A stretch of DNA of 57,781 bases, filler included, from Basidioascus undulatus (Eukaryota): the NCBI GenBank assembly GCA_000826855.1. It is 4 parts of 4 records of this genome, joined end to end, with 100 filler letters (N's around TTAATTAATTAA, not from the genome) between each part and the next. Parts side by side here need not be neighbours in the genome. Positions count along the whole stretch, not along the records: positions 43,448 to 57,781 come from JTLS01000739.1; 3 more parts are not named here. The stretch is one strand, 5' to 3'. Positions 1-57,781 of this stretch are shown here, one piece after another (position 1 is the stretch's first letter; each line of letters opens with the position of its first letter). The notes under the pieces are model-generated. The model was not told the origin of the DNA and searched no databases. It was given only the letters and a program-made list of their open reading frames with translations. A program made the position numbers and the translations under genes.

Positions 1-1943
1 TCAGTTAGAAAGAGACAGGTTTCTGACCTATCCTCGAAATTAGCAACCCCCAAGCACTTCCGCATCCCCGTCCCCATCCCCAACTTCGCAAGCTCCTCCT
101 CGCCCACCCACTTCCGGCGGACCGCCTCTCCCGCGTCGACCTTCCTCCGCTTCGCCTCCTTCCCTTCCTCGAGTGGAGCGAGCTCGAGCGAGTCGACGAG
201 GACGCGGTGCACGATGAGCGTCTGCCGGATGTGCGAGAAGACGTGCACAAACTGCCCGGCGGGTTTGGGGAGGGCTGCGGCGCCGGTGGGGGGGTTGGGG
301 AGGTGGGTTTGGAGGAGGGTGCGGAGCGCTTTGGAGTGTGCTGAGGGGGTGTGGGGTTTGGTGGACAGGGGCAAAGTGAGGGCGGGGAACTCGTACAGGC
401 CGCCGAGGAGCCCTGATCTCTCTCTTGTTCAGCTCTCCTAGGAGGTCTAGGATGAGAAGGGGGAAGGAGACAGGAGACGCACCGCCCTCCTCGCGCTTCA
501 CCACAAGGTACTGCGCCGCCTCCCGCGCTGCCGCGGGGCGGTACTCCACCACACCGACGACGCACTCCTCCTCGCGCGGCTTCTTGCGCTCCGCTTTGGC
601 CGGGTAGAGCGTGACGGCGTACGGCGCGGACGCGGAGAGCGGCTCGCAAGAGACGCAGAGGTCCTCGATGTCTGCTGTTGCGGGGTGCGGGGAAGTCGCC
701 TGCTGAGATGGGGAGTGAGTGTGGGTGGGATGGGCGAGGTGGGGGAGGAGAGGAGACAAACGTTGAGGTAGGCGCGGCAGGAGCTGGAGATTGGGCAGGA
801 GCCGCAGGGCGGCGTTTTGGGCGTGCAGATCGTTGCGCCTAGCTCCATGAGGGCCTGGAGAGGCAGTGGGGATACGAAGGGTGAGTCTGGTGGCCTGGGT
901 GGCGTAAAGAGAGCGGAGAGGGTACCTGGTTGAAGTTACCGGGCTGTGAAGGGTCGACAACCGCTTCGGCAGCCTTCCATAGGGCGTCAACGGTCGACTT
1001 CGCTTTGGGGTTGGCGTGCAGCGCGAGCTGCCGGGAAAGGACGCGCGCGACGTTCCCGTCGAGCTGCCTTGCCGTGCATAGGCCATGATTCAGTTGGAGC
1101 TAGGCTATGAGGGAGCAGTGCGGCGCACGATAGGCACTGGCTTGTTGAAGGCGATTGAGCAGATGGCGCCTGGCCCCCATCATGTCTTTAGGGCCTGCAC
1201 CCATCGTTCTCGACTAGCAAAGGCGATGGACTCACCAGCCGTGTACTTCCCGATTCCCGGCACGCGCTTCTCCAGCACTCCCACCTCATCAGGCACAACC
1301 CCCCCAAACTGGTCACGCACAACGATCGCGCCCTCGTGCAGCATCCGCGCGCGCCGGTAGTACCCCAGCCCGGTCCACAACGTGTTGACCTCCTCGAGCG
1401 TTGCGGACGCGAGGGACTCGAGTGTCGGGAAGCGCGCGAGCCAGCGCAAGTAGTACGGGATCACCGTCGCTGTTTGGGTCTGCTGCAGCATGATTTCTGT
1501 GGGGTGGGTGGGTGAGATGGCCGTGTGAAAGGGATGGAGGAGGGGACGGACCGGACACCCAGATCTCATACTGCCGTGTGAGAGTCGTATTCAGCCGGTA
1601 AGCAATGGGGTAAGGAAGACACGAAGATCGCTCACAGCTCGCTGGCTTCTCTCCTCGCCCACCAGGCTCGCATCCCAGTCCTTCCTCCAAGCTGATCTCC
1701 TCCGCTGCGTCAGCCTCCGCTCTCTCCCCAAGACTATTTCACCAGCTCACGCATTCCCCGATTCTCCTTCACACCCCCATACCACCCCAGCAAGTTCTCC
1801 CGGATCCGACCTTCAACAAGCCGCGCAGGCTCATGCACCGACGCGGGGTGCGCGTCGAAGGTGGACGCTGCTGGGGGCGACTCGGCGCGGGGCCGCTTCT
1901 TGAAGGATAACGTATGAGTCAGTACAGCCTGCTGAGCAGGCAT
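1..1943 (-). CDS. MUTYH: A/G-specific adenine DNA glycosylase (MutY/MUTYH), multi-exon, 3' end runs off the window
   Basis: Spliced exons read [94 protein letters not shown] (HhH-GPD plus 4Fe-4S cysteines), then DIEDLCVSC and a NUDIX-like tail (LLGGLYEFP..IFSHIRQT). ATG at 1943; no stop before position 1. Confidence 0.95.
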
Positions 1944-3486
1944 TGCGTCTGCTCGGGGCGGGCGTGAGACGGTTATGAGGGTAAGGGCAAGGAGAGAAGA
2001 CGCATCGGCAGGGAAAGTGCGTCGCGATCGGGAAGGGGCGTGCTGGGCTTGACTGCCAAACTACAAGACAACTCCGGCTCACGTTTGTCAAGTGATTTTA
2101 GTATGAAATAAAAACAAAAATGGCGGATATGTTCTCTGAATCCTTCCACCACCCTGGGGTGCGAAAGAAGAGTCACACGAGACCAGGCAGGATGTTCGTG
2201 GTCCGGTTCTCGTGCCTGCCGCTGATGGTCTCTCTTGGGTGCCAGCATGGCGAAGTTTTATTTCAATTTTATTTCAATCTACATTCAGAAGTGAGAGCAC
2301 TAAAAATTGAGTGACGCGCCGTCGGTCGTCACGCGGCAAACCTGGCATTGAGGCATGGCCGGCCAACTTGAAGAGCATCCGCACGTCGTCCTGCACCGTT
2401 CACTCCTGCGCAAACAAGCATGGATCACGCAATCGCCCGACACTCCACTTCTCCTAGAATCTCTAATATACCCTGAGGTGCGAGATCGACGGCCTGGGCG
2501 GCAAGCCACCCGAGGAGCTTGATAGGCGCGGACGGCTGCGCCTAGAAGGGTGTTGGCGAATGCTGGAGGGTGTAAAGCAGCTGCATTGCGCAGGCGGCAG
2601 GGCCCTCATGCTCTGGGGTGAGTTTTTGAATTGACAAGACTACTCACTCCGGGTGTTAGTTGATAGAGTGTGGCGTACATGGCGTGACGCAGCCCGAAGT
2701 GCCTACTTTGCCCTCGAGCGGTCTGCAGGCGCAAACACGCTGGAGGCCCTCTGCCGGCGCTTGAGCTACTCCAAATCGGCTCTGCCCTATCTGTGTCTGA
2801 AGCAAATGAAACGACGAGGACGAAAGAAGAGGTGCGTAGACTCCTCACAGTCTCAGGCGCTCGTGGACGTTGTCGCCGCGCGGTTTCATCTGGGACAGGT
2901 TTTCCAAGGCTCATGGGCAATCGCCTTTCTTGGCTGAGCTACGAGGATTCATCTACCTCCCCCCGCCGAAGACCTCCTTCCGCTCTATTTGGAGTGTTGG
3001 GACGTGCTTCCACCACTGTATGCGACCTGAAACATGCATACCACCAGATGGGCTATCACATCGTGAGCAATGAGCGAGTTCGGCTTTGCTCCTGGACCGA
3101 TCGACCATCCATAGCACAGGTACTCGATAGTCATCCAGACGTTCTTGGACGAAACAACCCAAAAGCTGCGGTCGAGTCGCTGTCGATGTTCAGCTCGACA
3201 AGCGTGCCTTGCGGCTGCGAGTGGAACGATTCACTGAAAAGTGAACTGCTTGATTTAAACTGTCAGACTTGGCCCTCAGGACTATGGCGTTAAGCTAAAT
3301 GCAATACGGTGGTACAGAGGGATGAGTTTGCTTTTCACAGCAGATGAAGGCTTGCACGGCATAGCTGTCCGTGGCAAACTATTACCTTCCCCAACTTCTC
3401 ATAAATTTTGTTCGATTCACCAACACCAAATCCATCGAGTCAGCGTCTGTTTCACCGTCTCTGGGACGACGGCGTTCGTGATCCGG

Positions 3487-3780
3487 TCAAACTACAGTGA
3501 TGCACCCGTACCCCGTCACGCGGACCCGCGCGTTCGCGTCCTCGCACAGATCACAAACCGGGTAGATGGCGGCCTCGGTGTGCTCGGGGAAGTGCGAGAA
3601 GAGCGTCGGGATGGCGCGCCCGAGGTGGAGCTGCGTGGACGGGTCCTGCGAGTGCGTGTACGGTGCCAAGGTCCGGTTGACGGCGCGGAGAGCAGCGCGA
3701 GCACCCGCCTGACTTCGGAGGGAGGCGGGGGAAGCACAGCGGACATGCCCTGGGGAAGAGTCCGCGGTAGCGAGCGAGAC
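3487..3780 (-). pseudogene. Truncated apoptosis inhibitor 5 (API5)-like fragment
   Basis: LGRAIPTLFSHFPEHTEAAIYPVCDLCEDANARVRVTGY resembles the API5 N-terminal motif (IP.FF.HFP...AI....DLCED....R). It stops at TGA 3487-3489, has no in-frame ATG, and no continuation is recognisable. Confidence 0.55.
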
Positions 3781-5874
3781 GATGGGGAAGGGGAGAGTAA
3801 GATTGGGAAGAGGACGAGGACGGCAGGCTGCGAACGTGAAAGTAGTAGGCGAGCGCTACAGCAACTCCAGCAGATCGCTCTGCGTCCTCGTATTTTGGCA
3901 GTATATCACATTTAAGGAGTATCCCTCAATCAGCTTGTTAAAGTCGAAGTAACTTGCATCCTCCAACCAGGGTTCTTGCGGCGGTTGGCGTTGCAACTCG
4001 CGAGCTCGCGCGAAAGCGAGCCTCTGCCACCAGCAAATGTACTTAGAACCTGTGGGGGGATGTCTCATTCATCTGGAATTTTATTCCAACGGAACGGGAT
4101 TTTCAGGTCCGCAGCAAAAGATCAGTGATTCACTCGATATGCACAGCCGGCTTCCGAGCAGCCACGCCTCGCCGGCCGGAAGCCGCGTTCCACCACGTGT
4201 GGACATAGGCTGGTTTGTTTCGTGATACAGGTGTATCGGCCACCGCTTGAACTGGACTATCTGCAACCCCAGCAGTGAAGTCGTGAGGCATAGGTCGAGT
4301 CGGAATCCTGAATATCATACCAGACACGAGATGAGGAGCAACCCACGTCGAGTGGTGGCTGTCAGCTGCAGGCGCTTCTTAGTAGTGTTTTTTTGGAGTC
4401 TTCGGAATCCTCTGAATTCTTTTAATGAGGGTATCCAGTTCGTACGACCGGAGCGGTGACTCGGGCGAGCATCCAGCGTGGTTCTTTGGGTGCGTGCGTT
4501 TCTCAGCCAAGATGTTCGACTATGGCAGCGCCCAATCCGAGGACTGGGTTAAGAACACAGTTGTATTGATATATTCTAAACTAGCTAAACATTCCTGCTG
4601 TGCGTATGTGCGCATGCGTGCGTGACCGTGCTGTCAAGTGGGAGCGGACGGTTCTTAGCGGTGCGTTGCATTCTGTGGGACTGGAACTCCACTAGACTAC
4701 TAACTCTGCATCCTTGCAATGTAATAATGATCTGCTACTAGAGCCCGGGCATTGCCGCCCCTCTGCGGTGTAGTATTCATACCACCACTCGCAAAGGCTG
4801 GATCAAGGTGCACGATGCCGAACTTCGCTGGGCACACATCGGTGATGGGGAGCCACATCTGCGATGTTGCGGCTCCAACGGGCCTGTGGATCTCATCTTG
4901 TGTTCCAGAACCATCCAGAATTGACGTAAGAACTGGTGATACAAACTAGCGACGCTGCTGTCCATTTGCAGGACCCGCATACCACAAACTGGAAGTCGGT
5001 CTTTTCACCCGCCCGCACATCTGTTGTCCATTTTGATTTTGTGCGCAGCTATGAATAGGTAGGACAAGCGAAGATTGCAGAGAACAGCTTGGAAAGCGCC
5101 CGCCGAAACCGGGGGATTGGGCTCGTGAATGAATGGTTGGCTGCCGGCCGCCGAGGAAGGCGGTAACCAAGCACAACTCGCTGACCGACGGCCGGCTCCC
5201 GAAACACGTGAGGGATGGGAACTCACCCAGCACTTATATCTGAAGTCCCGAGCAACACTGTAGGTTTCAATCCAGCGGTTCAGAGCTCGTTGAAGAGGCT
5301 GCCAAAGGAGGATGACTCTGATGATTACAGTCATCGGCGCTCGTAAGAGGCGCCAGACCGGACCAGACACGCAAATTTAGCGACACAGCTGTAGACCCAT
5401 ACCTTTGCACGTTGAGAAATACTATCTCATAAATATTCACAGTGTGTGTGGACGGTGCAGTGCTGGATCGCACATGATATCTGCGGGCAAAGCCGTCGGG
5501 CATCCTGGCGCGACCGAGGTTCGGCGACTCGGGGGAGAAATGTGCAAGGCCGAGCTGACAGTCAGCGTGGCTTCGTGCCGCCCTCCGCGTCATTCTCAGT
5601 CCAATCTTGCCGTCGCCCTCCATCTTCTTCGTCGCACCCCTCTTGCTCTCCATTCGCCACAGCGAGCACGCACCTACACACGCCCCCTGAAGCACTCTCT
5701 AGCGACCCTCCATACCCGACGCGCGACGACCCGAGCTCTCGGCGGTCCCCGGCAAGCGTCCGCTCCAACTGTCGCGTGTCGCGCTTCACGCTCTCCGTGG
5801 GCGCATCGCGTTAATATCGGCAACCTCCACCGTTCAGCAACCAGGTCTTCTGGCTTTCTCTGCTCTCCACGGCC

Positions 5875-8800
5875 ATGTCAAGCGACGAGGAGCACTACGA
5901 CGATCACCACGGCAATGACGGCAACAAGAAGCGCAAGATTACCAGGGCGGTCCGTCCACGCTTCCTAAGGCGGTGCAAGGGACCTTGGCGAGGCTGACTG
6001 CAGATGTCTCCCCTCTATCAGTGCGATGTCTGCAGGTGAGATAGGTTATGGTGGGGGGGTTGCTGAAATCGCCAGGGAAATGCTGATGGGTGTTCTGGGG
6101 TGCCTGGCTAACAGGCGGAAAAAGATCAAGTACGTCGCTAGCTTGCAGTCTTGAAGGTGGACAGTGAGAAGGTGCTTACTGTGCCTCGTTTCACAGGTGT
6201 GATGGTCCCAGCAAGTCCATAGGCGACCGATGCAGCCACTGCATCCAGTTTGATCTCGCGTGTACCTGTGTGTTCTCGCGCTGTGATTTTCGATGGCTCG
6301 AGTTCTGACTGCGAGTTTCGGTTTCACAGATGTCGAGGCCGCGAAGCGGCGCGGACCGCCGAAGGGGTACATCGAGAGTTTGGAGAACCGCGTGGCTCGG
6401 ATGGAGGCTCTTATAGAAGCTGTGCGTCCTTGGCTTCTTTCTGCCTGCGCGATCTTCGCTGACGTTCCTTACACAGCTTCAACCCGGCACCGACTTCACG
6501 CCCGACATCGGCCTGCCTGTCTACCGGGACACGTTCGAGTCGGGCGGCCCGATGGACACCTCGCGCTGGAACAAGCAAGGCAGGAAGGGCTCGTCCGCAG
6601 CAACCCCGGCGAGCGCGAGCGCCTTGCAACCGCCGGCGAGCGTCTCCGCGCCCGGAAGCGCTTTCGACCCCGGCGCGAGCAGGTCGACCTCGGTATCGGT
6701 GAAGGAGGGCCCCGACAGCGAGGAGGAGGAGGCCACCGAGCGGGACGTCGCGCACCACATGAGCCACCTGGCTATGTCCAAGACGAAGGACTATCGCTTT
6801 CTGGGCAAGAGCTCGAGTCTACATCTGGGTGCGTCTCTTTTCCATTGCGTTCTACCATATGTGCAATCTAACAGCGGCGTACAGTCGCTACGGTCGACGA
6901 CTACCGCTCTTCGCTCATGGGCACGAGCAACTCGGACCTGACCGAGTCGCTGCTGCGCGAGCGCCGGACCGAGTTCTGGAACGACCACGAGTGGGAGGTG
7001 ACAGCGGACGAGACGTACGACAGCGCGACGCACGCGTCGTACACGGCCGCGGACCTCCCGCCCGAAGACCTCCTGCGCCAGCTGCTCGACATCTACTTCG
7101 AGTGCATCAACTCGTACATGCCGCTGCTGCACCGGCCGACGCTCGAGCGCGAGCTCGCAGAGCGCCGCGACGACCGCAAGATCGGTGCCAAGATCCTCCT
7201 CATCTGCGCGCTCGCGAGCCGCTACTCGGACGACCCGCGCGTCGTCAACCCGCAGGACCTCGACGAGCACGGGAAGCAGAAGTACCGCCGCTCGGCAGGG
7301 TGGCCGTTCTTCGTCGCGTTCGAGACCAAGTGCAAGCGCAGCTTCCTCATCGCGCCGAGCACGGACGATCTCCAGAACATCGCTGTGCGTCTCGCTGCCG
7401 TCTTCAGCTTGCAATCTGAGACGAAAACTGACGCGGTGACTCGCAGCTGCTGGCGACGTATCTGCAAGGCGGGCCGTTCGGGCAAGTCTGCTGGTCGCTT
7501 TCAGCAATTGGTCTCATCATCGCGCAAGTACGGCTGTCCCATCTCCCTCCCGCAGCCCAGCAGACTGAATCAATTGTTCTCCGCAGGACATCGGTGTTCA
7601 CCGCCGCAACTCTGCCCGCTGGCCCGACCCGGTGGACAACGAACTGCGCAAGCGGGCTTTCTGGTGCGTTCGCCCGCTTCTCGCCTGGCCTTGCTGATAG
7701 GAGCTGACACTTTTGGATAGGACGCTGTATGGCCTTGACCGCCATGCGAGCGCTGCCTTCGGGCGCCCGTGCACGTTGCGCGACGAGGAGTGCGTGTCCA
7801 TTTTCCCGAGGCCGCTGTGCCATCTCGACTGAACCTCGATTTGTTGTGCAGCTTCGATGTTGACCTGCCAAGTCCCCTTCCTGACGAGGTCGGCATGCCG
7901 ATGGAGACGTCCGTCATCTTCTCCAACAGCCTCATCCGCCTTCTTGGCATTCTGGGCGAGGTTCTCCGCACAATCGTCGGTCACGCATGCGCGAATCACC
8001 CCGCACTTTCTCCGAAGGCTAATCGAACTGCGTGCGTTTGCAGTATCCGATGAACAAGAAGAGTCGTTCGACGAACGGCGCAATCTCCGACGCCGAGCAG
8101 AGCGTGATGGACGTGGCTGCGCTGGACTCGAAGCTCAACAGTTGGCTGGAGAGCGTGCCGGAAATGCGTTCGTCTCAGCCTCCCTACCTTATCTAAGTTT
8201 CTCTGACCTCTGTCGCTGAACGCCTCGTAACGCAGTCAAGTGGAACCGTACGCGCGCTTTTGCCGCTGCGAATCACGTTCGAAGCTAACCACAGCCCGGC
8301 CACAGCCCATCGCGAGGACCCGATCACGTTCGCCCAGATGTGCTTCCTACAGTCCGCGTACTACAACGTGCAAGTACGGCGTTCATGTTGTCCTAGTTCC
8401 GGTCTTCCCGGTCTTACGTCTTGATGCCAGATCTACATCCACCGCCCCTTCATTCCTACCCCCCGCCGACCCTCACCTCTCCGTTTCCCTTCGCTCGCAA
8501 TCTGCACGAACGCCGCTCGCTCGATGGCGCACGTCATCGACCTGTACCGCAGGCGCTCGACGCAAGAATACGGCGGGGGAATCATCATGCTCACCCACGT
8601 GCGTTCTCATGCCACGCCCGTCTCGATGCCGGTTCTCTCGCTAATTTAGATTGGCGCGCACAGTCGTTCATGGCCGCCATCGTGCTCCTCATCAGCGTCT
8701 GGGGGGGCAAGAAGAACGGGCTCGCGTCAGGGACGCCGGACATGCAGATGAAGGGTGCGTCCGCCTTGTTTGCATCATAGGAAGGTGTGCTGAGCCGTCG

Positions 8801-9939
8801 TCGAACGTGCAGAGGTCGCCAGCTGCATGAACTACATCCACTCCCGTGAGAACGACTTCCTGTTGGCCGGCAAGCTCTGGTGAGATGCCCTGTTCGTTCG
8901 CGAGCGTGATCGCATAATTGAAGTCTATGTGCTTGCCGCAGGGACGTCCTCAAGGAGCTCGCGTATGTCGGAGACCTTCCACTCGCCGAACCCAGCCCGC
9001 CCGACGGGCGTGACCGCACGCCGAGCGAAAGCTCTGCCTCAAACTCTGCAGCCCATTCGCCCAACATCTGCTCTTTCATGATGGAGCAGCAGCAGATGTC
9101 TCCGACCGACTCCTCGAGCTCGGCGCGCAGGATCGCGGCCTTGCCCACTCCGGGCGGTCCGCGTCGCCGCGTCAAGTCCGGCCAGCTCGGCATGCAGCAG
9201 CGCGCGGCTGCGATGGAACGCCTTCCGATGTCGACGCTCGACCTGGCCGGCTTCCCCTTTGCCGGCGAACCAAAGTCCGCGCAGCCTGTCGGCACCTTCA
9301 TGGCTCAGCCGGGCGCTATGCTTCCGCCCCCGCTGCCGCAAGTATCGGGCTCCTCTGGCCCAGGACTCGAGTTCGCCGTCGGCGGGATCCAGAGCGCGCC
9401 GTTCCCGACCCAGGCGCCCGCGCCTCCGATCGCTCCGGCTCCCGGTGCTGGCCTGCCGCGTCGGTGGGGCGACCCGGGCCTGCCGCCCCTCCACGCGAAC
9501 GGCTTCCCCCAAGGCGTCGAGTCGTCCACGCAGCCCGAGCTCTACTCCTCCGCCTACGCGCCCCCGCCGCATATGTCTCAGAGCGTGCCCTACGGCTTGC
9601 CGTCCGACGCGTCTGCGGGACGGCCGCTCGCCACCCCGAGCGGGTGGCAGCAGCACGCGCCGAGCGTGCAGGCGCATAGTGCGGACGACTCCGTCGGCGA
9701 CATGTGGTCCCTTGTGCCATCGCTGACGGCCGACCCAAGGTGAGCTTCGACTTCGCATGTCTATCCGTCACATTACGCTCTATCCGTCGCATTGCGCGCT
9801 CACACCTGCCTTACCCTCTTCCACCAGTGCCGACGAGTGGGCCAACTTCTTCAGCAACTTCCACGCATTCTCGCCCGCTGCGTCCACTGCGTACCCTCCG
9901 CAAAGCCTTGGTGCACCGCCTCCGCCGGAGCGGAGATGA
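5875..9939 (+). CDS. Zn(II)2Cys6 transcription factor with fungal-specific TF domain, many introns
   Basis: Spliced N-terminus KKRKITRA|CDVCR|RKKIK|CDGPSKSIGDRCSHCIQFDLACT|YVEAAKRRGPPKGYIESLENR. Middle region has RFLGKSS, YFECINSYMPLLHRPT, ELRKRAFW and IYIHRPFI. Ends PPPPERR* at 9939. Confidence 0.93.
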
Positions 9940-11056
9940 TGCGCGAACCTTCATCTGCACATAGCTGCACACCATTCCTCTTCCGGTTTTCCTGGACTGT
10001 TCAGGCTTCTCTCTTGCATTCCCGCCATGTATAAATGTACACCACCGCACCTCGCAGTTTGGTCGCGCCGCATCTTGTCCCCACTCCATCTTGACAATCT
10101 TTTTTGAACCCGTTTTGGGTCGAACACTATTTACACATGATCCTGCGCCGTAATCGACTGGCTTGACAAGATCGTCTGTGATGCTAGTACACCCCTGGGA
10201 GGCGTCGTAACTTGCTCCAGCCGCGTCCAGGAAGGGATCCCAAGCTGGCGAATCATGAACGAACCCTACATAGACCGTATCCTTGCCTTATCTTCCTTTT
10301 TTCGCCTTGCCTGCCTTCAGTAACTCTTTGGGATGTTCTTCGACCGGCAGAGGTTGCTCGAACTGTGTATTCAAGAAAAATTGCACAATGCTCAGGTTGC
10401 TGACGTCAGCAGGGGCATCTTATCGCTCGCAACGCTCGGCCCGGGCGTCGTTGCTGTCAATGTTGAGGATTTCATAAAAAGCTCTTCGCCTCGCTCTGCA
10501 GCCTTGGCCTTCGACCACCATAATCGTTCAAACCATCAGTTCAATTAGAGATTTCACCGTACGCTTGACGAAATCGCGGGGTACCTTATATGCAGCTTTC
10601 GCACTGACTGGCTTCTTGGTTCCTTACAGCTCATGACCGCTTTGCCACTGTGACACCAGCCTATCCAGCTCAATCCTCCCTTCATGAACCAGCCGTCGGA
10701 CTTGCCTCTGGAAACACCGGAAACAGGCAAGTGAAATTTCTGCCCGCTAGATGATTTTGTTGGCTGACGTCCAAAGAGCCACCAGCGATCGATCCGTCAC
10801 TGCTCTCGCTCTCGCTCCCGCCCATCAACGACGCTGAGCTCGACGCACTGCTCGCATCGGCGTCCGCATCGTCAGGCGCCTACACCTCTGCAGTTCAATT
10901 AACAGCAGCTCCCGCGGAAGCGGTGTGGGATGCGTTCTTGAGGGAGGAATGGACCACGGGCGGGCTGAGGACTCCGAGCACGGGCTATACAGAATCTAGC
11001 GGTATGTCTAAGAATGTTCACCGAATATGAATTTGAGTATTTACCCTCCTTAAACA

Positions 11057-11686
11057 ATGGGCTCGTTTGTCGCCCCCTCGGCGGTGGCGTCAACAAGCAC
11101 AAGCACGCAAGCGTCCTCCTTGTCTCGGTGCGCACTCGTTCCTACGTGCCCCAGAGTTTTGTTGAGTTAGGCATGCTGACGGGTCCTTTTCTGAAGGGAA
11201 ATTTCTCTCTCTCCGCCACTCGTCTCCCCTAACTACGCCTCTGACGATGCTCGCTGGGCCGCAACTCTCTCGCGCGAACGTAGCGCGGACGGACACTTCG
11301 TCTATTGCGTCCTCTCCACCAAAATCTACTGCCGACCTTCCTGTTCATCCCGTCGACCCAAACGCGAGCAAGTCGTCTTTCATCCCGCTCCAGCTGCCGC
11401 CGCTGCGGCGGGTTTCCGCTCTTGCAAGCGCTGCAAGCCGGACGAGGCGGGCCTGGACCCCGCCCGCAAGCGCCAGGAGGAGGTCGTCGAGCGCGCAAAG
11501 GCAATAATGAGGGAAAAGATTAAGGCGACTGGGAATGGGGTGGACGCCATGCCGAGCTTGGCGGCATTGGCGAAGTCGGTGGGAATGAGCGCGTGGCACT
11601 TTCATCGGGTCTTCAAAGCCAAGGAAGGGTGCACGCCGGATGTATGGGGCAAGAGACTGAAGGAGGGGAGGAGAGGCCCGAGTTGA
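11057..11686 (+). CDS. Ada-like methylphosphotriester-DNA methyltransferase / AraC-HTH regulator (Ada Zn-binding domain plus HTH), about 186 aa; intron 11128-11196
   Basis: Missing from the ORF track. Exon 2 reads DDARWAATLSRERSADGHFVYCVLSTKIYCRPSCSSRRPKREQVVF..AGFRSCKRCKPD, with all four Ada-N cysteines. It is followed by PSLAALAKSVGMSAWHFHRVFKAKEGCTP (AraC HTH) and TGA at 11684-11686. The start codon is uncertain. Confidence 0.88.
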
Positions 11687-12685
11687 GATGCAATATATTA
11701 TTTTCACAGCTCCCTCTGGTTATGCTTGTACTGGCTCGGTACGAGCGCACCCAGTGCTGCTAGGCTTCCTGCTGAGTGGCTTGATTGAGCCGTCTGCCTT
11801 AATAGGACTATGGAGAGACAGCATGCTCAGCATCACATTTACACTTTCTGACCAAGTCCTGGTGTTCGATGGCGCTCTGCGCTGAAGTCCCGAATGATCA
11901 TAATGAACGAGACGTACAGACACCACCCACCAGTGTGGTTGCAACGTCGACTGAACGCACAGTACTCCAGCAGATTCATAACGGGTTGTGGAATTTACTA
12001 AGTCTTCGAGACAGCGTGAATTACTCTCCCTCGAAGCCAAGAACTGTCCAGCAAGGGTACAGGTGGCCGTGCTCTTTCCCAGCCTCCTTCCACGACTTAC
12101 TTGCCTCAATATTTTAATGAAGGCTCTCGGATTATGGGCCAGCAGCTTGAGGGATTATTATCCCAAATTTTGCGTGAGCTAATCCAAGTGTTGGAGTAGA
12201 GCGAGACTGAAGCTGTATAGGGTGGAACGAATGAAGCCCCGGTGCTTCTGTGCTTTCAACGCCATGGCAGGGATGCCCAGTGTGGTATCCATTCATAATC
12301 CAAGGAAAAAAGAGTCCTAAAGTGTTCTCTACTGCAATAGAGACAGCCTTTAGTCCCATGTATCTTTCTGCAACCAAGGCACGGGAGGCCGCGTTGGGCA
12401 GACTGAGTGTGCACAGTGTCCAACGTGTCGCCGGACTCGCTCACATGCGAGTATTCCGGCCGAGGGCGTATTGGAGTATGGAATGTGAAACGTGTATGGA
12501 AACCTAAAATCCTCAAAGCTCGGTTCAGAGAGAAGGTGAAGCCCAGAAGCGAAAAGGAAGAACGTCGAAGTCGCTGCTGCTTTCATCATCTTTTCAGACA
12601 AGGAGCCGCGCAAGCGCGTGCGACCTCATAGAAAAACGGCGATGTGCTACTCATAAATCAGCTAGATAGGAGCACGGGCACAGCC

Positions 12686-13720
12686 TCATCCAAAGTATCC
12701 ATGCCGCATCCGCCATCTTGCCGCTACGTCGATGGCCGCGTTGAGGGCCTTCACTACCTCCTCGTTGTAGCGAACAAAGCGCGCCTTGAAACTGGGTATC
12801 TCCTTCGACCGCTCAAAGTGATCAAAAACCGACTTGAGTGTATCGTTGCCAACAGGGTTGAGACTCACAAACTCGCCGCCCATGTATGTCTCCTCGACAG
12901 CCTGCTCGTCCTCGTGCGTGTCGATGAGACGCGGTCGCTTTCCATGTGCCCACAGCCGGCGAAGACGCAGCCAAGCCTCATCATCGTTCAGCTCCTCGCC
13001 CTCCAGCTCGGCGAAGAACTGCAGACGAGGAAGGTCATTCTTGTGCCAGTTCAAGGACTGATCCAGTAATCGCGGGTCTGCGTATCACAGGAAGGTCCAG
13101 ATTTAGCGAACGCTATGGGTACCGGCGCCGAGTGGTTGAGGAAGCACCAGTTCTAAAACGGGAACGGTTCCTCCGGCTCAAACACTAGTCGCCCAGGTCT
13201 GGGTGTGTTCACTTGTCAGCCACTTCTGAAGAAGATCGACCGAGAGTCTGCGACATTGCGCCCCGCTGTACTCGAAATTCTCGCAGATGAACAATGAACT
13301 CGGGCCCTCCACCGAGAAGTCGTCATCGTTGTCCCCGTCCCTGAAAAGCTACGATGTCTCTCCGCGTGGGCTTCATCGGAGGACTGTCATGGTAAGCGCG
13401 CTTGGTGACGAGGTAGTAGGTCGGGCGGATGTCCGCTTGACAGTCAGCAAGCTTGTCGTTGTCGATGCGGAACTTGTGCCCCTCGCGCGACCAGAAGTCC
13501 GGAGCGCGGAAACGATGTCTTTCCTTTTCGGCTACAAATTGCAAGCGCAGCGAGTTACATATCAAGGCTCGTCCAAAGATAGAAGAGGGTCAACTCACGA
13601 GACGGCGAGCAGGAGCTTTGGCGGGTACGGCTTTGCTGGCTCTGTCCGGTGCGGACGCCACTTGCAGGTTTGCCAAAGTGTCCTTCTTCCCACCGACTTT
13701 CACACCGACCTGAATCCCTC
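12686..13720 (-). pseudogene. Degenerate gene of unknown family
   Basis: Coding-like GC-rich pieces (RHRFRAPDFWSREGHKFRIDNDKL; WHKNDLPRLQFFAELEGEELNDDEAWLRLRRLW..RHGYFG*) and one GTGAGT..TAG intron. The pieces do not join in one frame. Confidence 0.3.
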
Positions 13721-14141
13721 AATACGTCTACTAACCGCAGATATCAATTAAACACGGTGTCGGGCTAACCTGACTGTCGTCCTCGACAGAATCAGCAGCG
13801 TGGTTTTCGGAAGAGACTTCAGACCCGCACTTAGAGACGGCTGCCAGTGGGGCTTACCTCGTCGAGCGAAGAGTCTGTGTCGACGCGTCGGCCATGAAAG
13901 GTTTGGTACGCGATGATACAGCGCTTGAAGGTTTCTCCCGAAGAGAGAACTAATCTCTTCAGCTGTGTCTCAACGCAGATACAAGCGGACGGCAAATACG
14001 TGACAGACGGCTCTCACGACGACGCCCCGGGTTTGGACCAGCAGACTGATTAGCTCCATCCTTTGCGACATCGCTTTGTACAAACAAAGAGAAAAATCAT
14101 CGGTCGCTCGTCCTGGAGTAAATGGCGGCCAAAACTCTAGC

Positions 14142-14406
14142 TCACCCCTCCCCCTCCCTGTCCCGCAGCAGCTTCCGCCTCTCCATTCGATCCAGCACCT
14201 CCTTCACCGCGTCCTCAGCCTCCTCCATATCGAGCTTCAGGAGGCGCATCTTCCGCGCGGCACCGCCACCGCCTCCCGAGGCTTCCAGTTCGGCCTCCGC
14301 CCGGATCAGCTGGCGCTCAAGCGCGCGAAGCGGCTGCCGCAGGGAGGACGAGGGAGATGTCGTCCAGGTCGGCGAGGGGGCAGAGGTCAAAGGGGGGGAG
14401 AGGTCA
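14142..14406 (-). CDS. C-terminal fragment of a hypothetical coiled-coil protein, cut by the contig end
   Basis: Open frame from the gap to a stop, RQPLRALERQLIRAEAELE..LLKLDMEEAEDAVKEVLDRMERRKLLRDREGEG*, with GC-rich codon usage. Confidence 0.55.
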
Positions 14407-14506
14407 NNNNNNNNNNNNNNNNNNNNNNNNNNNNNNNNNNNNNNNNNNNNTTAATTAATTAANNNNNNNNNNNNNNNNNNNNNNNNNNNNNNNNNNNNNN
14501 NNNNNN
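14407..14506. other. Artificial contig-joining spacer
   Basis: N44 + TTAATTAATTAA (stop codons in all six frames) + N44 = 100 bp. Confidence 0.98.
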
Positions 14507-14792
14507 AGTATGACGCTGGCGGACGGGAGGGAGGGGGAGGTATCGCGGGAGGTGCGTCGACCTTGGCTTCTGCTCACTCACTCCGCACCCGATTCTTCCC
14601 CATTTTAACCTGTCTGTGGTGGCTGCGGCGGCGCAGACATTCGCGTTCTTCATGCAGCCCGACGTGCAGGCAGTCATCGGGGCGAATGGGGAGACGTTTG
14701 GCCAATTCACGCACGAGGTTCTGAACAGGCATTATGAGAAGGTGGGAGAGGGAGCGCAGGCGGCGGCGAATGGGGTCAAGGTTGGAGCTTGA
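14507..14792 (+). CDS. 3' end of a 2-oxoglutarate/Fe(II) oxygenase (IPNS/clavaminate synthase-like)
   Basis: Spliced across a GTGCGT..GCAG intron: GEVSRE|TFAFFMQPDVQAVIGANGETFGQFTHEVLNRHYEK..GA*. The SRxTxAxFMQP and TFGxF motifs are typical of this family's C-terminus. Confidence 0.7.
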
Positions 14793-17700
14793 GACGCGGT
14801 GTTAGGAGGGGATATTTCGTTGCGGTTGATGAGAGGGTTGAGGACTACGAGTGATTCTCCTTACGCCGACGGCAGGTAGATGGGTTGGGCCCTGCAGGTG
14901 TCACTTCCACTTGGATTTTGCTTGGCTATACCCACTTCTGTTCACATCATTTTGTCCGACCGGCGAGTGTGCAGCGGTTGTGTATGGTCTGAATTCTGGA
15001 AGGCGAGTGAGAAGACGGCCGACTCGCACCAGAGCATCGGGAAGAAAGGAACTCTCGGGCAGCACGGCGCTGACTTCCGCAAATCATCTCTTCGACAGGT
15101 ATTTTCTTCTCGCTTACAAGGAAAACCTGAGGCGTTGAGCAAAAATGCGAGGCGTCGAGCGTCTGTGTGTGACGATTTAGCGCTGCCGCCTGCAAACTGC
15201 TCATTCGACGTCAGACCTGGGCCAGTAAGGAATGATTCATTGCGTAAGGGATATATCTTCGCTGTATTTTGGTCATTAATTGAGCTGTCGACCTCATTCC
15301 CGCCATCTACAGTACCGTGAGCCTCATTCACTGGTTGACAGTGCACCCTGCACGCTGCATGTTGCGGAGCACCGCCTGCTTGTCAATTTCCGCTCATAGT
15401 GCCCATTCTGGCCCAAAATAGCTCTTAAAAATTCTCTGAAAATTGCTTGTAATATTTTTCTGTTTAAATCCACCAATGGACTGTGGAGACTCTCTTGAAG
15501 AGGGCATGTGGTCGCGGTACCTTGACCTTCCAATGCTTGTCATGTCAATTGACAATTGGTCATGAGTGCGCTTTTTAGCTACACGGAAACAAGTAGACCG
15601 TGTAGTGGTTTACACCAAGCTACCGGCAAGACTGGAAGGTTTCAGGCTGGCAATGACACGGTGACTGCGCGGGGTGTGAGAGCAGGCTTGGATGGAGGCT
15701 GTCATGATGGCTCGGTCCAGGCGTCTCTCATTCTTTTTCGTCAGCTTGTAATACAAGGGGCACTTAAGGGTTGTGCAGCTTTTGAAGAAGGCGATCTTAC
15801 TCAGCACGGAAGTAGAGATTGCAGTCACAGCGAGCAGCCCGGGTGAAGAACCAGACACTCGTCCAATAGCGGGCCTTATTATGTGATTGGAACCCATCGA
15901 CCGATAAGCAATTTTTTATGTTCTTATTCACAACAGAAACCGCCACAGGGCGACGTATACTTGGCCATGTGGCGCAAGTGGTGCTGCCTGAGTTGGTGTG
16001 CGGCAGTTTTCCTAGCAACTCAAACAAAGAGCGTCATGGCGATTGAACAGGCCAGGTGGACAGCGGTGGTATCTTGGGTTGTAAAGGTCGACAGGTCCAA
16101 AGGATGCCTCCTGCAAAGGGTGCGACGCACCTGAGGGCGGACGCTTGCCGCAGCTGAGCGGAACCCAAGCGGGCGTCGTGCTCGTGATGTCGGGTGCTTG
16201 ATGGAGGGTCGTATTGAGTGTACCTTGGCCTTTTCCAGCTTTTTGCTTATCCTACATTTTGGGACCTTTCCTAGCACAGCTGAGGGAGCGGTCGACGAGC
16301 GCACACGACCTGCGACAGCGGCGCGCAGCACCTGGCAGCCAATCTTCCTCGTCGCTCCCCATCTTCCCACTCCCCTCCCTCGCGCTTTCCCTATGCATAG
16401 ACCCCCAGCATAATCTACTTTTGTACATGAAAATATCGAGAGCTAACGATAGATTCTCCGCCAAGCGGGTACGAGGGTTTTTTAGGTCGCGAAGAAGACA
16501 TGTCACACAGCGAGGCTAGCTTGTCCTGTGGAGGAGATTGCACTGGGGACTTGTATTCACGAAGGAGCCTGGGCACTGAACACCCTTATACGGCCGGATC
16601 CAGGCACCTATCGAACCCCCACGCCCCAAGCTCCTGCGCACATGCTGACCCTGAGTGCCGCCCGCCGGAGCCCAGAGAAAGAAAGGGGAGGGGGAGGGGG
16701 GGTTACGTGCGGAAGGATGGAGGAGTGGTGCGCGCCATCAGGTCTGTATAATGGGAAAATCAAGGGGATACTTTGATATTGAAAGGAAAGGGACCGCCCG
16801 CCAGCAGGCAGGTAGGTGATGGTCGATGGGAGAGGCGGGTGGCGACTAGTTGACCCGTGAGTGTGGTCCAGGCGGAAAAGCGCGACGATGGGCGTGGAGC
16901 CTTCGTACTTTGCAAGCACTTGCGGAACGCAAACCACCTTCCCATGCCCGTCGCCTTCCCTTTCACCCCCGTCGGCCCCTCCTATACTCTGGAAGCCCTC
17001 CTCGACTCTTCTGCGCTCCCAAATTTGGAGAAGGCTCTAGAGTTTCAAGGAGGTGTTGGTGGTGGCGCACTGGCAATGGTCTGTCTGGGTGTGCCCGGCT
17101 GGACCCGATGACTGCGCTCTTCCCCTCCTTTTCCCCTCTCTCCCCCCAATCCTCTTGAGTCCCTCTTCACCAAATTCTCGAGACAGCCAATACGTGAATA
17201 TGACATCTTCCCCCTGACTTCTCTCCCCTTCCCTTCAGCTTTCTTCCGCCACACCCCTCACCACTCTTCTCACATATCACCTTGGATGCCATAACTTTTG
17301 CATCACCTACCCCCTTGCATTGTCCAATTTATCTCTTGTACAGCTACCTGAAAGCATAACGGAGGGAGCAGTAGAATGTTCGCAACCTGACATTTCCCAG
17401 GCTAGCTCGCAGATGTGCGTGGTCTTTGTGGCATAGACCGCATCACATCTTCCTATTCTATGGACAAACTGGGGTCCAGTTCATGGCTGGGTGATTGAGA
17501 ATCACTCATTCTTTGGGGAGAGAAGGTTAGCTGACACCGAAACGGCTTCGGAGGGAGAGTGACCTACCTAACATGGATGGATGTCAGAGCGCTGCTGAAA
17601 CATTCAACATTTTCCATCATGTCACGCTGAAAACATTTTGTGTACCCGGGAAGGACAGGATGGGCCAGAAAAATATTTCGTACCCATCACTTGAGGCTTC

Positions 17701-19048
17701 CTGAGGCTCGGGCAGTTATACCACCAAACCTAGCTGGCGGGCGACCCGAGGCAGTTAGTGCCAGTGGTCCAGGATAGCTATACTTACCAAAAGCGTGCAG
17801 GTCCAGAACACAATCTGCTTGTCTCCCTAGAAACTGACTGACAGAGCTCGAGATAGCTGAAGAATGTAGGACAATTGTGTACAAAAGCAGTTTATCTTGG
17901 GAGGACGCACAGAGTCCAAGAAAAATCCACGAGAGGGCAGGCACCAACGACAGTAACCCCGCCCTTACCCCTTGCATTTCAGTTCGCGTCGCCCTACGCC
18001 ATGCGGCCACTGAGATTCGGTACCATGGATCCACCTGGGTAGTTTCATCTCTTTTTGGAGATGCATGAACCGAAGCAGACCTTATTCGTGACCTATCACT
18101 GCTTTCACGCCCCAACAGCGTGCAGTCACACACAGTCCACCGTCACACGGTCTAATACGCCTGGGAAAGCTAGAACACCTACAAGAGGGAGGTCACTAAA
18201 TACTCACGTACTAAAACATGCTTACAGCTGTCCAGTTCGGAAGGAAGTCTTGAAAGCAGTCGCGCTATTGGGGGGTGCATCGCATTCAACGTTTCCATCC
18301 ACAGGTTGGAATGGACCGACAAGGGTCTTCTAGCGCCTTCACCTTCTTTTGCAAAGCCCTGCATTCAAAAACTACAACGATATTGTGGAGTAAGGTTTCC
18401 CTCTTGCAAAAGTCGTTGTTTGGCCCATCGCATCGCTGCACACGCTTTTTCCCATCTCATGCCGGAGAACCCATCTGACGCCATACCACACTCCCATTTT
18501 TCCTCTTTCTCCTGGTAATTCAGAACCTCTAAGCTTGCATAAGGGGCGGTGTATCTGTTGAGTTGAAATTAGCAAAGGAATTTCGGGACGCCCAGGTACA
18601 CAACGGGCAGGGGGTTACGCGTTGGTCGCGCAGGTGAGTCACGAGCGGGATGGAACCAGAGGTTCATGATATATTAGATTGTTCAAATATTTCTCTTCCA
18701 GTAACGATAAAGGGTTAAAAACTCAAGAACGACACGGGCGGGGCACAACATCATGCGAACCACACCCTGCACGCTGCCTCTTACGCAAAGAATGATATTC
18801 AGCGTCAAGACCCGAATGTGCTGATATTTAAGATTTTTAACTTCAGTACAGCTCTTAAAGACAACATAAGTTAAACAACACGAGTTTCGATCGTTTTGAA
18901 AGCAAAAGGGCTTCAGGCTGCAAGTGCGATAATGAATTCCCTCACGCCGAAAGCCACCCACTCTGGCCCGAAACGCGTCCTTCCCAAGGTCGACCTCTGA
19001 CTGTCATACCGCCGCCACACCCGCTCTTGCACCACCACACTACTCACC

Positions 19049-22000
19049 ATGTCCGACGTGGGCTCTCCGCGGCGCGATAGGGACGGCGACGAGCGCATGG
19101 GGAGAGGGTGCGTTCGCGCTCGCCGGAGTATGGCAGACAGAACCGTAGTGCTGATATCGCCTGGAGCAGGACCGATTCTGAGGGCTCCGGCGACGACCTC
19201 CGCCCTGGCGCGTCTGAGCACGACTCTTCCGAAGAGGAGGATGTGCGCTTACCTGCAGATATTGGAGTGCAAGCTTGCGGCCTAGCTGACGCGTGCGCGT
19301 GGACAGGACAACCCGGAGGAGGCCCGCAGGGTCGCTGAGGGGTTTATTGTGGACGAGGAGGAAGATGAGGAGGAATTCGATGGGAGGGAACGGAAACGGA
19401 GGAGGAAGAGGAGGAGGAAGGGTGAGTCCTCTCTTTTGCTAGTGCTGGTGCAGTCCCTGAAAAGCTGAGCGCGTGGCGGTGTGTGACCCTGCAGAGCGCC
19501 GTCAGTCGGAGGACTCGGACAACCTGGACGAGGAGGACCTTGAGCTTCTCGAGGAAAACACCGGCCAGCGCCGTTCGCGCACTGCAGGCGCGCTCAAGCG
19601 TCTTCAGCGCCGGCGCACGTCGCGCTCGCCGTCCGCAGACGAGGACGACGTGCGGGCCGAATCCCCGCCGCTGCCCACACTCGCGACGATGTTCGACGAT
19701 ATACGCAACAATCGCGACTTTATCGAGGACGACGACGACATTGGCGACTTTATCGAGGACGATGAGGAGGAGGGCGGGGACGATGAGGACCGGGAGCAGC
19801 GCAGGCGCGCGCGCAGGAAGGAGGAGCGCGAGAGGAGGGGCAAGTTCATGGCGAATCCGGAGCTGGTGGGCATCGACAAGGAGTGAGTGGGAGGCTATCT
19901 CTGTCTGGGTGACGAAGCGCTGGGACTGAGGAGACGGGACAGCTCTTGGGACGAGATCTTCGAGGTCTTCGGCGACGGCACCGACTACGACTGGGCGCTC
20001 GACCTTGAAGACGAGGAGGAAAAGCGCAGGGGCGAGATCAAGTCGTACACCGATGTGCGTTTCAGTACATCGAGCCAGGCCCGGGCACACGCTGAACCTT
20101 TGCATTTTGCAGATCTTCGAGCCCTCGGAGATCCGCGCGCGCCTACTTACACGCGAAGACGACGAGATCCGGACACGCGACGTGCCCGAGCGCATGCAGC
20201 TCTCCACCCCCGCCCTTTCCACATCCTCGACCGTCCTCGTCCAAGGCCGCCTCTCCGAGCCTTTCGACCCGCTGGACATCGACGCAGCCACGGCATGGGT
20301 CACTCTGCGCGTCTCTCCCGCGCTCACGGACCTGTTCCTGAGCCCCGAGAGCCACCTCTACGCGCGCCAGGACGACTTCCGGATGGCCGTGAAGCGCGCG
20401 CTCGAGCTCCTCCTCCTCGACCAGTACGAGGTGCCCTTCATCCACGCGCACCGCCGCGACCTCGTCTCGTTCTTCGACCCCGCCGGCCCTCCCGCGCCCG
20501 TGCACGGCCAGGAGCACCACAACGACCGGCCGGCCGGCACGTCAAGCGGCGCGCGCAACGCCAAGCAGATGAGCCTCCTCTCGCGCAACGACCTCTGGGC
20601 CGTTCACGCGCTCGCCATCCGTTTTCGCGCGCTCAACGAGCGCATCAAGGCGCTCAGGGAGCAGGTCGAGAAGCTCGGCATCTCGGACAAGTACCTCGAG
20701 GACCACCTGCTTCCCGAGGCGGACAGTCCCGAGGTTGTCGCGGACGTCTTGGAGTGGCTCAACTCCCGCTACGCGCAGCAGATCCGCGACTCCCAGGCGA
20801 TGGAAGACGGCGATGGCGACCGCATGCTTAAGCGGCCGAGTCACTCTTCCGCGTACGAGCGCGCGAAGAAGACGATCATGGCGAAGCTGGCGAAGGTGCG
20901 CGGTTCGCGGGTGCGGTGGGGATCTGCAGTAGGACTGACCGTTGGCCGAGGAACAGGAGTTCGGCATTTCGGCGGACGAGCTCGCGCTCAACTTCACGAG
21001 CGCGTCGGGGAAGCTGCACTTCCCTGTTGATCCGGACGAGCCGCCCACCGAATATGCCCAGAACTTTGTCACCGGCGAGGACGACGAGAAGCTCACCCCC
21101 TACTTCGCCTTGAACAGTAAGTTTGCAACATTATGCATTCTGTTTAGTGGCTCATGTTGAGTTGTGATGCGCAGCCGCCAAGATGATCCTCGCGACCGAG
21201 ATCGGGCGCGACCCGCTTCTGCGCAAGCAAGTTCGCGAGCGCTTCCGGGCCGAGGGCACGATCACCGTGACGCCGACGGAGCGCGGCCTGACGAAGATCG
21301 ACGAGCAGCACCCGTACTACAACTTCAAGTATCTCCGTGACAAGCGCGTCTCACTCCTCGCCACGGGCTCGACCCAGTTCCTCTCGATCCTCCAGGCCGA
21401 GTCGGAGCACCTCGTCAAGGTCGACATCAACCTCCCCAAGGGCCCCATGAGCATGCTCGTCCAGCTCCTCGGCGACGCCATCACCAGCGACTCGTTCAGC
21501 GCGGCCGCGGACGAGTGGAACGAGCTTCGCCGCGAGATCGTCAAGAACGCGCTCGACGAGGCGCTTCTGCCTCACGGCAAACGGTACATCCGGGAGTGGC
21601 TGAGGGAGGAGCAGGAGGATTTCCTCGCGAAGCGGTGTGCGGATCGGCTCTCGGACGTGCGTTTCATGACTCCTCATTTGGTGGACAAGGAGAGTGCCTG
21701 ACATTTGCTTCCACGCAGCGTGTCGACGTCGCTCCGTTCGCTCCGCCCGACTGGGAGAAGGGCGAGACTCCCGCCGTCCTCGCCGTGTCGTCCGGGCAGG
21801 GCGACCCCAAGAAGGACGCGATCATGGCCGTCTTCCTTGACGAGGGCGGGCGTTTCCGCGAGCGGCTCAAGATCGACAACCTAGCGGACGCGCAGAACAT
21901 CGAGGATTTCAAGGAGCTGCTCCTCTCGCGCAAGCCCCAGGTCGTCGTCGTCGGCGGGCTCAGCGTGCGCACGCACGACGTCTTCAAGACCGTGCGCGAG

Positions 22001-25000
22001 CTCGTCAACCGCTTCACCGTCGAGGGCGGCGAGAATGCGCCCGCGATCCCCGAGCCCGGCGCGCCCGCCCCGCAGCCCATGGGCATGCGCCAGCAGGACG
22101 AGTGGGGGATGCCGATCCAGCAGGACCCCGCCGTCGCGCCGCAGCCCGAGGGCGCGACGCCCGTCATCTTCGTCCACGACGACGTTGCGCGCATCTACCA
22201 GCACAGCAAGCGCGCGGAGGAGGAGTTCGGCGAGCTGCCCCTCACGGGGAAGTACTGCGTCGGACTGGCGCGGTACGCGCAGAGCCCGCTCAACGAGTAC
22301 GCCGCGCTCGGTGAGGATATCGCCGCGATCACGTTCGACCCCCAGCAGCGTCTGGTATGCATCGGTCCACTTCATTTCTCATACGCGCCCGAACGCTGAT
22401 CAGATTTGTGCTCGCAGTTGCCTCGCGACAAGCTGATCGGCGCGCTGGAGCGCGCGCTCGTGAACGTCGTCAATGACGTTGGCGTCGACGTCAACCAGGC
22501 GGTCCAGGACGCGTACTACCAGCACCTTCTGCAGTTCGTGAGTGGCTTCGGTCCTCGCAAGGCGCAAGGCTTCGTGAAGCAGGTCGCGGCTAGGGTGTGT
22601 ATCTGTCGTTCTTGGCAGCCATAGTTCCAGCTGCTCACGTGGTGTCTCTTGCAGGGCGGCTACCTCGTCAACCGCGACGAGCTCGCCAAGTCCGAGATCC
22701 TGGGCTACAACGTCTTCATGAACGCCGCCGGCTTTCTCCGCATCCGCGAGGACCCCGAGTCGGAGGAGGCGCTCCGGAAGGCGCGCGGCACGGAGGACCC
22801 CGACCCGCTCGACTCGACGCGCATCCACCCGGAGGACTACGAGCTCGCGCGCAAGATGGCCGCGGACGCGCTTGAGCTCGACGAGGAGGACATCGCGGGC
22901 CAGCACCCGTCGCAGGTCGTCGGCCAGCTCATGGACGACGACAGCAACGAGAGCAAGCTCGACGAGCTCAACCTCGACGACTACGCCGTCAACCTGCTCC
23001 AGACGCGCCAAGAGCACAAGCGCGCCACGCTCGACAACATCCGCACCGAGATCCTCCAGCCGTTCGGCGAGCGCCGCGACGAGTTCGCGCAGCCCGGCGC
23101 GAAGGAGGTCTTCACCATGCTCACGGGCGAGACCGAGTACACTCTGAGTCCGGGTGTTGTCGTGCCCGCTCAGGTGCCTAGTCGTGATGCTGTTTGGTCC
23201 AGCTCAGCACCGACTCTGACACTCTTCCCCGGCAACAGGTCATGCGCACGCAGTCGCACATCGTTAAGCTTCGACTCGACTCGGGCGTGGACGCGTTCAT
23301 CAACATCGTCTACCTTGCCGATCAGCAGCCTGAGTGCGTCTCGATTCAACGTTATTCGGTGTTTCCCGGACTACGTGCTCACATGGTCGTCGCAGGCGTA
23401 CGGACGCTGTCGTCAAGAAGGGCCAGACCATCCAGGGCATGGTCCTCAACATCGACTACGACAAGTTCACGGTCGAGCTCTCGTCGCGCCCGCAAGATCT
23501 CGCGCTCGACAGCGTCTACCGCAAGAATATCGCGCCTGACGAGTATTACGACATGGAGCGCGCGACGCGCGACAAGGAGGATGCGGCGAAGCGCAAGAAG
23601 TCCGAGGCTGCGCGGTCGACGCGCATCATCGAGCACCCTAACTTCGCCAACATCAACTCGCTCCAGGCCGAGCGGCTGCTCGCCAGCAGAATGCCAGGCG
23701 ACGTCGTCATTCGGCCATCCTCGAAGGGCGCCGATCACCTTGCCGTGACGTGGAAGGTCGATGATGGGCTGTACCAGCACGTCGGTGCGTTCTTCTCTGC
23801 TATGGGTCGCGTTGAGCGACGGCGTACTGACTCTGGCTGCCCAGACGTACTGGAGATCGACAAGGATAACGAGTGGTCCCTCGGCAAGATGCTGCGCGTC
23901 GGCAAGGCCACGTACTCGGATTTGGACGAGCTGCTCGTCTCGCACATCACGCCGATGTTCCGCAAGATCGAGGAGCTCAAGCGCCACGAGAAGTACAAGG
24001 GCGCGAGCGAGGTGGAATTACGTACGCCCTCTTCTTGTTAATCCCACACTAATCTTGTCCGCTTACGACGGCATTCGGATCAGACGGGTACTTGCGCGAT
24101 TTCGTCCAGATGAACCCTGGGAAGAGCGTCTACGCTTTCTGTCTCGATCGCGACCGTCCCGGAGGCTTCGTCCTCGGTTTCTTGGCAAACGAAGCGAGTC
24201 AGATTCAGAACTGGGTAAGCATCTGCTGTCCTCAATCCAGGTCGAGAATTGACCCGTCGATCTGACTGCCTCTGCTCCTCAGCGCGGCCGCGTGCATCCG
24301 GGCGCGTACCAGCTCGGCGAGGCGAAGGATTTGCCGACGATGGTCGAGCTGTGCAACGCGTTCAAGCGTCAGGTAAGTCAAACTTTCGCAAATACACGTT
24401 ATGGCTTGAGCTCTGACGCATTTCGCTGGACCATCTCAGTACAAGGCTGCGATCGAGGCGAAGAGGGCGAACGGCGGCAAGACGCCCGGTCGGCCAACGG
24501 CAACACCCTACATGGGCGGTCGGACGCCGGCGGTCGGGTACCCCGGCGGCAAGACGCCAGACCCCGTACCGCTTGATCCGAGGTGCATTACGACCATGTC
24601 ACGTATTTTGGCAACATGCTGAATCTTGCATTTCACTCAGAACTCCTCGGCATCCGGGCATGGGCAGCGCCCAACCTCCGCCGGCCGCATATCCTCAACA
24701 ACAGCCTGCCGTCACCTCGTATCAGCAGCCGTCAGGGCAATGGGGGGGTTACGCGCAGCCTTCCGCCGCTCAAGGTGGATGGGGAGGCAGCAGGGCCGCC
24801 CCGCCGCCGCAGACGCACGGAGGATGGGACGCTCCGCCCCCGCCGCCGCAGCAGGTACGAGCGGGACCTTGGGCTTTATCTATGTCCTTAGTGCTGACGG
24901 CGTTTCACACGTGTACTACAGGCTGCCTATCCACCGGCCGCGGCTTACAACGGTGGTAGCAGCGCCGGATGGGGTGCACCGCCGCCGCCGCCAGCTCAAG

Positions 25001-25113
25001 GAGGTGGTGCCGTGCCGCACGGCATGAACCCAGCTCGGGCTGCTATGATTCAGCAAGCCCAGCGCGGTGGCCAGGGCGGCGGAGGCGGGTGGGACGCGCA
25101 GAGCGGGTGGTAG
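19049..25113 (+). CDS. SPT6: Transcription elongation factor Spt6, multi-exon
   Basis: Acidic N-terminus (DSSEE, EGFIVDE), WDEIFEVFGDGTDYDWAL, IFEPSEIRARLLT, EIGRDPLLRK, YqgF-like VLAVSSGQGDP, HhH FVSGFGPRKA, DPLDSTRIHPEDYELARKMAADALE, S1 domain and tandem SH2 (HPNF..VVIRPSSKGADHLAVTWKV). Ends GWDAQSGW* at TAG 25111-25113. Confidence 0.97.
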
Positions 25114-25785
25114 TGGGCTCTCCAGTTGGGCGTGCTGTTGTTCGAACTCCTTTCAGTGTTATTCTCTTGACGCATCTTGTACTGTTAAGCATTTGATCGC
25201 ATGCGGCATCATCGTAAAGGTGTGACCTGGCGGGTGCAAGACTTACGCATGACCTGCTCGTCCTCCCTTTATAACCAGCAACGACACGTATTGCTGTTTG
25301 TCACCGATGACGCTCTGAGTACTCTCTGAATATCCCTTTTGGAATGCCTTGCTTGAGTTAAAAGTATGCTCATCGAACAGAATAATGGGAGGCGGATCGC
25401 CAGGCTGGAGCCGAAACAGCAGCACAAGGCAGGCACCGGCGACAAAAGGTGGTCAGTCCGCGTGCAGCGGGCCAGCGGCCGGCGTTTCTTTGTTGCGTTT
25501 TGAAGGCCCGTTCGCTCGCTCGCTATCCTTTCAAGCTGTCATGTTGGTACGCTTCGATTTTCTCAACAGAATAATACATTGAAAGAGAGATAAGAAATTG
25601 AAACGAAGGACACTTTCGCTTTCCGCCTTTCAAGCCGCAAGGATCGCTGTGCCTTGTCTCTCGCTTGGGACATAAAGACTGCAGAGGCTGAACCTTTTCT
25701 GTCTAATTGTCCTTTCATCCTTCATCTTGAACACAAATATAAGGTGTCCTCCACACGAGTCGTCAAGCACCCACCCATCTCCAGC

Positions 25786-26466
25786 ATGAGCCTTGCCATC
25801 CCACCCTCACCCACGCACCTCAGCTTCCGGCAACGGCGACCCTGTCCACTCTCAGATCTCCCAAACCGCACATACCCCCGCCGCACACGCAGCATCATCA
25901 TCACACCCACCTGCATGTCTTCCGATAACAAGCAACCGGCACCCACCACCCTCCGCCTCCCTCGCCGCCTTCCTCGCGTCAAGTTGCCCAACGTCAACTC
26001 TGCTGCCCTAGCGCCTTTCGGAATCCCAGCCAACATCCCCCCCGCGTTCGTGCTCGACACGCTCTCTACATCATCGTACCCGCTCCGGCGAACACACATA
26101 TTCTGTATCCGATCGTCGACGGCCAGCACAGATCGGCTCGACCTCCCGGTAGACGGCCTGCGCTTCGCAGCCGCCGCGTCATCCCTTCCCGTCCTCCCTC
26201 CCCCGCCGTCTCCGTGCTCATGGCTTCCAATGGTAGAAATCGTCGTCCCGGCACCCTCAGCCATGCCGTTGCTTGAGCGGCTCCTGGTGGGCGTACGCAT
26301 CCCCCCGCTGGAGGGCGGGCGCAAAGAGTGGATTCGCCGCGCGGGGGAGCTGCATGGCGTCTGGTCGAACTGCCTTTCTTTGGGAATTGGAAGCCCCTCT
26401 GTGTGGGCAGCTCTTGATGGCATGTGGACAGAGACACTGGTGGTTTTGGATGCTTTTAGGGGTTGA
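25786..26466 (+). CDS. clp1: Clp1 (clampless 1)-like protein, single exon, 226 aa
   Basis: Motif order fits the basidiomycete Clp1 family: LPRRLPRV..V...AL, THIFCI, LPVDGL.FAA..SSLP.LP, LPMVEIVVP.PSAMPLL, LHGVWSNCLSLGI.SP.VWAALD.MW. TATA-like TATAA at 25738-25742. Confidence 0.72.
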   Translation: MSLAIPPSPTHLSFRQRRPCPLSDLPNRTYPRRTRSIIITPTCMSSDNKQPAPTTLRLPRRLPRVKLPNVNSAALAPFGIPANIPPAFVLDTLSTSSYPLRRTHIFCIRSSTASTDRLDLPVDGLRFAAAASSLPVLPPPPSPCSWLPMVEIVVPAPSAMPLLERLLVGVRIPPLEGGRKEWIRRAGELHGVWSNCLSLGIGSPSVWAALDGMWTETLVVLDAFRG

Positions 26467-28301
26467 GGGCTTGCTTTCGCTTTCGGAGTGTGGACGCGTG
26501 CGATATTTGGGTGGACTCGGGGATATGTTGTAATGGGATCGGATGTCATACTGCCCTAATAAGTTTTGCTCTGAATACAACAGGAATGAATGGGAGCGGC
26601 CTGTACTGTTGGAAAGCGAACATAACGTGCAGGACGGATACTGCTCCTGCCAAGTTCTCATTTCTCGGGCAAGGACACCCTTTCTCTCCAGATTCCACTT
26701 CAACCGGTCCTCTGTAAGATCCATCATGCATTATCCAGCCGCTGTTCGACCGCTGAATGTCGCTGTCGTTAGCACAACAGGGTTGTGCATCCAATTGCCG
26801 GTGGACGCGACCGCCGAGAAAAAACTCGCTCGGTTCTCACCTCAGTCTTTTGCACCCATCCCAAACTCTCTTGAGTTCCTAGAACATTACACAACATACA
26901 CCGTGAACAGCACCTTGATGCCGAGGATTGCGTCTGCCGACTATGTCACCTGAGAAGTTGAATGCTGCCTCGCCGGCAGGGCGGTTGCAGTCTTCCTCGT
27001 TCTGAAACCCCACTCCTGATGGTCCGGTAAGCACTGCGCGGATGGACAGCTTGATTACCCATCACTGAAATTCACGGCGGACTGGAGTACATCGAAGGAA
27101 GAAAGAGGATTCGGCACTGTTAGCGGACGTCATGTGCGTTCAGTTTCTCAGCCGGAATATTTGAGAGTGAAAGTGATACATGCCATTCGTTTTCTTGTTT
27201 GTCATATATATGGGGCGCTGAACCTGATATGCGGGGTCGGCAGCAGCCTGCCAGCAGGTCGTGCACGCCCTTTTTGCACCGTCCACGGTGAGTGCTCACA
27301 CGTCAATAACAGTCCTAAGGCATCGCCATGTTGAGATAGTCTGAACCACTCGGTACCTTGCATATTGTGGTACTCGGCTTCCACGTCTACGATGCTTCGA
27401 ATGTTTACTGAGCTCAGTGCCTCACTCTCGCCGCGAGCGGCGACGGGTGAGGTGAAGGATCAGGAGAGCTTTAGTACTGAATACCTAGAGTTAGTACTCC
27501 TTTCCAAACCGTAATTGCTTGGATAGCACAGTGACAGCCGGGCTTGAAATTACGATGGGGATCATCACCCGTAAGACAGTCGCGCTCGGATGTTGGACGC
27601 TGGTGCTTATCATGGGTCTTCTGGTAGCACATCATGTCTATTGCTGTTGTAATTAACCCGAGTTTGTTTTTTTTGGGCTGTGCGCCTGCGTGTCTTTGAA
27701 GTTGTGTGCGATTGCAAGGTGAAAGTCTTCACGCTTGCTGTGCTGTTTCCTCGGGCGGTCGATCTTGAGTGTACCTGTGAGATGAGATTCCTGCCGGTCT
27801 AATTGGATTTGTCCATTTACTTGTTGCTTTGGACTATTCCTTATCACAACCATAACATGCTATAGCCGAATCGCAGACTGTGAACCTTCGGCAGCAGCAG
27901 GCCCTTGGCCATGATCCCATCACCCGGTCAGCCGCCCTCCATGCGAGCCAAATAGCCTTTCTCGATCAACACCTTCCCCTTCTTATCTGCGCCTCTTTCG
28001 GCAGTATTTCGAGTGAGTGTGCGGCTGTGTTGAAGCGTACGCAAGAGGGCGTACCCTGTCCGCCAACTGCGACCATTCGAGGGCCGGGTCGGATCACGTT
28101 GTTCCCCGGACTCAGCAGCGGGCGCAACTGCGAACGAGCTCGGGGCGTGTGCCCACGCTGCCAGCAACTGCGATTGTCTCTTGCCCTCAACCGCCACGCT
28201 CACACTCACGCTCACACTCGCACACGGCTACAAGAATCCAAAAAACGACACTACCGAATCAGCCATAGCAATATCCACCAGCAATCTACTAGTCGCCCCC
28301 G

Positions 28302-28896
28302 ATGTCCGACACCGCGGGCGACCCGCCCACTGAGTCCCCACCCGCCGCCAGCGAGGGTGTCGGCGCGGGCGCTGAGGTGCGCCTCTGTCCGCCCGCAACC
28401 ATCTCCTATGGGCATATCTAACAGAATAAACATCTCTCAGGTCCCGTCCAAGCCCGCCGCGCCGCCAGCGCCCAACAAGCCCATGTCCATCCGGGACCGC
28501 CTCGCGATGTTCGACAAGCCCGGCGGCGCAGCGCCCGCGCCTGCGCCCCGCCCGCCGCCTCCGACCGGCAGGAAACCGCTCTGGAAGCCCACTCCCGCAC
28601 CCTCCTCCTCCGACGCCGCATCCCCGTCCTCCGACGCCCCCGCGCCAGAGAAGTCCGCGTTCAGCGCTGCGGACGCTGCGTCCTCGATCGCGCGCCCGGG
28701 CGGCAGCTTGAAGGACCGCATGGCCGCGCTCCAGGGTGCGTTTTCCGCGGGGCAGGAGGAGAAGAAGGGGCCGCCGCCGAAGCCGGAGGGCGCGAAGCCA
28801 AGGGTGTGGAAGAGGCCGCCGCTCCCACCTCAGCCCGAGCCCACGGAGGGGGAGGCCGCGTCACCCGCAGCTACCCCCGCCGCCGCGCCCAAGCCC
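28302..28896 (+). CDS. Pro-rich actin-cortex protein (BBC1/AIM3-like), N-terminal part, cut by the contig end
   Basis: MSDTAGDPP..AE, intron 28377-28440, then VPSKP..SIRDRLAMFDKP..LWKP..SAADAASSI..GGSLKDRMAALQG. The paired SI/LRDR and SLKDRMAAL motifs recall basidiomycete BBC1-like proteins. Confidence 0.55.
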
Positions 28897-28996
28897 NNNN
28901 NNNNNNNNNNNNNNNNNNNNNNNNNNNNNNNNNNNNNNNNTTAATTAATTAANNNNNNNNNNNNNNNNNNNNNNNNNNNNNNNNNNNNNNNNNNNN
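28897..28996. other. Artificial contig-joining spacer
   Basis: N44 + TTAATTAATTAA + N44. Confidence 0.98.
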
Positions 28997-30775
28997 GCGC
29001 CCGCCGTTGAAGCTCCGTCGGCGGGCGTGCCCAATGGAGGAGGGCGAGCGCGACTGCGACTGCGAGTGCGAGGGAGAGCTCTCTTCCATGACTGCACTCG
29101 GGTCCAGCGTCCCCTGGAAGCCCTGCGGCGCGCTAGCACCGTACGACGTCGCTGCGCCGGAGTACGCCGCATGACGCGCGAGATCGTCCGCGGAGGGCCA
29201 CTGGAAGGGGGCGAGGGTGTGCGGGTTGAGGGACATCTGGGGGAAGGCGGAGGACTGAGACTGAGGCTGGAAGGCGGGGTCGGAGAGCTCCGGCGGGCGC
29301 TGATTGGACGGGTACGAGTCGGATTTGGAGCGCTGGCGCTGGGGCGGGAAGCGCGGGGCGTACGCGTGCGGCGGGGAGGGCGAGAGGTGAGGGTGCAGCG
29401 GGCTGGCCGCCGTGACGCCCGGTCCGAAGGAGGCGAACGAATGCGGGGGAGGCGAAGGATGATGCAGCTGTTGTTGCTGCTGTTGTTGCGAGTGCTGCTG
29501 GGTCGCGCCACTGAAGAACTCCTCGAATGCGGCGATGTCGTCCGCCTGACCGCCTGCGGGGCTGGAGTGCACCGAGGAAGAGAACGGCGAGCGCGGGAAC
29601 GACTCGCCAATGCTCGGCAGCGCCTGCTGCTGCTGTTGCTGCTGCTGTTGTTGGCTACCGCCCTCCGCCCGCTGGCCCACGATGCCCTTGATCGAGTGCT
29701 CCGCCTGCGTTGGCGTGCGAGCGATGGGCGTCGCTTCGATGAGGTTGATGTCCGGCGCTGCGAGCCCGCCTCCGCCGGGCGCGAGGGAGGGGATGGAGAG
29801 GCGGGGCTGTTGCGGCGGGGCGAGGAGGCTCGACGCCGCGTGGGACACGTGGTTGCTGCTGCTGGAGTCCGCTGCAGACCCGCCCTCGACCGTCGGCGGG
29901 CTGGGGTTGTCGATGGCGAAGAGGGGCGTGTCGTCGAAGGACGCGGCGGGGGCCACGACAGCAGGTGACGAGAAGCCGAGGTTCGACATGCCGTAGTCGT
30001 CTGTCGACCCGGGCGGGGCGATCCCGCCGTGGACGGAGGCGATGGAGGGCGAGCGCGAGCGGGAGGACTGGGAGGGCGGGGAGTATAACGAGTGCTGGGA
30101 CGTGAAGAGCGGCGTCGAGGACGGCGTCATGTGCGCCTGCGCCTGCTCGCCCGTCGCAGCGAGGAACGGGCTCGGGGGCACGTCGAAGCCGTGGAAGCCT
30201 GGCGCCGGGCTCGCCGGGCTCCGGCCGCCGCTCCCGCCCCAGATGTCCGAGCTGTCGAACGTGTCTTGCAGGTACGGCGTGCCCTGCACCGACCCGCTGT
30301 ACGAGCTGTACCCGTCCTCGCCTGGGTCGTACGCGGACTCGGCGTCGTCCCCGCCGGCGTGGGCGTAGGAGGAGCGCATGGCGGAGGGCGCGTGGTAGGA
30401 GCCGGCGTATGAGGGGGTGGGCGGGTTGTAGGAGGACGCGTAGGAGGAGGGCCCGGGGGAAGCGGAGTACGCGTGCGTCCAGGGGGCGGAGGGGTGGTGA
30501 GTCGAGTGGGGGGAGGTGCCTGAATGTCCAGTCCACATTTACCCATCGAGTCAGCGTCTCTTGACCGCACCAACCGAGTCTGGAGGAATGCAACACTCAC
30601 CTCGCATCTCTATCGGTTTGCTCGTCCCCGTGGGGCTGCCGGTGATGTCCATCGCGTACGACGGGCTGGGCTCAGCGGACGCCGCGCGCTCGCGCTTCTC
30701 GTCGTCGATGATGTTCTGGAGCATCGACAGCGTGTCGAGCGTGGGCTGCCGCGGCGGGGGCAGCTGCTCGAACAT
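28997..30775 (-). CDS. Ser/Pro/Gln-rich putative transcription factor, Crz1-like N-terminal region; C-terminus lost at the contig end
   Basis: ATG at 30775, one GTGAGT intron, then an open exon of about 500 codons with poly-Q runs, PxIxIT-like PDINLIEATP, RQRSKSDS and GHARRRS. Zinc fingers are not present in the window. Confidence 0.55.
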
Positions 30776-31600
30776 CTTCGTGGCTGTAGCGGGATCGCTC
30801 CGGGGTAGGGGGTGTGGAGTGTTGATCCAAGCTGTGCGAGGTAGGGAGATGGTGGACGTCAGGGTGTACTACGGACGAGCGGCACGGAGAACACAAATGT
30901 TCAGGCATACAAGACGACCTGGCGACTGGCGGCTCGACCTGTGTGGCAGCGGAGGCGCGGCGTTCCGGCAAAGGCCCTATCCGGAGCGCGCGGCGGGCAG
31001 AGGAAGGGACGGGGATAAAGTGGACGGCGGCGGCGACGGTGTCCAAACGGCGAGGAATTATGTGCGCCTTCGGAATGGGGAAAGACCAAGGCGGAATGAA
31101 GAATATTAATGAATCGCGGTGAGAGGACAAGGGGCTCGCGCGGGCGGGCACTTGGAGCGAGCCATCGAGTTGCAAGGTCTGCCCGGCCCCGACGACATGA
31201 GCCGCGTGGTCGCCCGAGCTAAACGGCGATTAGACTTCAGCCCAGGGCATAGCGCAGCTCGAGAATAATATGAAGTCTTGCAACGCTTTTCTACGCTCGA
31301 TCGCAAAGGGATATACTTGTTCAGCAGCATCAGCTACACAGCCTCCCCACCGGCAGCAACTGGCAGATCGGCACTCGCACTCCAACACGACGTCGAGCAC
31401 AGCCACCACGTTTGGCCACGCTCAGCGAGAAAGGTGAAAAGCAGATCGACATGCTCATCATCCTCCCTCGGCTCCATATATGGAACGCGTCTCAGATAGA
31501 CCGACGACACGCATGCAGCCACGCACTAAAGACGCTCTCTCGGCCGGCATGCCGAGCACCCACTCATTTCCGGTACCGAGGGAAGGCGTCGACCACGTTG

Positions 31601-31660
31601 ATCTGTGCACAATGCCCATGATCTGTGCACAATCCCCATGGTCTGTGCACAATGCCCAAG
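31601..31660. repeat. 3 x 20-bp tandem repeat with a TGTGCACA palindrome in each unit
   Basis: ATCTGTGCACAATGCCCATG / ATCTGTGCACAATCCCCATG / GTCTGTGCACAATGCCCAAG. Confidence 0.9.
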
Positions 31661-33574
31661 TATCAATGTGTTCTGAGCCTGACTTCACGTTTGGATGTGC
31701 ATCGCGGGTCGCATAGCTCGCTCCCGGTCGACAGACCACTGAGTTCTCGAGTCTCGGCATCCTTTTCCTCGGATTGTGCGCCCTTTCTGCTTCGATGCCA
31801 AATGCAACCGACTTGCGCTTGCACGCTTGAGCCCCCTACTCCCCACTTGCGTTACCGCCGGTAAGAGTTGTTGTCGGCACTCAGTTGTCTGCAACTTTAT
31901 GCATCGCTGAAGCAATGGCGAGGGACGTTACATTTCTTCCTTTGTTTCTGATACTTTCGCTGGACTTTCAACATATGCGTCGAAGTCATCTTCCAGATCC
32001 CTCCTCGCAGACGGCCGTGCGGGAAGGCGGAGATCTGACCCCATTAAGCATCGCGGCAACCCCCTTGCCCGCTTCCAGAAGATAGAAGAGGTTTGAACCC
32101 CTACCATAAGGGCTAAAGAAGCTTTTAAACAGGGCACAGCCGAACATGGGCTGTCATCTGCACAGCTGCCTTATAAGAAGCAGCTGCAGTCTCTAGGAAA
32201 CAGCCGATCAAAGAGACAGTCCAACTAGTGACAAAACAGTGAACTCGATGAATACCGGGTATCTTTCAAGCAGCGCTCATAATACCCGTCCACAAGCTGA
32301 TAGAGGACGCATATGCGGCCGGGTACACAAGGGTACAACACAACATCTCAATATGAAGTCTTTCAGCGCACCCCACAACCGGCCCATTACACATTCTCCA
32401 TTTCTCAGTGCTCTGCAAGTACCTAAGAGCAAAGAGGTTCTTTCAGCTACTGCATCGACGGCACCGCGCAGCGCGCAGGCGAACAGCTGCAAAGAGCCGG
32501 CCTGGAGACAGTTGACTCATGGGGAAGCACTTTCCCTTGTGAGATTGAGGAGCAAGCATAGCTCCCCCGCAAAAAGTGCCCGCTGCATACTGCACAACGC
32601 TTTAGGGTCGCAGCTCTCATCGCATTCCGGCAGCGGTGACGCGCTGTGGAAGCCGGAAAGACTGGGCGAGATCGAGCTTGGTTGGCTGGGTTGAGCAAGC
32701 CAGGAGGTATCTATGAAGACCGTGGAAAAGGGTTTCTTGATGGATGTCAAAGAGCGATCCGGTGCAGGGGCAGAGAGGTGAATATCACAGCACAAGGTCG
32801 GGGCTAGCGAGACGGGTTGTTGTTGCGAGACACCTCGTTCGCCGTTTTGGGGCATCCTTTGTAAGACACCATGACATATTTCCATATGGGACATCATACA
32901 CTTAAATTATGCCACGTCACGGGAATCACCCCGCCCCCCTTGTGCTGAGCTGCACTCGATGTGAGAAGCCATGTTTCATGATCGCTAACTACTGCAGCTT
33001 GGCGTTGGTTTTCTTGTCCGATATCCCAACACCACGCTTTTCTTGGATTTACTGAAGTCTTTTTATCAGTCATAAGCTGCTTTCGGGTCCCAGCTTCAGG
33101 CGCTGCGGCAGCGGCACTCGCGCTGTGGCATCTGGAAAGCCTCAGAGGGATCAATCTTGGTTGAAGTGGTCTAAATCAGAAAGCAGCGCTGTGATGAGGG
33201 TTTAGAACAATTTTTTTACAAGGAAATGTAGAGCAACTCAAACGAGCGGAAGTAAGGTGAAGATGAGAGTTGACCTGGGACTGCGTACTTGCCGGACGGG
33301 GAAACACCTTATTTGCTGTATCTGTCCCGTAGTAGAAAGCAAACAACCAATCTATTTCCACGACCTACCTCCAATGCCCAATGATCCAGGCTTATTGACA
33401 CCCTCCAGCTGGATGCAGTTCGTGCAAACAGCAGCGCAAGTTCGCGCAGTGGTACAGCTTGATAACGTCTGGACCACCAATTCACAACTTTCTCCTGAAC
33501 TTTCCAAGTTATTCCTTCCAGATAAGTCTGCACTAGGTCAGTTTGTTTCTCTGAATATCCTGGCTGGATCGAAG

Positions 33575-33632
33575 TTGATCACGGCTATCTTGGCCTGGAT
33601 TGCTTGATCACGGCTACCTTGGTCTGGATTGC
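33575..33632. repeat. 2 x 29-bp tandem duplication
   Basis: TTGATCACGGCTATCTTGGCCTGGATTGC / TTGATCACGGCTACCTTGGTCTGGATTGC, with two C/T differences. Confidence 0.85.
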
Positions 33633-34040
33633 TCACTGTAAGCTGGAGCTCAAATCTGTCTCCTTCACCTGAGCAAATCGAGGTCCTTGATGTAGAAAAC
33701 AGAATTCGGACTAAGATTTAAAGGCGCCCTGGTGGCATTTTGAGTGTTGCCATTTCTTCGGACTTCGACGCTCATCTCAGCAATTGACCTCCTTCTCCTA
33801 TTCGCTTCCAATCCACAACTGCGAGGCTTCAGGTAGGCTTATTTCTTGTTCTCGCAATGGATGCCGCACTTCAGGTCCGCTTATCCGAATCTCGGTGGTG
33901 CCAGATGCTCAGCACCGTCATATCTTGATCTTGCGTCCTCACACTCTTCCTCGTCCCCCTCGTAGACGTCACTCTCTGTGAGACTCTCTCGGCCCTCATT
34001 GAGCTGTGTGCTTACTGAATGATGGGAAGTCTACAGGATA

Positions 34041-36050
34041 ATTGGCGAACGCCACAGCTCTTTCTGATTGCCCGCATCCATCCGCGCACACCAGCCGGCA
34101 CGGGTGCACGCCCACCCCGCCCAAATACCGCTCGCTGTCTTGTTGCCATGCACCACCAGGTACGTGAGGGACACCCAAACAGCCCTACTACTCTTGCTCA
34201 CCTTCTGCTCCTTCCCCGCAGTGGCTCTACGGCCTCGAGGCCCTCGAAGCCGCACAGCGCTTTCTCGCGTCCGTCATGAACCCGACCAACGCGCTCGTCG
34301 TCGCGGCGGAGCTCTGCAGCGTGCAGGGCAAATACTACGCGTCCGACCGCTACACGCCCCGCGACTTGCTAGGCGAGCAGCTCGACGGGGGCGGGGACCC
34401 TGCCGAGAGAGAGAGGAGAGCCGAGGATGGAGCACGGCATGGTCAAGAAGCCGTGCCCGTACCTCTACGCTCCTGCACCTCGCGCTGCGTGCGGATTTGG
34501 ACGGAGGAGAGGCCAGCGATTCGGTCAACGTCTTGCCGGCCGGCATGGGGTAATACAAGGGGGTCAGCACACTCTTTCTCTTAGATACGCTCCCGATCAG
34601 AAGCTGACCTCAAGTTGGAACGGATAGGACAACACCCACGGTCCGCTGGAGGTTTTAGCGACAAACAAAGACATGCGCTGATGCGCCGTTGTTGTCCTTT
34701 TACAGGCATCTGCGTCTTCGATGTGACCGACCCGTTTCATCCGCAGTACTGATATGTAGTGCTCACAACAGCGTACGCGAAAAACGAGTACCACAAGGCG
34801 CCCGCCAACACGCCCCTCTCAGCGGAGGAGTACCTTCGCGCGTACTACCCGCTCGCTGACAGTTTCCCGGCGCCAGGAGACGAGCGCTTTTCGAGAGCTT
34901 TCCAGGCTACGAGCTTGTGGAGCGGTGGATGCTTGCTGAAGCTTGGCCCGGGGAGTATCTCATGCACGAGGCGCAGGCTTCGAGCGAAGGCACCGAGCCG
35001 CCGGGTGTCGAGTCGTTGCAAGAAACGGCGACGAGGCGCTTCATCAGTGGGCTTGCCTCCCGGGAGGTCTTCGACGAGGACAAGCTCGAAGTTTATGACA
35101 GCCCTGCCATGATCGTTGACGCTGCGCTCTATGCCCTTGCTCAGCAATCGTCACTCGTCGCCTGCGACTGTCGCTCTCGCGATGCTCGTCTCCCCGCAGC
35201 AGGGAGGCATCCTCGACCTCGCCCGGTTTCCTCTCAACGCCACTCAGGCTGTCGATATTGTCTCTACCTTCTCATTGCGCGTTGTGACGCTCAACCTCGC
35301 ACACAACCCGCATATCACAGCCTCGACTCTCTTCGCGCTCGAGCGCGTTCTTCCTCGTCTGCGCCGGCTCATGGTCATGGGATGCAGCAGCCTCTCAGCT
35401 GACGGTATCGACAACCTACGAGCCGAAGGGGACCTGCGGAGCATGGGGGTTATCTGGCATGACGAGCTCTGCGCACGCGCTTTCGACTTATGTCGTCGCA
35501 ACTGCGGCGCATACGGTGTCCGAAACGACCTCATGCGCCGAAACGACCTCACGCGGTACCCGTCCTCCCCACCCGCCTTTGTGCTTACTGTTTTCTGTCT
35601 GGGCGGCAGGGTGCAAGCCGAGCTCTTCGCTGTATGGCTCCCTCACTTTTGGACGACCTCGCTCGTTTCCGGCCTGGCCGACTATCTGAGCGCGCGGTAT
35701 CTCTAAAACACCCTTTTCACGCAGTGCTTTCGCGCACCAGACATTCGCCAAAGCTGCCTCTGTCGCCCATACGGCGTTCCAGCCTGCACGCGTTCTGTCG
35801 GTCATCCCCGACGAGCTGCCCACTGCGGAGCCGTCTTGCTGGACGCAACGGGCCCGTCTCCGCTACGACCTGAGTCCGCAGCTGGACGATTTGAAAATTA
35901 TCGTACCGCCGTTCCCGAAGCCTATCATGCGCAGCAGAGGAACAGGCCGTCCGGGCGCTGGGGGTTCGTGAGGAGGCGGGCGGCGACGAGAGCGCTTGAG
36001 GTCTACGACCGAGCGCTCTCTCGAGGAGCGGCCGATGTAGACCCTCGGTA
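34041..36050 (+). pseudogene. Pseudogene of an uncharacterised basidiomycete family with a C-terminal LRR/RNI-like region
   Basis: Ordered motifs QLFLIARI..CLVAMHHQ|WLYG, NPTNA.VV.AEL.SVQGKY, PCPYL, DNTHG|ICVFDVTDP..PQY, PLSAEEYLRAYYP, LAEAWPGEY and LNLAHNPHIT..LPRLRRLMVMGC. They are spread over shifting frames, with in-frame TGA at 34750-34752 and ATT at the expected start position. Confidence 0.7.
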
Positions 36051-38164
36051 GACCCTCGGTGGGTTAACGGCTTGAAGAATGCGCTGAAGCGTAAATTCGA
36101 GCTCATTCGCGAGGACCGGGCGGAGGAGATTTTGAATGTCGCTTACGCTGCTTGCCGTAGGCTGAGGCATGGGACGGTTCTGCTTGTGCGATACGGCTAT
36201 CATCTTCATGCATTTTGTCCTGCACCCTTGTAGCGCTTATGGCTTTGAGCGTCAGCCTTCAGGGTGAATCTCGAACCGTTCGTAGTTTGCGGGATGTCGT
36301 TTCAGCAGCTCGAGGTTTTCTCAACATACCGACTGCAAGATTTGACCTTCCTGGTGTAGTTATATCGGAATAGGTATGGGAGTATTGGCAGGCTTGCTTT
36401 GAAGGTAAATGGGCTGTCGGCCCATGCAACATCGAAGCTACACCAACGAGTACCGAAGCGAGTGCGCCTCGGCGCAGCATCCAAATCACAGACTCGTCAG
36501 CCCCTCTCGCATCAAAGTGTACATAGATTTTCATAGGTCGGACTGTAAGGCCTTATTCTCTAGTATGTTCCGGGAGGCTTGGAATACAAGGACAGCCTGC
36601 GAAGCTTTCGCAGACATGATTGAAAGGCGGTCGCCACACTCAGTCGTCCGCCGCCGCTGTCCGCAAGTTGGGCAAATCTTTGGTCTCATCGGCCCCTTTT
36701 CGATTGTCGTCTTTCGGTGATCTCCACGATTCATCACCCACCTCGTACGGTAAAGACATCCAGTGCATCAGCGTCAGAATGGTACAAAACCTCCGGACTC
36801 TTCATATGTTCATAGCATCTGCGATAGTGGGAATTCACCGTCAACCTGAAGCCAACATCAACATTACTCAGGTGTATGGTGCAAACCGTTGAATAAGGCG
36901 GTTCTGCGCCTGCGTCTTCGACCAGGAGGGGTGAAGCCTGCTATGCGTCAAGCTCAGAAGCACACGGCGTACGGCCCACTGGCCCGCAGAGTGTGGAAAG
37001 GCGACATGAAGGCGAAGTGGTATGACTGTGCCCGAGCCCGAGCGGGCGCCGTCGGTAAGAGCGATATTTCGGATGGCGAGGAGACGACGTAACTGTGCTG
37101 CAGGAAAGCGGTTTTGAAGCTTAACTGCCGTGCGGTGTGCTCGCGCTGTTTACCCGGATTGCTGGAAGACGCAACGGTCGCGCTCGCTCAGCGGTGACAA
37201 TAGTGAGTCCCCGCGTGCCCGTCTAAGCGGTTTATCGCTGCCCAAATATTCAGCCTTCATTTCGAAGTAGTGGAAACAGCTCCCCCCAAAGCATGCTTAG
37301 GGGCTGTCGGCGCAATATCTGCATCGCGTTCTATTCGGAGCGCCCACGAATACGCAGCAAAGGCTTCAGAAATCAAGTACTAGCGTGCAGAATCTCAGCC
37401 TCACCTCTTTGAAGCGTGAGGTAGCGAGATGGGTTGTCGAGTGTTGGGGTCATGTACAGTAGAGGTAGAGAACGAGAAAATCGGAAAGAGTTCGCTGACA
37501 CTTGTTGACACGCTGCTCTGATTCAACATCGCGCTGGACCGCATGCAGCACACGTCCGCAAGATCAACTACAGGTATCTGGTCGTCAATCATTGCATGCT
37601 CATCATCCCTGAAGCTTTCTGCTGGCTCCCCAAAGCTCTCCCACTCATCTGCGACTTTCTGTGCGCTAATCAGACCTTGACCTGGCTATTACGCTCCTGC
37701 CTGAGTGCAGCGGGTACATATCAGGTGCATACTGCCCGCGGAGTATTATCTACTTGAGCATGAATTACTTTGGATACCCCAGTCCGGTCTGCGTTTGACA
37801 GTTCCTCATCGTTACCGAACTCCACCCAAGTCACTTTCAGTCAGGCCGGTTTGTCTTCCTGCCTCCTCTATACCGAGGTACCTGTATCAGGGCATAGGGA
37901 GGACGTCCGGACCACACCACGTCTGCAAGCGGTATATTGCCTTTGCAACCATGCAAAGACTGCTGAGGAAGGACTGACGCTCGAAGCGGCATGTTTCTGC
38001 TTGGCAACGCAACAGCCTGAACCTCCCGGGCCACAGGGCTGCCTGCGAACGTATAAGAGATGGTGGTCCGTCTCCCATCTTAATTTCCCATATTTACATC
38101 TCTTCTCCTCTCCGTGCGGCCAGCTCTTCTCCTCTCCCTCCTGATCCCCTTTCATCTAGCCACC

Positions 38165-38945
38165 ATGCGTCTCACTCTTTCCATCATACTCGGTCGCAAA
38201 TGTCTGTCTTTGCGCCCAGGCGCTGAGCCCCAACACGGTCGCCCAGGTCTCCGCCACCGTACAGCTCTATGAGCCCGACTCGACAGTCTGAAGCGTTTTA
38301 ACCCCTGCTGACTCGGTAACAGTGGGGCTTATCACTGTGCCCATCTACCTCGACGTCCCCACCAACGGTGCTATTCAAGCGGTAAGTACATCTACGCATC
38401 TGGAAAGGATCTGGGATGTATGGTGGAATGTTGACCTACTTGTCGTGTGTTTCGCAGATTGCCAATGCAGCACGGGCGGTGTTGCTTGCCGTCGTCAAGA
38501 CGGGCTGTCTCCTAGCAACCCGGCCCAGTGCCTCTGTGCTGCACATTTGGGACTCTCTCGAAAGCGCCGTGGCATCGCGCGTCCGGGGTTGGGCCAGACG
38601 GTCTTGGTTGACAGTGGCCGTTTCACCTGCCCCTACGGAATCGCCACCTGCCAGGTCGAGGGTGCGGACAAGGAGGCCTACGAATGCATCGACGTGAGTT
38701 TCTCTTGCGCTCTACTTATTTCATAGGGATATAGCCAAATATCCACCTCCCTCAGACGCGGAACGAGCTCGAGTCGTGCGGTGGTTGCGCGAGCACCGGA
38801 ACTGGTGTCAACTGCCTATATTCCGGGCGTCGACAACTTCGGTGTCGAGTGCCGCAACTCATAGTACGTGGCTTCTCTCCATAATTTTCTGACCAACTCT
38901 AACATTCAATCTTGGTACCAGATGCCAGGTTTCGACTGACCATCA
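38165..38945 (+). pseudogene. CPL1/PriA-like secreted Cys-rich protein, probably pseudogenised
   Basis: MRLTLSIIL signal-like start, then CPYGIATCQV..AYECID|TRNELESCGGCASTGTGVNCL. A frameshift near 38818 is needed to reach IPGVDNFGVECRNS, and the last splice creates TAA before CQVS. Confidence 0.75.
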
Positions 38946-41900
38946 TGACTTCCGAGAAGAACTCACTAATTGAACAAGAACATTAATATTTCTCTTGACG
39001 GACATTCGAACACTCTCCTTAGCGCTCTCCATTTGAGCTCTCTCTCTCTTTGCCTGCGCAATGTAGACTACCACCAAACTCCGTAGCGCATACCCATCGA
39101 TATAAAGCTGGCTTACTGATATTAGCTATCGACTCCTACCTCCATAAATTCAAGCTAGCATCGCAAGCTCGAGCTCTTTCAGTTATGAGTTAACGTATGC
39201 AATCCAGCGTATCGAAGTTCAGAAAGCTGGAATTCTTCTTGCATCGGCCGCGACAGATGCATGTTTGCCTCGGAGATACAATATTTGATGCCTTAAAATC
39301 TCCAGCATAGACCTGGGTACCCGCGAAGACAAAGGCTTGGGAAACTTTAGGAAAATGTTCGCTCTCCAGCGGCTGCTCAGTGTAGGACTGACATAATTCC
39401 GTGTTCTTCGCGGCAACGAGTCGCAATCACTGGATGAAATCATTTCGTTCCTGAATTACGTATGGATCTGGAACCGGCAGCTTTCGAGTGGGTAAAAGGA
39501 GAAAACAATGTCGATGGCAAGCCCACAAATACCCAAGCGTGCGGTCGACCTCATTGACCTCTTACAACCCATTGAAGATGGCGTCAAGAACGTCAAGCTT
39601 GACGGGGGTGGTGATCCCAGGAAAATCCACTACCCCAGATCTTCGAATAGCACCTGGCTCCACTAGAAAATGAATAATTCTACTGCCTTCCAGATGCGCC
39701 GGTGCAGGTGCGCAGACACTGGCGAAGTTTCAACTTAAGTCGGTTGACTTCGCAACTCACCACAGGCCCATGCGCAAAGCCATTTCTCAACTTTTCCTAA
39801 CTTTTCCTACAATGTAAACTCGCTGTTCAGATACACTACATAGTGAAGCCCCAACGGGGCACACGACCGCTTCAAGCTGGCCGGCTTGGGCAGTTCCGGA
39901 AGCGTGCCTCCTGAATCCTGCGTCATGCGCTTCATGGACTTGAGAGCAAGGCCTCTAAGTCTTTGGCTCTTGAATGTACTACGGTTTTTCTTTTTCTAGT
40001 GTTGCCATTGCCTTTTCGTCTGAGATCCGCTGTGTCTTGTCAGCACGCGAAGTATCTACAGTGCAGTCTGGCAGTCCCTAAAAAACCGCAACCTGTCCCT
40101 GACGCCGCTCCGCTGTATTGGACGCCGGAGTTTTGAAAGGTATATGGTGCCAATATGGTTCTTGGAAGCACAGCGGCGCCGCGGCATTCTCACATTGGCA
40201 GCCTTCTCGCCCATTGCTGCCCTGCATGTAACATTCGGGGAAGCCGGGACGACTGTGTCCTGCCCCTCCCGCTGAGCCCTCAGTGAGCTTCGACACCTGT
40301 TCATTCATTTTCTGGTATAAGGCCCCTGCAGCGGCATCCTGGCATCCCAGTGTCGCAAAGTGTCGTCGCTGCAGCCAAAACGGGGCACTCCCGGGAGCGC
40401 AGCCCTGGTTCTCCCGTCTGGCGTGCGCTCCAGCGCCCCATGGCCCATGGGAAGCAAAAACAAGCACAAGGTACCCAGACTGGGGATCAACAAGCTTCTT
40501 TGCAGCTGTCTGCACACGGTCCGTAGTTGTAGCTTGATCGGTAGCTTCAATGAAAGACGTCTCGACGCGCCTTCCATCAATCTCTTTGCTAACGGACAGT
40601 GCCGGGCAGCAGCCCTGCATCTTCCGAGAAAATCGGTCCGAATCCCCGAACACGCCTAGAAGCAACGGACTTCGCACGGTGAACGACGAAGGTGTGCTTT
40701 TTGACAGCTCCGCCTTCATATAGAACTGCGCGACATTCTCACGTGTCCTTCCTCGCTGCCGCCACTCACCTCGGGGCGCATCGGGCTGTGTGGGGAAGAA
40801 CCTCACGTGAAGTTACGATATGTGGTGTTCGCGAGCAAGAAATATGCCCTGTGCCAGCGTTTTAGGGCGACGGAGACGTTGGGACGGTGGGCCGGGACAG
40901 GATTATTTTATGCGGCGGCGGACCGGAACCAGGTGGGCGGCGTTGCAGCGGTTGGGGTCCAGCACGAAACTGACGGAACACCACAGCCTGAAAAGGGGAG
41001 GTGTATGGACGAGATAAGATAACAGGCTGCTATCGACCTGTTTAATCTCACAATCGCGCCGGGGACGAAGTGGGCGAGGACCCCGACCAGGGGCAGGCAC
41101 CGATCGACGGACGTTGCTTTGTCAGACGAATGGCATCGAACCATTTCTCGACTTGCTTTTGCAGTCTTTGGTAGATACAGAGGGGAACTTGGGACGTACT
41201 TTGTATGGAAGGTGTAAATGGTGAAAACTTGTCTGCTTCATAGACGAATACCCGCTACCCTCCCTCGAGCTCAATTGCTGCATGCCGCTGCCTGTATCAA
41301 CGCACTGCAACTCCCAAGAATGTCTACCGGCTAGTGCAGTGGGACTTTCCTTTCATGATGCAAAAGCGTTGCAGACGCGTCGGCTAGTCTGAGAAGATCA
41401 AGTCGAACGGCCGTGGTCGCCGTCGACTCCACGAGTCCTCCACCTTCATGCTGGTCCTCACACGAAGACAAGCAAGCATCTCCTTGTCTCCGACTCCGCG
41501 GAAGTCGACAACGCAGCCACATTCCCACTTTCCGGGCGGAGAACCTACGCAGAGAGCCAGCCCCTTACTCGTGGAGGCGAAGCATTTGCAGAGCTCCTTG
41601 GCGCAGAACGTTGCAATTTCACTCTCAAGGCTGAGCTCCGCGGCCGGGCAATTAGGGCAATTGTAAGGTTTGAGGATAAGGCGGTGGGTGCGGCGATAAT
41701 GGCGCGTGGGCTCTAAGTAGCCGGTGTAACTTACATTGTGGGTGATGATTCCTCCACAGTGCTGCTGTGAAAACACCAGCTGGAGCCGTCTTCCTTCAAC
41801 AACGCCTGCTGGCTGGTTGGTCGGAAGGTGTCGCTGGCGGACGGTCCGTTAATCTACGTCCCCGACAGCTGCAGCCCCGGGCATGCGCCATCGTGAGTCC

Positions 41901-42347
41901 GTAATTTCTCGGAACGGGACTCGCACCGAGAATATTTACAGCTTTTTACGGTGATTTAGCGACGAATGGTGGTCGATCGATGACCGAATAGGACTCGTGA
42001 CCCCTTGGCCCTTGCCGCCTCGCACGACAGACGAGCGTTTGGCACCCCACCCTAGCCTCTGCAGTCGTTTGACCTTTCTCTCGCTCGCCCTCTGATCGCT
42101 GCTCCTCGCTCCCTGCCGGCCTTTTTCACTTTCCCCATCATCCTCAACGGTCCAGACGCTGTCGCCAACAGCGAGCACGCGACTCAAATCACCCGGCGTC
42201 CCGGAGCTGCCCCTGCAGATCAATCGGCTCGCCCGGCCCGCTCTCCTTTGGACCATCCGCGTCCACTCATTCCTACCGCGTGGAGACCCAACGAGGAGGA
42301 TACCTCCGGCGACGACGAGGCGAACCCCTTCTTAGTCCCCCTCGGTC

Positions 42348-43347
42348 ATGTTCGCCGATCCATCATCCACGGCGGCAGTCCCGCCAGCATCTCTATCGCA
42401 AGCGAACCATCTCCTCGCGCTCCGCGGCGGCCCCGGTGCCGGTGGGGTCCTTCCTCAACTCTCTCCCCACCACCCCCACTCTCAGCCACATCCCCATGCC
42501 CGTAATCATCAACACCAGCTCCCCCCGCTCTCCCATACCTCCTCCTCCTATAGCCCCCCTCCACCCCAACCGCCTAATTTCCGTCCACGAGCCCCCTCCT
42601 CCGAGTCCACCGAGTCCTCCGTTGCGACTCCGCCGCAGCCCGAGCCCACACCTCCCCCGTCGAAGCGGAAGCGCGGGTCGGCCACGCATGGGGCCAAAAA
42701 GCCCAAGGCGACGCGGGCTTGCCTGAGCTGCCAAAAAGCGCATCTCACTTGTGACGACGGTGAGTCACTTTCCCATCTGGCGGGTTGAGAACGGCGGGGC
42801 GGCATACGGGGCTACTCTGTGCCATGAGGTGAAGCTTGTGCTCTTTACGGGTGAGCTTACCGTGGTTACGGCGTGCAGCTCGACCATGTGCGCGCTGCGT
42901 AAAGCGAGGCATAGGCGACAAGTGCCAGTGCGTGCTTTTCAAGCTCTTCTCCCTGACGGTACTCATCTGAAGACTTCTTTCGCAGGGACGGCACTCGCAA
43001 AAAGCCGAAATACATCCTGGAACCCGAGGAGCTCGGTGCGTCCGCCTACATTCTTTTCCGGCGTTCCAAAGCTTACAACCCAATAGAAGCCCTCAAAGCC
43101 AAGGATGCCGCATCCACCTCCTCCACCTCCGCCCCTTCCGCCCCCGTGCCCGCCGACTCCTTCTCCCCCGTCGACGGTCTCTTCAACCTCACCTTCGACC
43201 CCCTCTACTCGTTCGGCTCCGAAGCGGCCAACCTCGAGTACTCGATCCTCAACTCGATGCTCGGGGCAGGCGAGGACCCCGCCCCGCCCGCTCCACCATC
43301 TGGCGAGCAAACGCAGCAGGTGCTCGGCGCGCCGTGGACGGCAGCGC
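42348..43347 (+). CDS. ERT1: Zn2Cys6 gluconeogenesis activator ERT1/AcuK, partial (cut by the contig end)
   Basis: KATRACLSCQKAHLTCDD|ARPCARCVKRGIGDKCQ|DGTRKKPKYIL and FDPLYSFGSEAANLEYSILNSML, both characteristic of ERT1/AcuK. Confidence 0.88.
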
Positions 43348-43447
43348 NNNNNNNNNNNNNNNNNNNNNNNNNNNNNNNNNNNNNNNNNNNNTTAATTAAT
43401 TAANNNNNNNNNNNNNNNNNNNNNNNNNNNNNNNNNNNNNNNNNNNN
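43348..43447. other. Artificial contig-joining spacer
   Basis: N44 + TTAATTAATTAA + N44. Confidence 0.98.
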
Positions 43448-43808
43448 TGCGTCTTCGGGTCTCTTCGAGGCCAGCCAGCTTCAGCTTCGTTTCGTCTGTA
43501 GCGTACTCTTTACTCTCTAGGGATCTTCCTCAATTTTAATTCATCCACTAAAAGTATTTGGCCCCCCCCGTGAAACTTTACAAGAAGCGAAGCCGGTGCT
43601 GTTCGCGTTTCCGGAGTCAAGACTCGATGTAGGCTGTGCAAACCATTCGGCTCCACATTCCGCACAACTACTACTCGGAGCCATATCTCGCACAACTACT
43701 AACATTCGGATCCACATCCCCCAAAAATAGTAATGCACACCCTATTAGAAGTATTACAAAGTGTTCTCATACTCCATCATCTTCGAAAATGCACGAGAAT
43801 CCATTCGC

Positions 43809-46547
43809 CTACAATCTCGCGCGCTCCACCCACAGATCCTCCTTCCCCTTGTCCACGTCCAGCTTCTCCGCCTCCTCTCTCGGGGTCCGACTGCCAACCT
43901 CGACGTCGTCCACCCGATCGTGCGCCACCGCATCCTTGTTGAGATGCCCATCTGGGGCGCGAGTAGCAAGCGCGTTCGTGGGCAGCTGGCGGACGCGCCA
44001 GCCCGTGCGGCGGCAGGTCGAGATCCACATGCCGGTGGCGTACTGTGAAAGTGTGGGAGAGAGTTTGAAGTTGATAAGTGGGTGAAAGAAGATGAGGGGA
44101 AGGGTGACGCACCATCGTGACTGCCACAAAGCCAATCATGGGCACCAGGTAAGATAGCTGGGTGGAGCGCGCATCCGCAAGAGCGCCCTGAAGAACGATT
44201 CATGTTATCTCTACCAGCTGGTAAACTCCTAAAGAATAATATGAGAGGGCGTACCTGTGCAGGCGGGAAAGCAGCACCGCCCGAAACGCCTAATACTCAC
44301 ATTTCAGCTAAGCGTTCACCCAGGAGCAGCACAGGAACTTTGTACCCATAGCGATAGCCGCCGATCCGATTTTAGCCATAGCTCCCAAGTCTTTGGTTGC
44401 AATGGCGAAGATGACCTATGGAGAAACGAAACTGAATTGAGTGACTGCACCGGGTGAAACGGCCTCGCTCTCCTTACCGGGAAGACACAGCTTTCGACTG
44501 CCCCGCGGCATCGCATGAACATTTCAGTCTGCTCAGTTTCGATGTTATACCGGAAAGACTCACAGTAAAATACAAAGAAGAGGCAGACCATTCCTCCGAC
44601 GCTGCAGGATACACGATGTGAGCCCGGGCTCGCTGGTCGAGGTGCAAACGCCAAGTCGAAAAGTTCACTTACCCTTTCACAGTGGACGCAAGTATAGAAA
44701 AGATAATACATCCCGCCCCGTGCACAAGCAGGACCACGGATGGCTCAAAGTACGACAGGAAAGGTACCGCGATGAACCCTAGTGCGTGTCCAATGTGCGT
44801 CAGCAAAGGAACGACTCAAAAAAACGAAAAAGGCTGAGCAGTGAATACGTACGTCCTACCGTAAAAGCCGTCTGCGAATACGAAAACAGCAGTGAAGCTT
44901 GACTATCCGAAACGGCTGCTCCCGGGAGCTCTGTGTAGTAACTGAAGACGGCAGACGCTCAGTCAGCAAGCTGCGACGAGGGGTGCACCCGACAATATCG
45001 ACGGATACGGACTTGACTGCCAGACTTGCGACCCCGACCTGTGCACCTATGTGACAATTCAAATTGCTCATTCAGTAATGGCCGAACAGTGTCCTAAAGA
45101 GCCCACGAACCTGTGTACATCCACTGGGCGCATGCACCGAAAATCGTGTGGTACCTTCACCGCAGCGTTAGGGACATATGAGGGTTGAAAAGTTCAACTT
45201 CAAAAAACCTTACTGGCGGAAGAAGTTCCTGTAATTTACCTTCTCAACAGCGACCTCCTCGCGAATCTCGGGCAGGTAGCAGAACCAGAAGAGGACCATC
45301 AGTGTAAGGGCCTATATGGGCAAGTGTCAGATTCGGTGCTCGGACGATATGATACAATGAGTGGGTGCCCACGAAGAGCGCCACGGCAAGGTAGACCCAT
45401 TGCACGGTTGTCAGGTCGTTCGAATGCTCGTCGGCGAAGAAGCTGGCAGAGCATTGACTGTCAAGAGACATCGACGATCAAGAATGAACTTGGGTGACCG
45501 CTCACTATCGTGATGCAATGGCTGGAGCCGCAATGGTCCCAACCCCGTTAAACCTGTTTCAAAAAAAATCCGTTAGCGCACATTAGTGATTTGAAGTGAG
45601 CTACGGACGATTGCGACAGCGTCAGGCGCAATGCAGCGAACTTCGGGTTGCCCAACACGCTAACGTAGGAGTTCGCTGCGACTTCCAGCGTGGATAGCCC
45701 ACATCCGGTTACTGGAGACTTAAACTTATCAGAGGACTAAGCGTAACTGCAGGAATCAAAAGCACTCGCCGAACGTGGCCCCCAGAAATCCGCCATAAGA
45801 GGCGAATTTGGCGCAAGGCCAGAAGCAAGCTGCGCCAATTGCGAAGAGGAGAAGCCTTCACCTCATCAGATGTAAGTATCTGTAATTTGGGAAATGCAAT
45901 TCCTATGGAATATACCCTAGGTAGATTCCGGCTGTGAACGTGTGAACGTCAGCATCCATATTGGTGGTCGAGCATGGTAGGGCAGGTCGTCGGGAGTCCG
46001 CTCGTCACCTTTGTAGCCAACTCGCTTCATGAATGTCGCAGAAAAAGGGGAGAAGAGCAGGTAAGAGCCGAAATAAACCACTGCGTTTTATATACAATGA
46101 TTCAGTCAACCACGAGTGAAGGGAGGAGCTTGGACAATCCGGATAAGGTCTCGTAGCACAGGACGTACCTTGAAGCATTGTGCTTTTCAAGCGGGTGATT
46201 TCGAATATGTTCTGCCATCCAATTTTAATCCATAAAATTGTTCCATCTTGAGGTTGGGAAGTGGACCTACTTGAAAGTGTTTACTGCGACGACCGCACCG
46301 TTATCCACCCAGCTCAAGACACAGCCGAAGCAGCACAGATGTTGCTTACTTGAGCACGTCTATCAGCCCATAGGAGAAGCCCCAGAGGAAAAATAGTGAG
46401 GTAACAAGCGCATAGGCTGCACGACACACTTTCAGCCATGGCGATACGCAGGCAGCGGGTGTAAAGCGCACCGAAGAGAAACTGTGACCGCTTGAGCTCA
46501 GCGCCAGTAATGGCGAGCGGGACTGCTGGAGCGGCTCCTCCTGCCAT
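43809..46547 (-). CDS. L-fucose permease-like (FucP/GGP) MFS sugar transporter, very intron-rich
   Basis: Spliced: MAGG..LVTSLFFLWGFSYGLIDVL|NKHFQ|NIFEITRLKSTMLQ|VVYFGSY..VGYK|AGIYLG|..CFWPCAKFASYGGF..|GCGLSTLEVAANSYVSVLGNP..LTLSQ|SFNGVG..VQWVYLAVA..LPEI..GAQVGVAS..FLVPMIGF. Stop at 43809-43811. Not every junction in the 3' half was checked. Confidence 0.9.
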
Positions 46548-47958
46548 GTTATTGATATACGTCGAGGAGGGGGACTTTGAAGAGTGTATGTCAGATCGAA
46601 GAGCAGGGACATGGAAGACGCATCGTATAAGAGAGCTAAAGTGCCGTTTCGATGTGTGGAAGCAGCAAGCCTGGGCAAGAGTCATGTGCCAGGGCGGACT
46701 CGAATCATGACGACACGAAAGCACGATACATGAAGAAACTTGCTGGAGTCTGCCATCAACAAGAAACACTTCAGGGATGGAAGCCGCGGGCAGCTGGCAG
46801 AAGCAACCAGAGGTTGACAGTAGCTACCAAGCAAGCACGCCGCGGAGGTGCACACGTGAGCTGTTTCCGATAACTCGCAACTCCCTGCCGCCGGGCTCAT
46901 GGCGGGGTTACCTGTCACATGGTCAACGCCGGTAAAAAGAGCTTCATGATCTTAAGTCCAGAAAAGGAAAGTACAGCCGAAGGTCAGGATGTGCGGCATC
47001 ATTCCACCGAGTTGACGAGGTGTTCAACCGTCGCTGCATCTTTGTACCGAGAATCAACCCTGCCGGTCAAACTGATCATTTCTCAGGATCGTTTGCTTGT
47101 TCATATACAAGAAGTCTCTTAGGTAATGTTCGACGAAGAAAGGGAACAACTATTATCAAAGCTCGAGCCTGAGGGAACACACTTGGAGTGGCCTTCCACT
47201 TCCCGAAAGCGCCGTCAAAGTGTAGCGGATTCGCTTGGGATTGGAAGGCTGTGGCCCGGGTACTGAACAGCGGATGACTCAAGGATAGCCACTGTATACT
47301 TTCAGGTGAAAAGGGTGTGGAAGAAAGCGAAACAGCTGTTGTATGCAAGCGGCGCAGTCAGTTCTGTGCGACTGGAATCCTCACCATTCAGGCTGTTGGG
47401 TTACAGTCTGCATTGACGGTGCGCTAGCTTATTTGAAAGATTGCTATTACAGGGATTATCGGTTAGAATGAGTACAAGCCTTGCTGCAGCCTGCTTAGAT
47501 GTCTTTGAGTCAACCAGTTGCTGTGGCAATCTTCGGCAGTGGGTTTGTAGACAGCGCAAATCCGAATATTGCTACATATGTCGAGAGGTCTGGATAGCTG
47601 TGAAAATTTGCTGTTCGCACTATTCCCCCCTAAGCTTTCCTCAGCACAGGCGGCCAAGGGAAGACCTTGACAGACACTACATTTTCCTTCCTGCAATCGT
47701 TCGGCACTCGAGGACTCCGCTTGTTTGCAACTTCCGTACTTCGAGGGGCGAGTCCGCCAGTGTCAGTGCCTCTTGGCAAAGGGGTCGCCCCCGGACTTGC
47801 CACACGGAAGTCAGATGCAGCATGGTACGGATGGCTGTTTGCAAGGGAACGCCTGGTAGTCTGCAAAGTGTACGCCTCCTCGACAGGCCCTTCCGGTTTT
47901 GCAGACAACAGTGCCGCCTCCTGCAACCGCCGCAGCGCCCGCCCTCCCTCTCCTCGAG

Positions 47959-47966
47959 TATATAAA
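47959..47966 (+). promoter_or_regulatory. TATA box upstream of the secreted repeat-precursor gene
   Basis: TATATAAA about 150 bp upstream of ATG 48115, followed by a CT/CA-rich leader. Confidence 0.6.
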
Positions 47967-48114
47967 GCCCAGGCCTCTGCTGTCACTTTTCCCTCAGCGG
48001 ACTACTCCTCTCACCCATTCACAGCTTATTCATTCAACTCAGCCCTGGTGGCCCCTTTACACCTTCACACTCGCTCTACACCACACACATACACATCCAT
48101 CTCGCACAAGCATC

Positions 48115-49413
48115 ATGTTCACTACTACCACTGCCTCCGTCGTTCTCGTCCTCCTCTCGTCCGCCTCCATCGACGCCGCCCGTGTTCCTGCTCGGGCTCT
48201 GCGTGCCCGCGGCGACACCAACATCGCCAACTCCGTCAACACGAACCTGGAGTGAGCTTTCTGTCCAAATGTCACTGTTGAAACTGCTCGCTGACCGACC
48301 CTGTTCGGTCTGGCTCAAAGTGTCGATATCGAGCAGTACGACTCCAAGCACTACCGCCGCTCCCCCGACAATGGCCCGATCAACATCGGCAATCATGTGG
48401 ACGTCGACTTCGATGTCAGTCACTGATTCACTCGATAACGGTACTGCGGCTGACCCTCAGTCTCTCTACGCACTCGCAGGCCGACATCAGCAACTACAGC
48501 CACGACTCGCACAAGTGGAACCGCCGCGGCCATGGCCCTATCAATATCGGCAACGAAGTGAACGGCAAGTCTCTCTGCATTCCGACATCGCATGCTGGCA
48601 CGGACTGACCAGATCTCTCCCTGCGCTCATAGTCGACTTCGAGGCCGACATTAGCGACTGGTCCAACTCGCATAGCTACTGCAAGCGTGACGACGACGAT
48701 GACGGCGATGTAAACATCAGCAACGAGGTCAACACGAATGTCAGGGCCGACATCGAGCGCTATGAGAACAAGTCGCATGGCGGTCACTGTCGCCGGCGTC
48801 GCGACACTGGCGAGCGTGAGGACTCGAAGGGCAAAGGTCAGCAAACTCCCTAAGCGACTATCAATAACTGGGGCTGAATTTCCCCGTAAACCCGTTCAGT
48901 TGACAAGCCGAAGCGCGAGGATAAGGAGAAGTCGGGTGACAAGAAGTCGGACAAGGAGTCTAAATCGGAGGGCAAGAAGTCCGACAAGCGGTCTGAAGAC
49001 AGGGAACAGTCGGAGTACAAGAAGTCGGACGAGAAGTTCGAAGACAAGTTGTACAAGAAGTCTGAAGAGAATAATAAGTCCGACAAGCGGTCTGAGGACG
49101 AGGAGAAGTCGCAGTTCAAGAAGAAGTCGGGCGAGAAGGAGAAGTCCCGCAACGAGAAGTCGGAGGCCAAAGGTGATTGCTTTTCACTCCTGTCGACTCC
49201 CCATAGTCCCAAGACTGACAAACCGGTGGTACTACAGACGAGAAGAAGAAGAAGTCCAAGCACTACCCTCGCGGCGATGTGAACATCGCCAACAAGGTCA
49301 ACACGAACCTGGATGGTCAGTACCACCTTCTCCAAATCACACAGTCGTTGACCCAAGCTGAACGCCTCAACCACACAGTTGACCTCGAGGAGTACAAGGA
49401 CAGCAAGTACTGA
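48115..49413 (+). CDS. Secreted Kex2-processed repeat protein (KEP)-like precursor, 301 aa, 7 exons
   Basis: Exons 48115-48251, 48321-48414, 48480-48564, 48633-48836, 48900-49172, 49238-49315 and 49379-49413 total 906 nt in one open frame (intron 3 is GC-AG). The product has a hydrophobic signal-like N-terminus and five GxxNIxNxV(N/D)x(N/D)xxxD(I/L)xx(Y/W) repeats bounded by RAR, RR, RR, KR, RRRR and PR. A K/E/D/S block lies before the last repeat. Confidence 0.85.
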
Positions 49414-49872
49414 GCGGTGCTGTCGGCGCGAGCCCGCCGCAGTGTGTGAGATGAGCGTGAATCGTGTAGATGTCTTGTTTTATTTTGTTATAGCTACCTA
49501 CCTGGCGCCGGTCGCCACTTTAGCATGTTTAAGAAATTATGATATATGTTCGCTATTGTCCACGGAGATCAGAGTGGTGTTCCCTACGCATAGTCAGTGC
49601 CTTTTTGAGTCAGCGAAAAATCCTACTGGAGCTTGCAGTGTCGGAATGCTGGCACTCGGAAGTCTGGATTGCTGTCGAATGAGAATCGGCGGTGATGACA
49701 ACAGCAATGCGTTCTGCTGTTGCTAGGCGATCAAGGGAGACGGCGAAATGATCAAGGCCTTTCGGAAGACGAGCGAGACACATCGTGCAGAACGGGATAA
49801 ATGAATGCAAGACGTTGAAGACCTCCAGCAGAAGGACGTTGAACAACAATCCGGATTGTGTTCCGACAGGCC

Positions 49873-51452
49873 TCACCCACTCCCACTCTCCCTCCTGCTC
49901 CCCGCACTGACCCGCCTCCCCCTTCTCCGTCTCTCCACCTCATTCTCCATCTCCTCCACGACGCTCCGCAGCCCATTCGCCTCCCAGCGCCCGTACACCC
50001 ACCCAACATACAAGAACGTCGTGCCGCCCCAGCCGGCAGCGATGCCGGCCAAAACGAGGATGGGCGCGAAGTACGCCGAGGGCAGGAAGGCGGAGGCGAC
50101 GATGAGCGCGAGCGCGAGTGCGAGGAGGAGGAGGAAGAAGAGGAGGTGCGTGCGTTGGAGCGAGATGGAATGCGCATAGTAGGTCGTGAGTGCCCGCAGC
50201 GCCGCGGGGAGCGGCGGCGCGTGCGACGATGTAGAATGGGCGGGTGCGGAAGGGGTGATAGCAAATGTGGTGGACACCCCAAAGTGATCGGAATACGAGA
50301 AGTCCTGCCCCGGCACGCGCTCAGTGAAGACCACCTCGGCGTGCTGCGGCGCGAGGCTCGCGCGCGGGGGCGCGCGCTCGGCCGCCGGCCCGCGAAAGAG
50401 AACGTAGTCGAGGCGCTTCCCGCCCGCAAGGTGGACAGCGTCCGAGAAGAGCTTGTGCGCGTGGAAGCTGTTCAGCGCGTTGTCCGCCGTGATCCCGTCC
50501 CGCGCGACTGCCTCGTGCGGGTTTTGCGGCGGGTGCGCGGAGGGCGGGTGCAGGACCGGCCAGACGTCGGTGAGAGAGGCGTGCGTGAGGAGGAGCTGGA
50601 GAGTGAGGGAGGAGGGGAGAGTGTTGACGTCGCCTGTCTGGATGTGGAGGACTCTCAGCTAGGGGGGAGAACAAGAAGGAGCGTGAGCATTCGACGCACT
50701 ACGATGACATGCCGCCCGCGTTCGGACGAGCCGCGAACAAGGTTTCCGAGCTCCCAGGCTTGCGCCAGTCGATGGGCATAGCGGCATTGCTCGTCATGCT
50801 CATCATACGCGGCGTGAAACTGCCGCATACCCAACCTTCAGCCGGCCCTTCCTTTCCCGAAGTGCAAGACTGAAGGCTCACATGCGTATTGAACACCTCG
50901 ACATCTCCCAGACCTGACACATACAGCACCACGCTCCCTGCGCCTTTCCCAGCGAAGAAATCGCCCTTGGCCACCTCCAGAGGTGGGCCGTTCAGCCGGT
51001 ACGGGAGGAAGGAAGACGACTGGATGGCGTGTCGGGAGAAGACGCAGAGGCCCGAGCCGACGGCGCCGCTGTTCGCCCACCAAGCTCAGCACAAAAAATA
51101 GCTAATTACGAGTGATAACAAAGAATCGGGGACGCACGAGAAGAAGTACTTCGAATAGGGGAACGAGTCTGCGATGGTATCGCGGATCGCTACGAAGTCA
51201 TCATAGACCCAGACCTCCTGAAGGCACACGACATCGTGCGGGGTGCCTGCGAGGGCAGCGGCTATGGCGCGCACGCGGATGGGTCGAAACTTGGATACGT
51301 GCTTGAGTCCCCTGCGTAGAGATATAACATTGAGCGGGCAGTTCAGGCCGAGTTGGTCGCGGACGGCTGGATACGGACCAGATGTTGAGCGTCAGGACTC
51401 GCAACGAGAGGCTTTGCCCCGGCGACGTCGGAGAGAGCGGTATGTCGGCCAT
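49873..51452 (-). CDS. ISC1: Inositol phosphosphingolipid phospholipase C / neutral sphingomyelinase
   Basis: LRVLTLNIW|GLKHVSK..DVVCLQEVWV..GSGLCVFSRHAI..YRLNGPP..GDFFAGKG..VFNTH..HRLAQAWE..GDVN..GKRLDYVL..YSDHFGV, with two C-terminal hydrophobic helices. Confidence 0.93.
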
Positions 51453-51903
51453 GTCGCTACCCGTTGGAGTGCACGAGCTCGTTATTTAGGCTTGCGTCGT
51501 CGCTGTTGCGGTTGAAGGCCAAGGAGAGCGCGTCGGGAGCGTGGCTTGGGCCGGTTCACGTCAGGCCGATGACGCAACAAAGGAATGGAACTGCCGACTG
51601 TTCTTTTTTCTTCAAGGTAAAGCCCCCAGTCTGGGCAACTTGAAATGACTTGATAAACAGTGAAAAGAAAAAGAAACAGATCACCCGGGTGGTTCAAGAA
51701 ACAGCGGGACGAGATCCGAACACGCTCTGCACAACTCTGCGTGACTGGCATTGATCGCCCAGGCGTTTTACGAACCTTCAGTGAGATGCTGATATTTAGC
51801 AGACGGAAAAGACAAAACAAAGACAAACAAGTGAAGGAAATTGCAGACATCACCGTTCATTGTCATGATCTCGAATCCTCAACTCGCCGTCCTACACGGA
51901 GTC

Positions 51904-53587
51904 CTACTCCTCGTCCTCGGAATCTTCACCGTCAAACCTCTTCCGATCCGCTGCCGTCCACGGCCTTATCCGGCCTTCCTCGTCCCGCAAAATCACGAAC
52001 CCGTATCCATAAGACGAGCCGTGGACGAGCCGCAGCTTCGGAAGCACCTGGCTAACGTGCCGTGCGGTGTCCTCCATCGCAGCCAGCCAGACAGACTTCT
52101 GCTGGGATCTGGGAATAGAGTGGAAAACAGGGAAACGTTTGAAAACCTCCAACGACGACAGGCGAGCGAGGACTGGACGCCAATCCCACTGTTCATGGAC
52201 TTTAAGTCAGTACAGGCAAGGGAGCGGACGAGGCAGAAACTTGAGCAGCAGTTACGCACAAGTCCGTTGCCATCGACTGCGTGACCGAGGCTAATCCGTC
52301 TCAACCTCGGCGCAGCATGTGCAATCTTCGCAGAAACTGCGGTCTCCATCTCAATGTCCTGGACGCCGCCATTCTCCTTCAGAGCTTTGATGAATGCCGG
52401 ATCTCCGAAGGCAGTACGCCGTAGAGTCCGCTCCGCGCTGTGAGAGGTCGCCGTCAGCGCAGCATCACAGTTGCAATCTGAACCGATACGTAAAAGGACT
52501 CAAGCTTAGGCAACGCCGAGAGAGGCATGTCATCGAGATCGCAGTTACTGCCGATATAGTTCAGGACGAGCGTCTCGATACGGGGATGACGAATGAGGAA
52601 TTGGTGCAGGTCCTTTGGGTTGTAGTCAAGACCGTAGATCTAAAGCGATCGAAGATGGAGAATGAGGGCTGAGTTCGAGAAGAGCGGACTGATGTCGGTA
52701 TCGAAGTTGCGATAGTGGCCGTACACTGTAGCACTCGGACCTGTAGACGGTCGATGAGTGACAAGCTACTGAGTACAATTGAGAGGATATACACAAAAGT
52801 TAAGGAAAAGAGTGCGGAGGTTTGGGCATCCGTTGACGAGCATCCTCGCCATGTCCTTCAAGCCGAGCTCAACGCCGAAGACCGCGGTGTTGAGATGGAA
52901 CTCCTCCAGCCCACTAAGCTGCCAGATCTGATCCCATCCCTCAAAAGTTATCTACAGCAATTTCTCGCCAGCGTAAACCCCAGTCCGGGAAAATCACCTC
53001 GGCGGCGTCCTCCGGCGTAAACTTCTCGGAAGGATCCCAGATACGGAGGCTGAGCAGGTCCGGGCCGCTCGTCCGAAGCGCCCGCCAAAGAGCCACAGAA
53101 CGGGCCCATCTCATCCGCCATTCGAAGCGCTGCAGCCCGGACATCACCTCGAGGGCGGGCAAGAACGCGGCTTCAGCGATTGGGCGTTGTGCGTGCCGCT
53201 TCCTTCGCTTCTCCTTGGCCACCTCGTCCGAGTCTCCAAGCTGCCTGTACTCGTCCGGCTCCAAAGACTCCCCTCGTTCCTCATCGCTCGCTCGAGAGCC
53301 AGACAATCCGCAGGCAGGAGTTCTTTGAACCAGTCAGAGCCGAGGTCGCTATCGAGCGTGCATGAGTGAACGTGCACCGCGAGCCCGGGGACGGACGCGA
53401 GGTGCTGCTAGGTTGCCACCCGGTCGATCGAGGTTTGCAAAAGACGATACTGGAACGGGCTGGGATGGATGGACTCGTAGAGGTCGCGACACGCGAGCGA
53501 GAGCGACAGCAGGTCGCGGAGCGGGACGAACGACAGAACACGCGCTTGAAGCTCGCCAGGGATACCGAGCAATGTCAGTTCCGACAT
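51904..53587 (-). pseudogene. F-box / RNI-like protein pseudogene
   Basis: MSELTLLGIPGELQARVLSFVPLRDLLSLSLACRDLY is an F-box motif. It is followed by an in-frame TAG at 53408-53410 and a frameshift near 53300. Later LRR-like pieces (MSGLQRFEW, ALRTSGPDLLSLRI, VLPKLRLV) end at 51904. Confidence 0.7.
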
Positions 53588-54310
53588 CGTGAGATTGACA
53601 GTGAGAACTTGGCTGAAGTTGGTGGCATGAGGGTCAGAATGCTAGTGCGTTGGGGTTGTGGCGGTTAGGAGGAGAGTTGAAGACAAGACAAGACAAGACA
53701 AGAAATTTATGGACGTGCACTTGGCACCGCTCTTTAGATACCGATAGTAGCTTTCACCGTCCACTCCGCCCACCGCGCAGTCTCTTTGCTTCTTCGACTA
53801 ACTACTCTATCCAACCCTTTGTCATGGCTGCGAACGCCCCCGTTATTGCTGGCCAGCGGACGCCTGAGCGCCTGATGACCCATGGAACAGCCTGGTGTGA
53901 ATGCATGAAGTGCATGAAGAACTCGAGTCAGGCGGTCGGCTCCGGGCGTCCCCTGTCGTGCTTTCACAATTTGACGGCTGCGTCAAACCATCTGGGCTTC
54001 AAATTTGCTAGAAAGCATGTGTATAACCAAACAGTTTTCGAAAATTCTGAAAGTGACGGCGACGGTACAGGGCCGGCAATGAGGCTTCATTATGGGGCAT
54101 GACTGCACAAGTCTGCCAACCTCTTTCGGAGAGTCGAGATGTTCTTTTCTATAGAGCCACAGTCCTTGAATGACATTGCATGAAGTTTAAGTAGGCTTCT
54201 CAGGCGTACAATTGGCGCCAGACCTGCAAAAGCCGCAGCGTTGTCATAGAGATGTGGTAAAAGGGCGGCGCCGAGGCACGGTCGCATTTGCAGGGACGAG
54301 CCCATATCCT

Positions 54311-55061
54311 TCAAAACAGCAGTCGAACTAACAAGAAATATGCTGATATATTTGCGACGTATGCAGTGAAGATGAATAAAAGTAATCGGAGGGGGGCCGA
54401 AGGGTTCTGAAATACCAAGGTGTTGCCGACACTTTTTGCCGGGCAAGTCTGAGGACCAATGCACTGCGCGGTTGAGAGTGATACTGTCATGAATAGAAGA
54501 GATGGAGACATGGATGTAAGAGTACTGACAAGAACATCCCCGACTTCGAGGTTCCTGCAGTCCTCGTTGATCACCAAGCGCCTTCTCGCCAAGCGTTCCG
54601 CCTATTGCAGGCGAGTGAACTTGTCGTCTTCCCAGCCCTCAAACGAAGCACGTAGCACACAAGAAGCCCGTTGACCTGAATCCACTTTAAAACGCCCAAT
54701 GTATTAAGTCGACGGGAAACCCGGCGTAATCTCGCCGTTGCGGAGGGCGTCCATCACGCGCTGCACAACCCAGCTTGTCGGCCCAGCGGGCCCACATTTC
54801 TGAAGGACCAAAGGCACTCCACAACTCCACAGCGCCGAAGAAACCTGCGGGCCCCGGGGTAGGAGAGAAAGTCAGCGCCGGATGTCCCGCATGACCCTTC
54901 TTATGACAAGGATCAGACGCACGCTCGACGCGACTGCATGTCGGCGACGTCTTCCCACCGCCGGCAACGGCCGCCCCGCCACCGGCGGATCCTCGGTTGA
55001 TGGACACGTTGTAAACGACGTTAGAATTTCCAACGACGACAGGGGGAGCGTGAGTAGACAT
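54311..55061 (-). pseudogene. Possible degenerate spliced gene of unknown family
   Basis: ATG at 55061 and plausible GTGCGT..GCAG and GTCAGT..GCAG introns, but the exons contain stops or frameshifts and no recognisable domain. Confidence 0.25.
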
Positions 55062-55949
55062 GTATCGTAGGATTGGTTGGTTGAACTGACGTGAAAACCT
55101 GAAAATGCACAGTGAGGTGGCTTACGAGCGAGGCGTGAGCTTCGAGGATGTGCGGCAGAGGGTATTGAGAGGATCAGGCTAAGAGGGAAAAGAGTGCGGA
55201 TGCATCTGGACACTGAGCACTGTGAGGGTGGGTGAGACATGGAGGAGGAAACGTAATTGGCAAGAACGCGCTTCTGCTCCCCACTTCAGCCTTCTCATTT
55301 CCCCCAAGGTAAACCATGTGCGATGCTCTCAAACACAATACATTTTGTGAATGCGGCTCAGATGCAGGAAGGTGCAGTGGGTGTCCGACCGGGAGCGCGG
55401 CGGGAAGGACTACGGCAGCGCGGTCTCCCTAGCATTTGACGAGCCGAGATGCGAGGGACCCAACGAATTGGGGAGCATGAGCTTGACAAAGCTTCCTAGC
55501 TTGAAATAACCAGGCTCTAAGCACTGTCATTCCATTTTTTCGGTCGCAACACATCATGTAGGGAACCTAGGCACCATCCCTCAACGTGTCCATAGCGCGC
55601 CTGATAAGGGGATAAGCACGTCATATTCACACTGCTCATTTTCTCCCATAGTTGTTGAAATGGCGTTGATGCATATACGGATCAGCTCAAGAACGTCAGC
55701 CCCAGATACACAGTTGGAAACGAGAATTAACTACTTGCGAACAACGCCCAGTTTTGGTTGCTTCGTCCTGCTTGGCGGTCGGGCATAGGTCAGCGATTCA
55801 AATAACCTTAACTGGCAGGTATTGATAATGGTCTCAACGGCCGGGGCGAGGTCTACCCTCAAATCCGACACGGCGTCCGCAGGAAAGCTCCGTCCCATTT
55901 TCGCCCCGCATCACCGTCCTCACACCACCATCCTCACCCCCCTACAGCA

Positions 55950-56550
55950 CCGCAGTCGAAGGATGGGCTCAAACCTCTCCTCGCACAGGTGCACATGTGC
56001 CCCCTCAACCGCCACCCGGACCACCACACGCCCTACCTGTCGAGCCAGCTCCCAGCGCTCTTTGAGCCTCCGCGCTAGACGCAGGAGGACGAGGACCGCT
56101 TCCAGTCCAAGCCCGACTGGGACGTGTTCACCAAGATGCACCCTCTCAAGTACCGCGAGCACGTCACGACGGCCAAGGCTGGGCTGTACATCGACCCCAC
56201 GTTTGAGAGGGAAGTCAGCTCGGAGCTGGAATGGGCTCATGCGTCGGTCGCCATTGCTTTCAGCTGGAGGGAGTCCACGACTGAAATTTTCTCTTTCGCA
56301 GGTCTCTACTGCCGCCGTGCGTCCTTCTGGTACGGATGCGAAGGCCGCGGAGCGCTCGCTCGAAGATGCCCTGCGCGACCTACCCGCGCGCGGAGACGCG
56401 CCGAAGGGCGCGTCTGCCGGAAGCCGAGCAGCCCGAGGCCGAATTGAAGTTGGAGAGCTCTGGTACGTCTCAACTCATGAACGTTACCTTTCCTGGTGAC
56501 GCCGCACTGATCTGACGGCTGTGACAGAAACGGGCCGACCTTCGCCTAAG
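55950..56550 (+). pseudogene. Degenerate hypothetical gene
   Basis: Coding-like frame (..QLPALFEPPR*TQEDEDRFQSKPDWDVFTKMHPLKYREHV..) with an internal TAG at 56076-56078 and GT..AG intron-like segments. Confidence 0.3.
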
Positions 56551-57104
56551 CAGGGTGCCTACCCGACAGTTACCGTAAATCACTTTCCACGTTCATTTAC
56601 AGTATTGTGCCAGTACGTTGAATAAAGGGAAAGGAAAGTGCCGGTGCAGAACAGTTTCGCATCCGAAGCCAGCTGCGCCGTCAAACACGCTGCTACTGCC
56701 TCCTCCTCAACTGGGCAGCCAACCCTCCGCTACCTAGGCATTTTACACTGTATCTTGAGTTTTGCGAACCGAAAATATACCAGCGAAAGTGCAAGGCCGT
56801 CCGTGGACGACAGTCTGTCAGTCGGAAGCGCGCGCTGTCGTGCCTGGCGGCCGACGGCTGTTGGCGTTTCGCGTGGGCGGGGATGGATCTCGAATCGAGA
56901 TGAATTGAGCCGGAAGGCGAGCGACGATGCTTTGGCTCAGCCGCCAGCGCACTTGGCTCATCCTCATCGCAGCATCTTGCGCTCCCCACTGCTAGTTTCT
57001 CACCGCCACGCCCCTCGCGCTCCCCATCGCCCACGCCGCCGCCGCCATTCCCATCGCTCCCAACGCCGCAAAGCTAGAATCTCGCTCAACTCCCCTTGAG
57101 CGCT

Positions 57105-57781
57105 ATGGACGACGACGGCACGCCCGAGTTCACCCCGCTCATCGTCCCCCCGCCCGCGGCGGCGCCTCGCCGCGCGCCCGACGAGGACTACGATGACGAG
57201 GTCGTGGAGATGGAGAATGGGAATGGGAATGGGGCGGGGTCGGCGCGCGCGTCTGTGGTGGGCGGGGGAGACGATGACCTCGACGCGGACGACGCGATCG
57301 CGGCGAGTTTGGTGCCGCGGGCGCCCAAGGCCGGTGGGGGTGGGCTTAAGGTGCGTTGCCCTTCCCGTCCAACATCGTTTTCACTTCTGGTGGGGAGGGA
57401 CGCTGATGGATGGGTCGCCGTACGATAGGTCAAGCTCCGCCTCCCCACCTCCCCCCCGGCACCGGCGCCTGCCTCTGCTTACGCCGCACTCTCCTCGGAC
57501 GATGAGGACATCGACGAGCTGGAGGAGGACGAGCTGGCCCCTCCCGCTCCCCCGGCCGCCACGGCCGCACCCTCGCACTCCCCCGCTCCGATAGCGGCGG
57601 CGCCCACTCCCGCGCCCGCAGCGCCCGCCCCTGCGCCGATGAAGAGGAAGCGGCAGGTGGGCTCGCGCGGCGGGGGAAAGGCGGGGTCCAGAGGTGCGTC
57701 TTGTCTCCTGTGTCCTTCTTTGCTTTCGAAAAAGGAAGGCAAACCATCCTAAATTCCCCTCCCACAGCAGCAATCAACTAC
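57105..57781 (+). CDS. Acidic, Pro-rich hypothetical nuclear protein, N-terminal part
   Basis: MDDDGTPEFTPL..GGGLK, intron 57351-57428, then VKLRLP..DDEDIDELEEDE..MKRKRQ (NLS-like). The gene runs off the window. Confidence 0.65.

Follow-up and report, generated by a model that had tools for sequence, protein, structure and literature searches.

A seven-exon gene of the basidiomycete Basidioascus undulatus encodes a protein that we read, with a probability of roughly 0.55, as an expressed polyprotein of the KEP type (Kex2-processed repeat protein). Precursors of this kind are already known in fungi; the type of peptide appears to be new, and its function can at most be predicted. The gene occupies positions 48115-49413, + strand, of the window (the whole stretch of 57,781 nt that was analyzed), and its CDS of 906 nt specifies 301 aa. 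The first-pass annotation had proposed a spliced product with five peptide strings, and its gene model proved correct: the product contains all five, and the RALRAR, RR, RR, KR, RRRR and HYPR junctions are all present in the translated spliced CDS. Its statement that introns cut four of the five repeats was likewise borne out, repeats 1, 2, 3 and 5 being split by introns 1, 2, 3 and 6, respectively.

Splicing can be followed in a single 979-nt contig of public run X3, which spans 48004-49312 and from which introns 1-5 are absent exactly at the predicted junctions. Of the six junctions called earlier, those of introns 1-5, including the GC-AG intron, are therefore seen in this contig; that of intron 6 is not, as the contig ends at 49312, 3 nt short of the donor of intron 6. 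The run is flagged ‘DNA?’, which is a guess, and is not on record as RNA; it amounts to 15.7 Mb in 36,764 contigs. Given this size and contig number, together with the clean loss of five introns, a transcript assembly rather than a processed DNA copy is the likeliest reading of X3. The features of the locus are as follows:

47961-47966, + strand, TATA box (TATAAA), about 40 nt 5' of the start of the spliced contig
48004-48114, + strand, 5' UTR, its start being that of the spliced X3 contig
48115-48251, + strand, exon 1: signal-like N-terminus, pro-segment and first half of repeat 1
48115-48165 or 48115-48180, + strand, signal-like N-terminus (residues 1-17 or 1-22), in exon 1
48166-48210, + strand, pro-segment with RAR at its end, in exon 1
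48252-48320, + strand, intron 1, 69 nt, GT-AG, within repeat 1; X3 junction 48251/48321
48321-48414, + strand, exon 2: end of peptide 1, RR site (48355-48360) and first half of repeat 2
48415-48479, + strand, intron 2, 65 nt, GT-AG, within repeat 2; X3 junction 48414/48480
48480-48564, + strand, exon 3: end of peptide 2, RR site (48522-48527) and first half of repeat 3
48565-48632, + strand, intron 3, 68 nt, GC-AG, within repeat 3; X3 junction 48563/48632 with 1 ambiguous letter, equivalent to 48564/48633
48633-48836, + strand, exon 4: end of peptide 3 (Cys), KR (48683-48688), peptide 4, RRRR and start of the charged block
48689-48790, + strand, peptide 4, whole and Cys-terminated, in exon 4
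48791-48802, + strand, RRRR, in exon 4 after peptide 4
48837-48899, + strand, intron 4, 63 nt, GT-AG; X3 junction with the cut at +2
48900-49172, + strand, exon 5: K/E/S/D-rich block
49173-49237, + strand, intron 5, 65 nt, GT-AG; X3 junction with the cut at +2
49238-49315, + strand, exon 6: end of the block, SKHY-PR junction (49261-49272) and first half of repeat 5
49316-49378, + strand, intron 6, 63 nt, GT-AG, within repeat 5; predicted
49379-49413, + strand, exon 7: end of peptide 5 and TGA stop

Five of the six introns are of the GT-AG type, the donor of the GC-AG intron reads GCAAGT, and a branch motif of the CTGAC or CTGAA type is found in all six. Retention of intron 6 would keep the frame and introduce no stop. 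When the introns were compared among themselves, similarity was confined to the splice signals, so that a joint duplication of introns with repeats is not shown. The 5' UTR holds no ATG in its 111 nt; the CDS start is the first AUG.

The exons bear the marks of a coding sequence. GC3 is 0.818 in exons versus 0.529 in introns, A occupies the third position in 3% of codons, and the codon log-likelihood under an SPT6 model is -1168.6 in frame, whereas the shifted models give -1290.2 and -1340.1. In all ten repeat pairs, the synonymous proportion is larger than the non-synonymous, as exemplified by pairs 1-5 (dS 0.45, dN 0.16) and 2-3 (dS 0.47, dN 0.16).

Another run, X1, contains a homologous contig of 4,304 nt that represents a diverged second copy of the gene, in which TATATAAA is kept at the place matching the TATA box. 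At least 15 codons differ in this copy, 11 synonymously and 4 conservatively (N/D, D/N, S/T and N/D), and one RR codon is altered synonymously; these counts concern the differences listed, with 8 substitutions and 13 indels lying outside them. Listed changes per 100 nt amount to 17.4 in intron 1 and 15.4 in intron 2, plus indels, and to 4.5-9.6 in exons. The region of the charged spacer measures 174 nt in the X1 copy versus 392 nt here. Eight letters are deleted in the region of repeat 5, so that damage at the 3' end of the X1 copy, or a different splicing pattern, is possible.

These data bear on the view that the locus is a chance set of ORFs or a decaying pseudogene rather than a functional gene. 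The protein libraries gave no relative, and none of the runs listed is on record as RNA, both of which fit such a view; but a spliced X3 contig exists, codon bias is strong, a synonymous excess is found between repeats and against the X1 copy, and the frame is intact through seven exons. Hence, we regard this explanation as already close to refuted.

The layout of the spliced translation agrees with the earlier description: an N-terminus of the secreted type, repeats and dibasic sites. The only hydrophobic stretch in the whole protein is N-terminal and spans about 11 residues (approximately 7-17); the 9-residue Kyte-Doolittle mean reaches at most 2.7, peaking at residues 6-9, and small residues stand at -3/-1 before residue 18. 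The N-terminus is thus signal-like, and secretion is predicted. A membrane anchor was discarded because the stretch is too short, and a GPI anchor because the C-terminus is hydrophilic.

The five predicted peptides are acidic (net charge -3 to -7) and measure 25, 32, 29, 34 and 25 aa, their predicted first residues being 33, 60, 94, 125 and 277. Each unit combines a strand of 16-18 residues, built of I/V/L/F in alternation with N/D/E, and a His/aromatic tail behind it; units 3 and 4 end in the two Cys. The alternation of hydrophobic residues with N/D, noted in the first-pass annotation, is real: in five out of five 16-residue cores the hydrophobic moment peaks at 180 degrees, with values of 0.60-0.83 compared with 0.21-0.34 at 100 degrees, and the fraction of 2,000 shuffles that match the moment at 180 degrees is 0.0005-0.0045. 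Identities between the 20-aa cores lie at 7/20-16/20 aa. Chance does not account for the repeats, and the predicted peptides diverge from one another more than is usual for KEPs. An AlphaFold2 model of the 67-aa product of exon 4, computed with no alignment, had a mean pLDDT of 54.2 and no secondary structure, and is uninformative on the fold.

Dibasic sites are distributed in a regular manner. [KR]R is present in all four inter-repeat linkers (RR, RR, KR and RRRR) and in none of the cores, a linker-only pattern that did not occur in any of 20,000 composition-preserving shuffles, with the caveat that duplicated repeats make the positions not fully independent. When the permuted repeat unit was aligned, the linkers were found to vary in length and sequence apart from the dibasic pair. 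Beyond this locus, the comparison of dibasic sites covers the X1 copy alone. The RAR before peptide 1 and the PR before peptide 5 are not canonical dibasic sites, so the first and last peptides may fail to separate from the pro-segment and from the spacer, respectively.

The charged block (residues 163-272, 110 aa) contains 40 K+R, 34 D+E and 17 S, as well as three KR sites. It has internal repeats of about 51 nt (family D1), two copies of which are 84% alike. The SKHY-PR stretch of exon 6 shares 76% DNA identity with the SKHY-RR tail of repeat 1 (family D4).

KEPs have been defined operationally. In Le Marquer 2019 (PMC6339444), KR/RR/KK sites must delimit three or more repeats, which account for 15% or more of the length; in Umemura 2020 (PMC7329392), Kex2 sites must delimit three or more repeats that measure 8-100 aa. 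Here, five related units are found, with RR, RR, KR and RRRR between units 1-4 and PR before unit 5; the predicted peptides have 25-34 aa, and the five 20-aa cores account for 100 of 301 residues (33%). By these definitions the protein would count as a KEP, kexin cleavage being predicted from its sites. The term denotes a layout and not a homologous family, and membership is uninformative on function; according to Vogt et al. 2022 (PMC9769878), very few KEPs have a known product or role.

Relatives of the repeat were sought in several ways, and the earlier view that it is not recognizable as any named family still stands, as neither Pfam nor the repeat profile gave a relevant match. With the exon products as queries, Pfam matched no family at E ≤10, aside from an irrelevant CB_ParB_C (E 0.11); with the ORFs carrying exons 1-6, it matched none at E ≤0.01. 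Among 1.84 billion representative proteins, the repeat profile had 2 matches, with no fungal protein among them. One was a bacterial-type adhesin repeat of 3,273 aa and the other a low-complexity product of 615 aa, and both were judged spurious on reading. A word search with the exon 4 product against longer and similar-length proteins gave no match, the ESM Atlas gave no usable match, and of 282 pattern matches in metagenome contigs none was confirmed. No further copy was detected when the profile was run over the whole window, and a full-text literature search with five motifs of 8-9 residues retrieved no paper. The supplement files of Le Marquer (PMC6339444) contained no motif match; the supplement table of Umemura (PMC7329392) gives accessions and no sequences. 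The closest annotated SPT6, from Wallemia, is only 59% identical. The lack of relatives is therefore largely explained by the lack of a closely related annotated genome, and as evidence it is weak. In addition, 2,560 of 7,878 KEPs are reported as having no homologue in the survey of Umemura (PMC7329392); with orphan KEPs so common, the gene is less exceptional than first rated.

A tentative pathway can be drawn for the precursor. The N-terminus would serve as a signal peptide and be removed near residue 17-22. Cleavage by a kexin in the late Golgi would follow every dibasic pair and, with less certainty, RAR and PR, and a Kex1-type carboxypeptidase would afterwards trim the basic residues. Five acidic peptides (25-34 residues, net charge -3 to -7) would be exported, together with several small, charged fragments of the spacer, whose role is probably to keep the precursor soluble and whose length would be free to vary.

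An unlikely but serious competitor of this pathway is an intact secreted repeat protein. Its five units would form the stacked rungs of a beta-solenoid or sheet within a single chain, with calcium perhaps bound by the Asp/Asn face; exposed loops would hold the dibasic pairs, the charged block would be a disordered insert, and cleavage would be absent or partial. The units suit such an architecture as they are regular, about 30 residues long and beta-amphipathic, and they diverge in the manner of structural repeats. An Asp-x-Asp-x-Asp pattern and a D-run before Gly bear what we take to be a resemblance to calcium-binding loops, and the two Cys at the ends of units 3 and 4 could link rungs. However, the dibasic pair alone is kept in the four linkers while the remaining linker sequence has changed, a 110-aa spacer of very different length in the X1 copy separates unit 5 from units 1-4, and that spacer has KR at repeated positions of its own (family D1). 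These features argue against an intact protein.

If the protein is indeed a KEP-type precursor, its products might be diffusible signals sensed by a receptor, hormone- or pheromone-like, instead of surface material. The layout is that of alpha-factor-type KEPs as described in PMC6339444, and most KEPs are reported to be of unknown function (PMC9769878). We nevertheless consider this reading distinctly improbable. The peptides are long (25-34 aa), strongly acidic and of five different sequences, and the residues after the six junctions (GD, SP, GH, DD, DT and GD) include X-Pro/X-Ala in one case of six, which falls short of the Ste13 signature that is, for Le Marquer (PMC6339444), the mark of hormone-like KEPs. 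Still less credible is a ustiloxin/dikaritin-type precursor, from which a modified cyclic RiPP would be made, even if ustiloxin-type precursors, too, combine a signal-like N-terminus with repeats between Kex2 sites (PMC7329392). Cores of 25-34 aa that are not identical contrast with the short repeated cores of such compounds, and DUF3328 genes, which are on average 3.09 genes away in the data of Umemura (PMC7329392), are missing among the ORFs scanned, which led us to reject this candidate. The earlier remark that no DUF3328/UstYa gene is visible was confirmed in 150 ORFs of at least 75 aa (35.7-57.8 kb) and in 100 ORFs (0-35.7 kb), and a separate look at 20 large ORFs gave the same result.

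The role of the peptides is the least certain step in the reading as a KEP. A function outside the cell or at its surface, exerted through the amphipathic beta-strand as in the Ustilago repellents, seems preferable to a hormone-like one, which is less likely because the peptides are long, mutually different and devoid of the Ste13 dipeptide signature. The suggestion that they build beta-arcades or a functional amyloid has beta-type amphipathicity as its sole support here, and the net charge of -3 to -7 argues against spontaneous stacking or self-assembly at neutral pH. An attractive but quite unlikely speculation is that the gene represents a second class of fungal repellents, unrelated to Rep1, in an early-diverging basidiomycete. 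Kexin-released acidic peptides, with an aliphatic face opposed to an Asn/Asp one, would form an amphipathic beta-sheet film or functional amyloid on hyphae or spores; assembly would perhaps need calcium or low pH to neutralize the acidic face, and the lysine-rich spacer would act in cis as a solubilizer, preventing assembly in the secretory pathway.

The gene offers a clean test case for KEPs since it appears to be expressed and its predicted peptides are long and easily synthesized, their amphipathic beta pattern being unusually regular and their Asn/Asp face acidic; the host belongs to a basidiomycete lineage without a close annotated relative. Assembly of the peptides on the cell surface would imply that a single precursor layout had given rise to repellent-like coats on more than one occasion; failing that, the gene would be one more orphan KEP. 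In either case, gene structure can conceal precursors of this type: with four of five repeats split by introns, ORF-based scans are blind to them.

Comparison with known systems places the gene as follows. Repeats of the curli or HET-s type have no counterpart among Pfam matches of the exon products or exon-bearing ORFs. With KEPs in general, the protein shares a signal-like N-terminus, the lack of a known domain, at least three related units bounded by KR/RR whose share of the protein is one third, a further type of repeat, here in the spacer, and, as for many KEPs, no detectable homologue. It departs from them in that its units are long, diverged (7/20-16/20) and acidic, and in that two of its six junctions lack a dibasic site. 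Two motif types are recorded for 77 of 1,193 KEPs by Le Marquer (PMC6339444). Precursors of the alpha-factor type have a signal peptide as well as a pro-region and repeated peptides behind dibasic sites (PMC6339444). The yeast alpha-factor precursor is matched here in the signal-like N-terminus, the pro-segment and the repeated units after dibasic sites; its units, however, are near-identical and short and carry X-Ala/X-Pro dipeptides.

Processing of Candida albicans Ece1 by Kex2 and then Kex1 yields several non-identical peptides of similar length, and candidalysin has 31 aa. The predicted products of the B. undulatus precursor would follow the same secreted polyprotein layout, but the cores are anionic, their moment peaks at 180 and not 100 degrees, and no sequence relation was found. 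Nothing in the peptides as predicted suggests membrane activity; Ece1 is the precursor of candidalysin (PMC5784256).

Rep1 of Ustilago maydis is described as a pre-pro-protein with repeats that KEX2 cuts into 10 peptides of 34-53 aa, for which wall location and amyloid formation have been shown (PMC3133707; Teertstra 2009 and Wosten 1996 cited therein). For the peptides considered here, what is shown is beta-type amphipathicity, as deduced from sequence. The two precursors also differ in the number of units (12 in Rep1 versus five), in the strong acidity, Asn/Asp polar face and large K/E/S-rich spacer found here, and in sequence, with no relation detected as judged, indirectly, by the repeat-profile search of the protein library. 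What they have in common is that both are basidiomycete repeat precursors of amphipathic peptides of tens of residues (25-34 aa predicted here), and that both are devoid of the Ste13 signature, Rep1 being so described by Le Marquer (PMC6339444).

The precursor gene (48115-49413, plus strand, record JTLS01000739.1) was reconstructed by reading the region 47700-49900 and splicing it by hand and with a script. Splicing of the window sequence gave the following exons:

48115-48251, plus strand, exon 1
48321-48414, plus strand, exon 2
48480-48564, plus strand, exon 3
48633-48836, plus strand, exon 4
48900-49172, plus strand, exon 5
49238-49315, plus strand, exon 6
49379-49413, plus strand, exon 7

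Joined, the seven exons make a 906-nt coding sequence for a 301-aa protein, in which the five peptides and all the junctions read in the first-pass annotation are present. The six introns are 63-69 nt long, all have a CTGAC- or CTGAA-type motif close to the 3' end, and five are GT-AG. The remaining one, intron 3 (48565-48632), is GC-AG with the donor GCAAGT, as confirmed by a spliced contig of run X3, a public sequencing run; with the alternative GT donor, three codons upstream, the reading meets a stop. Interruption of four of the five repeats, also proposed at first pass, holds: introns 1, 2, 3 and 6 split repeats 1, 2, 3 and 5. The introns of repeats 1, 2 and 5 (48252-48320, 48415-48479 and 49316-49378) share the same repeat position within 1-2 nt, occur in three different phases and are not alike in sequence. 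Intron sliding or independent gain may explain the shared position.

Intrinsic signals indicate that the gene is real. GC at third codon positions is 0.818 in the coding sequence, compared with a GC of 0.529 for the introns and 0.574 for the window, and A occupies only 3% of third positions. Under a codon model built on the window's own SPT6 ORFs, the log-likelihood is best in frame (−1168.6 versus −1290.2 and −1340.1 for the other two frames). A TATAAA motif is found upstream, at 47961, and no ATG occurs in 48004-48114, ahead of the coding sequence.

The decisive result for the reality of the gene comes from run X3. One contig of 979 nt spans 48004-49312 in six blocks and omits 69, 65, 68, 63 and 65 letters exactly at the predicted junctions of introns 1-5, junction positions carrying a stated ambiguity of 1-2 letters; the third junction reads GC..AG after a shift of one. 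The run bears the label 'DNA?', which is a guess, and shares its sample with genome run X2. X3 amounts to 15.7 Mb in 36,764 contigs versus about 34 Mb for runs X1 and X2, and its size together with the clean loss of five introns makes a transcript assembly the most likely interpretation. No run is on record as RNA among the sequencing runs listed. Expression is probable, not proven, and the evidence that the gene is real and expressed can be considered good.

Intron 6 (49316-49378) is a special case. Its 63 nt contain no in-frame stop, so that retention keeps the frame and adds 21 residues inside repeat 5, while the repeat consensus is regained once the intron is spliced out. Both forms are possible, and the spliced one is a prediction, since the X3 contig ends three letters short of the intron 6 donor.

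The predicted protein begins with an uncharged start, a run of about 11 hydrophobic residues (9-residue hydropathy up to 2.7) and small residues (residues 1-22). No other segment is hydrophobic, and this one is not long enough to cross a membrane; at its C-terminus the protein is hydrophilic. A basic pro-segment of 15 residues follows the N-terminus and ends in RAR. Each of the five units starts with G-[DP]-x-N-I, and the 16-residue cores carry an aliphatic or aromatic residue at every second place, the positions between being N, D, E, S or G. In all five cores the hydrophobic moment peaks at 180 degrees (0.60-0.83 versus 0.21-0.34 at 100 degrees), a value that just 0.0005-0.0045 of 2,000 shuffles per core reached. 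After every core come an aromatic residue and a polar tail containing His. The five predicted peptides have 25, 32, 29, 34 and 25 aa, with net charges of −4, −5, −5, −7 and −3, and the protein has just two cysteines, which end peptides 3 and 4, immediately before KR and RRRR.

RR, RR and KR stand between successive units from 1 to 4, and RRRR ends unit 4. The [KR]R motif is present in 4/4 linkers and in no core, an arrangement reproduced by 0/20,000 composition-preserving shuffles, although this figure is inflated by the shared descent of the repeats. Apart from this motif, however, the repeat-unit alignment shows linkers that differ both in how long they are and in their sequence. Synonymous divergence exceeds non-synonymous divergence in 10/10 repeat pairs, with small numbers and pairs that are not independent; the closest pairs are 1/5 (16/20 aa, 49/60 nt) and 2/3 (15/20 aa, 49/60 nt).

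A block of 110 residues (40 K+R, 34 D+E and 17 S) lies between units 4 and 5. It contains repeats of its own, of about 51 nt (family D1), two of them 84% alike, with KR at the same place in each. The DNA of its last stretch, SKHY-PR, is 76% identical to that of the SKHY-RR tail of unit 1 (family D4), and because of this resemblance the last junction looks like a former RR site in which one Arg became Pro. The K1 killer toxin precursor is cut at Pro-Arg. In general terms, cleavage where other residues occupy P2 has been documented (PMC2515848).

Run X1 carries an identical locus (depth 42) and a second contig of 4,304 nt (depth 17.9) that aligns at 80-90% and matches 47986-49321, TATA region included. 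The aligned parts are:

47986-48068, promoter and 5' UTR
48208-48565, repeats 1-3 with introns (46 differences, 22 gap letters)
48678-48843, exon 4 from the KR site onward (15 differences, no gaps)
49236-49321, exon 6 (7 differences, 8 gap letters)

Unalignable stretches between these parts are near-equal in length (139 versus 140 and 112 versus 113 letters), and the stretch comprising intron 4, the charged block and intron 5 has 392 letters in the window versus 174 in the second copy. Among 40 classified substitutions (8 more substitutions and 13 more indels lie outside this set), 15 codons differ: 11 synonymously, one of them being an Arg codon of the first RR site, and 4 by N→D, D→N, S→T and N→D. 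Per 100 nt, intron 1 has 17.4 and intron 2 has 15.4 changes of the set, versus 4.5 in the exon 1 part, 9.6 in exon 2 and 4.7 in exon 3, and all indels listed for the repeats 1-3 piece fall in introns 1 and 2. Because exon 6 lacks 8 letters, a number not divisible by three, the 3' part of that copy may be damaged, differently spliced or badly aligned. This contig demonstrates at least one further copy of the gene; it was not seen in run X2, and may represent a paralogue or come from another strain or a related species present in the sample.

The neighbours of the gene are ordinary, and the features recognized in the window are:

49873-51391, minus strand, downstream neighbour, weak Exo_endo_phos match at 51.1-51.4 kb (E 4.6e-4, under the Pfam cut-off)
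53411-53641, minus strand, F-box domain ORF (E 3.6e-5)
19900-24250, plus strand, SPT6 gene (HTH_44, YqgF, HHH_9 and Spt6_S1 domains)
11195-11683, plus strand, Ada_Zn_binding ORF (E 1.9e-29), AraC-type helix-turn-helix matches weak
3-1590, minus strand, HhH-GPD and NUDIX_4 domains on neighbouring ORFs

The ORFs of the downstream neighbour have what we take to be a sphingomyelinase-like look. The 11195-11683 ORF has a bacterial-type, Ada-like architecture within a fungal contig, and the domains at 3-1590 are as in a putative MutY-type DNA glycosylase gene truncated by the window edge. The window contains 264 N in total, with scaffold gaps such as that at about 43390-43440, some 5 kb upstream of the gene. 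As noted at first pass, DUF3328 is absent from the contig: Pfam scans detected it in 0/150 ORFs of at least 75 aa in 35.7-57.8 kb. The same was true of 0/100 ORFs in 0-35.7 kb (120 ORFs of at least 105 aa, minus 22 in the SPT6 region, plus two containing N) and of the 20 large window ORFs.

The SPT6 piece matches 101 library proteins at E ≤1e-30, and the named ones are all basidiomycetes. As the best matches reach only 59% (Wallemia mellicola) and 51% (Wallemia hederae) identity, most others lying at 40-50%, the window comes from a basidiomycete without a close annotated relative in the protein library; its own proteins are absent from that library.

No relative of the precursor was found in a word-based protein library (longer and similar-length proteins), in the ESM Atlas or among metagenome contigs, and neither the exon products nor the ORFs carrying the exons matched a Pfam family. 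A profile of 33 positions, built on the permuted repeat unit, gave each unit of the gene 55-61 bits and had two matches among 1.84 billion representative proteins. Both were rejected as relatives: one, of 3,273 aa, has many repeats in which a short G-D-[VL]-N-[IV]-G stretch occurs by chance, and the other, of 615 aa, is a low-complexity product. The repeat, not recognised as any named family at first pass, was found in none of the libraries and papers searched, the Umemura catalogue not being comparable by sequence. These searches show that annotated proteomes contain no recognisable relative; since the organism lacks a close annotated relative and the library does not cover its own proteins, the result concerns annotated proteomes and does not imply confinement of the family to one species.

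Kex2-processed repeat proteins (KEPs) are defined by Le Marquer et al. as secreted proteins with at least 3 motifs, interspaced by KR, RR or KK, that account for 15% or more of the protein length (PMC6339444), and by Umemura as proteins with a signal peptide and at least 3 repeats, each of at least 8 and at most 100 aa, between KR, KK, RK or RR sites (PMC7329392). The predicted layout matches both operational definitions. For this reason, the most likely mechanism would be that a Golgi kexin cleaves the precursor and the basic residues are then trimmed off, with a probability slightly above one half (about 0.55). The main rival, which we consider rather unlikely, is an uncut repeat protein whose units would pack within one chain. 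KEPs are already known: Umemura counted 7,878, of which 2,560 had no homologue (PMC7329392), and basidiomycete KEP peptides have been seen by mass spectrometry (PMC9769878). The gene adds a new member to the class, with a new predicted peptide type.

Once released, the peptides would act extracellularly. Their length, their five different sequences and their regular amphipathic beta-strands point to a putative structural or surface role, as in the repellent precursor Rep1 of Ustilago maydis, more than to a signal. Amphipathicity is the one feature that may suggest an amyloid or repellent nature, and the peptides are strongly negative, which argues against their assembling unaided; triggering by calcium or pH is speculation. 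Cleavage of Rep1 at KEX2 sites yields 10 peptides, each 34-53 aa long, which assemble into amyloid fibrils in the wall (PMC3133707). Le Marquer et al. describe Rep1 as devoid of the Ste13 signature (X-Ala or X-Pro dipeptides after the dibasic site) and propose that KEPs bearing it are the hormone-like ones (PMC6339444). The precursor described here resembles Rep1 in this regard, as it also lacks a consistent Ste13 signature, which is found at one of its six junctions.
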